DNA of 63,283 bases, the filler included, from Basidiobolus ranarum (taxonomy: Eukaryota), in assembly GCA_040143965.1 (NCBI GenBank). It is 7 parts of 7 records of this genome, joined end to end, with 100 filler letters (N's around TTAATTAATTAA, not from the genome) between each part and the next. Parts side by side here need not be neighbours in the genome. Positions count along the whole stretch, not along the records: positions 18,154 to 27,118 come from JASJQH010007769.1; 6 more parts are not named here. One strand, given 5' to 3'. The position numbers were made by a program, and so were the translations under genes. Below are positions 1-63,283 of the stretch, piece by piece (positions within the stretch are counted from its first letter, which is position 1; each line of letters begins with the position of its first letter). Under the pieces are notes generated by a model. It ran no database searches, was not told the origin of the DNA, and saw nothing but the letters and a program-made list of their open reading frames with translations.

Positions 1-443
1 CGCTCTGATGCAGAGTATTCCATAATAGCTCTAAGTATTCGTCAATCATTACAACCAAGATTATTGTAACAAATAGGGATGAAAGTGTCCTATATAAATA
101 ACGTCAGATTGAAAGTAACGTCGCGTAAAAAGTCACTTAGGGTTAGGGTTAGACCAATGTGCTGTGTATTACAAACCAGAAACCCTTGTGCATTCACGAT
201 GATTAAGCCTAATCGTAATTTCAAAAGAAAATTCAAATAGCGGTAAGCAATAATCCCTACTGTAAGCCATGAGTCATAAGCATCAGAGCGCTTTTATCAT
301 GTGATTCCAAATGAATAACCACCAAATATCCAGACTGCTTTCAAATGAGACTGATAATCTGTTGGGAAATAATCCAAGGATACACTAATATCTTAATTAT
401 ACCTAGCCTCAGTTCTTATTGTTAATCCCTCCTGACCTTTATA

Positions 444-1975
444 ATGATTCTTACTGAAAAGTACGAAGCTTTTATTCTAAAAAATGCCTCTCAAGTGAGT
501 GGAATTGAGAGTTTCTTGCGCTCTTTAACATATGTATTACCAGGTATTTTATATAGTCAATACTCTCAATCGACTAAAAGCTAATGCTAAGGGCTTCTAT
601 ATATTTTAAGGAAGATTCAACGACTCCGAGTTCGCTTCTGAGGCTTGTAAGTTAATCATATATAGTAGAGTTCTCTTTGCTCTTGTATATTTAATACATT
701 ATCTCCGATATTAGTATTCGCTTTTATCAATCTCCTGGGCTTATATCACGATAAGATCTTGGTAAAAGCTGCTTCAAATCATTATCAAGAGACAGGAGAA
801 AAGCCCCCTACCCCAGGAAACTTTAATAGATATGTGCGCTATCTTTATCGCTCATCAGACAACTATCGTCGGGCTTCAATAGTACTTACAGTGTTACAAT
901 ACACTGAGGTACTTATAGAAATGGGTATACAGAAGAAGTGGGGAAAAGACAAAAAATGGAATGTAATTTTGTTCATTGAAGGCCTAAAGTAAGCTAAAAT
1001 ACCATCAATCAAGCTTCGCCATACGATCCACCTACCAACTACATCATATTAACCTTCCTTAATCAGAGCTGCTCTTCGTTTCTCGTTGGTTCATATGTCA
1101 GGGAACCGTACACTGATTTCTCCTCCCCATCCGGAGAGAGAAGTCGATCCCTCCGCCATAAACTCTGATAGAACAACCGTCAAAACACCCACTTGGACGG
1201 GTTCACGAACTGGTCAAAATCACCCAGCCATTGATACAATTGTTCAAGATAAAAAGGGTAACCTTCGAGTTACTGAGTATGTTCTCTCGAAAGTATTGGA
1301 TGTCGAAAGTGCCAGAAAGCCATTGGATTTAGTTCGTACATTATCTGGATGGGGAAATATTGGAGAGATTCTCTACATCATTAGACCTTTACTCTACGGT
1401 AAGCTTCTCTACTCTGTTGCAAATGAACTCTAGTTTAATAGGTTTATTTTAGTGCTCCTAATCAAAAAGTATGGAAATCAATCTTGGAAGCCATGGATTC
1501 TATCGCTTCTGGTTGAGTACACAAGTCGGAAATCAACCGAACAACATATGGAGGCAAACGGTGGAATGAGAGCTGCCAGTAGCCTGGAGCAAGAAGAAAG
1601 CAAGCGTCGCCAATGGCTTCTAATCTTTTATCTTCTTCGTAATCCACTATACGAAAGGTTAACCAAGTACGTGAGCCAAGATAAATGGGAATCTTTTGAA
1701 TATTGTTAGCTAACAGATCTATTTATTTGACCATTGTAGACCACAAATACAAGAATTCTGTAAATCAGCCAGCAAAAAACCAATTATATCACTCTTCGCC
1801 GGTAAGAAAGCTTCTAGTTGCAATGATTCTTTCGCAAGATACTTACATTTCTTCATCAGGTGTTTTGCAAGATTACATGCCACTTTGGGAGAATATTTAC
1901 TTCTATAGTAAGTTGTTACATATGCGCCACTTGGGCTCGTCTAACCTTTTTTGATATTTAGCTTCCGCTTCATAA
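444..1975 (+). CDS. PEX16: Peroxisomal membrane biogenesis factor Pex16 (multi-exon)
   Basis: ATG at 444 reads MILTEKYEAFILKNASQVSGIESFLRSLTYVLP, then spliced GRFNDSEFASEA; later exons give LQYTEVLIEM, KKWNVILFIEGLK, GEILYIIRPLLY, SWKPWILSLLVE, YLLRNPLYE and a C-terminal DYMPLWENIYFYTSAS* (TAA 1973-1975); GT-AG introns link the ORF fragments. Confidence 0.92.
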
Positions 1976-2373
1976 GTACAACCTTGTATATTCTCCGCAC
2001 AAGACTGGTTTGTAACAGAAAGAGGATTATATCATTATCTTTATCCCAAAATCATACATATAAACTGTATTGTCCAAACACATTTCTAAGTTAATTATTG
2101 CTAACGGCTGGGTGATAAAGTAGTGTGGAAAGAATAGATCATTTGATAGAACTGAAGATTGTTATAGTTATGGAATGGAATGGGTAGTATTTAACAGTGT
2201 AGAAATGGTCATTTTCGAAATAACTCCGCTTTCTCACAACCAGAAAGGACAAAGAAATAAAATTTAATACATGAGCTTTGCCTTTGGCTAAAAATTAAGG
2301 TGTTGAAGTGTTTTGAGATTCCTTTAGCAATTAGGAGCTGAAGGTATTGGAGATTTCCTTGAGTGGCTTCGAT

Positions 2374-3573
2374 TTAACTCTGGTTGCTGATTGAAATTGG
2401 CACAGGAGCAGGCGCTGGAGGACTGTTGACGCTGGATTTTTTTTCCAAAATTTCAACGTAGTTTGATGGGAAGATACCAATCTGGCCGCTACGAAGTCTA
2501 CCTCTCCACCAGTCACTTGTCTGGCCGTTGGAGTCGACTTTACTAAGGATTGCAATAACATCGCCCCGCTTGAGGTTAAGTTCGACAGTGTTATCACCGT
2601 TGAAGTCGTACATAGCCCTAGCAAACTCCACATCTTGAGGAAGAGAGCTTGACTTTTCAGACGTAGCACCGGCAGGGAGTACTCCTTTAGCTTGCTGACG
2701 TTTGGCTATAGACATAATCAATCGATTCATCAGGAATGGGATCCCAAGTACGACTAATAGGAATATAATGATTGGACGTTTCGACGATGTTTTTTGCTGA
2801 AATCCATTGAAATCAGATACATCAAGTTCGCTTAGATTAACTGGCGGCTTCTTTCCCGTGATACGATACAAAAGGTTTCGAATGGCACGAACTAAAGAAA
2901 ACACACTCAAAATTTGACCTAAATGTGTTTTTAAACGACCAAATTGATCAATAACTCCAACCATAGCCATAAACGAAGAGTGGGTAGCCATGAATGTGGA
3001 TTCTAGCATATGCGCAAACCCACCAAATGCGTTTACAATGCTGTCGATGGCTTGAAAAGTAGGTTGAACTGTAGATTCAACAGTGTTTAGAAGGCTAAGT
3101 CCACCTTCTTGACCATTAGGACCCATGCCCATACCACCGTACCCTCCACCATAGCGACTCCCATATCCACCATAACCGCTGTTATATCCTCCATATCCAC
3201 CGTATCCGCCATTATATCCACTAGCACCATATCCGCCATAACCGCTGATGAGCCCTCCGTTAGTACCATATCCACCACCGTAACGAGATCCATAGGAGGA
3301 ATAACCTGTTCCATAGTTATTACCGTACCCACTACTATATCCCGAAGGATTTACACCCATCCCGCCATATCCTATTATTGTAGTCATATATGTGTTAGAT
3401 TGCTGTATGGATAGTTAATGTTATATGTCAGAAAATATACCTGTGGTCATGTAGCCAGCATTTGAGGATCTTTCTGGAACAGCAGGAGGATTAAGCGTCG
3501 GGGAGGCATTTGTAATAGGAGCAGTTCCGGACATTTGTGTAGCTTTTTCCCAAGGCTTTGGTGGAGAAGACAT
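2374..3573 (-). CDS. PEX13: Peroxisomal docking protein Pex13 (2 exons; intron about 3372-3440)
   Basis: N-terminal MSSPPKPWE, Gly/Tyr-rich region, Pex13 core (TFQAIDSIVNAFGGFAHMLESTFMATHSSFMAMVGV), TM segment, C-terminal SH3 (FARAMYDF...WWRGRLRSGQIGIFPSNYVE). Confidence 0.95.
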
Positions 3574-4053
3574 ATAAGAACAAGGATAAATTGAAACTAT
3601 GAACTATTTAACAGTGATAGTAATATAGCGAAGCAAGCGATGAATCAGCAGCCCGGTGACTTATAGGTAGAGATATATTAGGATGAGAAGAATATAAAGG
3701 AACAGATGTTGGAACTAGTTATTTTTCTATTAGCAATTGGAATATGACAAGATCATATGATACCGCACACCCGATACTCAACAGTCAGTGAATTAGTAAT
3801 ATTTAAACCATTTCAGTCAGCGCATGTGAAATTGTGTCAAAGATTTGCTGACAATCCTATTGGTTTATCTGAGATGGAGTTAAATACAAAGTTAACCTAC
3901 TTGATTTCTTGCTGCTTAATTTATAAAAAAAATTCAATTTCTCGTGAAACAACAAAAAATAAAATTGAAAAAAAAAGAAGTTGTTGTGAATCGTTTGTAT
4001 TCTCGGGAAACGCTTGCAGGTATCAACACAGTCACCTACCTAGAAGTATCATA

Positions 4054-6576
4054 ATGGGTAAAGTTCATAGAAAGAAGGCCTCTCGTCAACGTCCCAATCC
4101 TACTGGAATCCCATCAGTTGCTGACGTAAATAAAGAGGAGGCCCAACTTCAAAGCAGTGTTAGACCAGAAGATGTCTTGCCCGTGATTCAAAAGGTAAGC
4201 ATATACTCTATGGTCCAGCAACTTACGAATTCGGAACATTTTTTAAAGCATTTTTGAATTAGCTCTCGGCTCCCGAGGCTGCCGATCGCGCTTGGGCTGC
4301 TGCCGGCGTATCTAATCTGTTACTCTCTGACCCTAAAACACGACGACTTTTATTGTCGAAGAATCTTGTTGCTTTGCTGATTGAAAGATTAACTGACGAC
4401 AATATTGATGTTCTAGTTGAGGCTGCTGGTGCCCTTAGGTTTGTTTTAGATTATATAGTATGACAGGAGTCAACATACTCACTCTCCTAACTATCTTGAA
4501 CAGAAACTTGGCCAGCATTGGTGGAGACGAAGTTTGTGGAGAATTATTCAACAAGAATATTTTATCTCCTATTCAAAGCTTAGTTCCTAAAGTAATATAC
4601 ACTTGAATATATAATACAGTAGATATTATACTAATAGAGCCTGATATAATTAGGTTTCCGACACTATTAATGATATTTTGAACGAGGTTCCTCCACGCTC
4701 CGAAGAGGAGAAGGAGAGACGCAAGTCTATTTGGGACTTCTCTGACAACATCATTTGTATTATTTGGAGCTTAAGGTAATTAACTCTACTTGTTATGTGG
4801 GTTCCAGAAATTTACTAACTTTACTCCAGTGAAACCTCAGAGAAGATCTTCAACGCTGTCAACAAAGCCAATTTCCTTCCATTCTTGATGTCCTTCATAT
4901 CTGCCTCTGAAAAACTTCCTCTCAAACCTGTTCTCTCTGCAGGTACTTTGTTTTTTTTCATGTTTTCTATAATCAAAAACTCACTTTTACATTTCTCGGA
5001 TCAGCTCAAGCACTCAACGCACTTACTGATGATAACAAAGAGGCTTTCAAATTCTTTGGTCATCATCACGAATACATTAGCCTTCTCGGTAAAATGGTAA
5101 CCACTGTACCATCTGAAGATCGTATTCAATTATCGATTTTAGCTGCTGGTTCGTAAATCTAGGGCTTTTATGATATTCACTTTTCAACTTGATTGCTCAT
5201 CTTGTATAACTCTTAGGTGTTTTAATCAATCTTCGTCCTATGATTGCTGATCCCACTGATGATTCTACCGACATTATTAAAGCTATCGGCCCACTTCTTA
5301 TCAGCTGCCTTAAATATGACATCCAAGGTGCCGCCAAGGAGGCTGTTGAGCTTGCTGATGTGATTAAAACCAGAGAGCAGGCTCAGGATTTCAACCAATT
5401 GAGCAAAGATCAATCTACTGAAGAAGAACGACTTGCTACAGTTGACCAGCGTCTAACTACCCTGCAATTTTGCCTTGAACTCCTTGCCAACTTAAGTGCT
5501 GAGGATATCCCCGAAGAGGAGCAGTGGGAGGATGCTAATGGTGAAGGCGATGATGATGATGCTATGTCCGATTCTTCAATCGTTGATATCCCTGCAGATA
5601 TTATTATGGAGGAACACGAAGAGGAGGCTCAGGCTTTCCAAGAATCTGACAACAGTCTATTTTCTGCCGCCCTTCCTTACCTTATCCCCTTGGGCACCCC
5701 TACTCCAATCTCCTTCCCTCCCCAGTCCCCAGATGAGAAGTTCCTCTCTCCTACTACCACAAATGCGTTGTCTGTCCTTCATCTTCGTGCACTTTCTTGC
5801 TTCAATAATTTCCTTATTACTATGTCGGAGAACTCCAACAAAAGCTGGTTCAAACAACATCAGGAGGATGTTGATCGTTGTTGGAACTGGCTCTTTGAGG
5901 TAGCCAACACTACTGCTGGTTCTGGTGTGATTGTTGGCCAGGGTCAAGATAGTCGTGCCTCCGTTATGGAAGCTGTTGTTGGTTGCTTGTGGACTCTCTC
6001 TCGTGGCGCTGAAGCTGCTGTCGTAAGTCTACCATTAACAATGCATTTCTTATTTAAAGATTTTTACTAATTGACTTTATGGGATCATAGCCTGTTACCG
6101 ATGCCCAAATTGCTGCATTGATACAATCCTATCACTCTACCGTTGTAGACTCTATGCGCGTCAAGTGTATTGGTCTTCTAGGTGTTCTTGCACAAAGAAG
6201 ACCTGGCTTTATCGAATCCAATAAGGTTATTGGTTCATTCATGATTGGTTTGATCCAAGATATCCCCAAAACATCTGTGGAGGTTGTGGTGGAAGTGTTG
6301 AACGCTATCTATGATATCTACGCCGATATCTCTTATGACTACGATCGCCCAGTCTTCGTTGAAGGAAACTTCTTAAATGCTCTCAAGAAGTCTACTGGCG
6401 AACTCCGTAAAATCGTATGTATTTCAATATTTTATGTCATGTTTGAACAATTTACTCAAACAATCCAATAGGTGAAGGTCGTTGATCGTCGTAAGCAGAA
6501 GTTACTTAGACAAAGAGCCGACGAAGCTTACCTTAACCTCAATGCTTTTATCAAATATAAAGAGAGTGAATTATAG
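4054..6576 (+). CDS. SYO1: ARM/HEAT-repeat symportin Syo1 / HEATR3 (multi-exon)
   Basis: Basic N-terminus MGKVHRKKASRQRPNPTG, RAWAAAGVSNL and LVEAAGALRNL ARM repeats, acidic loop, EVLNAIYDIYAD, and C-terminal RADEAYLNLNAFIKYKESEL* typical of Syo1/HEATR3. Confidence 0.85.
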
Positions 6577-6834
6577 AGTAATGAATGTATAGAATATAAA
6601 GAGTTTGCAGATATTGTCAAGTTCGTTTTTTGAGATACCTTACTTTGTATCCTTCCTTACTGTGTGTGTTGCTCTTTGCTCCTCTTCCCTACTGTTTTCA
6701 TTAACATAATATCCCAAGGCTCTATTTTATTTCAGCATCAGGTAATACAAATAAATATTAATTTTAGAATGTGTTTTAATTTTTTGGATTTTGATAAATT
6801 GTCAACATACATATATATATATACTAAAGATAGA

Positions 6835-8278
6835 TTAAATTTGAATTTTTCTTCCTTGCACCCATATCTCTTTGATGTTACGATCATCACCGACATGAAT
6901 GAACTTCTGGAAAGCATCCTCAATGGTATCATATACGAATAACTCGATGGGATTTTCAAGGCTTTCGTTATCTTCAAAATTAGATAAATCTACTAACAGT
7001 GCGTCCAAAGATTTTCCTACTTCAAAAGAACCAACATCGTTATGAATTCCAAGGGATTCAGCGCCACCCATAGTTGCCAGCCAAAATGCCTCTTTATAGT
7101 TGAGTTGAAGAGAATTACTATCGGTAGTATCTGCAGTTTTGTCCTCCTCAAGACGAGCTACCTCTAAGAAACGAGATGTAATTACCGCTTGTCGAATCGC
7201 GGAAAGCATGGAGATGGAGTAACCACCGGCGATGTCCGTTCCAAGGCCACATTTGACTCCAGAGCGCCAGAGTTTCTTCACAGACAAAGATCCATTTCCA
7301 AAATAACTATTAGAGAGTGGGCAATGTGAGATAGCGGCACCTCGAGACTTGAGGATCTCCAAATCAGCATCTACAAGTCGAGTACCGTGAGCAAGCACTG
7401 TTCTATTGTTCAACAGCTTGTAGCTATCGAACACATCAGCATCATTCTTTCCATCATGAAGTTGGTGAACGAAGTCAACTTCAGCAATAGATTCGGAAAT
7501 ATGCGATTGTATCGGGAGATTATAACGTTCAGCGATGTCACCAAGTGCTTGAAGTAACTTGTTACTGCATGTAGGGATAAATCGAGGTGTTACTACGGGA
7601 GTAATTAATGGATTCCCTTTGCCCAAGGTAAACTCGACAAACGCTTCCACGTCACGAATGGAATTTTCAGTTTCACAAGAGTAAACTGCAGATCCATGTT
7701 GATCAAGACTAGGAATACCTACAAATCCTCGCATGCCATATTCCTCCAACAACTCCACAAAGAGCTCACTTGCTTTAAGATCAATGGTCAAAAAATAGAG
7801 TCCAGTTGTAGTACCGTTTTTTAAAGCTCGGCGAATTTGACGACTGTAGACTGCACGAGCAAAAGTCAATTCTTTAAACTTGGATTCGTAATTAAACGCG
7901 TATTTGTTCAACCAATCGAAAAGAGGAGTCTCACAGGCAGTACCGGTATATGGATATTGAGGAGCATGATGATGAGTGTCAATAAACCCTGGGATAAGGA
8001 ATTGCGTTTGATCCATCTCAATCAACTCTACGTTGCTATCTTTGATGGTATCAAGTAACTCTTTTCCTTTTTCGGAGCTAATAGGCTCGATTATTTCAAT
8101 CTTTCCATCCTGATTTACACCTTGAGAAAGAAAAACAAACGTTGGTTGTTATGTACGGTAAATAATAACTACAAAAGAACTTACCACAGATGTGGTTCTC
8201 TAAGATGTCCAGCTTATCTTTACTGGGTGCATGAATTAAGGTTCCCTTGAAGACGGTTTTTAGGTTTGTAAAGCTCAT
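6835..8278 (-). CDS. GUD1: Guanine deaminase (amidohydrolase superfamily); one intron about 8121-8184
   Basis: FLIPGFIDTHHHAPQY metal motif, PVVTPRFIPTCS, IQSHISES, LAHG, HCPLSN, GLGTDIAGG, GDDRNIKEIWVQG; exon 1 MSFTNLKTVFKGTLIHAP. Confidence 0.93.
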
Positions 8279-8981
8279 TTCTTGGCAGTTTTAATCAACT
8301 TCTAAACTCTAGCTTGTGAATTTGACGACGAATAATAAAAAAATTGTAATGAGGTATCACAAGTTATAAAGGTAACCATAGACCAGTCGATTTGTGGCTT
8401 AACTATGGATATAGCCATTATTAGGATCCCAATAATACCCGAACAATTTCATAGAAAAATGGCTTAATTACTTCCAATAGTTTAGATAAATTAGGCCAAA
8501 ATAAGGACAATTTAATACGCGAATTCTGGTCAGATGAAAATGGATATATCCTTGGATAAGAAGGTGGTAATGACAACAAGACCACATGATAATGATAAAT
8601 AACGCATTTGGCTAGTAATTCCTAGGTATTTACTAATTAGAGAATAGGCTTTATAGAAGGTGTGATTAAGATTGCATACAGGGGGCGATGCTTTAAGCTT
8701 TTTTCAAATGCTTTCTCGTGACCAAGATGGAGTATATATTAATGTGTATCAACCCTGGTCTAAACCCATACCCTCGCTATTCTTTCAAGCACTAACCTTT
8801 CAAGCACTAACCCACTGAAATCCCGCTAATAATCAAGAATAATGATACACTGTCAGCTCTCTTCGCAGAAGTTGAGCACGAATTTTATTACCCTTGTCTG
8901 TTTTAGTCGTACTATTCACTCATTGTACATGGTAGAATAGGTAAAATAACTCATATATATATTTCTTTTATTCATAACTCA

Positions 8982-9081
8982 NNNNNNNNNNNNNNNNNNN
9001 NNNNNNNNNNNNNNNNNNNNNNNNNTTAATTAATTAANNNNNNNNNNNNNNNNNNNNNNNNNNNNNNNNNNNNNNNNNNNN
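8982..9081. other. Artificial contig linker
   Basis: N44-TTAATTAATTAA-N44 (stops in all six frames), identical at all six junctions. Confidence 0.98.
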
Positions 9082-9207
9082 GATTATGGAGGCAATGGCG
9101 GCGGAAAATACAGTAGTGGTGGTGGTAGATCAGGCGGTGACTATGGAGGCAATGGTGGAAGAAGCGGCGGAAAATACGGTGGTGGTGGATCAGCCTATAA
9201 ATACTAG
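9082..9207 (+). CDS. 3' end of a glycine-rich repeat protein (truncated by contig start)
   Basis: Open frame DYGGNGGGKYSSGGGRSGGDYGGNGGRSGGKYGGGGSAYKY* followed by AT-rich UTR-like DNA. Confidence 0.6.
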   Translation, partial: DYGGNGGGKYSSGGGRSGGDYGGNGGRSGGKYGGGGSAYKY

Positions 9208-9511
9208 GTATAACATCATAATATGATGAAACTATATAGTTTTTGTATGCATATATGCATATTCCTTACTAAATATATATCAATTGATGAAATAGAATCG
9301 AGTTAGACCATTTATCAGAATATTAGACCAAGTATATGACTACTGATAAGCAGTGTTCTTTCCCAATCACTTGATTTGGCAGGAAGGATAGAGTGCTCAA
9401 CTTTTACTCTCAGGTGCTTACTAGTGATTGTGATACTTTAGAATACGCTTCAAGCATAATATAATAACAACAAACTCGGGTAATGCATATTTCACTTATC
9501 CAAGTAACGAG

Positions 9512-9723
9512 TGTTGAAACATAGCCTAAACGTCTATATAGTCACATATAGCTTAGTACTTAGTTAATCCATATTTCACCAAGATATCACCCAATATTCG
9601 ATATCGGAATTTACTTGGAATATTGTTACCAACTCAGAAGTTCTCAGATATATAGATTTTTCAAATTTGTGCTAGAAGCCCCAAACTTTGTACACATGTT
9701 CCTGGGATTTTACTCAACACATT
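9512..9723 (+). mobile_element. 5' part of Copia LTR family A (truncated)
   Basis: Starts TGTTGAAA and matches the first ~215 bp of the solo LTR at 36422 (CTATATAGTCA.ATATAGCTT, GTGCTAGAAGCCCCAAACTTTG). Confidence 0.8.
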
Positions 9724-10066
9724 AGTATTTGGGAGCCTGTTGGAAGTGGCTTGAAGAACACGAAGAATTGAGGGTTATAAACTTTTTGATTTATTGAGTA
9801 GAAAGTTGACATTTATCGTTTTACCAAGATGTAGGCGAAAAAATGTGTAGAATGTATTAAGGAAGGCTCTAGGAATATGTGTGCAAAGTTTGGAGTTTCT
9901 AGCACAAGTTTGAAAAATCTATTTATCTGAGAACTTCCAAGTTGGTGTCAACATTCCAAGTAAATTCCGATATCGAATAATGGACAATATCTTAGTTTAA
10001 TATAGGATAACTAAGTACTAAGCTATATATGACTATATAGGAGTTTAGCCAATACTAATTCCAACA
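9724..10066 (-). mobile_element. Near-complete Copia LTR family A, inverted
   Basis: Reverse complement starts TGTTGGAATTAG and ends ...CTCCCAAATACT, collinear with 36422-36770. Confidence 0.8.
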
Positions 10067-10296
10067 GTTTAAAACTGTTTCTTTGGTTCAGTAATGTTCA
10101 AGACTTTGTATTTGATTTATCTTTGATACAAAAATTGGATCCAGTCTCACTATTATTTTCATAACAGCATCTTCTCTTGCCCCCTCATAATTCTCATTAT
10201 ACACATTCTTTCTCTATACCAATAAGTAGCATCTACTCCTGGACACCCTAATGCATCTATGGAGTAGTTTAGGCACCTTTGCTCCTTTACCATTCG

Positions 10297-10561
10297 TGTT
10301 GAAAATGACAGAACTTAAGCATCTATATAGTCATATAGTTAGCTATCTAAATTTCTCTACGTCATTATTCAGTATCAATATTGAGACCAACTTGGAAGTT
10401 CTTGGATTATACGATTTTCTCAAACTTTGTACTCTACACGTTGGTTTATCTTCTTGACAAAAGTATAAATGGTAACTTACACTCAACAAATCATCAAGTG
10501 AAAACCACCAATTCCTCTAGTTCTCCAAATCACTTCCAACAACTCCCAAAATACTTCAACA
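10297..10561 (+). mobile_element. Solo LTR, family A variant with internal deletions
   Basis: TGTTGAAA...CTTCAACA termini; flanks ATTCG / ATTCA (5-bp TSD with one transition); closest to the copy at 19205. Confidence 0.8.
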
Positions 10562-11425
10562 ATTCACACCCTCTGCTTCCAGTATGTGAGATACCTGTTG
10601 AAATACTCGATTGAAGCATCTAGATATGCATTAAGCATATGTATCACAAGTGTTGTTTATCTGCTCAATATTTCACAAATTTAAGGCATCATGAATTTTT
10701 GGAAATTGATTTTCGAGCAACCATTACGTTGATCCTGCCGTTGGCTTCGTCTCGATTTGATTCCTCTTCCATCGACTTGGATGCATTATAAAAATCCTAC
10801 TTTGATAAGTCTTGCTTATTTTATTATAGATTTTACTGTTATATCGGAATAGGAGCAGCAAATAGGCTATGCATACTAGCAACAGAAATTGAACGACTGG
10901 ATGAGTTTAGAAGCCAGTACTGTTTATAACATTTCTAAGAGACATCATATATAAACTGTTTATAAAATACATGAGTAAATATAGAACATGCTAAGCATGA
11001 TTTATGGCATTTAGGTACTTCGTTCTTGTATTTCCGGCTGAGTATGCCAAGGAAATTATCGACAGAGCGAGGTGAGATTTAGCTAAGTTGAGGGCCCTTG
11101 TTTTCACTCACCATTTCTGAGATGGAATCACAAGATATGTTGTGGCCTTGACCAACAATATAATCAAGTATGCGAAACATGACAATGGCAGATTTAACCA
11201 ATACTTTTTTCCTATTCAGGAGGCTTCCATTGCCACGGTTCCAGTTTTTTTTTGTTTTCTCATTCTTCACACCAACACAAATAGCAATGGTTACGCTTTT
11301 ATCTGCTAGATAAACATTAATGTAGACTGACCCTTAAACCTCAAGTCGGTTATCTATGTTCCTAAAGCAAAAGCCTCCCATTTTTTGACTCCGGGCAATT
11401 AATCCGTTATATCCGAAGTTACCTC

Positions 11426-11594
11426 ATGTTGCCCAAATGGTAGCTGATATTAATATATTCAATATTCCGATTAACCGTTGTTTCTTCGATGAGAATTGAA
11501 TTTCCCTTTCGAAAATCATTTGATTTCTGAACAGAGAAATAACGGTTAATCGGAATATTGAATATATTAATATCAGCTACCATTTGGGCAACAT
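11426..11594. repeat. Long inverted repeat / hairpin: 60-bp arms, 49-bp spacer
   Basis: 11426-11485 is the reverse complement of 11535-11594 except at one position. Confidence 0.95.
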
Positions 11595-12249
11595 ATGTAC
11601 TGAACGTCTGGAACATGATTTGATACGGGTACTTCGGAGAACTAATTTCTGGTGGGGGCGATATCACCCACTCTTTACCATATCAGGAGGGCTATCTCCG
11701 ATTCGGTTTTATCCCTACAGTTGTGCGTACCATTTAACTCTGCTGTATAGCCTCCAAATATATTTAAAATGGAAATATTTAATCTCAAGCAATACTCGCA
11801 TATTTCATGACAAAATGTGCATTAATATATGAACATACGATTATACAGCATGAATTGCATAAAAATTCACCGAAATCTGGAGCATTCCAATATCCATCTA
11901 GGGGCACTTTCAATGTGCCATTTGTAGAGGTATGTACATTTTTGTAAGCAAACTCCTTACTCATATTGGTGTTTCGTTGGTTTTGATGCGATGCCCTACG
12001 TCAAGTGTGCAAAACTGGCTCCATATCTCCAGTCTAGATTTTGTAATACTCTTTTGAACAAAAACTGAGGCCAAATGGGAAACTATCACTCCCCATATCA
12101 ATCAATGTTTCGTTGATGCACTGGAGCCTTCAGTTCCTCTCCAAGAATGTGTTCATGGTGACACAACATCCATTTTGATGGTGACATCATAACAAACTCC
12201 TTGACTGTTCTCGATACATACCAACGAGGTTTCTCATTCAATTCGTTCG

Positions 12250-13750
12250 AAAGCATTGAATTTATGGCCCACCACACATAATTGAAATTTTGGAATGTCT
12301 AAGATTCTGGACATTCTTAGGCGTACTAACGCGTAGAATACTCTCATCAGAAGTGTTGGTTTTCATTGATATGAGGGTTAGGCCGAGAGGTGTTTTCGTG
12401 AGGATAATGGCCACTCAAGTTGTAGTTATGTTTACCCGACTAGTGGTTATAAACTCTAACGTTCATTCGCTTCGGGTGTACCATCAGTCCCATACAAATG
12501 TGTAGTGGTATACCAGATTACGCCGTTGAGAGTGCAAGACCTTTATGGGATATGGGATCTACAATGCTACATATTTCTATTTGCTTCTCCCGACTAACAA
12601 AGCTTCGCGCAGTTTCTGTCACAGGTGCGTCTTTCCTAGGTGCAATGGCAGTTGAAATAGAGAATGATCTACTATGAGCAGATAGATGTACTTCAGTAAT
12701 TGTGACAACAATAGAATCTTCTGTGACAAAGGGTTGACGGTCGTGGTGAAGACATGATTTTGTTAGATGATTTCCTGTAAACCGCTACCTCTCGTCAGTG
12801 AGGACAGGCTAACAATGGACAGAAAATCCAGACTACTTTTAGGCTTCAAAAACAGGGAATTTTAGTGATTTAAGGGTTTGATAAGTTTATACGATATTTT
12901 TGAAGTGTGCACGAGTGTGATGGCGAAAAGTGACGACAACTAAGCAGCTCAATTGATCCATCGCTTTGGCAAGCCGATTGTATTCGAAGACGTATAATGC
13001 TCCGAGATTCACCAAATTCAGATACTTCGTGGTCACAGTAATCTATTTTTTGAATCAATTCACAGAATGGAATAGAAGGTTAGTAGTACTATATTTAATA
13101 ACTCTGGTTAAATCATAGAACTCTTTAGCAAAGGTAACTTTATTTATGGTAGATTCGGAAGATTTGTCGCATATCAGATACTGAGGAAGTACACACCCCA
13201 TTTAGACTTAGTTTATTATCATAAGGTGATTCCTTCGTACTAGAAGCTGATGAGTCCCTTAGTGAATATTAAGCTCTAGGAGTATCTATCTAGGTCTTGA
13301 GGTCAATGAGTAAGTCGGAATGTTGACTGTTTTCAGTGTTAAGCAAGATTCAAGGACCATGATTGATAATCGTCAAACTGCTCCATTATAGAAGGATCCC
13401 AGTTGCATTGATTTGTGGAAATACTTCGTGATATTTACAAACCCTTGATTCAGCTTGTGACTGTAGTCAATGTACTCCAGCAATTAATGCAGTAGTAGTT
13501 ATTGAAATATTGGAGTCGAGTTGCAATAGGAACTTTACACAGTTGGAAACGTTGAAAATCTCATCCTAAATGGAAATAATTTCCTCCAAACATACAAATT
13601 TACACTAACTCCGTAATGAATCAGTAAATATCAATCCCCTGAATCCAACTATTTTGTAACATATCTATAGCATCCCTAGATATTTTCAGTATGAGGTGCT
13701 TCAACGTATTTGTAATAAGTAATTGCTTTGTGTAAGTACGCCAGCGTCAA
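12250..13750 (-). mobile_element. Highly decayed non-LTR retrotransposon relic (RT + RNase H)
   Basis: Broken motifs on the minus strand: EEIISI*DEIFN (cf. QGEVISPLLWRIFYD), KWGVYF (cf. KYLGVYF), FVWTDGT and VAIIL (RNase H); many stops and frameshifts. Confidence 0.35.
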
Positions 13751-16485
13751 CATATTCCGAAATAGATCTCTTTTCAGCTCGGGCGTGGAAGTAGAATTAA
13801 GAATATCTGCGTTGTTTTTGCTATTTGTTGTTCACACATAGTTTTCCATATTCAGTAGAAAATATGGTTCATTGGCCAGATATCAACAACGAACTTATAT
13901 CAACCTTAACATAGCTATTAATGACTGTGTGTGTTTCGGTCATGCAAATTATTAGGAAATATTACGTAAGTAACCTGATAACTGCTCAAACCATGCATTT
14001 CAGATACTCCTTATCGTTAGTTTGAATTGGTCCTCTTCCGATCTACAATTGTTGTAAACTTGAAAAGGCGATATGCCATCGGGAAGCTATAAAATATCGG
14101 TAATATATGTGGAAGAACTGTGTTGGTATTTGGATAATTCACTTGTAGTTAGGGAATGGAAATATCTGTGCGAAAACAAGTGCAATATAAATCCGCGAGT
14201 TATCCTCTCCATAGTGATAGAATTAGCTAACCTTCCACATATCATGAGTCTTCCAACATCTACACTCTCCGCTGTAAACCAAATCAATATGTTGTGCGAC
14301 AAAAGCGACAATCCCTCTTTTCTCTGGTCAGGTTAGTTAGTCCACGGTAGTTTCAGTCTTGTGAAGTCTCGTGGTTTAGTTTCGGAAGGTCATTATTGGC
14401 AAAGGCTCAGCAATGACATTCGTGGGTCATGTCTGGCGATGAATATTTGGCAAATCAAGGTTAAATTTCGCGTTCTGGTCCGAATATCACCATGTTAAAG
14501 TTGCGATCGAATGAGCAGCCTCGAAAACCTTCATCACATTGCTCGTAATGAACTAAGACGGGTAACTTTTTACAAGCTGGAGAATTAACAGAATCAAGTT
14601 TCATCTTGCCAAGCCATAGAGAAATAGAAGCTATGACTTTATTAAGAATGATTTATCACTGTCCCTCCAGGATATAGATGTAGGTGAAACGGGCAATCCT
14701 AATATAGAGTTGCTTAAGCAATCTAAATAAGCATCAAGTGAAGAGGACGGGTACACATTGGCGAAGTTTGTGAAACGAAGCAATTTACATATTCAGCCAG
14801 TCCAAACTACCACCTCATGGTTACCTACTAAGCTCGATCCAGGGCCATCACGCGTTTGAAATTTCGAATGTTTCTAGATATCTGAGAAGAAAAAGGAATG
14901 AAACCGAATGATAATGGATGTCTTGGCTCGTGGACGTTTACCAGAAGATTTGAGAGCTGAGATGACTAACCTCCTACCCTTTATGGCCAAGTCTTTTGAG
15001 CTCGGAATTATATCCAAAGTGCACAATCAAAAGATGTCATACTAGCACCGTAAATTCGTGAATCTAGACACAAGTGGATCCTATGATGTTTTGAAAGAAA
15101 TTTTGGAACGATTATAATCATTTTTGGAATTACGAATCCGGTAGTGACGAAAATCATCGCAAAAGAATGATCTATCAAGTTAAAGATAAAGCCATGGAAA
15201 ACCTGGCCAATACCGATGGAAGTGGTTTGCCTAACGAACTCTTGCCAAAATAATTATGTCATTTCCAGCGTTAAATAATGCGAATACACACAATCCTAAT
15301 TCCCCACCACCTCATGACAAATATTCCTTCCATAGAAACCAATTCCGATTAGGGAGATGCACCAATACCTCATCGCACCTTACCAAGTAGCCAACTTGCT
15401 CAGTAAGATTGAACATGTCGCCGTGCAAGTTATGTCAAAGCTTGCTCAAGACAATATTCCGTCCAGCGTGGGCTGCAGCTTACCCATAGCGAAATGCCCA
15501 TTGTCCGTCGGTAGAGCATTATTGACTGCGTTTGCTTTGGGGTATGGAGGAACTTGCCTCATAAAGCGCACGGCATTCAAATCGATCCGTGTGCAACATG
15601 CCAATAACAAACATTGTATCCTATGTTATTTAATGCAATTCAATCAATTCATCGAAGGATATCTTACTGCTTACAAAGAGGCCGACTACTCCGTTTTTTT
15701 GCTGAAATTGTCCAAATCGAGATGGCCATGAATGTGCCCCTAGTCACCTGACCAGCTAAAAGTTGGTTCGAGAAAAAAACGTGTTTGCTAGAGCGAATGC
15801 AATCAATGCCTCAACAGCCTTATTCCCGATTATCCATCAGAAAGCGAGTGGGCCTTTGGACGACGTCTCGTGCAAGCTCTGATTTGGTGCACATGGACCC
15901 TAGGGCCTAAGCTTTTGGTTCAGATGAAAATAAAAGATTCGCTGTGGTATCCATTGATCGGATGCTGCCCTCTTGGACAGAGTTCTGAAGCGGTGAGCCA
16001 CTGAAGACGTTGAGGGGGCTCAGTCGACCACCCCATACCGATAGATGCGGCTACAATCCCTCCATTGACCTAGTCCGACGAATCCTATCAAAGCTTCAGC
16101 GATGCGAAGGCCTAAGAATGAAAATGGAATAGATTAGGGGATGGAAAACGGCAGTTTCCCATAAATCCAGAATCGGAGTTTTCTGTGGACTGTGCTGAAT
16201 GGAATCACACTGTCCAATCGACCAAGACCTTCTGATTGATAATAAGGGAAGCCATACCGCATTGTCAATTGGTTTAAGAAAATTCTATAGATCTTATTTT
16301 GTACATGCAGGAGGATATTTATGGTTAGATGTTTTTGTCAATACATTCTGAATCAGATTTATTTTGGACCAAGTTATATATCATGAACACGAATTTTTTA
16401 AAAAAAGATAAGACATGTTATGAATATATGTATCGTATCTAGCGTTCTTACTTTAGCCCCCCCATATTCAATAGAAGAATAAACC

Positions 16486-17413
16486 ATGGCCTCTTCGTTC
16501 ATATGTATATTAACACACGGAACAGATGCTCGCTTCGTATATTTATCACCCACTTTTGACCAAGTAATAGGTCATGCTGGATTGGAGCTAATTGGAAATA
16601 GTGTTGCTCTTTTGACGCCAAATTACGAAACCGTAGCCCCGATTCTAGATTGTCTCATGGAGTTACAAACCTACGGCACTATTATATACAATAACGTTAA
16701 AACAAGATCTGGATTTGTCACCTTAGAAACAGTATTTTTCTGCTGCGAGGGACTTTACGTAACCACAAACAGAACCATCAGCTCTGGTGATTTCGTTAGA
16801 AGCAACTTACTAGGTACCACTTCCTATTTTTCTTTGCCTATATTGCGCGACTAATTAAGAGGTTTAAAAGAGAGCACGTGTATGGCAGAAAATATTGTCA
16901 TGATTGACAACAAAGAAGTACGAGTAAGGGTAAGTGAGCTAATGGACATGAAAGGCGAAACCTCGTTTAACTCGATATTTTCTGTAGGGCTGTCCAGAAG
17001 TTCTCCATACCAAAGAAGAAATATTTAAGGCGCTTTCGCAAAGCACACCATCCTACCCACCAAAAAGCCCAAGAGTCTGCTTAATATTGGATCGATTTTC
17101 CGAGTTTCTGCCCATTATGTATGCCACCGAAAGTAGTGAACAGGTGCTAGGCTTCAAACCAAGTCAACTTATTGGCACCTCGTTTTATTCGTATGTTGAT
17201 CCAGATGAGCTATACGAGGTTCAAGAGGAGATGATGGATATGAAGATCGGTCAATTCAGAACACTAACCAGTCTATTTGAGTTCACATTTGTATCTCCCA
17301 ACGGGTCATTCGATGTTAAAGCAGGTTTGTGCTTCTCAAGCGACGGGATTGTAGCCGTGTTGAGTCCCATCAATCCTTTTGAATTCTTTGAGCCAGGCTT
17401 TCCGTTAATTTGA
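16486..17413 (+). CDS. Tandem PAS-domain protein (3 exons)
   Basis: PAS1 ARFVYLSPTFDQVIGHAGLELIGNS; PAS2 PRVCLILDRFSEFLPIMYATESSEQVLGFKPSQLIGTSFYSYVDPDEL...SSDGIVAVL; two GT-AG introns at about 16814-16870 and 16930-16987. Confidence 0.8.
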
Positions 17414-18053
17414 TTCATTACATCCACGATATCCGAAGTCCCTAGTTCTCATTAGTATAACTGAAGAAGCAGTGGATAAAATATTTAGAGACGCCTCAAC
17501 TTTGATTGGACTCCCAGTGGGCACTAAAGTAAATGAATTCCATATAACATAAGCCCATTGTCCATGTGTTCAATATCGCTTGAAGCGACCTCGTTTTTGT
17601 AGCTTTTTCTTAAGTTTAATGTACCCTTCTTATTTGTAATCCATACACCTTGATATTTTGAAGAAAATCTGGCACAATTTAGACGCTGATTAAAAGGAAC
17701 ATTCATAATAACAAAATACTTTTTATTCCATCCTACTGACTAGTGTTACAAATCCACCTATACTGACACATATGTACTTTACATTCTCTTCTCAAGGTCT
17801 GCTAACAAACTAGCTAACCTTGGGATGCCAATTACAGTACAAGTACTCCATGGAGCTGACTGACCCCTTCACGTTATTAAACCATTGACATCTTAGCCTC
17901 CTACTTTCTCTCATGGGACCTATTGTTAGACCCACGTTCTTCTCTTGAAAATAACTGCGGTAGTTTTGGAAGTTTAAAACCATGTGTCCAGCCCTCAGAT
18001 AATTCGAGTTCGAGATCAAACTTTCCCGAAAATAATTTTAAAAATTTAAATTA

Positions 18054-18153
18054 NNNNNNNNNNNNNNNNNNNNNNNNNNNNNNNNNNNNNNNNNNNNTTA
18101 ATTAATTAANNNNNNNNNNNNNNNNNNNNNNNNNNNNNNNNNNNNNNNNNNNN
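18054..18153. other. Artificial contig linker
   Basis: N44-TTAATTAATTAA-N44. Confidence 0.98.
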
Positions 18154-19204
18154 TTTCAGGCGCTGTTGTTATCCCATTGGGACCAGCCATGAGCCAAGGT
18201 TCTCATGACTCTTGGTATCCACTACTAACTAAGCATGGTAAGCCTGCTGGAGATATTTATATTGAGATGGATTTCAAACGGTAAATAAAGTCACATCGAA
18301 ACTGCTCGAAATTACTTCACATCGATGAATGAAATATAATTTGCTTGTATACTTTGTCAGTATAATCCACTACAGGATCAGGTAGAAGTTGATATTCCAT
18401 AGGAGAGGTTAATTGTAGTACCATCAATCAGGTGTTCAAAATAGGCTTTGGAATGACTACTACTAATTATTGTGTTTCATCTTTGTACACTGTTGTGAAT
18501 GTCCCAATGATCAAGATATATTTTATCTGTTAAAACGCTTGGGGCATCTACTTAAATTATGTGTGTGGTTATGAGACGTGTTAACTGCCTGTTTGTGACC
18601 CAGCTTATGTATGCCTCTTACTATCCTCTTCTGAGTTATCTGCTTGTCAATTTTCTGCATTCTTTTAACTACCGCAAAGTATTCGCAATTCACTAAAATA
18701 TACTTATTAATATACTCAGCAAGAGTGTTGACCAATATATACATAGTAGTTTTTAGAGGGTCCTTCACTCCGAATCACCCATCATTTTCGAATCGGTTGG
18801 TCAGAAGGGCTCTCTGAGCTGTGAATGTACCAACTGTTGGTCCTTACCAAAAAATGGTTGTTTATGGCGGGTTTCCCATGTAGTACAAGTTGCAAGTTAA
18901 TTCGAAAGGGATCACAGTGTTTGCGCTACAATCACTGATTGTAATCTTTGAATAGATAAGTATATTTTAGGTGACTTTTGGATTGAACTTTTGGGGCTAG
19001 TTGTAGCTTTCCTCTAGTAAACCACAACAAGGTTGGCTAAAAAATGACCACAATGTATCAAAGAAAATGGGCTTAATACTTGCCTATAGTGTTTTCAATT
19101 TTATCATACTTGATTCTGCTGATTTGCACTCATTGTGTTAAGTTAAAAGTATTTCTATATAAAAAAGAAAAATACCATCAGGGTTGAGTAACTAAGGTGC
19201 CAAG

Positions 19205-19521
19205 TGTTCAAAATGACATAGCTATACAGTTAGCTACCTAAATTTCACTATGTTACTATTCAATATCTTCATAAGGAATGTACTTGGAATATTGAGACCA
19301 ACTTGGAAGTTTGAAGAATATATAATTTTCTCAAACCTGACCAAGAGACCCCAAACTTTGTACATATTCCTGGGATCTTCCTGAACATATTCTAACGTTG
19401 TTTTGTCTACTTCTTGACACAGGTATAAATGTCAACTTGCACTCAATTAATCATTAAGTGAAAACCGCCAATTCTTCTAGTTCTCCAAATCACTTCCAAC
19501 AACTCCCAAAATACTTCAACA
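19205..19521 (+). mobile_element. Solo LTR, family A, with perfect 5-bp TSD
   Basis: TGTTCAAA...CTTCAACA termini flanked by CCAAG (19200-19204) and CCAAG (19522-19526). Confidence 0.88.
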
Positions 19522-21008
19522 CCAAGAAAGTTGAGGGACAATCTTGTCTGTGATCAAAATTCTTGAGATGTATCTAACTTATTATTTTGACTTGAATGCT
19601 TGGTTAGTGGAAATGGAATTTGCTAGTGATGATGTTTGAATATTTAATTGCTCAACTCTAATGTTTTAACAGATGCAGCATTTTGAGTCTTCAATATAAA
19701 ACAAGGATTTTCCATAATTATGAGCCTGTGGTAAGATAGTGACTCAGTAATTTCAAAATCAAATAATAACTAAAAATGACCTTACCTTGCTCGCAGTCAA
19801 CTGTTCAAATAAGCCGTACATTGCGTGAGTATCCAAGTTCTTAACTACAATATTTCAATAATAAGATGCGATATATATATTAGTATAATACTTTGGCATC
19901 TTGTCTTATAACCGAGTTCACCCTTTGTCCCACCGAATAGAACTGCAGATCATCGACTCGCAACTGTCACCTCACCAAAGCCGACTTCACACGTAGTATT
20001 CTACCATGGCTAATATCTAGATGGTGTATCTTCATTTATTAGCTGACTCTATTCCCACTGAACTTGTGGTGTTGTGTTGCTAAAATATAAGCTATTTTAT
20101 TAGATGAATCATTCTATCAAGCTAGGAAAGGCAGGAAAAATATTCAGGCAATATCTATAAGTATAAAAAGTATTTTAAGCAGAAAAAAGGGAGAGCCGCC
20201 GCGCAAATCAATAATATGCTATCCCTAGGATGCCTGTCGCTATCATTCATCAGCAGTTAATACTTAGGTCAAGCAACAAAATCGATTCTATCGGCAATTC
20301 GAATACTAATAGCTCTAGATTGGATGTATATTTAATGTAAACGCCATTCATTTGACGTTTCTGCCCAGCACTTCAGTTGATAGCTACTAAATCCAGCCGA
20401 AGTGGTCTTTTTGGCAAACCTGAGCTTTGGTATCTATTTTCGGGTATCCTTGAATGAATAGCCATAATCTGTGAATATAGAGTAGACTGGTTCGTATAGT
20501 GATGGATTGGAACCTATCTATTTTCGCTACATATCTTCACCTGACGCACTGACTTGGAATATATATGTATCCATGCTGCTATTGTATGATAGACCGGTGT
20601 TGAAAGTTTCTAATTCGCATGATGTCCGAGCAATATTCCAATTAAAAGCTCATGTTAGCTCAGATCAAGTAACTGGGCTGACAAGTTCTAGATCTGGAAT
20701 TCTACATTCAAAGGCCTCGGGATTGGGAGCCTACTAGTAGATAAACAAGTGAGGTCTCACAGATGAATTATGCCAATCACTTCTTATCACATGGGGTGGT
20801 TGGAGTAGAGTAGATCCAATCACGTATTGGAATGAGAAAAGTTGGCACGGAATCTGGAAAAGGAAAGTGTGGAGTTTCTCTATTCATTGTCAAACTAAAG
20901 TCAGTATTTTGCAAATTTCTTTAGCAATCCTAATTCTTTCCTCATGTTTAGAATATTGAATCTAAGGAATATTTCGGATTCAGGCTCCCGATTAAACATA
21001 TTGGAAAG

Positions 21009-21016
21009 TATAAATA
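21009..21016 (+). promoter_or_regulatory. Candidate TATA box of the CHAP gene
   Basis: TATAAATA about 70 bp upstream of ATG 21081. Confidence 0.5.
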
Positions 21017-21080
21017 CCTGAGCTTGAGACATATCTGAATTCATCAAACTATTGGATTCTCAATTGTCTACATAAGAAAG

Positions 21081-21617
21081 ATGGTCAAGCTTTCCAGTAT
21101 CTTCTCTGTTGCCGTTGCAGTTTTTCTCTCAGGTGTCAACCCCGGAATCGCCGCACCAGTAGCTAATTCTACCGTAGTTGATCTACCAACTAATCAGACA
21201 GAGAGTAATAATCAAGTCAGCAAATTCGATGCTGCTACTCAACTCTATTCCTGCTCACGACAATTCCGGTTCAACAATGGTCAATGTACGGATTGGGCCG
21301 ATGGTCGTTACTACGAGTTAACATGTTGGCATACTCAATGGTGGGGCGATGCTCGTACATGGGCTAGCAAAGCTCGACAATTTAATGGTTGGGTAGTTTC
21401 TAATAGGCCTAGGGGTCCTTCCATCATAGTAATTCAACCAGGTTATCAGGGATGTGGTGCACCAGGCCATGTCGCTGTTGTTGAGCGCATTAACAACGAT
21501 GGCAGCGTATATACTAGCAATTGGAACTATCGTTGGAATGGATATGGAGGTGTCTACACCACTTCCTATGGTAATTTCTATCCAGGAAATGGTGTTCAAT
21601 TTATTTGGCATCAATAA
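21081..21617 (+). CDS. Secreted CHAP-domain protein (putative peptidoglycan amidase/endopeptidase), intronless, 178 aa
   Basis: Hydrophobic signal peptide, then GQCTDW (catalytic Cys), WGDARTWA, GWVVSNRP, GHVAVVERINNDGSV (catalytic His) and SNWN, in canonical CHAP order and spacing. Confidence 0.9.
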   Translation: MVKLSSIFSVAVAVFLSGVNPGIAAPVANSTVVDLPTNQTESNNQVSKFDAATQLYSCSRQFRFNNGQCTDWADGRYYELTCWHTQWWGDARTWASKARQFNGWVVSNRPRGPSIIVIQPGYQGCGAPGHVAVVERINNDGSVYTSNWNYRWNGYGGVYTTSYGNFYPGNGVQFIWHQ

Positions 21618-23900
21618 GGATTCTAGCACTGGTGAACGAGACTTTATATCTGCTGAGCAATATATCGACTTTTTGAAGATTCCCCTCTCAAGTTTTAGAA
21701 ACAAATAAATATTAAAATAGTCAACATTAGTATACCACTGAATCTTGTAGTAATATTTACAAATCGACGAGTGCAAAAGTCAACGGCATTGGCTTATTAT
21801 CGTATTACTTCTTTAGAGCATTCTTTGGAAATGGCTCTGAACCTTTTGACTGCCATTCGTAGCCAAAATATCAAAGCTCCACCAGACCACCATGTAGCTA
21901 ATGGAAATATTTGCAAAGTTAACACTGAATATATATCAACTGGCATCACTTTTATCCTTTTTTCGTTCCGTCATACTTCCTTTCCAAGAGCTCAGTTTAG
22001 ATTAGGTAAAGGTGATTTAGATCAAGATCCACTTATTTTCAATCTCTAGACCCCTATTTAGGCATTATGGGTTAAAAATAGAAATAAATGATGCCATTTG
22101 TACAGACAAAAAATCCTTTTTGACACCACTCGCGATCGACGAACGGATCTGGAGGCAGTGTAATTGGATTGAAATACCTAATGTAGTATTAGATTGAACC
22201 GACACTTCTGCATCTTTCCAATAGTAGGAGACAGTAGTGTATTAGCTCGATGACTATATTCTTCCTCAAATAAACAGGGTCCTACTAATGCCATTGTATG
22301 GTTGTACACCAGGGTTGCACCAGAGATCGAACCACCAAGAGAAAATCAAGTATTTTGAGAGCACCATTTAAGCAGATATTTCTTGAATCTTTGATATCTT
22401 TGCTTTTCAGCTGGTATCTCTCTGAGACGTCCATTTGAACTTTGAGTTGAATGGACAGTGTAGCATCACGTTCACCATCTTTCTATAAAACTACAATATT
22501 GTATGATCATCTCATGTAGCAGATACAATATGCAATCATTACTGCTATTTAGTGTACGGAAATAGTAACAACTCGATTTAAGTGTTGTCAAATGAACTAA
22601 CGATTGGCATGTTTCACGATTTGTGGTAGAATTTATGGCACCGATATGGGCTCGTTATATTTCAGATTAGAGGTTGAATATTCTTATTGCTAACTAAATC
22701 ATCTTGGCAGTTTATGCATAACCCTCCATTACTGTTTACAATTATGATGTATTTCTCGACGCTTGGCAATGTACTCCACCCTTCACTTGCTGCTTTATCC
22801 ACTAAAAATTTAAAAGAGAATCCTAAAGAGTTAACTGATATGGGTAATTATATCATATGTATTTGTTGATTACAAAATAGCATTAGAACGTATAGTATTC
22901 GTCTGAAGAGATGTTTCTGAAGCGCTGATACATTATACTCATAACGTTGCTTAGTTTATCTCTTTTTTATCCGCTACCGAAGAAAATATAATCAGGTGAG
23001 TGTAGTGACAATGAGGAACCTACCATTGAATGTACAGTATGTGTAATCAAGTATGATTCTGATTCTCTACTCTTTTGGTTTGGGTGCCTTTTTGGGGTGC
23101 GAGGTGATCTGGCTTTGTGACCTGTATAATAGATTATTAACAGGAGCTTCAAGAGTGGGATTGCCAAGGCTTCTTTTGCCGAAATATGATTAATAGAACC
23201 TTTATTACTGACGCATGACTGGAAAGGTATGCTACTAAAGTAAACAGATATTTATTAGAAACGGGACATAACAAACCTAGAAGCTGGTTCTTTTCCCTAT
23301 AGGCCATCTCAACTAACTACTGTCTTCATTTGATGAAACTCTGAAATTCAATGACCCATTATATAGTGTGCGATGAAAATGAAGCAGAAATCGAGGGTAC
23401 CTAAGGTGGTTTATTCTTCGCTTCTCACCAATTGCTAGTAAATATTCTTGGTGATTTCCAAATTTGAGCTCTGCAACTGAGTAGAATATTAGAAATTTAC
23501 TACTGAGCAATATAGGGACATCAAACCTTATTCTCGAGAAATCCGGTCATAGACTTGATTGTTCGCAATCTATGACTCAAGGCATATATGCCAAATTGGA
23601 ACAATATGTTTCCGTGAGGAACTGAAGCGACGATTAAATCTGTTGTACATATCCAATCAGGCTAAATCTCGCCTTAAAAAATAGTTGTAAATGAATTTTG
23701 ATTAGGAACATTGGAATAGGAATGATAAATCTCGAATTTAGTTTGATAATTGTACTTCAAATTTATTCTCTATTTGATGACAACTTGTGTCAACCGAGAG
23801 AAGGCTAGTTTGTTATTGTTGACTATATACTGTGGTTTATAAAACCTTAGGTTACACCCTACTCCATATTTGATATATACGCGTGCTAGCGAGAATAATA

Positions 23901-26900
23901 ATGCATACTGACCGAGTAAACACAATACCTGCTACTCCCGGGCAAAGCTTAAAACCCGACAAGTTACTTGTCGACAAGAATACTGATGCCTATATGACTT
24001 CACTTCATTTGAAGCATCCTGTTCCATTCAGCGAGGTATGTACTGAGAGACCTCAAACTGTACCTCATTAACACATATAAAGTAATTCTGCTCAAATTAT
24101 TGCTCATCTTTGTACTATAAACGCGTTACATAGTTGTGCCCCAAAGGTTGTCTATTTTCACGAGTTTTTATGTTCATGTTATAATAGGTACTAATACCTT
24201 TATAATGTTACAATAGATTTCCTGGAAAGGTATAATTCTTCTCCCCCGTCCTTCATTCTTCACATTTATCCAACTTATTTCAAATTTGAGAAACAGGTAC
24301 TTGTTTTTTTATCTTGAACTTGAACTATATTCTAATGAGAGTATTTTAAAACCTCAAGGATGGTGTATTCTTGTTTACAAGTTCTACCAAGGTAAGAAAA
24401 TGTTCAAATTTCATTCTTTTCTGTTACTTACTTTATCTGTTTGTTGAAATAGAGTTTTTTGGATCATTTAAACGATTTTGAGATTCCTCCAGAATTTCTC
24501 GACATATTTGACGAAGCTCGTTGTCCCTATTACGAAGGTAACGACTTCGTATATACTCTAGTGAAAATGTCTTGAATCAAAATAGTAATAAGTATATTAT
24601 ATATAGGCTGTATAATAGCAGAGATTCATGATCATCGTCCCAATTTGCATTCAGAACAGTCCTCGGAGACGCTCACAAACATACAGCGAGTGGTGCTTCA
24701 TCCAACCTCTGAAACTTTGTGGGCTGATCTATGTTTAATGAATGAAACAAGTGATGTTTTGTGGAATGAGGATTTTTCTTTACAAGTAGAGTCCAAGATA
24801 CTGGTGAGTCTTTTCTTAGTAGAACGTTTATTTGCAACCACTGCGTACTCAGATTTGTTTAGCTTGCTACTGAAGCACCCCTGTGCTTAGATCCCTCTTT
24901 TCAGGTCACCCGTATTACTAATACCTTATGTTATGGTAAACCAGAGGCTCATCGTAGCCGTAAAAAGCCCAGAAAAAGAGTTCCCGTTGAAATAGAGACT
25001 GAAGTCGCCGAAAAAGAGGAGAATTATAAGTTGATGATGATGATGGACGAGGTATGCTGCATATAGTTTGAAATCTGAACTAATCCAAGAAACGTGTTGA
25101 CCATTTCTTTGTACAAACATGTTCAGCGTTATCAAAAGAATTTCCAACCCACGTATGTACACATCATACTTGTTCGAGCAGCAATAAGAACTAATCAAGG
25201 TGAATTCAACAGATTCAATCGGATGTCTTTTATAAAAGATTGGAGGAAAAGAAAATCTATGTTGGATGCAGAGCCATCCTCTGGTTTACAGGAGAAGCCT
25301 AAAGGTGATACTTTATTGAAGTTCAAGTAATGCATCGTATTATTAAAATATGGACTTCAAAGACAAGCGCCCTGCCCTTGGTTTGGCATCACCCATTGAT
25401 GAATACCAAGTCGTCCGAACTCTTCGATTCGAGAGAGAATGTGGTGGCAGTAAGTGGCTACTTTGGTATTCATATTTACACTAAGAAAGCTATTGACTGT
25501 TGCTTATAAGAAAAAATATACACTCTGCTCAATATCTATCACGATGCAATGACCTCCAACTATGAGGGAGTGCTCCGTACAGGCCATGCATTGGATACTA
25601 GTATTGAAGGAAACACGTTAAGGTATGTATAAGTGTATGATATCCACTACGTTGTATATTTGTTAAATAATCCAATTTAGATTTCTTATTGGCCCAAAAG
25701 ATGTTCTCGAGGAATATATAGCTAATATCAGAAAGATTTATGGTCTTGATAACACACTAATCAGCGACAACTCTCTTGATACTCACGAAACTACGCCAAT
25801 ATCTTCAATTGAGTCTGACTCCCGCCTTACTGCGTTGTCCTTGCCGCAACCACCCAACCATGCACCTTTGAGTACAAAATTAACCCAGACTATCAAGTCG
25901 TCCTCAATACAACACTCTACTCAGATACAAGCTCAACATGTGGCCAAAAAATCTGTGCCCTCGCAACCGAAGATTCAGTCAACACAAACCCCAAGACAAA
26001 TCAATACGCAGGCACCACTCCAATCTAATGATAAGTTAGCTTCTAGTTTATCTACAGCTTCTACTCATACTGGAAACATGTCTTCGCACAACGCTCAGGC
26101 TTTATCAGCCCAATCCAACATTTCCAAACTTCTTAACAGCATCAGTCTACAGCAGCTTACTCAAAATGGGAGCCCTATTGCCCCTAAAGATCTCAGTGGA
26201 TTAACGCCACAGCAAATAAATCATTTAAAGCTCCAATTGCTACGGAAAAAGCAGCTATTAATGCAGAGACAGCTAAATCAACAACAAAGTGGACCAAATC
26301 CGTCTCCGCCTCAACCAACAGCATCCATGGTAGCAGAACAAACATCAGCCTTGCAGAGTTCTCTTCAGACACCCTCACCATCGCTGGCTTCTAAAAATCC
26401 TACCTCTTTACTGCAAAGAAAAATTCTTAGACCCTCTTTATCTACTTTGCAGCCTTCATCGGCACAAGTTCGAGCAATGCTATCTCAAACACCAATTCCA
26501 TCTCAAAATCCACCAAATAAGCAACTTCCAGTAAAGGTATTTAGCTATTATAGATTTTCGTGGTGATTGAGACAATCAGATTGTACCGTTAATAACCTCC
26601 TTAACTTATTTTAGCCAACCAACCTCAATATTCCAGGACAAATTAACAATCTACCAAACGGAGGTACGTAACATTTCAAATAGCCAAGTATATTCTAAAT
26701 AAATATTAACGTCCATCCGTAGTCACACCCCAAATGCTCGCAATGGCACAACGGAGAAACCAAATACTATGGCAACAACAGCAACTGTTACAGCAATTAT
26801 CGAATGGTAGTGTTGACATGAACCAAGTAAATTTAGCAAATACTGGAATTCCCATTTCTCTTGCTATGAATATGCAAGGAAGGCCTCAACAGCTCGCCCC

Positions 26901-27082
26901 GGCTGGGAAAGGGAAAGCTGGTTCAGAATCTACAGGAAAAGGACGAGATGGAGCACTCCTATCGAAAGTTGAACATAGAAGCATTCAAAAGGGTGTAGCA
27001 GGTAAAGGTAATTCGCCAAACTTGTCTATAAATCTCATGTTATGTACAATTTCTAGGTAAGGAGGTTGTGGAGATTATATAA
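23901..27082 (+). CDS. SPT20: SAGA complex subunit Spt20 (multi-exon)
   Basis: Spliced SEP domain: PPSFILHIYPTYFKFE, EIPPEFLDIFDEARCPYYEGCIIAEIHDHR, RVVLHPTSETLWADL, VESKILLATEAPLCLDPS; Gln/Ser/Pro-rich C-terminus. The 3' end is approximate (27060 or 27082). Confidence 0.85.
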
Positions 27083-27118
27083 TGTTTTATCGGGGATTGA
27101 TTATATTAAGCTGCTAAG

Positions 27119-27218
27119 NNNNNNNNNNNNNNNNNNNNNNNNNNNNNNNNNNNNNNNNNNNNTTAATTAATTAANNNNNNNNNNNNNNNNNNNNNNNNNN
27201 NNNNNNNNNNNNNNNNNN
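27119..27218. other. Artificial contig linker
   Basis: N44-TTAATTAATTAA-N44. Confidence 0.98.
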
Positions 27219-28716
27219 CGAAATTAGTAACTGCTTTACAGATCAAACAAGTGAAACCAACCAAGCAAGCAGAACCTGAACCAACTAGTAGCTCAATCTG
27301 GACATTGTTAATGATGGGTGGTGGTCATTACGCCTTTGCAGTGTTTCACAATTCGCGAGGAGGTAAAGTTTTATTTCACAAGACGTTTCACAGATACACA
27401 ACCAGACGACAACAAGGTGGCAGCCAATCTAGTAATGACCAAGCAAAAGGAAAAGCTAAATCAGCCGGTGCATCAATGCGTCGTGAGAACGAAGCCAAAC
27501 TTCAACGAGATATCCGTGAATTATTAGATGAATGTAGCAGTTACATACAGCGAAGCTCACACATATATACTCATGCTTCTATTGCGAATAAGAATGTACT
27601 CTTTAATTATGAAGATGCAATTCTCAAAGCTAACGATCCAAGAGTTCGGAAATTTCCATTCAGCACACATCGACCGGTAATTGTTTAAGTTTAATCGTGT
27701 AATATATACATACTTCAGACTTACCTTGCTTTCTTTAGACATTCAACGAACTAAAGAGAGCTTATAAAGAGCTTTCAACAGTTAAGGTCGTCAATATTCC
27801 CGAAGAGATATTATCTCCCAAAGTTTCCTCACCTGTACCGCCGACATCTGATTCAAACGAGCCTGTAGAAAATGAAAACAATGACCATTTAGAGGAAACT
27901 TTAATTGAGGTCGATCCTTTACTAGATCTCAAATCCAAGGCTATTTCTTCTATTCGAAAAGGAAAACTTGCGATTTTCAAAAATTTACTAGCAAAGCATC
28001 CTGAACTAACGGTGACAGCTGATTTGTCTGCTATAGAACCAAAATACCCCACATTTCTACATTTAGCTTCTTTCGAATCTCGTTCCGACTTTATCTTCTA
28101 TTTGGTAACAAATGGCGCTAACCCTGCAACTCCTGCACTTTACGGAAAATCACCTAAAGTTCCATATGATGTTGCCAAAGACAAAAATGCCCGAAACGCT
28201 TTTCGTAGGCTAATGGCTGATTATCCAAACCAATGGGACTGGAAAGCTGCTCACGTTCCAAGCCCACTTACAAAAGAAATGCTTGAAGAACAAGAAAAAA
28301 AAGAGCACGAGCGTGAAGAAAGAAAGCGCAAAGAACTAGAAAAACAACGTCAAAAATTGGAGTCCGAAATCAAGGAAGAGAATTTGAATAAAGAAAAAGC
28401 CGCGACTTTGAAGAGTTCGAGTGCAAGTACTTCGCGGCGTTTGGATGGGAACCGTCTAAACGTTGATCAAGCAAGAAACACCATTGGAAATATGACCCCT
28501 GAGGTACGAGCACGATTAGAACGAGAACGTCGCGCAAGAGCAGCCGAGAAGCGTATGGCTTCCTTAGGATCAGCTCCACAGGCATCTACCGCTAATCCCT
28601 CGAATTCAAATGGTTGTTCCTATTGTAATGGATCTTTAGCAGGAAAAGTACCTTTCGAGGCCTTGGGTAAGAAGTTTTGTAGTACTAAATGTGTTTCCGA
28701 ATACCGTAAAAAGTAG
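27219..28716 (+). CDS. VMS1: Vms1/ANKZF1 ribosome quality-control tRNA nuclease, 5'-truncated; one visible intron about 27677-27739
   Basis: VLRF1 motif HKTFHRYTTRRQQGGSQSSND...AKSAGASMRRENE, ankyrin repeat (TFLHLAS), WDWKAAHVPSPL, coiled coil, ERERRARAAEKR and C-terminal CxxC...FCSTKC. Confidence 0.92.
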
Positions 28717-29737
28717 ATATAGCTGACGAGCTTGTATACCACAACTGCAAATATCCACTGTTTTGTAAAATACGCATTTTTTCTTCGTAAATAGAAAACT
28801 GCTGTCATGAAATTTTGCTAGTCAATATAACATACCATTGAGTATCATACTTTATTCTAAAGGTGAATTTAATGAACCCCAAGGGCTATCTAATAAACCC
28901 TCACGTCAATCTATTTCAAAAAGCCTCGAATGTTTGGTATTATTTGTTATCAGAGAAATCAATCTAGTTAGTATTGTATTACTAGGCTGAGTTAATCCAT
29001 GTGTTTTACGTATATCCTTTAAATAAAAAAGAGGCAAAATCCCTATATACATTGCTTTCTCACCATTAGCGTCAACATGGAATCTCAACTCTATTACTGT
29101 TGTTGGACTTGTGCTTGAGGCTCTCCAGTCCTCTTGCGGGAATGCTAGAGCAAATGGAAAAACTAGTCTCCACATGAGAATATAAGCTTGGGATGGGCTT
29201 GTACGACTCTAGTCGTCTACCAATTGAGGACGGGAAAATAAAATACCGAGTTATTATACTTAACTTGTAAATTCACATGATTTGAAGCCATTTAGAGTGC
29301 CGAGAATTCTGTTAAATAATGACTCAACTTGGATTTAATATCCTTAACAAGAGATATCATTTGAATATACGTTTTCATACAAGTGTTCTATTCGATCCAT
29401 AGCGGCTGATGACTTGCTATCGTTATGCATTTATAGTCTATATAAGCTGTCCATCTCATTTATACGTCATAGAATCGAATCACATTTATTATGAGGTATT
29501 AGATCGTCAGAGAGATCCTATGGTGGGTACGATAGGCTTAAGAATTGAGTCTTTTCGTTTAGGGTTAAACTAAATCTGGTATCTAAATATATCATGCTTC
29601 AATGAAACTATCAAGTGACATCGAGTTTTTATAGTTCGATCCAGCAAACTAAAGGCAGTCCGAACGCGCAGTCGATTAAGCTTCAATTCACCTCTCTCAT
29701 TTTTTACTGCATTGATTTCTCGATATATCATATTCTA

Positions 29738-32700
29738 ATGCGGTGTCCATGTGTACCAAAGAAGAATCATGTAAAACTCATAGAGAATTGCTACCCCAAT
29801 CTACCTGGACAAAGTACTCCACAGCCTAGTGAGACCTCTTATCTCGTATATTATGCCTCCTCTAGACCAGCAAAACTTGTTAAAGTAGCCGAGTATTTGA
29901 AGAAAAGAGTTGCCAAAGATGTTTACAAGCTACGAAATACGTAATCTCTATTTCTGTATAGCTTATGTGGTAGCATCAGTTTTGATTAACCTTTTTCTCG
30001 GTTCAACAGGGACATTATTGTCACTCTGGGAATCATCAACGAATTATTGCTTGGTTGTAGTAAAGATGTCAATCTCTTTGCAAGAGGTGTCCTACATTCT
30101 CTATCAACTATTCTAGAAGTGAAGGATTTTGAATTAAGTTGGGCAGTTGGTAACACGGTAAACCATAACTTTCATGAGCTTGATCTGGAATCGTAGGGTA
30201 ATAATGGTTTGCTATCAAATGTAGTTCCGTAAATTTTGCTCGAAATATGACGGTAGCTCTCTAGGTGTAGACGAAGAACTAACCAAGGAGTTCGACTTCT
30301 TGGTAAATGATTTTTGTACTGAAGCCTCGCGAGACATAAACAAGGAATCTGAAAAAAGGTAGGAAGCTTTTTGAATTTTGAAGTGGAAACGTATACCATG
30401 ATTAAAATTGTATCACATATCTTAGATGGCGACTTTTAGGTCTAAGAGCCATGCATGGACTGGTAAATTCACAAATAATCAAGGCTGCTCATGCAGCAAA
30501 CTATCTGAGAAAACTGATCTACTCAAGTCTGTCAAATATCACCTCTTTCAAAGAATATTTAAGGTACCTTTCTTTGTTTTGTCGCCAAATCATAAAATTG
30601 GAATGCTCTTATAGACTCTAATTACGATGCCTTTTGTTGACATAGTGAAGATGACGGGTTTGAAATACCTGAATCTTTGCAAGAGAATTTAGCCTTCAAT
30701 ATGTTCAATGTGGATGATGATTCATTAAATGTAGCCTCGTTAGAGTGCGGGAGACAGCTAATTCGAAATTCAGCTCCTTTGTATTTCCGAACTATCGCCG
30801 AAACATACTTCAGGTAAATTCTCACTAGTTTCTCTTCCATTCATTTCATTCACAAGTGTGATACTGAGTCTGATTGCCGTGCATTAACTTTTTTATACTC
30901 TTTAATTGTAGTTTCGTAGAAGATAATGGCCGCTATGGGGATCGGAGTTATTGCGTTGACCTGGTTCATTTCATAATGCTGAATGTTCCGGTAAAGTTTC
31001 CAGTAGAATTGTCGGAAGTAGCGGGAAGTTCTAACCCTTTTACCTCTAGCCTTCGTACCGCCATATTGTTGTGAATGAAGTGCTGAAAATGCTAAGAGGC
31101 TGCAAGGAAGCGGGAGTGGATCAAAAGAAAACCACTTTAATCAACGTCATCGCATTTTGCCTCACTCATCGTATGGCTGCAGTAGGGTTATCGGTGCTTG
31201 AGGTAGTTAACGCTCTTATTGACCACCTATTCAAGATGCTGCAATACAAAAATCTCACAGAAAAGAATCCATATGCTGAAGAATTTACGCCGTTGGAGGC
31301 TGAGTTTCGGAACGGGATTGTTCATAGTATTGGTAGGGAGAAACAGTGGAATATGCGCTGCTATAATCAGTATTAACAATCTTGATGCTTCTTAGGTGGA
31401 TTAGCCACGCATTTGTATTATTCTGAGCAGATCAACGACACACTGGGATTTCTGATCAATAAGTTATCACTCAGCTGTCAAGATCAAGTCGTTGATGGTG
31501 TGCCCATTTCTGCTTTTCGTAGAGCCTTGCTGAAGTGTATGAGAATACTGGTTGATACGAACGCGGAAGCAGTAAGGAGCTCACATTACGAACATAGCGA
31601 GATCCCCTTCAGAATCATTACACCCACCTTATGCTTGTTCACCAATAAGAATCCATGTATGTTGCGAGATTATTGTATCTATTCTTAACAGCAATGCTTA
31701 CTAAATGTATCTCAGCCGTTCGTAAAGAGTACGGGTTTTTCTTTTTGAGCTGCCTCGACAACTCGGACATCGGACGAAGGTAGTTCATTGCCCATATACG
31801 CGACTATCTCGACATTATTCATTGTTAACTCTTGCAATTACTCTATACTCATCGATATTCTCTAGTAACGCTACATCCCTCAAATCATCTATCAGCAGTT
31901 CGAATAAGGTAAATGATCTCCTTTATTCCTATTATTTCCTAAGCCGTTTACTCACCGGGCAGTGGTTTTCTGATATAGCATGTACATCGTTCTTCAGATC
32001 GCGCCCTCGAGTTTCGATGTTCCCTTCATCGGGCATTATATGAATACGCGCGGTGGGATTCTCTATTTCCACTGGACTATTCGATCATTCTCTCTATTTT
32101 TAAGAAATTAATTCAACGCTACCAGCACGAAGAATTAGTTCGTGCTATTCCAGTGATGTTCAAACTTCAAGACATAGCGAATTCTCTAGAGCACCCCCAT
32201 GCATTAGATCAATTGGTAGCCTCGTATTTTGAGTATGTTGCTGAGTTCCTTGTAATCCCACCGCTTCATGAATACATGGAGGAGGTCATTAAAACACGCA
32301 AACAAGTGAGATGTTGGTACAATCCACGTGATTGCAGCATCGAAGAACTAAGAAACCTGGAAGGAAAAACATTCTCAATGTTAACGGAAAAACAGGAAAT
32401 TTCAGAACAAGCGAGAAGAGTCAACATCGATCCGGATATCGTCCGGAAGATAATATTGGAGGACGAGCTTTCCCAACGTCAATACTCTGATCTTCAAAAG
32501 CGACTGAGCTTAAACTATGACCCTGAAAGTAGCAGTTGTGAGTTCCAATATTCTTCGAATAACCCTAGCCAAGGTCTCACTGGAGCAAGAGTACAGCCCA
32601 AACTATCGATACCATTGATTGTTCGATCTGACCAAGCTTGTGAGCAAATTAAAGCACCGAAGGTAGAAAATTTGATTGAGGCATTGAAAAACGGCAATGA

Positions 32701-32881
32701 CGACTCTAGTGACTTCATAGATAGCGATTCCTCCGATATTCCAAGAGAAGGGTCACTTGTCTCAGGAACAAAAAGGACCGATAAATTAAAACCCGACATA
32801 TCGAATTTACTCAAGAGTATTTCTGTAAATTCCTTGGTCCCTCCTAACTCTTTAGTTAACACTCCACATTTGCATCACTAA
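29738..32881 (+). CDS. EFR3: Efr3, plasma-membrane scaffold for PI4-kinase (multi-exon)
   Basis: Cys-containing N-terminus MRCPCVP, HVKLIENCYP, SYLVYYASSRPAKLVKVAEYL, GLSVLEV, GGLATHLYYSEQIND, and C-terminal APKVENL. Confidence 0.9.
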
Positions 32882-33189
32882 GAACGTCGTCTCAGGTCAT
32901 ACTGTATTAATATTGATTAATCCACTGAATTCACCCAAAATGTTTGTCTATCCTTGAATGCCAATTTAGTATGTAATTCCATCCCAGGCACGATGGAGAA
33001 ATTAAAATCCTCCAACTAGTGAATATTTCTCGAGCTATGATATGAGCAGCAGAAGCTAGAGAGCATGATCATGGTATTCCATACAAAATGAGCGCAATCA
33101 GTGTCAATCAAATCTATGTGCAGATTGTCTATCTTTTGAGGTCTGTTAATACTCAAAAGTCTCACTGGTGCTGAGACTAGTGCAAGTGT

Positions 33190-33480
33190 TTACTCTGGCG
33201 TTCGGTTGGTTGTAATATTACCAAGCGACGATCATTGCGTGATTGGGAATGGAAATGACAGCCAGGTCTTGGATTGAGATTGCGCTTTATGATATTGCAG
33301 GATCTGCTTTGATATGAATCTAAGCTAGTGATTATGTGCCTAAAGGTGCCACGCATATCCATCACTTAATTGTCTGATATAGATTCATATCTTCGAGTTA
33401 CAGTTGATGATGGCCATTGATTAGCACAGCACCAATGATCCTTCTAAGATGGTATCCAACTGATCACCCGAGGTTTCAAC
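33190..33480 (-). mobile_element. Decayed RNase H fragment of a non-LTR retrotransposon
   Basis: WPSST (cf. WPSSTRAEL), a frameshifted IYTDSQ-like string and a HSxxxND-like string in order on the minus strand. Confidence 0.35.
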
Positions 33481-34155
33481 CATTTCAGGAGCTAGGCCTT
33501 CCCCTATAAGGAATGGTAGATACGAGCTCTCTAGATGAGTGACATATCAAGGAGGATGTATGTTGGTAGAAGGTCCAATTGAAACATGGATTAAAACCTC
33601 AAAAACCTACTACCATCTAGGAGCTACTAGGGGTATTTTGAATTCTAAATCTCAGTGTAGCGTAAATCACGGCAATCCACCCACTTACAACAGGAGTATT
33701 GCAGCATATCCTCAAGCCCTATGATTCAAACCAATTTGAATTAAGCCCAGCAGGTGGTATATTATAATTTCCACTTTCCATGGAACTCTGAGAACATATT
33801 GCATGGCGCATTTAACTTCGTGTATTAGTAGTGCTTTAAAACCACAACGTCTACCTAGTATTTTATTCGAAAGATCTATCGAAACTTAACATTCCCAACC
33901 CCTTTTTTACATCTGTCTTTGATAATCTTTAGCACCACCGTCCACATTCCAACTTAGCCGAACAAAAAAATCTGAAGATTCGAACACCAAGTGGCATATT
34001 ATTTCTCTGTTTGTGATACTGTCACTTGTAGTTGGCGTGATTAACACCTAGTGTAATATTACTGTTGAGATAGTTATTCTGTGACCGCGTATTATATTGC
34101 CTTGACTATATCCACATTAATCTAAGTTAGCTTCATTGGATCTTTAAACTTTCCA

Positions 34156-36167
34156 ATGACCGATGAAAACTCTAAAAAATTCGCCACGGGATCCACAATC
34201 AGAGACACTTCCAATTCTGACGATAACCAGAATTTCCAAACTGACACACAGGAAATCCAAACCCCGCGACGTTCGGTATCTATTGCCAGTAGACAGCATA
34301 CAGATATCCACCCAAGACCTGCGCCTGAAGGAGCACCATTGTACAGACATGGATCCAGCAATACCTATGGTAAGAAAGCAACTTTCTACTTACTACCATT
34401 CATTCTAATTAGAACTATACAATAGCCTCTGGATCGCTCAAAGCTCTAAGAAGGCCAATTTCACCTGAGCCAGAAATCTCCGGAAATGACAGACCAACGA
34501 GTGGCCTTGGACATCATCCCACTGTTCAAAATTCCAATCCCGCATATTTCCATAAGCCTTTGATTTTTAGACGTTCGACAAATGAAGGCTTTGGTGTTCT
34601 ATCTTTCAAGGATCGGTCTTCAGCAGGTGGGTTGTTATCTTCATAATAGAGTTGCTTTCAATACAAGTTAATAACTTTTCATTGGAGGTGTTTCCCCTTT
34701 ACGGGAATCCTTCACTCGAGAAAATATTCCTTCAAGATCCTCCATCAAGTCTTGCGGCTCACAGAGTCTTACGCGTAAAAATACCACTCTAGAAGTAGAG
34801 TCGCAAAATGCCTATCAATGCGACAACCCCCAAAGGCAAAAATCTTTAATACGACCCGAACGCCGCCCTACACAACGGAAATATCCACGGCATAAAAGTA
34901 AGGAAGAAGATTCACATCGTGAAAACTCTACTCATCGTGGTAGCATTTTGAGGGTCTTGAAAAACAATGGTACCTCGCCACATCACGTAATCTCTTAAAA
35001 AAATCGTTGCCCTGGCTGTTGGACGATATTTTCTAAAGTAGTAACTTGGTACGCGCCCAAGCCTATACTTTCATGCTGTGGTAAGTGAGTAGCTAGTTAA
35101 CTCTCTGAATAAATATTTACAGCCTTCACTAATTAGGGATGCGCACACGGGAAGTGAGACAAGCCTGGAGAGAAAAAATGGCTCTTTGTACCCTCATATT
35201 CTTCCTTTGCTTGTTTGTTGGCTTCCTTACCTTTGGGTTACAACAGGTTCTCTGCGGCTGGGGTGTTTCTCCGCGCGTGAAGCAGGGAACTGTAGATAGA
35301 GATTTTACTATAATCAATGGCAAAGCCTATCGGGTCACGTCATTTAATCATCCACCAGTTGTCGAGGTTTTGCCTCAAGGGGGGAGTATTGCTCAGATAG
35401 CAGGTGCGATGGATATATCATATTTATTTCAGCAAACAAATGAGAGCTGTAAAAATATTCTCAAGGTAAAAAGCAGTGCAGATGTTATGGGGAACACTTT
35501 TAGCTATTTCCCTTGTAAAATTCGTAATCCAAGCTCAAATTATCGCTTGAGCCCCGACGAAAGAGCGAATCGAACTAGCTGCCATACTTCAAAAGTATCA
35601 AGAGATGCTCTATTGCGCTTAAGTGTTCTAGGTGATATTTATTATGACTGGAATGACGTTCTAAGAAAAAATCGCAACTTGGTTGTGTATAATGGGTAAT
35701 TCTCATACACCAGCTGCAAATTTCATATGGCAATGACTTATACATCTCCATTTTTCCGGTAGATACATCTTGGATTTTGACATCCTGAATTATGTTGTGA
35801 CAGGGGTTGAGATTCCTACTGTCTTCAACTTATTACGAAGTTCCAACTCTCCACATAGAGGAACTGATGTGACTTTCCTTCTTAATACTTATTACAAAGC
35901 GGAAGCCAAATGTGCCATGGATATTCTTAAAGTAGGGACTTTGGATACAAATACTATGGGCTGTATCGTCTCCAACATAGTGCTTTATGTTTCTCTTATT
36001 GTTATTCTTGGTGTAGTTCTTACTAAATTCTTCCTGGCGGTTTTCTTTGGTTGGGTATTAAGCTGGCGATTGGGAAGTTTCCGTCGAGAAACATATGAAG
36101 AGCGTATGAAAAGATTGGAAGCAATCGAGCTCTGGAGCGACAACCCAAACGACTTGGCTATCCCCGC
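34156..36167 (+). CDS. Class IV (Chs3-like) chitin synthase, 5' part; truncated by contig end; in-frame TAA at 34996-34998 (possible pseudogene)
   Basis: RQKSLIRPER, WTIFSKVVTWYAP, VRQAWREKMALCTLI, GFLTFG, cytochrome b5-like region, KVGTLDTNTMGCIVSNIVLYVSLIVILGVV. Confidence 0.85.
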
Positions 36168-36267
36168 NNNNNNNNNNNNNNNNNNNNNNNNNNNNNNNNN
36201 NNNNNNNNNNNTTAATTAATTAANNNNNNNNNNNNNNNNNNNNNNNNNNNNNNNNNNNNNNNNNNNN
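36168..36267. other. Artificial contig linker
   Basis: N44-TTAATTAATTAA-N44. Confidence 0.98.
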
Positions 36268-36374
36268 ATTCCTATTTAGAATATAGGGGCTATAGATACG
36301 TTGCTTTCTGTTTCTGATATATGTATCATAACTAAAGTTAACTATGATGTTGAATAAAGATTAATTATCCAACA
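36268..36374 (+). mobile_element. 3' end of a young LTR (family B), cut by contig start
   Basis: Ends ...AATAAAGATTAATTATCCAACA; 107 bp match the reverse complement of 45023-45129 with one mismatch. Confidence 0.7.
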
Positions 36375-36421
36375 GAACTTCAATGTAGGCACAACGTTAC
36401 AGTAAGTAGAAGAATTGACTT

Positions 36422-36770
36422 TGCTGAAATTAGCTTTGCCTAAACACCTATATAGTCATATATAGCTTCATACTTAGTTATCTTAGATTTCACTAAGATA
36501 TTACCCATTATTCTCAATTGGAATATACTTGGAATATTTTTACTGACGTAGAAGTTCTCAGATATATAGATTTTTTCAAACCTGTGCTAGAAGCCCCAAA
36601 CTTTGCACACATGTTTCTGGGACCTTCCTTGACACATTCTACACGCTAGTTTGTTTACATCTTGACAAAACTATAAATGTCAACTGAATACTCAATAAAT
36701 CAACAAGTGAAAACCACCAATTTCTCTCATTTTCCAAGCCACTTCCAACAGGCTCCCAAATTCTTTAACA
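36422..36770 (+). mobile_element. Complete solo LTR, family A (349 bp)
   Basis: TGCTGAAATTAG...CTTTAACA termini, flanks GACTT / GAATT (TSD with one mismatch), internal TATAAA and AATAAA. Confidence 0.85.
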
Positions 36771-37959
36771 GAATTTTCCTATTATTATAAAAACTCTGGA
36801 TAGTGGAGTTGAGAATACAGTTCAAAAATTGCGTGAAAAAGAAGATATAGACAATTCAACTCAGACTTCAAATATGGAAGATTATGTATTTCCTTCTATA
36901 TGACCTATAACACCGATGCAAGACCATAAAATGCGTTATTTTAAATCTTACTCATTTCAATACTGTTTCCATGAACAGAACTTGTTTAAAATACTGAGAG
37001 CTGACATCCACATTAAGGTTTATGTGAGAGACTATGGGATAAATATGAATGTATAAATTTGACATAGATTAACGTGTACTTCCCTAAATAGACAGAAACC
37101 CATAATCAATAAATGATCGAATTGCCGAGAGTATGATACTGCAGAGAAAAAAAAAATTCATTTTTGATCTAACAAATCATCACAGAAGTATTAATTTTAA
37201 GATTTTAGGTCAACATACGACTGACTGCGAAGATTGGAAACTCTGGCGTAAGTGATTGAGTCGTGCGGATGCTGAATAGCGATTAAAAACAAGCTAGTTT
37301 GGTGACTAAATTTCATAATCCTAGTTGTTGACATGGTAGGCCCGATTCCAGGTCTCCGGAATGACAAGAATCACTGCCATAAACTTCACAACACCATACC
37401 GACTAGTTCATTGCACTAAAGCACTACCATCGCTGAGAAGGGTGGCTTTTTCGTGTGCAATAGCAAGCTCTGGCACCTAGGCAACAAAAATATTCGTACA
37501 GAAGCCGACATTCAAATACGACCATGACAGAACACCTTAGGGCTTGCATAATTGCTTCTGGCCAACATCCTTGAGAAAGGGCTCAAGCTCATTGAGGAGT
37601 TTATATTCGGCTTTTAAATTAACAAGTATCTAAGATCAACTCAATATTCTGAAGGTAGACTGATTTAATGGCATACGTGTATAAACAATGGATAGGGGTA
37701 TTTTAATTGGTTATGAACCTCAGTTGACAATGTAATGAAGATGGCTGGAGGAGACCATGCGTATATTATGCACTATTGACGAGCAAAGGTTACTCTCCAT
37801 TGATAGTGTCATGAGCATGTTATGTGGCTAGGGCGCGCTCTATCTAAACCCTTGGATTAGTAACGCGTCAGAGTGATCTTCTCCTCCGAGGCACAACTCT
37901 AAACACTCGCTGTCATTCCACTCGAGCCAGGATGGGATCTCGAACGGGCTTAGTCAGTT

Positions 37960-38720
37960 CCCCACTTCCATTTAATCGTGACATTCGATCTGGATTTGGG
38001 CTATCAGTTGGTTGACGTGATTGGACAGGCTAATTTACATTGAGTGATTGCAATGGTAACTAAGTCCATCACTTTAACCACAATGTGAGACTCTGTCATG
38101 TGGCTTTAACGTTACCTGAAGCTTAGTGAGACTCATTGTAAAACCTTCCTCTCGGTGAACAATTGTGCAAAGAACCCTTGAAAGTAGATCCACTCCCTCA
38201 GGCCTGTGCCTAAGTAGCACATTAGGCTACTAGTTGCACCTGGCGACCATCTCAAGGTGGATGTTGACGCAAGTCACAACACCCCTCACAGATTTATGAA
38301 GGCCATAACTCAACGACCAATCAAATGGACCTGGTGGATACCTGTCTGGGTTGTGGATGAACAATCTTCAAGCTCAGATAACTCTTACCTGGTGGGCAAT
38401 ACCAACACGTACTGGCCAATGTTGTTGGTGCCAGCGATCCAAATCAGGCCAGGAGATGCATCTCTCACTCGTCTAGATTAAACTTCATGAAAGGGACCTT
38501 GCTCCTGGTATCGGGATGCTCATCAATGCCTCCGAGGAAATCCCAGTAGTCTCGGCCACAGCTACGGCCAATCAGATCGAAGAAAAAGATGTAATCAACA
38601 AATTGGATGCGAGCAGATGGACCAAATGGTGGAAAATTCTATGGAGCCCATCCAGGCAACATGATTTTCCGCCATACCACTCGATCATCCCATCCCCCGG
38701 TTAATAGTAGACCCTGTAAT
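37960..38720 (+). mobile_element. Possible decayed Ty3/Gypsy pol relic
   Basis: Fragments in RT-RNase H order: FDLDLGYQL (cf. LDLxxGYHQ), LGY, VDVDASH (cf. TDAS), IRPG; no intact frame. Confidence 0.3.
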
Positions 38721-39142
38721 GATTTCCTGATCCACGATATAAAGTTTCCAAACCAACTTCACCAATGCCCATTTTGGCACTTGCTGGATACCATTTCGCT
38801 GGTAATTGAAGGATGTTATGAAGCACCTTTCCAAAACAAGCCTGCGATGATAAACATGGATGTGGCTAGGCCATATTTAACCAAGTAGAAGTGAAGATTG
38901 CTCATTTTTGGTTAAGTCAGATACCAACTTTGGCAGTTGCCTATGATGCGATCTCTAAGTAGATGTAAACCATAAATCGTAGTGGACTAATACATCTGCT
39001 CGAAGCGGGCATTTTCGCAAAGTGACCTTCCAGGCCTCGCCTTTGAAGGAGGATATCCCATACATATCTCGCCTCTTACTCCTCGAGTATATAAATAAGT
39101 GGGCTGCTTCGAGAGTGACCGCAATTTGGGTCATCAAATACA

Positions 39143-39975
39143 ATGGATTTTTTCAACTCGTATATCAGCAGGATAAAGAAATATGAGAGGGCTGCACTCC
39201 CTCCAATGCCGCCATACTCTCACATTTTCTCCTCGTGGGCGGCCACCTTTACTGGTATCGCCATCACCGGTTTGCTGACCTGGAACGCAAAGATCTTCAA
39301 GTCCTTTGATGGCGCCCCGGTACTCATCGGTTCATGGGGTGCTAGTTCGGTGCTGATGTACGTAGCTATGGACAGCCCGCTTGCACAGCCATACAACGCA
39401 CGTAAGAGATCAATGCTATATTGTTAGATTGTCCATACTCTTAACCTTACCTTATGCCTCCTCTAGTTGTCGGTGGAACTATCTCAGCATTTGTGGGGAT
39501 CTCAATCGGGAAGATATTTGATGCTGGTTGTTCGGAGGATATGTGCTACTTGTGGCTTCAGGCCGCGCTTGCCGTGTCACTGGCTATTGTGTGTATGATG
39601 GTAACCCGAAGTGTTCATCCACCCGGCGCTGCCACCGCTCTGATCACGATCACTGGTGGCCAGCATATTCGTAACGTCGGATACTTTTTCATCGTGTCGC
39701 CCGTCCTCTTGGGTACCGCCATCCTGATCATCGTGGCCATATTGTACGACAACGTCTTCCGAAAGTACCCAAAATACTGGATATACTCCCTGCCCAAGAG
39801 TAAAAAGGAGCTTATCTTGCCGGTGCAATTATGCAAAAAGGCTCAAGAAACTCAGATTTCAATGGCCGTAGCGCCCATTCCCGCTGTTTCTGAACTGAGT
39901 GCCCAGTTGGAAGTTGCTCAAAATAGAATCCAGGAGCTGGAAGCGAAGATCACTTCTCTACAGGGCCCTGTGTAA
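39143..39975 (+). CDS. HPP-family integral membrane protein (2 exons; intron about 39402-39466)
   Basis: LIGSWGASSVLMY...SPLAQPYN and TRSVHPPGAATALI signature motifs, several TM helices, C-terminal coiled coil; TATATAAATA at 39088. Confidence 0.9.
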
Positions 39976-40539
39976 TTGGAAGGGATCACTGAGAGACCAA
40001 TACGATACTCACCAATTGAGTGTTTCCATTACATCATCTTATAGACAGTTTTGTATCCCCTGATCTTGGGTCCCCTTATCCATAGATTTAGCACGTGTCA
40101 AGACATCCCCATCTTAACTATCTCACATACCTTATCTATATAATGAATTAATTGATGTGTTATATATATAAACTTCGGCCCACCATCAGAGTGTCGATGT
40201 ATCAGCGACCAAATGTGTATTTCATTATCGTGATCGGCAAAAGCAGTCACAGAGGGTAATGTCCCTAACCATCGCAAACCCTGGTCAATTGTTCGTCCAT
40301 TTGAACACTATGGGATGTCAAAATGTTGCAGTAACCATTGCGACCAGGCGTCAGCAACTTGGCCCTAGGACAACTGCATATCACCTATTAAAGAGTATTG
40401 GGGTGTGTTAGTTGATTATCAACACTGGTAGTATGTAGCTCATATCGAATACTTCAATAATCTGTGTACCCACGGACTCACTGAATGTGAATGCCGTACG
40501 CTGCGCTGGGATTTGTACTAGCCTCACCAGTGCCTTGAA

Positions 40540-43290
40540 TATTCGCACGGTCAGCAATATTCTGAGTCTGTAACAAGCAGATATGAAGTATGTCCTTGAG
40601 CGATTATTCTTTTCGTTAACCACTGTCAACGATGAACAACATCAATGAACTAGACATCAAAATAGCTGCAGAAACCTGACGGTCGAGTGCTTGAGACATC
40701 CATCGTGCGGAAGTGCATACTGTTGGTCGCCATCACAAGAAACTTTTTCTTAATTTTAGCAAGAATTGCCCCATTCCCTTTCGGATATGGTCAGTTCTGG
40801 ACTGCCACAAGGCAAGTACTATCGCTTTATTTCCCGTCTTGGTACTCACCAAAGAGGCAAACGCAACACGATTGGTTTTCTTCATGAGAGGAGAGAGCTT
40901 CAGTCAACCCTAAGACCAATATGGTAATAGTCAGTAGAGTTCTGGATTGATCAGAATTTAACTTGACACCATTAATACTACTTATAGAAGATTGAATTTT
41001 TGGTCAATGCAATTTTAAGCACTCATCAGGAACCAATGAAAATGTCATGGAGCTCCAAAAATCGTGAAAGCACCGTTCAGATTGGTCAGTTGAGGAGATT
41101 TGTGGAGATTTGCAGCTCTCCGTCTATGGAAGTACAGCTATGGGATTCCAAATTCGCTCAGTTGACGGTGTCCCTGGCTTCTGGGATGAGTTCCTCTTTG
41201 GGACTCCATTTGCTCTGACCAAATGGGTTACTTTTGGTTATCTACGAGAGCAATTTTTTGCTCCAATTGAGTTGTGCCATTACATCCGCTGATTCATTGT
41301 GACATTCCGTATCAACATCTTACCACAAAATATCTAGTACAAGAAGCCTCATCTACTCCTTTATCTGATGAGTTGAAGAGCACAGCGTCATATAGTAAAC
41401 TCTAGAAGACAACCACCATAGGATACCTCACGTGTGTTACAGCGAATGATGATCGTGACGGGAGAAAGAGATATTATAAAGTCTGACTAATTGGGATGAT
41501 GGGTCATTCAACACAGCAACATCTAACTTGCTTTAACAGGTAATCCCTGAAAACCTGGTGATGAATGCATTATCTGAGAGGTTCAAATGGCCTGCAGTAT
41601 ACTTATCCGATGGTCAAAATGATCAATAGTCAGCAAGATGTCTTAACTTGTTATGACTTCTTGGTTAAGCTTCGTAAAGCACAAAGTCTTGCATCACTGC
41701 CTATCCGTTGCTTCATTGGAGGAATCCGAGGAGTTTTTCACCTTGCAAAGAATGATCTGACCAGCAACTTCAACTTGCATGTTGTTGTGTGTTACTATTC
41801 CAGTTACTGAGATTGGTTTATCCAAAGTGATTGTATAGAATTGTTCAGTAATCCCGCAGGATGTGTATCATGATACTGCTGAAATCCAGGTCAAGGCCTG
41901 TTTAGTGTAATCATAGAGATACCACTGCCGGCATTATATTCTGTCAAGGATATCGGCCAGTAATTATGAAATTTTCTCCTATCTGTCTTGACTGTTTTCA
42001 TCGTAGGAATCATATTTGAAGCGCATAACGCTTGCAGTGTTACATGCTCTAGAGGTACAAACGTCTGACTGTCCAGATGTCAAAAGGTTCGATGCACCTG
42101 TAATTTGGCCTTCATCAGTCATGGTAACTCTTGTCGTGATAGGCGTTCTTAGAGCTGATTAATTGTATGACACTAAGGGGCCATTGGTGCTGAGTAATCC
42201 GGGAATTACAGATAAAACTCACGATGAGCATGGTTCCTCTGGAAATACTATCTACACAGTATCTCACCATCACTATCAGCACTAGCAGTTCTTAATAATA
42301 TTTCGAGGTACTGGTGAACGACTTGTTAGTAGTTCAAGTATTATGTGAAAGGTATCCATGCAACTTTATTCATTCAGTGGGTTTGCATTTCGACCCTCTG
42401 TATATAATATTATTGTCATACTTTGTTCTACCAAAGATAAAGAATTTATGCCAGAGTTATAAGCTAACAATATTATTTTTTCTCAGGTCATTTCTTTTAT
42501 ATTATATATCCAGTCTGGGACATGTCCACTGAGTTCATAAAACGACATGTCTATGAGATTTCATTTTTTTAAATTCAGAACTGGACCAGATAAAATACTG
42601 TGAGTAACATAAATGGCGTTAGCATATCCTTTTAGTATATCAGGAAATCTTGCTGACCTGTTAAAGCCCTCATAATGCTGTAACCAGATTGTGAGCTGGA
42701 TCTCTACTGATTGATATCTTGTGGTTCCAATATTCCCACGACTGTTGAGCTATTATTAGATGAATTCACCATTCCACGCATGTGATTCAATAAGTAATTA
42801 AGTAATGTTCCTGCCATTGTTACTAGATAAATCTAACTGCCTAAACATGGAATCGAAATGTCTTTAAACATATTTGAACAAAGTTCTACTCTATTGGCCA
42901 AGTGCTTCAAATTGGGTATATTTGTCCAATACTCTCCTGTATCGCGATAGAATCTCCAGAACATATGCATCGGTTCTCGTTGTTAACTGTCTGATATGTT
43001 ACCTGAAGAAAAATGACCCATTATCGAAGCTATTCTTTCGGAGATTAATATAACAACAGGTTCACGAACTGCCCCTTGTTGTAGTACACTATCGGAATTT
43101 GACCTGTCTCAAAAGTAAAATATTCAGCCTAAAGTTATTTGAACGTTGATAACACATATCCAGACTCCACACCACCTGAGTTTTTGGAGTCCTTATCTAA
43201 TTTTGGCAATTGCGCAACGTACTCCCCGGAGAATACTTCAATGTTGAAAATTCTCGAGACTGTTAACTTTCTCTCAACCACACCTTCAAA
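40540..43290 (-). mobile_element. Decayed non-LTR retrotransposon (RT + RNase H)
   Basis: Ordered remnants on the minus strand: KYSPGS, ETGQIP (about 43100), an NMFK(A)FDS-like string (about 42860), FRT-DGCLK (about 40700, cf. FYTDGSL) and LLVTDSEYC (about 40560). Confidence 0.45.
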
Positions 43291-44703
43291 ATCAACAGAT
43301 TTAACATACACGTCTATCTCTGCAAAAAAAGGATTGTTTCAAAACGGATATACTTGAAGATATGAACAATGTAACTGGCTATAAAATCATGGATGTAAAA
43401 GGGACCATTCGAAAAATTAACCAAAAATAGATTTTTTGAGTATCGTTGGTTAAAATTGGAAATGGGATTTCATAAATTTTATGAGCCTATTGTACTACGC
43501 GTAATAATAATAATCGTAAATTTGTTCCAGAGAACCCATGGAATCTTAATCATGTACGTATCTTAGCTTGAATAATTGTAGTTTCTCTGGGCACATTCTC
43601 GACAATCGATGTGATATGCCACCCTTGAAAAGTATATCTTTACCAACTAACCAACCAACCAAAAGGAAAGACACTGTTTTGTCTATATCCAGCTTCGTTC
43701 GTATGGTTTTGGAAATATTCTATATCCGGAGTAATAAATGACTTATATTTATCAAATAAATGGGGTTGTATGCAACACAATATTATAAGCATTTTCAATG
43801 CACAAATCTTGCCAGACAAAACTAAGCAAATTTGAGCGGTGGAAAAACAAAGTAAATGAGGATATTCCTTACTTTGTGGCCAAGTCTACCAGGCACTTAC
43901 GTTCCGGGAACAACTTGGTAGATATATCCATAGAAAAAGTGGACATATGTCTGATTTTCGTAATAATTATACACTTGGTAAAGCAGCACTCACTATTCCT
44001 GATCTCACATAGGGTTGGGTAAATACTGCAAATACCTTATTGAGCGATTCTGGATCACATATTTGGCAAAAGCAAACATCCGCGTGTTCAAAAGGCCACA
44101 CTTGGTAGTAAAATTACAAAAGTGTCTTGGATTACAAACTATCCGTTAGAGGAAGGTGACTATACCAATGAATCAATAGCGCTTATTTCTTAATCACAAC
44201 GATTCTAAGTGAAATGAGCCCTATCCAGCAGTTGAATTGAATATTAAATCATTTTGGCATTACCTTTAATGCGCGTTGTATCTTAGTATAAGAATCAGTT
44301 ATTCAAGCTAATTGCAAATGTTTTAGGTCTATACCGTAATGACTTACATATACTTCTTATTCTAACGGTAGGGATAAAAACGGAGGTCTGAATACTCTCA
44401 GTATAACATGAAAGCAGGAGTTTAGAGGCAGTAAGTCCTGATGTACATACTTATTCAAAATATACGAAATTACCAATATGGGAGCAATTGAGCTCTCATA
44501 AATTTTAAAATATTGGATATCAACTTCTGGTTAAGGGGGAGACAGTCACCAACAAATGAATTCTTTATTTCAAACAAAACAAAGAGGCCATAACTACTTA
44601 TGTAGTTTCTTAATAAAACATGAAGATCTGGAGTATTGGCATGAATGTGGTGAAGCAGAAAAGTTAAGTCATTAGAGTCTAAGACACTGTTAAGTGGTGT
44701 GGG

Positions 44704-44900
44704 TGTTCAAGTATTTGGGAGCCTGTTGGAAGAGGTTTGGAGATATAGAGAAGCTGGTGGTTTTCACTTGTTGCTTGATTGAGTTGAAAGTTGCCATTAA
44801 TAGTTTTGTCAATATGTAAGCAAACTAACATGTATAATCTGTTAAGGAAGGTCCCAGGAACATATGTGCAAAGTTTTGAGCTTCAAGCACAAGTTTGAAG
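44704..44900 (-). mobile_element. Partial LTR, family A (3' portion)
   Basis: TGTTCAAGTATTTGGGAGCCTGTTGGAAG... is the reverse complement of the LTR 3' end; similarity stops near 44900. Confidence 0.8.
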
Positions 44901-45022
44901 AGGGTTAGGAGAATGAAAAGCACCAGATGGTATGGACTTTATTTAGCTTAAATAATAATCTAAACAAAGTGACAATCAAGCCATCAATCTTTTAAGATAT
45001 TGTGACAATACTGGATCATATC

Positions 45023-45207
45023 TGTTGGATAATTAATCTTTATTCAACATCATAGTTAACTTTAGTTATGATACATATATCAGAAACAGAAAGCATCGTA
45101 TCTATAGCCCCTATATTCTAAATAGGAATATCTCTATATCTATATAACAAGTATGTCTTATCACCCCCACTTATCTATTATATCTTATTACACAAACTCC
45201 TGAATAT
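45023..45207 (-). mobile_element. Young LTR (family B), inverted, cut by contig end
   Basis: Begins TGTTGGATAATTAATCTTTATT; near-identical inverted copy of 36268-36374. Confidence 0.7.
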
Positions 45208-45307
45208 NNNNNNNNNNNNNNNNNNNNNNNNNNNNNNNNNNNNNNNNNNNNTTAATTAATTAANNNNNNNNNNNNNNNNNNNNNNNNNNNNNNNNNNNNN
45301 NNNNNNN
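45208..45307. other. Artificial contig linker
   Basis: N44-TTAATTAATTAA-N44. Confidence 0.98.
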
Positions 45308-45879
45308 TTAACTTCGACACGGAACATCCAACCATAATCCCCAAATCCTGTCGACTCTTAGAGGGAATTAGAGTTAGTACTTGCATTTCCATATCTGATC
45401 TTGGATTGGCCGAGATTCTTGCTGCTCAACAGCCCAACTCTTTCAAAGAACTTATCATGGAGTGTCCAGAGCCCCTTTCCATTTGTCATACCGTGAACAC
45501 TCTACTTCAGTTCCATCAAAAAAGTGTGACCAGGATCAAATTAAGCTTCTACCTTTTTCCACTTCCAAATACAACCAAGAACAATCTCGCGATTGGTGAA
45601 CTGTGCCAGTTTGTAAATATGAAACGCCTGGAGCTAAGAGGTTGTCCAAGTGCTAACGATATAAGTATGAGGAAGGTGGTGGAGACATGTTCTCTTTCTA
45701 AGGTGGTGTTTGATAAGACATCCATCACTCATTCAACCATTGAAACCTTAGCAAAATATTCCGGAAAGCAGTTGAAGGAGCTGCGATTCGGAACAAATGA
45801 TCAAAGGCTTGGTAACGTTATACCTATGCTTGCCACTCATTGTCCTAATCTTCAAATTCTAGAGCCGCTCAAGTCATGA
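45308..45879 (+). pseudogene. RNI-like leucine-rich-repeat (F-box/LRR-type) fragment, 5'-truncated, degenerate 3' end
   Basis: CRLLEGIRVSTCISISDLGLAEIL, MKRLELRGCPSANDISMRKVVETC, HCPNLQIL repeats; the frame stops abruptly and downstream DNA has stops in the frames examined. Confidence 0.55.
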
Positions 45880-46494
45880 AATGCCTGGTGCCGGACATTC
45901 CATCACATGATTGAGATAGATTTCCAATTTCTTGATTATTCGCAGATCTCTTGGAGCTTTCTGCCTGTGTGTGTCTGTTGCCCTGTATACGTTGTAAAGG
46001 GCCTTGCATTAGAATATTCAGGACATCTCTGAGATATAGTGCTAAGCCACTCATGTCATGAAATAAAGTCGCATTCTAGAGACTTGATGAATGTACCACA
46101 GAATCGCTTGCTTGTTATTAGAAACGTTACACATTGAATACATGCTATACGTCATTTCTATTACTGAAAGTTTTGGTTTCAGGATGGCCCGCACCCTTAC
46201 TTTCAACGATTACTATTACGTCAACTCCCCCCCACGATCGTGAACAAGTGGTTTCGTATGAAAATTTTACATCTTTAGAAAAGGAACTGACCGAGGTGTG
46301 TCAATATATGTAGGTAAAGAATAGTTTCTCACCAGGGTTTATTATTTCAAAGTTACTTAAACACGGTGAAGGTGAAAGTGAAGGACCACCCTAAATGCGG
46401 GTAAAATATAAAAGAAATATAAAACTGAAGTTAAATCAGTCTACAATACATCAATTGTTCACTGTGAGAAGTCTTGACATATAAGCTATTATAT

Positions 46495-46879
46495 TTAGTT
46501 CTTGGTTTGGGTGACGTGACTCTCGAGCTTGCTTTGAATGCTCTCAAGCTGTTCCTTGGCCTTGGAAAGCTCTTCTTGTAAGTGCTTCAACTTTTCAGCT
46601 TCCTATAGTATCCGTATATTATGGTTAATTCTATACTTTCGTCACAAAATAAAAGGAATCACTCCAACCTGACGTCTGAAATATTGATCTTCAACGGCTT
46701 TTTCCTATAAGTTCAAGAATTTGGTGAGAAAATCACCTCAGTAAACATAAAAATTACTATTCCGTGAATACCTTCTTGGATAAACTACCACCGGCTTCGT
46801 TAATGGAACCGGAGTAACCTCCAGAGGTGTAAGTACGAGCGAAAACGCGAGTGTTACGGGTGGCGAAAGTTCTGAGCAT
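46495..46879 (-). CDS. INH1: Mitochondrial F1Fo-ATPase inhibitor (IF1), 83 aa; exons 46879-46772, 46704-46669, 46602-46495
   Basis: Spliced MLRTFATRNTRVFARTYTSGGYSGSINEAGGSLSKK-EKAVEDQYFRRQ-EAEKLKHLQEELSKAKEQLESIQSKLESHVTQTKN*; IF1 motif GSIxEAGGxFxKxExAxEDxYFR; phase-0 GT-AG introns. Confidence 0.92.
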
Positions 46880-47331
46880 GTTTGAATGAGTTAAGTGGAC
46901 GTACAGAGCAGCTAATATTTCAACAAGTTTTAAAAAGGATTCGAGTCAACAGAAAATCTCAATACTCACCCTTCATCCCCTACCTGTCACCCCACACTCG
47001 ATTTCTGGGGTTTTGGGAATAAAGGTCATCAAGTTACAAACAACCCCATTCTTATTCCACTAGTGGCTGGCTAAATGGATAATTCTATACAAGGGAATTT
47101 GGGACCTTTTACCATCCCAGTCGTGACAAATCTCTTATGAACTAAGCGTAATTACAGTATTTAAACTTGAGATTGAGACGAATGGCGTTAATTAATTCCA
47201 ATTCAGATAAGTGACTCTAAGAATTCATGTGACTCTGGATTTTGTGATTTTTATTATTACAAAATATGTTCGATACTAATACAGGATAGATATATGTATA
47301 TATAGTATTTATAGTGCTACCAATATATGAA

Positions 47332-50300
47332 TTATGAGTGGTTTTGCGTTTGTTTCCTCAAAATGTCAATGCTGCTTTGATAACTGGCACCTAGCAAGTT
47401 GACGTTGGCTGGCTCAGAGTGTGAAGTTACATCCCCAGAGATGGCTTTCGTAACAATGGGAGCAAGAGGTGGATATTGATACGGTGATGATAGTTCACTC
47501 AAGTTATCTGTGATATTTGTATGCTTAACGATCATTGACTTGCGTCTTTGCGAAATCGGAAGTGGAGAAGCTGATGTAGAAACAACAGGCTGGGCAGGTG
47601 GTCCAGGCGTACCAGTAATCCAGTAATGTCGCAATCCTTCGTCAGGTGTCATTCGTTTTTCTGGATCCCACTCCAAGCATTTAGAGATGAAGTCCATAAA
47701 TGCGTCATCAGTGCATTTAAGAACTTGCATAAGATTCTTCGCTCCCGGCCGTCTTCGTTTGCCTTTAGAATTGATTACTGGACGAGGAGTATTGCTGGTA
47801 TCTATTTTGTATCAAGTAGATAAAGGGTTATTTAAGCGATACTCATTATTCCATACGTATTCGATAGATATTACCGAAGAATGCTACTCTTCTGGAGCAC
47901 TTTTCAATAAGATAAGTGGGCGGTGTTCCAAGTACTTCCATGATACAACTCAATTGCTCTCTTTCACTTTCTCCAGGGAATAGCGGGTATCCAGTATATA
48001 GTTCGGCTACGATACATCCCAGACTCCACATGTCTATAGCAGTATTGTAAGGCATGCCTGCAGAATATCGTTAAAAGTAGAACTATATTCGAAAATCGGG
48101 GTATTCATACCTAGGATAACTTCAGGGGACCGATAGAAGCGACTTTGAATATAGGTATAGACTGAGGTAGGAGATATTCTCTGTTAGTGTTTCATACTCG
48201 TCTACTGAATAAATTAGAAAAAGCGTTTACTTCTTTCACTCTCAAAGCAACTACTTCCTAGATCAATTACTTTGATTGCACTTTTGTTCGGATACTTCAA
48301 CAGTACGTTCTAAGAGAGTGTTAGATGCATGGGGAGAGAGAAGGGTGGGATAGTTAATGGACATACCTCAGGCTTAAGATCACAGTGTACTACATGATGC
48401 TTGTTCAGAAGGGACAAGGCTCTCAACATTTGAACCGTAAAGCGACGAATCAAACTAACACTGCATCCCTGGAACGAGTTGCTTTTTAAGAACTCATAGA
48501 GATTAATACTTAACAATTCAAAGACGATGCAAAGATGATTTCGGAAATAGAAATGACGGAAGATGTGAACCAAGTTCTTCGTGTCATCAGGATCCTGAGG
48601 ATGAAAGGTTAGCAATTGGCAGTTAGACGGAAATAGAGATTACCCATGCTTGTACCCATTTCTTTATGCACTCAAGGATTTTGAGCTCTACCAACGCTTG
48701 CGTATGGAATCTCTTTTTATTGCGAATTATCTTGATTGCTACTTGCTGCCCAGTTTTATGATCTTCAGCTTTGATCACTTGCCCAAATGATCCTTTTCCT
48801 AATATTTCGAGGATTTCGTAACGATATAGTAGGTGGTCATTCGATGCGATCTGATAGTCACCGCGTTCATCATCGAATCCTTAAAAGTCAATGAGTACTT
48901 TAGCTTGAAACAAATAGTTATCAGTTGACTCCTACCAAAGTTTGTGGAGCTTTCGCCTGCACTGGGCTTCTTGCGACAGTTCTGACCATAGTAATAAATG
49001 TGTGGGAATTGTAAGATTTCCGTTCGTTCGTAACTGTGAAGTTTGAACGTGAAATTCTTCAACACGTCTAGAATTAATCAGGATGGTTAAAATCAAATCT
49101 GAGAGTCTCACAGGAACTGGGCGAAGAGTTGGCTTACATTGGGGAGATAAGGTATCTTTCTCATTTTCTCGCGAACTAGTATTTACGTTCGCATTAGGTT
49201 TAGCCATATCGGTACTTTCATTGGGAACAGACTTTGTAGTCATACGGCTTCTATTGAGATGACTGTACTGCATATATTTGTCATTTGTAATCCCTTTCTT
49301 TCCAGATTCTGGCGTTCTTGTGCTGGTGGTGATATTAGATTCCGCTTCTTGGTTGGAACTTGACTTTGTAGTCCTAGAGCCATTTGGTCTAGGCTTTAGG
49401 GGCGAAGAGGTTTTGATATTCTTGCTGTCAATCACGAGATTTTGATGTTGCCCAGTTGGGGATTTCTGAAAGGTTCCTCGAGCATCTGAGGTTAATTTTT
49501 GTGATGGTGTTAGCGGCTTACTAGGAGTAAGTCTTGATTTTGACGAAGAGGTCCTATTTTTCGATATGGTAAAGCTCTCCCCATCAGAAAGGTAGGGGGA
49601 AGAGTTACGACTGGTAGGAAGACTTTTCTCATTCTTAAGGGCACCCAAACTCTTGTTCTTTCCCTTTTGAATCAAAGGACTTTTAGGAAGCTCTCGTGTC
49701 CCTTTAGGGTGGCTTACACTAATATTGGGCACTGTAAGACTAGTAGAAATCTGTCACGATATCTATATTAGTATTTGTTAACGAATTGTTATGAGCAAAA
49801 TATACCTTTCTACGATTGGGAGTAGTGTCTGTAGACTTTGAGTTGCTGGAAAGTAATCTAGGACTCTGCGGATGAGACTCAATATTGGTTGACTTGGGTG
49901 AACCTCTTTGTGCTGATGTGCTACTGGATGGTGTGCTCTTTACGGTTCTTGAGGTAGCCTCAGAATTTCCATTCTTCATCTGCTTGTCATTAGATTTGGT
50001 ATTCTTTTTTTCCGCCTCTGAAGTATTTGGTGGAAGAAATGATACACGTGGAGTCTTGTTGAGATTAATATTGATATTACTTGTTGAAAGAGAATTGGAA
50101 CGTAATCTAGTAAACATTGAAGAGGCTTTTGAACTCAAGTGAGACGAGTCCCCACTCGATTTTTTCTGGTTTCGATTAGATTAGACATTAAATATTATGA
50201 ATGAAACTACGAAGACCAACCAACCACAGTATCAGACTTGAATGCATTTAATGCTGAGGATTTCGAGAGGGAAGTACTTCCAAATCCAGGTAGCCCTTGC

Positions 50301-50960
50301 GAGAAGTTTCGTCTAGGTAATGTTTTTGACTTGGATTTAAATTTCCCCTCAAGAATAGGTAAATTCGATGCGTTTGCATCAGAAGCTTTCAAATTGTAAC
50401 TACTATATAGTAACGATAAGTAAAAATAGAGAGTTGCTTCAATATCAAAAGAATACATACCTCTTGCCCTCTAGTTCTGCTTGTGAGGAAGATTTTGTTG
50501 ATGACCCTAGCTGAATCCAAGATTTAGGCACTGTAGTTACAGTAGGCCGAGGTTGAGCGGTACGAGGTACTGGTAAATCTATTCAAGTGACGAGTAAATC
50601 AGTATATTTTGAATACAAGTGAGAATAAACTGGGTATAACTCACCAGGAGAATGGTTAGAAGAACCCACTCCGGTTAGGTTATTATTCATCCAATAAGTT
50701 GAAGCGTTTCCACTAAAGGATATAGACCTCTTGTGCCGTATTCTTACTACAGGAGGCTGAGTTGTTTGTAAGATTTGCTCATCTTCCAAATCCACGACTG
50801 TGGGAGATATATTTGAAATAGGAGAAGGGGTCCCAGTACTTGTATGTACAGGTGCTGGTGCTGGGGGTAAACTTGGGCTATTGTAAGGAGAATTGTCTTG
50901 TGTCAAAGAGTGCAAATTATTCCCCACGAAGATTGGAGAAGAGGTTGGAGCAACTTGCAT
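47332..50960 (-). CDS. Class 2 DYRK kinase (Pom1/DYRK2-like), multi-exon
   Basis: DH box [54 protein letters not shown]; long Ser/Thr-rich N-terminus; start approximate. Confidence 0.92.
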
Positions 50961-51928
50961 AGCTATACGCACTATAAACCAGAATAAGTATTCTACTCAG
51001 AATGTAGTGTATCTTATGCTTGAAGGTAAATTGCGTGGGTTTTGCAAGTGAAATAGAAAATCAGCTCCTTCCAATGGAATGCTCTTCAATATATATATAT
51101 ATATATTCCTTGTCAACTACAGTACAAAGTTTAGAAGTAAAAGAATAAGAATTACTAGTCAAGTTAGTTCAAGTTTTAAACCTGTTGCATAGTAAATGTA
51201 AGAAGTGGTATTATAGCGTATTCTTTTGGCGTACGTTAGAAAGCAATTGCAAATTTAATAAAGGGGATACACTGAAGGCTGGGCAACATATCCAAATACG
51301 AGCAACTACGATTTTGGATAGTCTATTGGTTGAAGTTCTCAACCTCTGAATGAATCAGCATTGTGGATCAATGCTAATCGACGGACATACGCTGCATCAA
51401 GATTCAGCATTCACAACAATTGATGGAAAATATATAATTATGCTGCTGTGGATATTGTTCATGCAGATGACGATTGGTCGAGTAAGAAAGCGATTAAACA
51501 ATGTCACGGATCCAATATTTTCTAACGATCGATTTATTAATCCAAGTTATATTTAGGATAACACTCGAAGTTGTGATGTTAATGATTTGGGAGGGGGAGC
51601 ATCGAAGGTTATATATACTGTATATACATATTATATACACGATCAAGGCTAGCTTACCACAAACTTAGTTTTGGAGTGACTCGAACCACCAATACGATTG
51701 TTAATTTATTTTTAATCTTGGTTGGAACTTAAGTTTACAGACTTTGGATGTTCCTTTTTTCTCGGTTTATTTGTTGTTACTTGGGGGAAGTTGCTATTCT
51801 TACGACAGAGCATGGTGGGGTAACTTTGTGTGAATCCTAGGTTACTGCCACTTTAAAAATATCCCTTTGATACACGTATATATACTGTGGCATTTCGCTA
51901 CCATGAAATACATCACAACTACCTCAAT

Positions 51929-52849
51929 ATGAAGTCCTACTCCATTTGCCTTATCTTCGTCTTATCTTTGGCTGCTTTTGGTGATGCTCAGAGTCAGTCC
52001 CCAAGTGGGACTTCCACAGCTACTACTACGCTCTCCTCTACCACCACTACGAATACATCAGCAACGTCCACTTCTACCACGGTCACCACTCAAGTTGATA
52101 CTGTAAGCCCTACCAGTGAAACCTCAGAGTCATCCAGTAGTGAGACATCTGGAGCCTCTAGTAGCGAAACCTCAGGACCGTCAAGTAGTGAAATCTCTAG
52201 TAGCGAAACCTCAGTACCGTCAAGTAGTGAAATCTCTAGTAGCGAAACTTCAGGACCGTCAAGTAGTGAGACATCTGGAGCCTCTAGTAGCGAAACCTCA
52301 GGACCGTCAAGTAGTGAAATCTCTAGTAGCGAAACCTCAGTATCGTCAAGTAGTGAGACATTAGGAGCTTCTAGTAGCGAAACTTCAGGACCATCAAGTA
52401 GTGAGACATCTGGAGCTTCTAGTAGCGAAACCTCAGGACCGTCAAGCAGCGAGATTTCTAGTAGCGAAACGTCAGAGTCATCAAGTAGCGAGACCTCTGA
52501 GGCTTATAGTAGTGAGACTTCAGGCGGTGAATCCACTCCTACAAAATGTCCTACTATTATGCCCACAAAGTGTTCTACCAAATCCACTCCTACAAAGTGC
52601 TCTACCAAACCAGTACCCACAAAGTGTTCTACTGAAACTGATCACAACGACGATGAGGATGACGACGATGGTGAGGATGGTGAGGATGATTGCTCAGATG
52701 AAGGAGAAGAGGATGAATGCGATCATGGTGAATACAAATGCAAAGGAGATAACTTTGTTCAATGCATCAAGGGTACTTGGAAAGAAAAATCCTGCTCCAA
52801 AGGTAGTAAATGCCAGAATACCGACAAAGTGGTCATTTGTCAATACTAA
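51929..52849 (+). CDS. Secreted Ser/Thr-rich repeat protein with C-terminal CBM19-like Cys module
   Basis: Signal peptide MKSYSICLIFVLSLAAFGDA, mucin-like stalk, PTKC repeats, acidic tract, CDHGEYKCKGDNFVQCIKGTWKEKSCSKGSKC. Confidence 0.8.
   Translation: MKSYSICLIFVLSLAAFGDAQSQSPSGTSTATTTLSSTTTTNTSATSTSTTVTTQVDTVSPTSETSESSSSETSGASSSETSGPSSSEISSSETSVPSSSEISSSETSGPSSSETSGASSSETSGPSSSEISSSETSVSSSSETLGASSSETSGPSSSETSGASSSETSGPSSSEISSSETSESSSSETSEAYSSETSGGESTPTKCPTIMPTKCSTKSTPTKCSTKPVPTKCSTETDHNDDEDDDDGEDGEDDCSDEGEEDECDHGEYKCKGDNFVQCIKGTWKEKSCSKGSKCQNTDKVVICQY
52116..52520 (+). repeat. Coding minisatellite of 24-bp (SSSETSG[AP]) and 15-bp (SSSEI) units
   Basis: Repeated TCTAGTAGCGAAACCTCAGGACCG / TCAAGTAGTGAGACATCTGGAGCC / TCAAGTAGTGAAATC units. 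Confidence 0.9.
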
Positions 52850-53156
52850 AAAATAAGCTAAAAATGATATCTATATATCTTTCTCGTTCTTATTTAAGAA
52901 TATTTATTGAATCCCTTTTTATATTGATAACTTAATATCTGCTGCCACTATATTTCGATTATACCAGCCACGATATCAGCAGTGATTACTACAACCTTGC
53001 CACTTATCCCTATCCCTATCCCCTAACCCTACTATGTGCTATGTATATGAATAAATATTAGTCGTAAATCTAAGAGCAACATTGAGTCAATATGACATAC
53101 TCTATAATTCATCAGTATATAAACAAACGACTACACAGAGACCTCCAACAGCCACC

Positions 53157-54050
53157 ATGAATTCACAATCCTGGTCACCTAATAATTACGCCACACATGC
53201 CAATTTCGTCCCAAATCTAACAACCGATGTTGTGAATTTACTTAATCCATCGCCAGATTGGACTCTACTTGACCTTGGCTGTGGGGACGGAGTGCTTACA
53301 AAAAAATTACAAAATCATTGCAAAAAGGTAGTTGGAGTTGATTCAAGTCCGGAAATGATCGAGGCTGCTAGGCAACTTGGCTGCAGAAATATAAGTGTTA
53401 TGGATGGACATATGCTTGGAGAAGATAAGTTTGAAGATAAATTTGACGCAGTATTCTCTAATGCAGGTAAACCCTCAATTGTTATGAATACCCATGGGCT
53501 TTTTCAACCACTAATATACCCACATAGCTTTACACTGGATGAAGAAAGATCCAGCTGCAGTAATCCGAGGAGTACATGATATCCTCAAGACTGACGGGAA
53601 GTTTGTAGGTGAAATGGGCGGTCACCTCAACTGTCATGGTTGGCATATTATATTTACGTTGTCTTTAACTATCCATTTACTAACCTGAATATTCACTTCC
53701 TCCCCTCAGAACTGCACTCTGCCTTAATAAATGCAGTTAATAAACGTGGAGGAAACGGCGTCGAACTATCACCTTGGTTTTTCCCTACTCTAGAAGAGTA
53801 TGCTCAACTACTACAAAGTAATGGATTCAGGGTTGAACGTATTGAACTTGTTCCACGAATCACTCCTCTCCCAACTGATGTTAGTGGCTGGGTTAAAACA
53901 TTTGGTGGGAGTTTCCTAAGTCCTTTCGATGAAGCAACCCAAGCGGAGATTGTTCAAGAAATCATGGACTTCTTGAGACCAGTATGTTACCGTAATAACG
54001 AATGGTCTGTGATGTATGTGAGACTCAGATTTGTGGCTGTCCGAGAATAA
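53157..54050 (+). CDS. Class I SAM-dependent methyltransferase (trans-aconitate MT-like), 3 exons
   Basis: WSPNNYATHANFV, LLDLGCGDGVLT, GVDSSPEMI, FDAVFSNA|ALHWMK, FVGEMGG, PWFFP, YVRLRF. Confidence 0.9.
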
Positions 54051-54246
54051 TATTGCATAGCTGGAATTAAGATGATTTATCTGAATGAACGAATTATGGG
54101 TTTTATAAGGTTTATTTACAATAAAATATGTTCGTCTCTCAGCTGCCTGTAAATATATAAGTGGTTAGAATAATCACGAATTATCAGATACAAATGTAAT
54201 GGAAAATATCGTATTTCAGTAGGAACAATTGGTATAAAGTTATAAA

Positions 54247-54346
54247 NNNNNNNNNNNNNNNNNNNNNNNNNNNNNNNNNNNNNNNNNNNNTTAATTAATT
54301 AANNNNNNNNNNNNNNNNNNNNNNNNNNNNNNNNNNNNNNNNNNNN
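54247..54346. other. Artificial contig linker
   Basis: N44-TTAATTAATTAA-N44. Confidence 0.98.
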
Positions 54347-54789
54347 CCACCAATATTGTGACAGTTCTCTGATGGTTTTGTTGTTCAGGTGGGTGGATCT
54401 GATCCAGATCAAATTGATTTTATTTTGTTAGGTTGATACAAACTCATATTGGATATGAGTTAAACCTTGGGTACGAAGAACTCTACAAAAATATTCAGGA
54501 GAATATATCAAAGAAACTAGGGATTTTGAAGGTGACTAATTAGTGTTCAAGTGGTAAATGTGTAAAATTTGAATTACATTTTTTGCACATGTGTTGAGCC
54601 ATAGTTCTCTGAGATTGTAGCCAATCATGTGCAACTATTTTGCAAGATCTTCAAATTTCACTCCTGAAACTGAAAAAATTGATTAAAATCAAATCTATCT
54701 TGACAAATTTATGATGTTAAGTAAATGATCAATCCAAAATGGATTAAAATTATGACAGTTTTCCTACAATAACATTCCTCAAATTTCTG

Positions 54790-56660
54790 TTAGAGGTAGT
54801 ACATCCTTAAAAGTATAAACTTTCTCTTCAGAAGTACTAGTTAAGTTAACTTGAACTGCTCCAATTCCAATTGCACCCAATGTATGGTGATCTCCTGTGA
54901 GAACCTTTCAAATTGGGATTTCTTCATAATTCACAGACCAACAATTTTCATTTGTGAAATAATGGGAGGCTCCTGTCACAATAAGGAACTGGACAAGGAC
55001 AGGAAACAATGACAAGAGGCTTGAAGGCAGGAGAGTACTTGCATGTATAAGACAAGGCAAGACAAGACTGGACAGGGAAGATACTTTGGAAACAATCTTC
55101 ATTGATAACTGGCATTAATCAGACTGAGATCTGATCAAAGAATACATGGAGCTTATATAGATAATGCAGGGTGAAACATAATATACTCAATAGGGAATAT
55201 ACTGTGGCAAGTTCAAGTTTTGGGGTATTGGGGACTACAAGGACCAATACAAAGAGGGATGATGTAAGGATGCTGTAAGGATGATCAGGTGACCTTCCAT
55301 GGAAGGTCTTGGCAGAAATATACTATATGTGGGATGACATGATTGGTTAGGTTTCTTATAATATTCCAAAGAACATGACTTCCATATAAGGTAACCTGGA
55401 TGAACTAATGCAAGATTGCCAAGAAAGGATGGCACAGCAGATATGATGTCATAATCTAATGATTGAAGAGTTCTATTTGCAGTGAATGAGTATGTCAAGA
55501 TCAGCATCATGGCAGCTCCAAAATTATATACCACATCTGTGAATCCTTGTTGGCAGTCATATATAGAGCTGATAGGAACAAGTGATCTCCTGTTGTAACT
55601 ACATTTCCAGATTCAGTATGTCTCACTTCTTCTGCAAGTCTTTTAAGGCAATCTTTGCTTCTATGACCAGTTCTTTTACAATAATGATAGAATGTGTTTC
55701 TTTTCTTCTTAAAATCCTTTGGAGCTTTAAAGAATGCTTTCCCACTGCCTATAAAAGCTCTTTCTTCATTCTTTTGATTGGATCCTAATTTGTCTAAATC
55801 TTCATCCAGGAGTCAGCCAAATGCACAATTTAAGGTCAGGTTTTCAGTTCTTTATTCAAGAGCCATTACTAAGGCTATTCCGGACTGTAACTATGAATTC
55901 CTGATCAACAGTGGGTACTCCAATGCATTCCATTTCATCCATGAAAATAGTAACTCTATTGATTAGTGATTTCATGTCTTCTCCTGGCTCCATATTTAAG
56001 TTAAGGAATTATCTACTTAGGCACATCCTTTTGGCAGCAGAACATATCTGGTAGGTGTAATCCAAGGCTTTCCATACCTTCTTGCCAGTTTTGACTCTTG
56101 AACATTGAAATTTCAATTTATCTCTAACATTGAGACAAATTATGTAAAAGGCACTTAGTTCTTTTTTAACCTGCAGTAAAACTTAGATTTCAGATAGTGT
56201 TATATTCTCCTACAACAGTGCCCCAAAGTCCTTTTTTTTCAGCAGGATTTTTATTCAATTTTCCAGACTTGATAATTGATTCCAACCAAATTCTCAGAAG
56301 AAGGAAAAGTACAGAAATCTGGAATTTACTACTGATCATCCAAAGCACTCACAATCCAAACATTTACCATTTCTGCTTCTTAAGAAATTTACAATTAGGA
56401 TTTCATATAATACTCTATTCTTGATAGTTGTTTCCATCCAATTTTTTGGCAAAAGAAAGTTCCAGATACCTGAGAAATAGACATTACAGATAGTGCAAGC
56501 ATCACAGAGAGTGCAAGATTGGAGCTCATAACCTGTTAAGGTATTTGGGAGTCTGTTGGAAGCTGTTTCCAGAAATTGAGAAGTTGGTGGCTCTGACTGA
56601 TTGCTTTATTGAGTTGAAAGTTGACATTGATTGTTTTGTTAAGATGTAAGCAAACTAATA
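54790..56660 (-). mobile_element. Degenerate Ty1/Copia element, family A: partial 5' LTR (56660-56534), PBS, gag, protease
   Basis: LTR end CTTAACA then GGTTATGAGCTC; gag LVGINYQVWK..KKGLWGTVVGE and KTGKKVWKALDYTY...LNMEPGEDMKSLINRV; protease WY.(D)(S)GASHYFT...VLTGDHHTLGAIGIGAV...FKDVL; stops and frameshifts. Confidence 0.88.
54974..55514. mobile_element. 541-bp solo LTR (Gypsy-like termini) nested in the Copia protease
   Basis: TGTCACAAT...ATCATGGCA termini; perfect TSD GCTCC at 54969-54973 and 55515-55519. Confidence 0.8.
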
Positions 56661-56664
56661 TATC

Positions 56665-57200
56665 ACTTTTATAGTTATATATAGCTTAGTATTTAGTTAT
56701 ACAATACTTCAATAGGTAACATCCATTACTTGCAATTAGAACTTATCAAGAGTATTTTTGCCTACTTAGATGCTCTCAGATATATAGATTGTTCAAACTT
56801 GTGCTAGAAGCCCCAAACTTTGCACACATGTTCCTAAGACCCTCTTTAATGCATTCTACATGTTTGTGTGCTTACATTAAAGTAAAACTATATGTATCAA
56901 CTTTCACCTCAATAAATCAATCAGTGAAAACCACAATTTCTCAATTTCTGGAAACAGCTTCCAACAGTCTCCCAACATACTTTAACAGGTTATGAGCCCC
57001 AAGCTGGCACTGTCTGTAATGCTTGCACTATCTGTAATGTCTATTTCTCAAGTATCTGGAACTTTCCCTTGTCTGAAAAACTGGATGGAAACAACTATCA
57101 AGTTTAGAATATTATATGAAATCCTAATTGTAATTTTCTTAAGAATCAATAATAATAAATGTTTGAATTGTGAGTGCTTTGGATGATCACAAGTAAATTC
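56665..57200 (+). mobile_element. Second Copia family A copy: LTR (to 56987), PBS and start of gag
   Basis: LTR ends TTTAACA, then GGTTATGAGCCC and about 200 bp homologous to the leader and gag start of the minus-strand copy. Confidence 0.85.
56988..56999 (+). other. Primer-binding site, half-tRNA-iMet type
   Basis: GGTTATGAGCCC directly after the LTR-terminal CA, as in Ty5/copia elements primed by the anticodon-stem region of initiator tRNA. Confidence 0.8.
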
Positions 57201-58337
57201 TGATACAATTGAAAGTTTGGGGAGAATTTGTCAAGTCAGGCATCAGCTAGATAAATAGTTCCTAGTACAGAGAGTGATAGAACTGCCATCTTGCTATATT
57301 CACAAACTAGTTACAAAAATACTAATAGTAATGTTTCCTTGCCAAAGCTACTGAATTTCATTAAATCAGCAAGTAAGTCTATTAGAAGCAGTCTCTTCGA
57401 ACTGGTAAATTATAGTGATGTAATCGCAGATTCAATATAATGGAGAGACATTGATTATGTTCTGAATGATATTAAATAGACCTACCAATCTTTTGCTAGT
57501 ATGGTTGGCAGCTGCTCGATAATACCCCGCGAATAGTAACAAATAAGATACAAGTTGAATGTAAGTGAGGCATATATGGTAGCCCCACTGTATCCGCAGC
57601 ACCTTAAATATATCGTAGTAGATGACGGAGTTTCCCCGTATTGGAGGTAAAGGTCATTGTCCTCCCTAGCTGGCATGTGCATACAGCTACTACACTTTGG
57701 CATCTTTTAGGTGGAAATCGATAATTCAGTAGTATGAAGAGAAGGCAAGACCCGTAGGGGGAGTACGACCTACTTCATTCTCATTATGGCGAAGTACAAT
57801 CTGTTTGAGCGTAGAATGTCTCACGAAAGCTCTAGCTAACGGTAGAAAATCAAAGAAACTATCTATGAGCACAGAGCTACATATGGGCTAAATAGATGCG
57901 ATTAGTTGCCTCTAGCTACAAAGAATATCAAATCCTTGTGATCATCAACCTGACGAAGTACATGATGGTTCTAAAATTGGATATGATCATACCGCAGTGA
58001 AACATTATTGGTGAAAATATCAAGCCTTAACTCCATCATCCCTCTATAATTACCGAGATCATTTCTTGTCTACCAGAATCGGTTATTTCTTTTTGCAGAT
58101 ATAACCATAGGCTAAAATGGCCATAAATCAAGATTCATCTTAGATCCACCCGGTTTCCCTTCCAAATCAAACCAAGCCAACTCATATTCTGCTATCTTTT
58201 GCAGTTTATTTAGGTTTTTCTAAAGCTCCTTAAGCTCTTAAGGATAACCGCTGTTTTCTTGTTCCTAAATACTATCCAAAGCGCATATTTCTCGCTTAAC
58301 CTTTATACTATTAGGACACTCTACTATTCTCTAAACA

Positions 58338-60941
58338 ATGAGCAATGAAACAATAGCCAATGGTGGTGTAGCAACATTCACTTCCTCTCCAAGTTCAATT
58401 ATGCAAGAGCAAGATGTTGCCTCAAGTAATTCTGGCTCCAATTCCATGGAGAGTAAAGAGGTATTTATCCGGACCCACCGTTCCCTTTATAGAGACAGAG
58501 GTAGCTCACCATTTCCTCTACTTTAGATTTCCCCAACTCAAGAACAACCAGGTGACTTTCGCCTTCGCTAAAATCCATTCTAGTATATCGTTTATTTATG
58601 ACTTTCCCTTGGTAGATCCTCAACAACTAAGAGAGAGTTTAAAGAAGCAAGTGGAATTTTATTTTACTAGAGAGAAGCTCGCTTCTGATGCCTTTTTAGG
58701 CAAGTATATCTAACTCCCCCTCTCCGAAGTGTTGTTAAATCTTAAAACTCATTATTGTCTTTAGTGTCACAAATGAACTCGGAGCTCTTTGTGCCAATAG
58801 CAATCATTGCTGACTTCAAGTTGATCAAAGCTATGACAACTGATATGAACACTCTCGTGGAGGCCCTTAAGGAATCCACTCAATTAACAGTGGACTCAAC
58901 TGGGACCAAAGTCAAACCCAATTTTACAGTACAAAGAAATACCATTGTATTAAGGGATATTCCACCGGATGTTCCTCAAGAGGTAGACTCGCTTCATTGA
59001 TAATATCACTATGCACGATGATTCCTAACTCGTATTGACATAACCATTCAATCAGGATATCAAAGGGATATTCTATGGTGACGAAAAACCAACCATTAAA
59101 AGTGCCAATCCAGATTTTGGAAACACTTGGTTTATTACATTTGAATCAGAAGAAGAGACCTTGAATATGCTCAACTTCATTCGTGGGAAAACATTCCAAG
59201 GAAAACCAATTGCTGGTCGGATAAAATCGGAAAATATCTTAAAAGGATTGCAAGTATCGTCTTTGTCACAGTCACTACCAAGCCAAACCTAATCATGATT
59301 CAATCGCTCCATATCTAGTTACAAGCCAGATACAAACCCTAATCCTTCTCAAGCCACGGCGGCTACCACCAATTATACTGATCTTCCGCAATATAGTTAC
59401 TATCCAAATACTCAATATCTAGGTTCGTCCGAGGATATAACTTCATATCGTCCTTACAAACATGGATACCAGCCAAAGCACCAATACACCAACGATAAAT
59501 ATTACCATCCAAATCCTCGTCATTACGAAAAATCTGAGCATCCCCTCAGATACCCGAACTCATATCGTGGCAAGAGAGAATACCGGAAAGGTGAAGAATA
59601 CAATCTCAGCATTTCAACTAAGATTAGTTCATTATTTACTCACCTCATGCTTTATTTGCCTCTGATCAAAAGCTAACAACCATGGAATACCCAGAACTGA
59701 ACAACAAGAGCAACATCAACTGCATCAGAACCATTCTTGGCATCATCAAAATCATCCAATTAATCATCATCGCCCCCACCCTCACCCTAAACAACACCAA
59801 CCCCAGCAACCTCAATTGAACCAGAAAAAAGTCACCAAAGATACACACGAACCATCTCAAGCTCCTCAACCAATCAACTCACACGACGCGCAATACAATC
59901 CTGACAAGCAGTCTACCTCACAACTCCAAGGGGAAGAGGCTGAGCAAGAACACAACAGACTTGATAAAAAGCTCAGCAAAAAGCCTCTCTCCAAATCACT
60001 TCACAACAACCATCAAGGTAAGCAAGAAAGAAAGAAGCCACAAGAAGTGAAAAAATCCCGACCGACTGAAAAGAGTATGTCTTACCTGCACCTCATTTCT
60101 ATCGGATATTTACTCATCCATTTCATTCCTAGTGGAAAGCAAACGCAAACCTGGATCCGATCAATTCCCCCCACTACCTTCCAAGTCTGGTAGTGCAACT
60201 CCAACTCAGCAAGGTTTGGACTGGACTGACATCGCAATACAGACTCGACTATGTGTTGACATTTCCCCTGCATTTTCCTTTAGACGTAAAACCGTATAAC
60301 TCACCAATAGCAATATCTGAAATCGTTAAGAGTCTCCGACCTGGGGATTTCAAGCTGGCAAACAAGAAGGCCGAGTCGGTAAAAGAAACCAGTAATGGAG
60401 AATCAGATACTGGGTATAGAATTGAATTTTCATAGTATATGGCCAAACCATAACTAATGGTGATTTCATATAGGTCTCAGATCACATCAGGAAAAGACAA
60501 AGAAGGCGGTAGTCCTAGGAAACAAGATTCGATTCAGAAGGAATCAAGAGGTGGTGGAAAGCAAGTCAAGACTCAAACTCCACAAAACCAGCCTAACTCG
60601 AACAAGTCGGAGACGAAACATTCAAATCACTCCGATGAAGATCGCCCACGACCAGAAAATGGTGAACAAATAAAGCTGGATGAGCTAAAAAATGAGGCTC
60701 CATCCTCCAGCTTTAGCTATGCTCAAGCTTTACGACAAAAGCAGCAGAAAAAAGAAGAAAGTAAAGCATTGTTAAGTGCCAAGGTAGTTGATGTATGTAT
60801 TTCGTTTTAACTAGTAATACTTCATAAATATCTAATGAGACCTTTGTCACTTGTGCCATATAGACTAAGGAAATCTCAGAAAAGCCCGTCCAAGAAACTA
60901 CCGGCTCAACTTTCGGATCAGCCGATTCGATTGACGACTGA
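58338..60941 (+). CDS. La-related RNA-binding protein, LARP4-like (La motif + RRM), multi-exon
   Basis: LKKQVEFYFTREKLASDAFLVSQM..FVPI La motif; RNTIVLRDIP...TWFITFESE...KTFQGKPIAGRIKSE RRM; downstream DQFPPLPS and SYAQ motifs. Confidence 0.85.
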
Positions 60942-61431
60942 TACTGTTTTCTCTTCGACACGTCATTTGGCAAGATAACTGTGTTCTCAATACCACTTTC
61001 GGAATAAATTATGGATTAGTCTCAACATTGCCACTCCTCTGTAATGCAACATTTTCGGAGTGTTCTATTGGAATGCTTCCACAAACATCTATATCTATGA
61101 TCTTCTAAATAAGTATGTTGTTTTCTACCTTTAATGAAAATAGATTGTGCTTGGATATTCAATGGAGCATAGATCAAATAAATATGAAGATGACGAAAAG
61201 ACTGAGTATATATAATAAGTAGACAGATATCCTTTTTGAAAGCCGGCCATCTTGAAAATTGTAAAGAGAAAGATGAGTGGATCCACTATGAGATTGATGT
61301 ATAAAATTTAAAAGTTGTCTCTGTTGCTTCTATATTTAGTGGGTTGAGTTCCTTGGCATCTATGTAGTTCAGGTGCGGAGATGCACCACAAGCCCTATTG
61401 ACTCTGTAATAAAGATAGGCCAGGTGAAATT

Positions 61432-62133
61432 TTAGGGCTCGTTTAATTCTCTCAAAAATACGGTATTCCTATCGTGATGACCTGGAGGTTTGAAATAATC
61501 TGTGGTAGCTAGCTTATCTTGAAAATTAGAAGAAGGGGAAAGTTTCCATTTACGAAAGATCCAGATTCCAATTCCAGCGATGAAAATGGAACCAAGTACG
61601 ATGGCAGTGGTAATTAATGGCTTTTTAGAATCGTTCGAATTGGAGTTTCCGCCACTGCCTGCGTAACTTGGTACATTATTAGTATTTAATTGAGTATCTG
61701 GTTGTCCCGCCATTATCTCTAGTGTTTCGGTCGCGATAATAGTACGGATCTTTCCTGCACTTGAAGCGGTCATAGTTAGAACACTAGTATGCTTTACTGG
61801 GGTTACTCTTGAGTTGCCTCCATTGCCACCAGTGTTGATAGGAGATTGGACACTCGTGGCATGTTCAGGTGCTTTACTTGTAGTGGGCAAGGGCTCGTCA
61901 ATGGTTGGTGTTGGCTGTGGTGCGGGGCTGGGAACAGTTTGGGGTATATCTGGTACTGGTGATGCTGTAGGCACAGGAGGGACTGTAGCTGATGGGAGTG
62001 GCTGAGAAATAGTAGGATTGGCAGGGATCAGGTTTGGAAGAGGGGCTAACTCTCGGCTGTCAAGATCAATGCCTAACGCTATAGTAAACTCCATGATGAG
62101 CATAAGTAGTGGATAGAACTGAAAATTTTTCAT
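61432..62133 (-). CDS. Type I single-pass membrane protein with Pro/Thr/Ser-rich ectodomain
   Basis: Intronless 233-aa ORF: signal peptide, low-complexity stalk, TM LITTAIVLGSIFIAGIGIWIF, cytosolic RKWKLSPSSNF tail. Confidence 0.8.
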   Translation of the reverse strand: MKNFQFYPLLMLIMEFTIALGIDLDSRELAPLPNLIPANPTISQPLPSATVPPVPTASPVPDIPQTVPSPAPQPTPTIDEPLPTTSKAPEHATSVQSPINTGGNGGNSRVTPVKHTSVLTMTASSAGKIRTIIATETLEIMAGQPDTQLNTNNVPSYAGSGGNSNSNDSKKPLITTAIVLGSIFIAGIGIWIFRKWKLSPSSNFQDKLATTDYFKPPGHHDRNTVFLRELNEP

Positions 62134-63283
62134 GGTATAAAAGAATTGGCAATGTCTGTTAACAAAAACAATGAGAGTAGGGCTCCAAGTAGCTATTGGA
62201 AGAATGAACGCAGAGATAGACTATCTGAGGAGTTAAATGGAAGTACGATTCATGAATGTGGGCTTGAATCAACTATATAACAAGTCAAACCGCAAAGTCA
62301 TGTATCAAGTATGTAAGTAAGGGAAGATAGTAGAAGGACAAATTATGCGAATATTGTAGAATGCAACAAATATGCAGTGCTGCATAATTATATCAACGAA
62401 ATTCTCCAATACGCCATCATGCAATAAAATCTCATTTTTGTTCCTTCTTTACGTAGCTGGGTGACCTGTTCTTTATGAAAGAGATCACATGACAAGCCAG
62501 AAGAGAAGATGCATTTTTCTCTGTAAAGGCGTTTTGAGGTGATCGATTCGCTTCATTCTGGCAGTTATGCTTTTGTGCAGTAAAACCATGATTTGGCACA
62601 GATGGTCTGTGCACCATGCAGGATTCGATGGCAAGCACCGCTAGCAAACAAATTTAGATCATTGCTAAGGGTTGCGTAGATGGTGATACAAATTGCAAGA
62701 ATCACACGCCTGAAAATGATGGAAATACATAATTACGGTTTGGCCAATCATTTATTTACACGGCTCATCACTCGATATCACATGAAAATGATCAACTCGT
62801 ATGCTAAGTAAGGGAATCACTGATGTACAGAGTTGATTTTTCATATGGTTTGAATATATTACTCTCAGACAAGGCTTATATTGTATACACATGTAAATAA
62901 GGTATAGTTCTTTCTCAATAAGGGATGTACGCATATTGAGTGGAAATTGTTATGGGGGTTGTCCGATAAAGGCAGTTCACGGGGATGACTATATAATTCA
63001 GAAGATCATGATAGACCAACGATAGGATTATCTTGAAAGCTAATCTCCCCTTCGCACTAGGACTTTCACTCAATAAACCCCCTCCCCGGAAAGCTCCTCT
63101 TAGAACAGTCTGCTATACATACAGGAAAAAATGGCAAATAAGAGCAAACACTCACAGAAGGTAGACAGCGAAGCCGTTTCAGTCTCTCAAGTTGATCCTT
63201 GGTCAGTACCCACCAGTCATCAATTCAAAGTAAATAAGCCACATCGTGTACGAGCCGGTTGAATAAAAAGAGATGGTATATAA

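Follow-up and report, generated by a model that had tools for sequence, protein, structure and literature searches.

The analysed window is a stretch of 63,283 nucleotides of Basidiobolus ranarum DNA, composed of seven parts from seven records joined end to end, in which parts side by side need not be neighbours in the genome. Within it a gene on the plus strand encodes a CHAP-domain protein (P0001), the single CHAP copy that tblastn returned from the window. Its coordinates and those of the associated features are given in Table 1.

An earlier sequence-only reading had described an intact intronless gene at this position, and the open reading frame indeed runs uninterrupted from ATG to TAA. 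The TATA box named in that reading was located as the element TATAAATA, which may serve as the promoter. The motifs quoted in it were all recovered in P0001, namely IAAPVANST (residues 23-31), GQCTDW (67-72), GHVAVVE (129-135) and SNWN (146-149), together with the NxT sequons. The protein contains four cysteines: C69, which is predicted to be catalytic, and C58, C82 and C125.

Table 1. Features of the CHAP gene and of other genes in the window, with positions counted along the whole window
Feature	Position	Strand	Basis or remark
Guanine deaminase gene	6835..8148	-	Matches B. ranarum K7432_011484 at 100% identity across 98% of its length
TATA-like element TATAAATA	21009..21016	+	Sequence reading; 72 nt 5' of ATG; putative promoter element
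CDS of P0001, complete, no intron, 178 aa + TAA	21081..21617	+	ORF list, translation, Pfam CHAP E 3e-13
Signal-peptide-like N-terminus, residues 1-24	21081..21152	+	MVK, hydrophobic core 4-19, NPGIA; predicted cleavage after A24
Low-complexity, disordered linker/pro-region, residues 25-60	21153..21260	+	Sequons N29-S-T and N38-Q-T; subclade-specific C58; AF2 pLDDT 57-69
CHAP domain (MEROPS C51-type, papain-like), residues 61-178	21261..21614	+	AF2 pLDDT 92-98; Foldseek; PDB sequence matches
Codon of Cys69, predicted catalytic nucleophile (GQCTDW)	21285..21287	+	Aligned to GQCT cysteine of 2k3a, 5t1q
Codon of His130, predicted catalytic base (GHVAVVE)	21468..21470	+	Aligned to GHVAYVE / GHVAFVE of 2k3a, 5t1q
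S146-N147-W148-N149 motif	21516..21527	+	N147 at staphylococcal Glu position; N149 near-invariant
AATAAA, candidate polyadenylation signal	21704..21709	+	Sequence reading; 87 nt 3' of stop; putative function
Exon-sized ORF of fungal SPT20 gene	24576..24890	+	Pfam Spt20_SEP, E 5.1e-11; 3 kb downstream of CHAP gene
Vms1-type gene in two ORFs (bVLRF1, VATC)	27167..28716	+	Pfam 5.8e-52 and 2.8e-9

The N-terminus of P0001 was scored with a heuristic based on hydropathy and small residues at -3 and -1. By this heuristic it resembles a signal peptide, with K3, a hydrophobic stretch at residues 4-19 and G-I-A at positions -3 to -1 before A25; Kyte-Doolittle hydropathy over 10 residues peaks at 2.93, at residue 7. 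Most paralogues are arranged alike and end in A-LP. We infer that P0001 is secreted. An orthologue in B. meristosporus is 80% identical and lies on a 134-kb contig. Judged from the comparison with this orthologue, in which 112 of 118 positions are identical in the domain and 32 of 63 aligned positions in the N-terminal region, the CHAP domain is under purifying selection.

Genes of fungal type (Pex13, SYO1, Vms1, a chitin-synthase-4-like domain and Spt20) lie on both sides of the CHAP gene in the window. Several of them are split across open reading frames, and the division of the Vms1-type gene over two frames implies an intron; the CHAP gene is integrated among intron-split host genes. SPT20, said to be on the same contig, was confirmed there by its Spt20_SEP match. 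The guanine deaminase gene marks the host as B. ranarum; after its B. ranarum counterpart, its next matches were eukaryotic guanine deaminases of at most 47% identity. The GC3 value of the CHAP gene is 0.346, within the range of its neighbours (0.26-0.56) and below all but the lowest of 78 Ktedonobacteria homologues, for which the median over the domain-coding part is 0.59. The flanking fungal genes, the host-like GC3 and the B. meristosporus orthologue bear out the proposal that a bacterial-type CHAP gene resides in a genuine fungal genome.

Fold, catalytic residues and fungal substitutions

The Pfam family PF05257 (CHAP) matched residues 64-147 of P0001, corresponding to profile positions 6-79 of 81. 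It scored 50.5 bits, the cut-off being 26 (E 3e-13), and the match is therefore far above chance. Sequence matches in the PDB included the CHAP peptidoglycan hydrolases 2k3a (1.8e-9) and 5t1q (6.4e-9). The AF2 model, with pLDDT of 92-98 over the domain, predicts the papain-like alpha+beta fold, with C69 opening the helix 69-81 and H130 placed in the strand 130-137. The best Foldseek matches of this model (5t1q, 9euf/9eum, 2k3a, 4cgk, 4olk and 4csh) were staphylococcal and phage CHAP hydrolases; 15 PDB matches had E <= 1e-3, and all 13 of those listed are CHAP-type domains.

P0001 thus shares Pfam family and fold with the SsaA/Sle1-type and phage CHAP domains (2k3a, 5t1q, 9eum, 4csh LysK, 4olk LysGH15 and 4cgk PcsB); its catalytic Cys and His stand at the equivalent alignment positions, and it retains the Asn of S-E-x-N. 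It differs from them in sequence (25-36% identity), in having Asn for the Glu of SE.N, in lacking an SH3b, LysM or amidase partner domain, and in its eukaryotic host.

Conservation was assessed in an alignment of 237 rows, comprising 35 Basidiobolus, 8 entomophthoralean and 194 bacterial sequences. Cys69 is conserved in 34 of the Basidiobolus, all 8 entomophthoralean and 189 of the bacterial rows, and His130 in 34, 8 and 193, respectively. The corresponding counts are 35/35, 8/8 and 184/194 for N149 and 28/35 (the other seven having D), 7/8 and 141/194 for N147. The staphylococcal proteins carry SEMN or SESN at the place of SNWN, so that the Glu of their Cys-His-Glu arrangement is Asn in P0001. 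The replacement of SExN by SNWN, to which the sequence-only reading had drawn attention, is therefore real relative to the staphylococcal enzymes but is no novelty: because N147 is the commonest state among the bacterial relatives, SNWN is inherited and ancestral to the bacterial subfamily, with no change in the fungi.

Other positions do distinguish the fungal copies. Position 71, two residues past the catalytic Cys, is D or E in fungi (34/35 Basidiobolus and 8/8 entomophthoralean rows) and Y, W or F in bacteria, with D in 4 of 194 rows. Position 84 is H in fungi (32/35 and 5/8) and W or Y in bacteria, none of the 194 rows having His. The three extra cysteines noted earlier, C58, C82 and C125, are present, but they are limited to one 12-member 'short form' subclade, which includes P0001 and which they define. 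As read from the alignment, the fungal novelties are the acidic residue at 71, His84 and the subclade-specific cysteines. An acidic residue so close to the catalytic Cys could mean an altered substrate; the conserved Cys and His are consistent with activity of P0001 on peptidoglycan, which we infer.

Fungal and bacterial relatives and the age of the proposed transfer

B. ranarum has at least 18 CHAP paralogues and B. meristosporus at least 17, so that P0001 is one member of a family and not the single domesticated gene that had been implied. All 31 matches in one search for P0001 relatives were from Basidiobolus. Further members, carried by contigs of 66-370 kb, were found in Entomophthora muscae, Massospora cicadina, Conidiobolus coronatus and Neoconidiobolus thromboides, in agreement with the earlier suggestion that other zygomycetes may have similar genes. 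The named fungal matches, from independent assemblies, fall in six genera, all of which we take to belong to Entomophthoromycotina. Basidiobolus and entomophthoralean domains are about 41% identical (E. muscae). No eukaryote beyond these fungi appeared among the named matches, in a survey that covered the best 150 of 794 phmmer matches and word-based searches, the latter being biased.

The 794 matches come from phmmer, run unfiltered against 1.84 billion representatives; the first bacterial match had an E-value of 5e-32 and 62% identity. Named look-ups of the nearest non-fungal relatives gave Thermogemmatispora, Dictyobacter and Ktedonobacteraceae. A search of 185,579 prokaryotic species genomes with an alignment query yielded 426 confirmed relatives, of which the best 78 loci were all, by record title, Ktedonobacteria or Chloroflexota. 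The resemblance to Ktedonobacteria suggested earlier is therefore borne out, and among the named matches the nearest relatives outside the narrow recipient clade are bacterial, every one of them a membrane-anchored CHAP protein of Ktedonobacteria (Chloroflexota). Identity of P0001 to Ktedonobacteria CHAP domains is 50-63%, the best being 61-63%, and no bacterial sequence above 63% was found in the phmmer or the prokaryotic genome search. The ESM Atlas search returned generic bacterial CHAP clusters and gave no taxonomic lead. A phage endolysin origin was considered and rejected; the matches in the phage collection were six records, each bearing the label 'UNVERIFIED_ORG' Staphylococcus phage, at 30-36% identity, and three of these loci served as outgroups only.

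The closest counterparts are uncharacterised Ktedonobacteria proteins, such as those of Thermogemmatispora tikiterensis (WP_112429574) and Dictyobacter vulcani (WP_151755742). P0001 shares with them GQCT.WA and GHVAVVE, as well as PSIIV.QPG, TSN.N and the C-terminal PG.GV.F.W, which constitute a subfamily signature taken from the consensus of 35 and 128 sequences. The CHAP domain is C-terminal in both; in the bacteria a transmembrane segment on its N-terminal side places it outside the cell, as is predicted for the fungal protein. The bacterial genes are likewise multi-copy and often in tandem; T. carboxidivorans has 4 CHAP matches and K. racemifer 14. The Ktedonobacteria proteins, however, are 300-390 aa long, with an N-terminal part in the cytoplasm, a single transmembrane segment and the conserved motif ATATAVTQDGYD, features that are absent from P0001 (178 aa), which instead has a cleavable-looking signal peptide, a linker with predicted N-glycosylation sites and, in its subclade, extra cysteines. 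By its predicted architecture P0001 is a derived eukaryotic form that stands outside the Ktedonobacteria-type subfamily.

Fungal and bacterial rows were separated with an SH-aLRT of 96 in the 237-row tree and with UFBoot/SH-aLRT of 98/88 in a 57-row tree, which, without outgroups, is a trichotomy of Basidiobolus, Entomophthorales and bacteria. Staphylococcal outgroups joined among the long entomophthoralean branches (0.7-1.3), and divergent Ktedonobacteria CHAP outgroups joined inside the bacterial group. Because the outgroup sets disagree, the proposed donor and direction, and any nesting in Ktedonobacteria, are judged from biology and distribution, not from topology, and no donor genus is claimed. 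When the 27 fungal rows were constrained together in a 62-row set with outgroups, the likelihood was slightly above that of the free tree (AU p = 0.553). As Basidiobolus domains are nearer to bacteria (up to 61-63%) than to Entomophthorales (about 41%), a single transfer needs faster evolution in the entomophthoralean lineage.

The bacterial affinity of a gene in a fungal genome supports the earlier claim of horizontal acquisition, but the gene is not a recent lone import. The transfer is older than the split of B. ranarum and B. meristosporus and probably also older than that of Basidiobolus and Entomophthorales.

Proposed origin and alternatives

The explanation that we favour, and consider likely, is an old transfer from a bacterium to a fungus of a gene whose product is now a secreted CHAP cysteine amidase or endopeptidase acting on peptidoglycan; the direction and the single origin of the transfer are likewise proposed. 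The ancestor would have been a CHAP cell-wall hydrolase that a Ktedonobacteria-like bacterium (Chloroflexota) carried anchored in its membrane and exposed outside the cell, and its gene would have entered the fungal genome long ago, most simply in the common ancestor of Basidiobolus and Entomophthorales. A signal peptide of eukaryotic type, together with a glycosylatable linker, would then have taken the place of the bacterial cytoplasmic tail and transmembrane anchor, and codon composition would have shifted toward that of the host. Duplication, partly in tandem, would have produced the Basidiobolus copies counted above, and the 'short form' subclade would have acquired C58, C82 and C125. After secretion, Cys69 and His130 may hydrolyse an amide bond of peptidoglycan, with N147 and/or N149 orienting the His; the candidate bonds are MurNAc-L-Ala and a peptide bond of the stem or cross-bridge. 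Hydrolysis would lyse or weaken co-habiting bacteria in gut, dung, litter or cadavers, in competition and/or for nutrition.

It is possible, but in our judgement unlikely, that the bacterial gene was instead gained more than once, by Basidiobolus and Entomophthorales separately, or was passed from fungus to fungus. Such a history would agree with the three-way split of the unrooted topology, with the 61-63% identity of Basidiobolus domains to Thermogemmatispora against 41% to E. muscae, and with the departure of the Conidiobolus pair or of the whole entomophthoralean set from Basidiobolus when outgroups are included. That displacement is, however, what long-branch attraction would give with branches of this length. 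Fungal monophyly was not rejected and had the better likelihood, and repeated gain is further opposed by the acidic residue 71 common to both fungal groups and by His84, which no bacterial row contains.

A new use of the fungal proteins is less probable again. The CHAP family includes non-peptidoglycan amidases, for example the E. coli Gsp amidase, which is among the weak Foldseek matches of P0001, and fungi themselves have no peptidoglycan. The fungal enzymes might thus cleave some other amide or peptide (in the fungal wall, host proteins or small thiol-amide conjugates), or bind only, and the changes from aromatic to acidic at position 71 and from W/Y to His at position 84 would suit such a shift. 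Against this, the catalytic Cys and His and the groove motifs (PSIIV.QPG, GHVAVVE and TSN.N) are kept at bacterial levels, the nearest solved structures are all peptidoglycan hydrolases, and secretion into bacteria-rich habitats would suit a peptidoglycan target.

Vertical descent, by which an ancient eukaryotic CHAP gene was kept only in these fungi, has in its favour that the family is common to two deep fungal lineages and that the two outgroup sets root the tree differently. It is very improbable, since no other eukaryote was among the named matches and the closest non-fungal relatives belong to one bacterial class, at a domain identity (50-63%) too high for a split of bacteria/eukaryote age when staphylococcal CHAPs reach only 29-36%. 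An assembly artefact, in which a bacterial contaminant read or contig was fused to fungal sequence and with which the lack of introns would agree, is close to refuted by the fungal genes on both sides in the window (Spt20 being the nearest, 3 kb away), the host-like GC3, the eukaryote-style signal peptide in place of a bacterial tail and transmembrane segment, the 80%-identical orthologue on its own 134-kb contig, dozens of paralogues in independent assemblies of six genera, and a bacterial identity that never exceeds 63%.

Possible role and precedents

Under the favoured explanation of an old bacterial transfer, an antibacterial role of P0001 is suggested by the family as a whole: in organisms without peptidoglycan, conserved and multiplied secreted hydrolases of peptidoglycan type point to enzymatic warfare on bacteria or to feeding upon them. 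Two eukaryotic systems are reportedly comparable. Tick Dae2, a domesticated bacterial Tae amidase, is said to have been described by Chou et al. in 2015, and GH25 muramidases transferred across domains by Metcalf et al. in 2014, in both cases with antibacterial activity proven experimentally. As is proposed for the fungal CHAP proteins, these are peptidoglycan hydrolases that passed from bacteria to eukaryotes, gained a signal peptide and were kept under selection; they differ in enzyme family and donor, and in that their activity was reportedly proven, whereas that of the fungal proteins is predicted from sequence.

We suggest tentatively, as an idea that may well not hold, that a subphylum-wide family of secreted bacteriolytic enzymes, a fungal counterpart of tick Dae2, goes back to one ancient transfer from a filamentous soil bacterium of Ktedonobacteria-like type, and that Basidiobolus and the insect-killing Entomophthorales retained it over hundreds of millions of years, each lineage re-engineering it. 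If a single transfer occurred, the re-engineering would include the acidic residue near the catalytic Cys, newly gained cysteines for disulfides, stalks of Pro/Asn-rich repeats and additional N-terminal modules rich in Cys. With its many copies the gut-dwelling Basidiobolus would then target differing chemotypes of bacterial cell wall, and the entomophthoralean enzymes would hold competing bacteria off the cadaver or host. Early-diverging fungi would have in this an antibacterial strategy that is independent of secondary metabolites, and the domesticated bacterial cell-wall hydrolases of eukaryotes would gain a case that has an unusual donor (Ktedonobacteria), is unusually old and extends over a subphylum. 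If acquired in one event, the gene would further serve as a rare genomic character for the question whether Basidiobolus and Entomophthorales are sister lineages. More than 40 diverged CHAP enzymes with eukaryotic adaptations, predicted to be glycosylated and disulfide-bearing, make the family a natural panel that can be tested for lytic spectrum, and the substitutions by the catalytic Cys that are common to the fungi offer a hypothesis of how specificity or pH optimum may have changed after the transfer.

A further parallel is the oomycete Saprolegnia parasitica, for which a secreted CHAP family of 7 genes, expanded by duplication, was proposed to derive from bacterial HGT (PMC3681718); that paper names no donor and gives no test of function. 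S. parasitica resembles Basidiobolus in being an animal-associated eukaryotic osmotroph with an expanded secreted CHAP family, but it belongs to another eukaryotic kingdom, the two families are likened by description and not by sequence, and the acquisitions were presumably independent events.

None of the papers found reports the fungal CHAP family, and it goes unmentioned in the main texts of Tabima et al. 2020, of Ciach 2024 and of a J Fungi 2022 paper on family expansion. The terms 'CHAP', 'peptidoglycan' and 'amidase' each have 0 occurrences in the main text of Tabima et al. 2020 (PMC7466969), whose gene lists are in Tables S4/S5, and that work relied on the best BLAST hits of each genome and left entomophthoralean relatives aside. 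According to the same text, genes of bacterial origin make up 2-5% of the gene content of Basidiobolus and are mostly intronless, host-like in composition and flanked by fungal genes (PMC7466969), and the P0001 gene fits these HGT candidates in all of those traits.

The CHAP gene and its product

The sequence-only reading had described an intact CHAP hydrolase gene, and both the open reading frame and every motif quoted there were found (see the table below). The product, P0001, begins with a hydrophobic N-terminus ending in GIAAPVANST, with sequons at N29 and N38, and carries the motifs GQCTDW (C69), GHVAVVE (H130), and SNWN (146-149), as well as three further cysteines (C58, C82, and C125). 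Pfam matched CHAP at 50.5 bits (cut-off 26; E 3e-13), and NCBIfam gave nothing beyond incomplete matches, each scoring far under its cut-off, to models of staphylococcal amidases and PcsB. In a PDB sequence search, P0001 matched 2k3a, a CHAP protein of S. saprophyticus (1.8e-9), as well as 5t1q from S. aureus and the CHAP domain of phage phi812. The AlphaFold2 model, for which the input alignment held 128 sequences, had a mean pLDDT of 84.3, with values of 92-98 for residues 61-178 and 52-69 for the N-terminal 60 residues. Its best Foldseek matches in the PDB were all CHAP domains (5t1q, 9euf/9eum, 2k3a, 2lrj, PcsB, LysGH15, and LysK). By profile, fold, and catalytic dyad, P0001 is a member of the CHAP family, and by tblastn its gene is the only CHAP copy within the window.

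Features of the window discussed in this part
Feature	Position	Strand	Remarks
CHAP gene, ORF	21081-21617	+	178 aa, ATG to TAA, uninterrupted
TATAAATA	72 nt upstream of CHAP-gene ATG		read in sequence
AATAAA	87 nt downstream of CHAP-gene stop		read in sequence
Guanine deaminase, single-exon ORF	6835-8148	-	100% identical to Basidiobolus ranarum K7432_011484
Weak PAS_3 match	16988-17413	+	4 kb upstream of CHAP gene; E 3.5e-4, under Pfam cut-off
ORF with HPP transmembrane domain	39445-39975	+	E 4e-29; GC 0.50, GC3 0.56

Relatives in bacteria and fungi

An unfiltered phmmer search of 1.84 billion representatives with P0001 gave 794 matches at E <= 1e-3, with Basidiobolus on top followed by proteins of about 300-390 aa that carry a C-terminal CHAP domain at 45-62% identity. 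Ten matches were looked up; one was from B. ranarum, and five were named as bacteria (Thermogemmatispora tikiterensis, Dictyobacter vulcani, Ktedonobacteria bacterium brp13, or Ktedonobacteraceae MAGs). Scanning 185,579 prokaryotic species genomes with sequence patterns brought 426 confirmed relatives; the scan is not independent of the phmmer search, because the alignment behind its patterns consisted mostly of such sequences. The best 78 loci all have record titles that name Ktedonobacter, Thermogemmatispora, Dictyobacter, Thermosporothrix, Tengunoibacter, Ktedonospora, Ktedonobacterales, 'Chloroflexia', or 'Chloroflexota', so that the Ktedonobacteria resemblance suggested by the sequence-only reading holds. 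Of 301 Chloroflexota genomes sampled evenly, 26 contained a match at E <= 1e-10, leaving 275 that had none at that level. Individual bacteria carry several CHAP matches (14 in K. racemifer, four in T. carboxidivorans). Among phage records, the only matches were six weak ones of staphylococcal type, with identities of 30-36%.

In the bacterial relatives, CHAP is preceded by a cytoplasmic N-terminal region, a single hydrophobic segment, and a conserved ATATAVTQDGYD motif, in that order. P0001 is probably derived from this membrane-anchored Ktedonobacteria subfamily but is no longer a member of it in architecture: in the fungi a signal-like N-terminus would have replaced the tail, the transmembrane segment, and the ATATAVTQDGYD motif of the bacterial proteins. 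Variants were also seen among the bacterial proteins. P0058 and P0044, of the bacterial sister group, are fusions of CHAP, one with a Ser/Thr protein kinase and the other with an SLT lytic transglycosylase; in the tree, P0058 falls together with locus L013, and about 22 relatives have an N-terminal CHAP. In Ktedonobacteria, CHAP genes of the subfamily are often neighbours, two or three in tandem at spacings of 1-2 kb (at G001 C1 515.9-517.8 kb, among other places). Two adjacent genes in Thermogemmatispora carboxidivorans are an example, and the fungal arrays described below are a parallel. Three unannotated phage-labelled records of 183-283 kb (loci L097-L099; GenBank OR844989, OR844990, and OR844992; 'UNVERIFIED_ORG: Staphylococcus phage SA 1306 Kay') contain CHAP genes of SsaA-like and amidase-linked kinds; judged by how large they are and what they encode, they resemble contigs of a staphylococcal chromosome more than genomes of phages.

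In a word-indexed search with P0001, all 31 matching proteins belonged to Basidiobolus (B. ranarum or B. meristosporus CBS 931.73), the best match being K493DRAFT_315324 (80% identity, full length). The bacterial-type CHAP gene does stand in a fungal genome, not as a single domesticated gene but as one of a family. With the names recovered in further look-ups, the family numbers at least 18 in B. ranarum (at least 17 plus that of the window) and at least 17 distinct members in B. meristosporus, both of them minimum figures since the databases are clustered. The Basidiobolus genes form tandem arrays, as is seen where locus tags on a shared contig run consecutively, such as B. ranarum K7432_005993, 005994, and 005995 on one 19-kb contig. 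Entomophthora muscae has at least eight family proteins, three of them encoded on a single 260-kb contig under successive locus tags, and further members were named in Massospora cicadina, Conidiobolus coronatus, and Neoconidiobolus thromboides. These genera, like Basidiobolus and Entomophthora, belong to the Entomophthoromycotina. UniProt annotates the family proteins automatically as 'Peptidase C51 domain-containing protein'.

Several fungal proteins depart from the architecture of P0001. Four Basidiobolus paralogues (P0013, P0014, P0016, and P0017) have an extra Cys-rich module of about 60 aa between signal peptide and linker, with a shared start C-P-x-G-N-G-L-Y-C and 8-9 cysteines per whole protein; a Pfam scan of P0013 matched CHAP alone and nothing for the module, which may be a fungal add-on binding domain. 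In E. muscae P0113 and P0109, long Pro/Asn-rich tandem repeats (units ending ...NPNPYPNNPFLPKKP...) separate the signal peptide from the C-terminal CHAP. The B. meristosporus protein P0037 (K493DRAFT_299100) has kept the half of the domain with the His intact but is without the segment of the catalytic Cys (GQCT); it may represent a pseudoenzyme, a copy in decay, or an error in the gene model.

Phylogeny and conserved residues

Trees were built from the CHAP domain (about 120 columns) of 237 non-redundant rows. In the quick maximum-likelihood tree (LG+C20+F+G4 PMSF), a branch with SH-aLRT 96 splits 36 known-fungal rows and seven others, five of them later identified as entomophthoralean fungi, from 194 bacterial rows. 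A careful tree of 57 rows without outgroups (19 of the 35 Basidiobolus rows, all eight of the entomophthoralean clade, and 30 bacterial representatives clustered at 58% identity) gave support of 98/88 for fungal versus bacterial rows, 99/95 for Basidiobolus, and 100/98 for the entomophthoralean group; it is in effect a three-way split. Independent acquisition of CHAP genes more than once is a less likely rival reading. The outgroups did not agree on the root: staphylococcal outgroups joined among the long entomophthoralean branches, two divergent Ktedonobacteria CHAP outgroups joined inside the bacterial group, and in a 161-row quick tree the Conidiobolus pair was drawn to the root with a support of just 17. 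In an AU test with 62 rows, the tree constraining the 27 fungal rows together had a log-likelihood 2.16 above the free search (p = 0.553), so fungal monophyly is at least as good as any alternative found, though not proven. One common fungal ancestor of the family finds its best support in evidence that does not depend on the tree, namely residue states at positions 71 and 84 that are shared by the fungi and new in them. Position 71, two residues past the catalytic Cys, is Asp in 34/35 Basidiobolus rows, Glu in 8/8 entomophthoralean rows, and Tyr, Trp, or Phe in 183/194 bacterial rows; His84 occurs in 32/35, 5/8, and 0/194, respectively. The horizontal acquisition proposed earlier is supported, with the corrections that the transfer is old, the family large, and SNWN ancestral.

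P0001 and its B. meristosporus orthologue form a pair (support 100) and belong to a subclade of 12 rows, whose proteins measure about 160-220 aa (support 95, 237-row tree); most duplications therefore precede the split of the two Basidiobolus species. Identical positions between the orthologues number 112/118 in the domain and 32/63 in the N-terminal region, the pattern expected if purifying selection acts on the catalytic domain.

Conservation of catalytic-site residues among aligned CHAP domains (P0001 numbering)
Residue	Basidiobolus	Entomophthoralean	Bacterial
Cys69	34/35	8/8	189/194
His130	34/35	8/8	193/194
Asn149	35/35	8/8	184/194

Staphylococcal CHAP domains have SEMN or SESN, and Asn147 of P0001 stands at their Glu, as had been noted; Asn also occupies this position in 141/194 bacterial rows, however, and SNWN was therefore inherited from the putative donor subfamily and is no fungal innovation. 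C58, C82, and C125 are present in 12/12 rows of the window's subclade only; among the other Basidiobolus rows, C58 and C82 occur in none and C125 in one. The invariant cysteines of the entomophthoralean proteins are different ones, at positions of their own; one of these, in E. muscae P0113 and P0109, lies in I-C-T-S-N-W-N.

Proposed function and genomic setting

The P0001 gene is intact and under constraint, its CHAP fold has nucleophile and base in place, its N-terminus is of the secretory type, and the CHAP domain of the bacterial sister group is likewise extracellular. P0001 would be secreted, with a linker that is probably N-glycosylated, and Cys69 and His130 would hydrolyse a peptidoglycan amide or peptide bond, the predicted purpose being the lysis or digestion of bacteria nearby. 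So large a family in Basidiobolus fits diversification against different wall chemotypes, and the habitats given in PMC7466969 are amphibian and reptile guts, dung, and litter. A change of CHAP substrate in the fungi is a less likely rival to this proposal; the catalytic dyad is retained, and the states at positions 71 and 84 are altered.

Domesticated bacterial wall hydrolases of eukaryotes include tick Dae2 and cross-domain GH25 muramidase transfers, and by analogy the present case would belong with them. The closest printed parallel found is a seven-member secreted CHAP family of Saprolegnia parasitica with proposed horizontal transfer (PMC3681718). Basidiobolus is known for abundant bacterial horizontal transfer, with 806 candidates in B. 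meristosporus (PMC7466969). Full-text literature searches found no paper that joined the CHAP domain with Basidiobolus or with the entomophthoralean fungi, and for CHAP with Conidiobolus one unrelated lipid paper. CHAP is absent from the main texts of Tabima 2020 (PMC7466969), Ciach 2024, and the 2022 family-expansion paper, whose supplementary tables may list these gene models as candidates for horizontal transfer. The fungal family thus appears undescribed as a family, in a category already established: a clean, probable interdomain transfer that is apparently unpublished and would have come from an unusual class of donors. A fungal subphylum has kept the family, which is strongly expanded in Basidiobolus; the phenomenon is already known in general, and the function is a predicted one.

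Vertical descent, with an old eukaryotic CHAP gene retained in these fungi alone, is very unlikely. The family is shared by two deep fungal lineages, and no eukaryote outside these fungi was among the named matches (the best 150 of the 794 from phmmer, the word-based searches being biased). That the gene is an artefact, through contamination or a chimeric join, seems very unlikely because the neighbouring genes are of fungal type and the GC3 of the CHAP ORF (0.346; GC 0.447) lies within the 0.26-0.56 of neighbouring ORFs; it is well below that of the Ktedonobacteria homologues (n=78, domain-coding part; median 0.59, range 0.376-0.804). The SPT20 gene reported nearby was recovered as an Spt20_SEP exon 3 kb downstream. 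After K7432_011484, the next relatives of the window's guanine deaminase are eukaryotic guanine deaminases at <=47% identity. Other ORFs hold Pfam domains for Peroxin-13 with SH3, SYO1 TPR, HPP, and methyltransferase; the Vms1 domains bVLRF1 and VATC sit in adjacent ORFs, and a chitin-synthase-4-like domain is divided between two. ORFs scanned in the flanks of the CHAP gene, about 3 kb each, had no Pfam match, and a weak PAS_3 match was seen further upstream. The HPP ORF clearly exceeds in GC and GC3 the rest of the window's coding ORFs that were sampled (GC3 0.26-0.40), and it may be another gene of different history.
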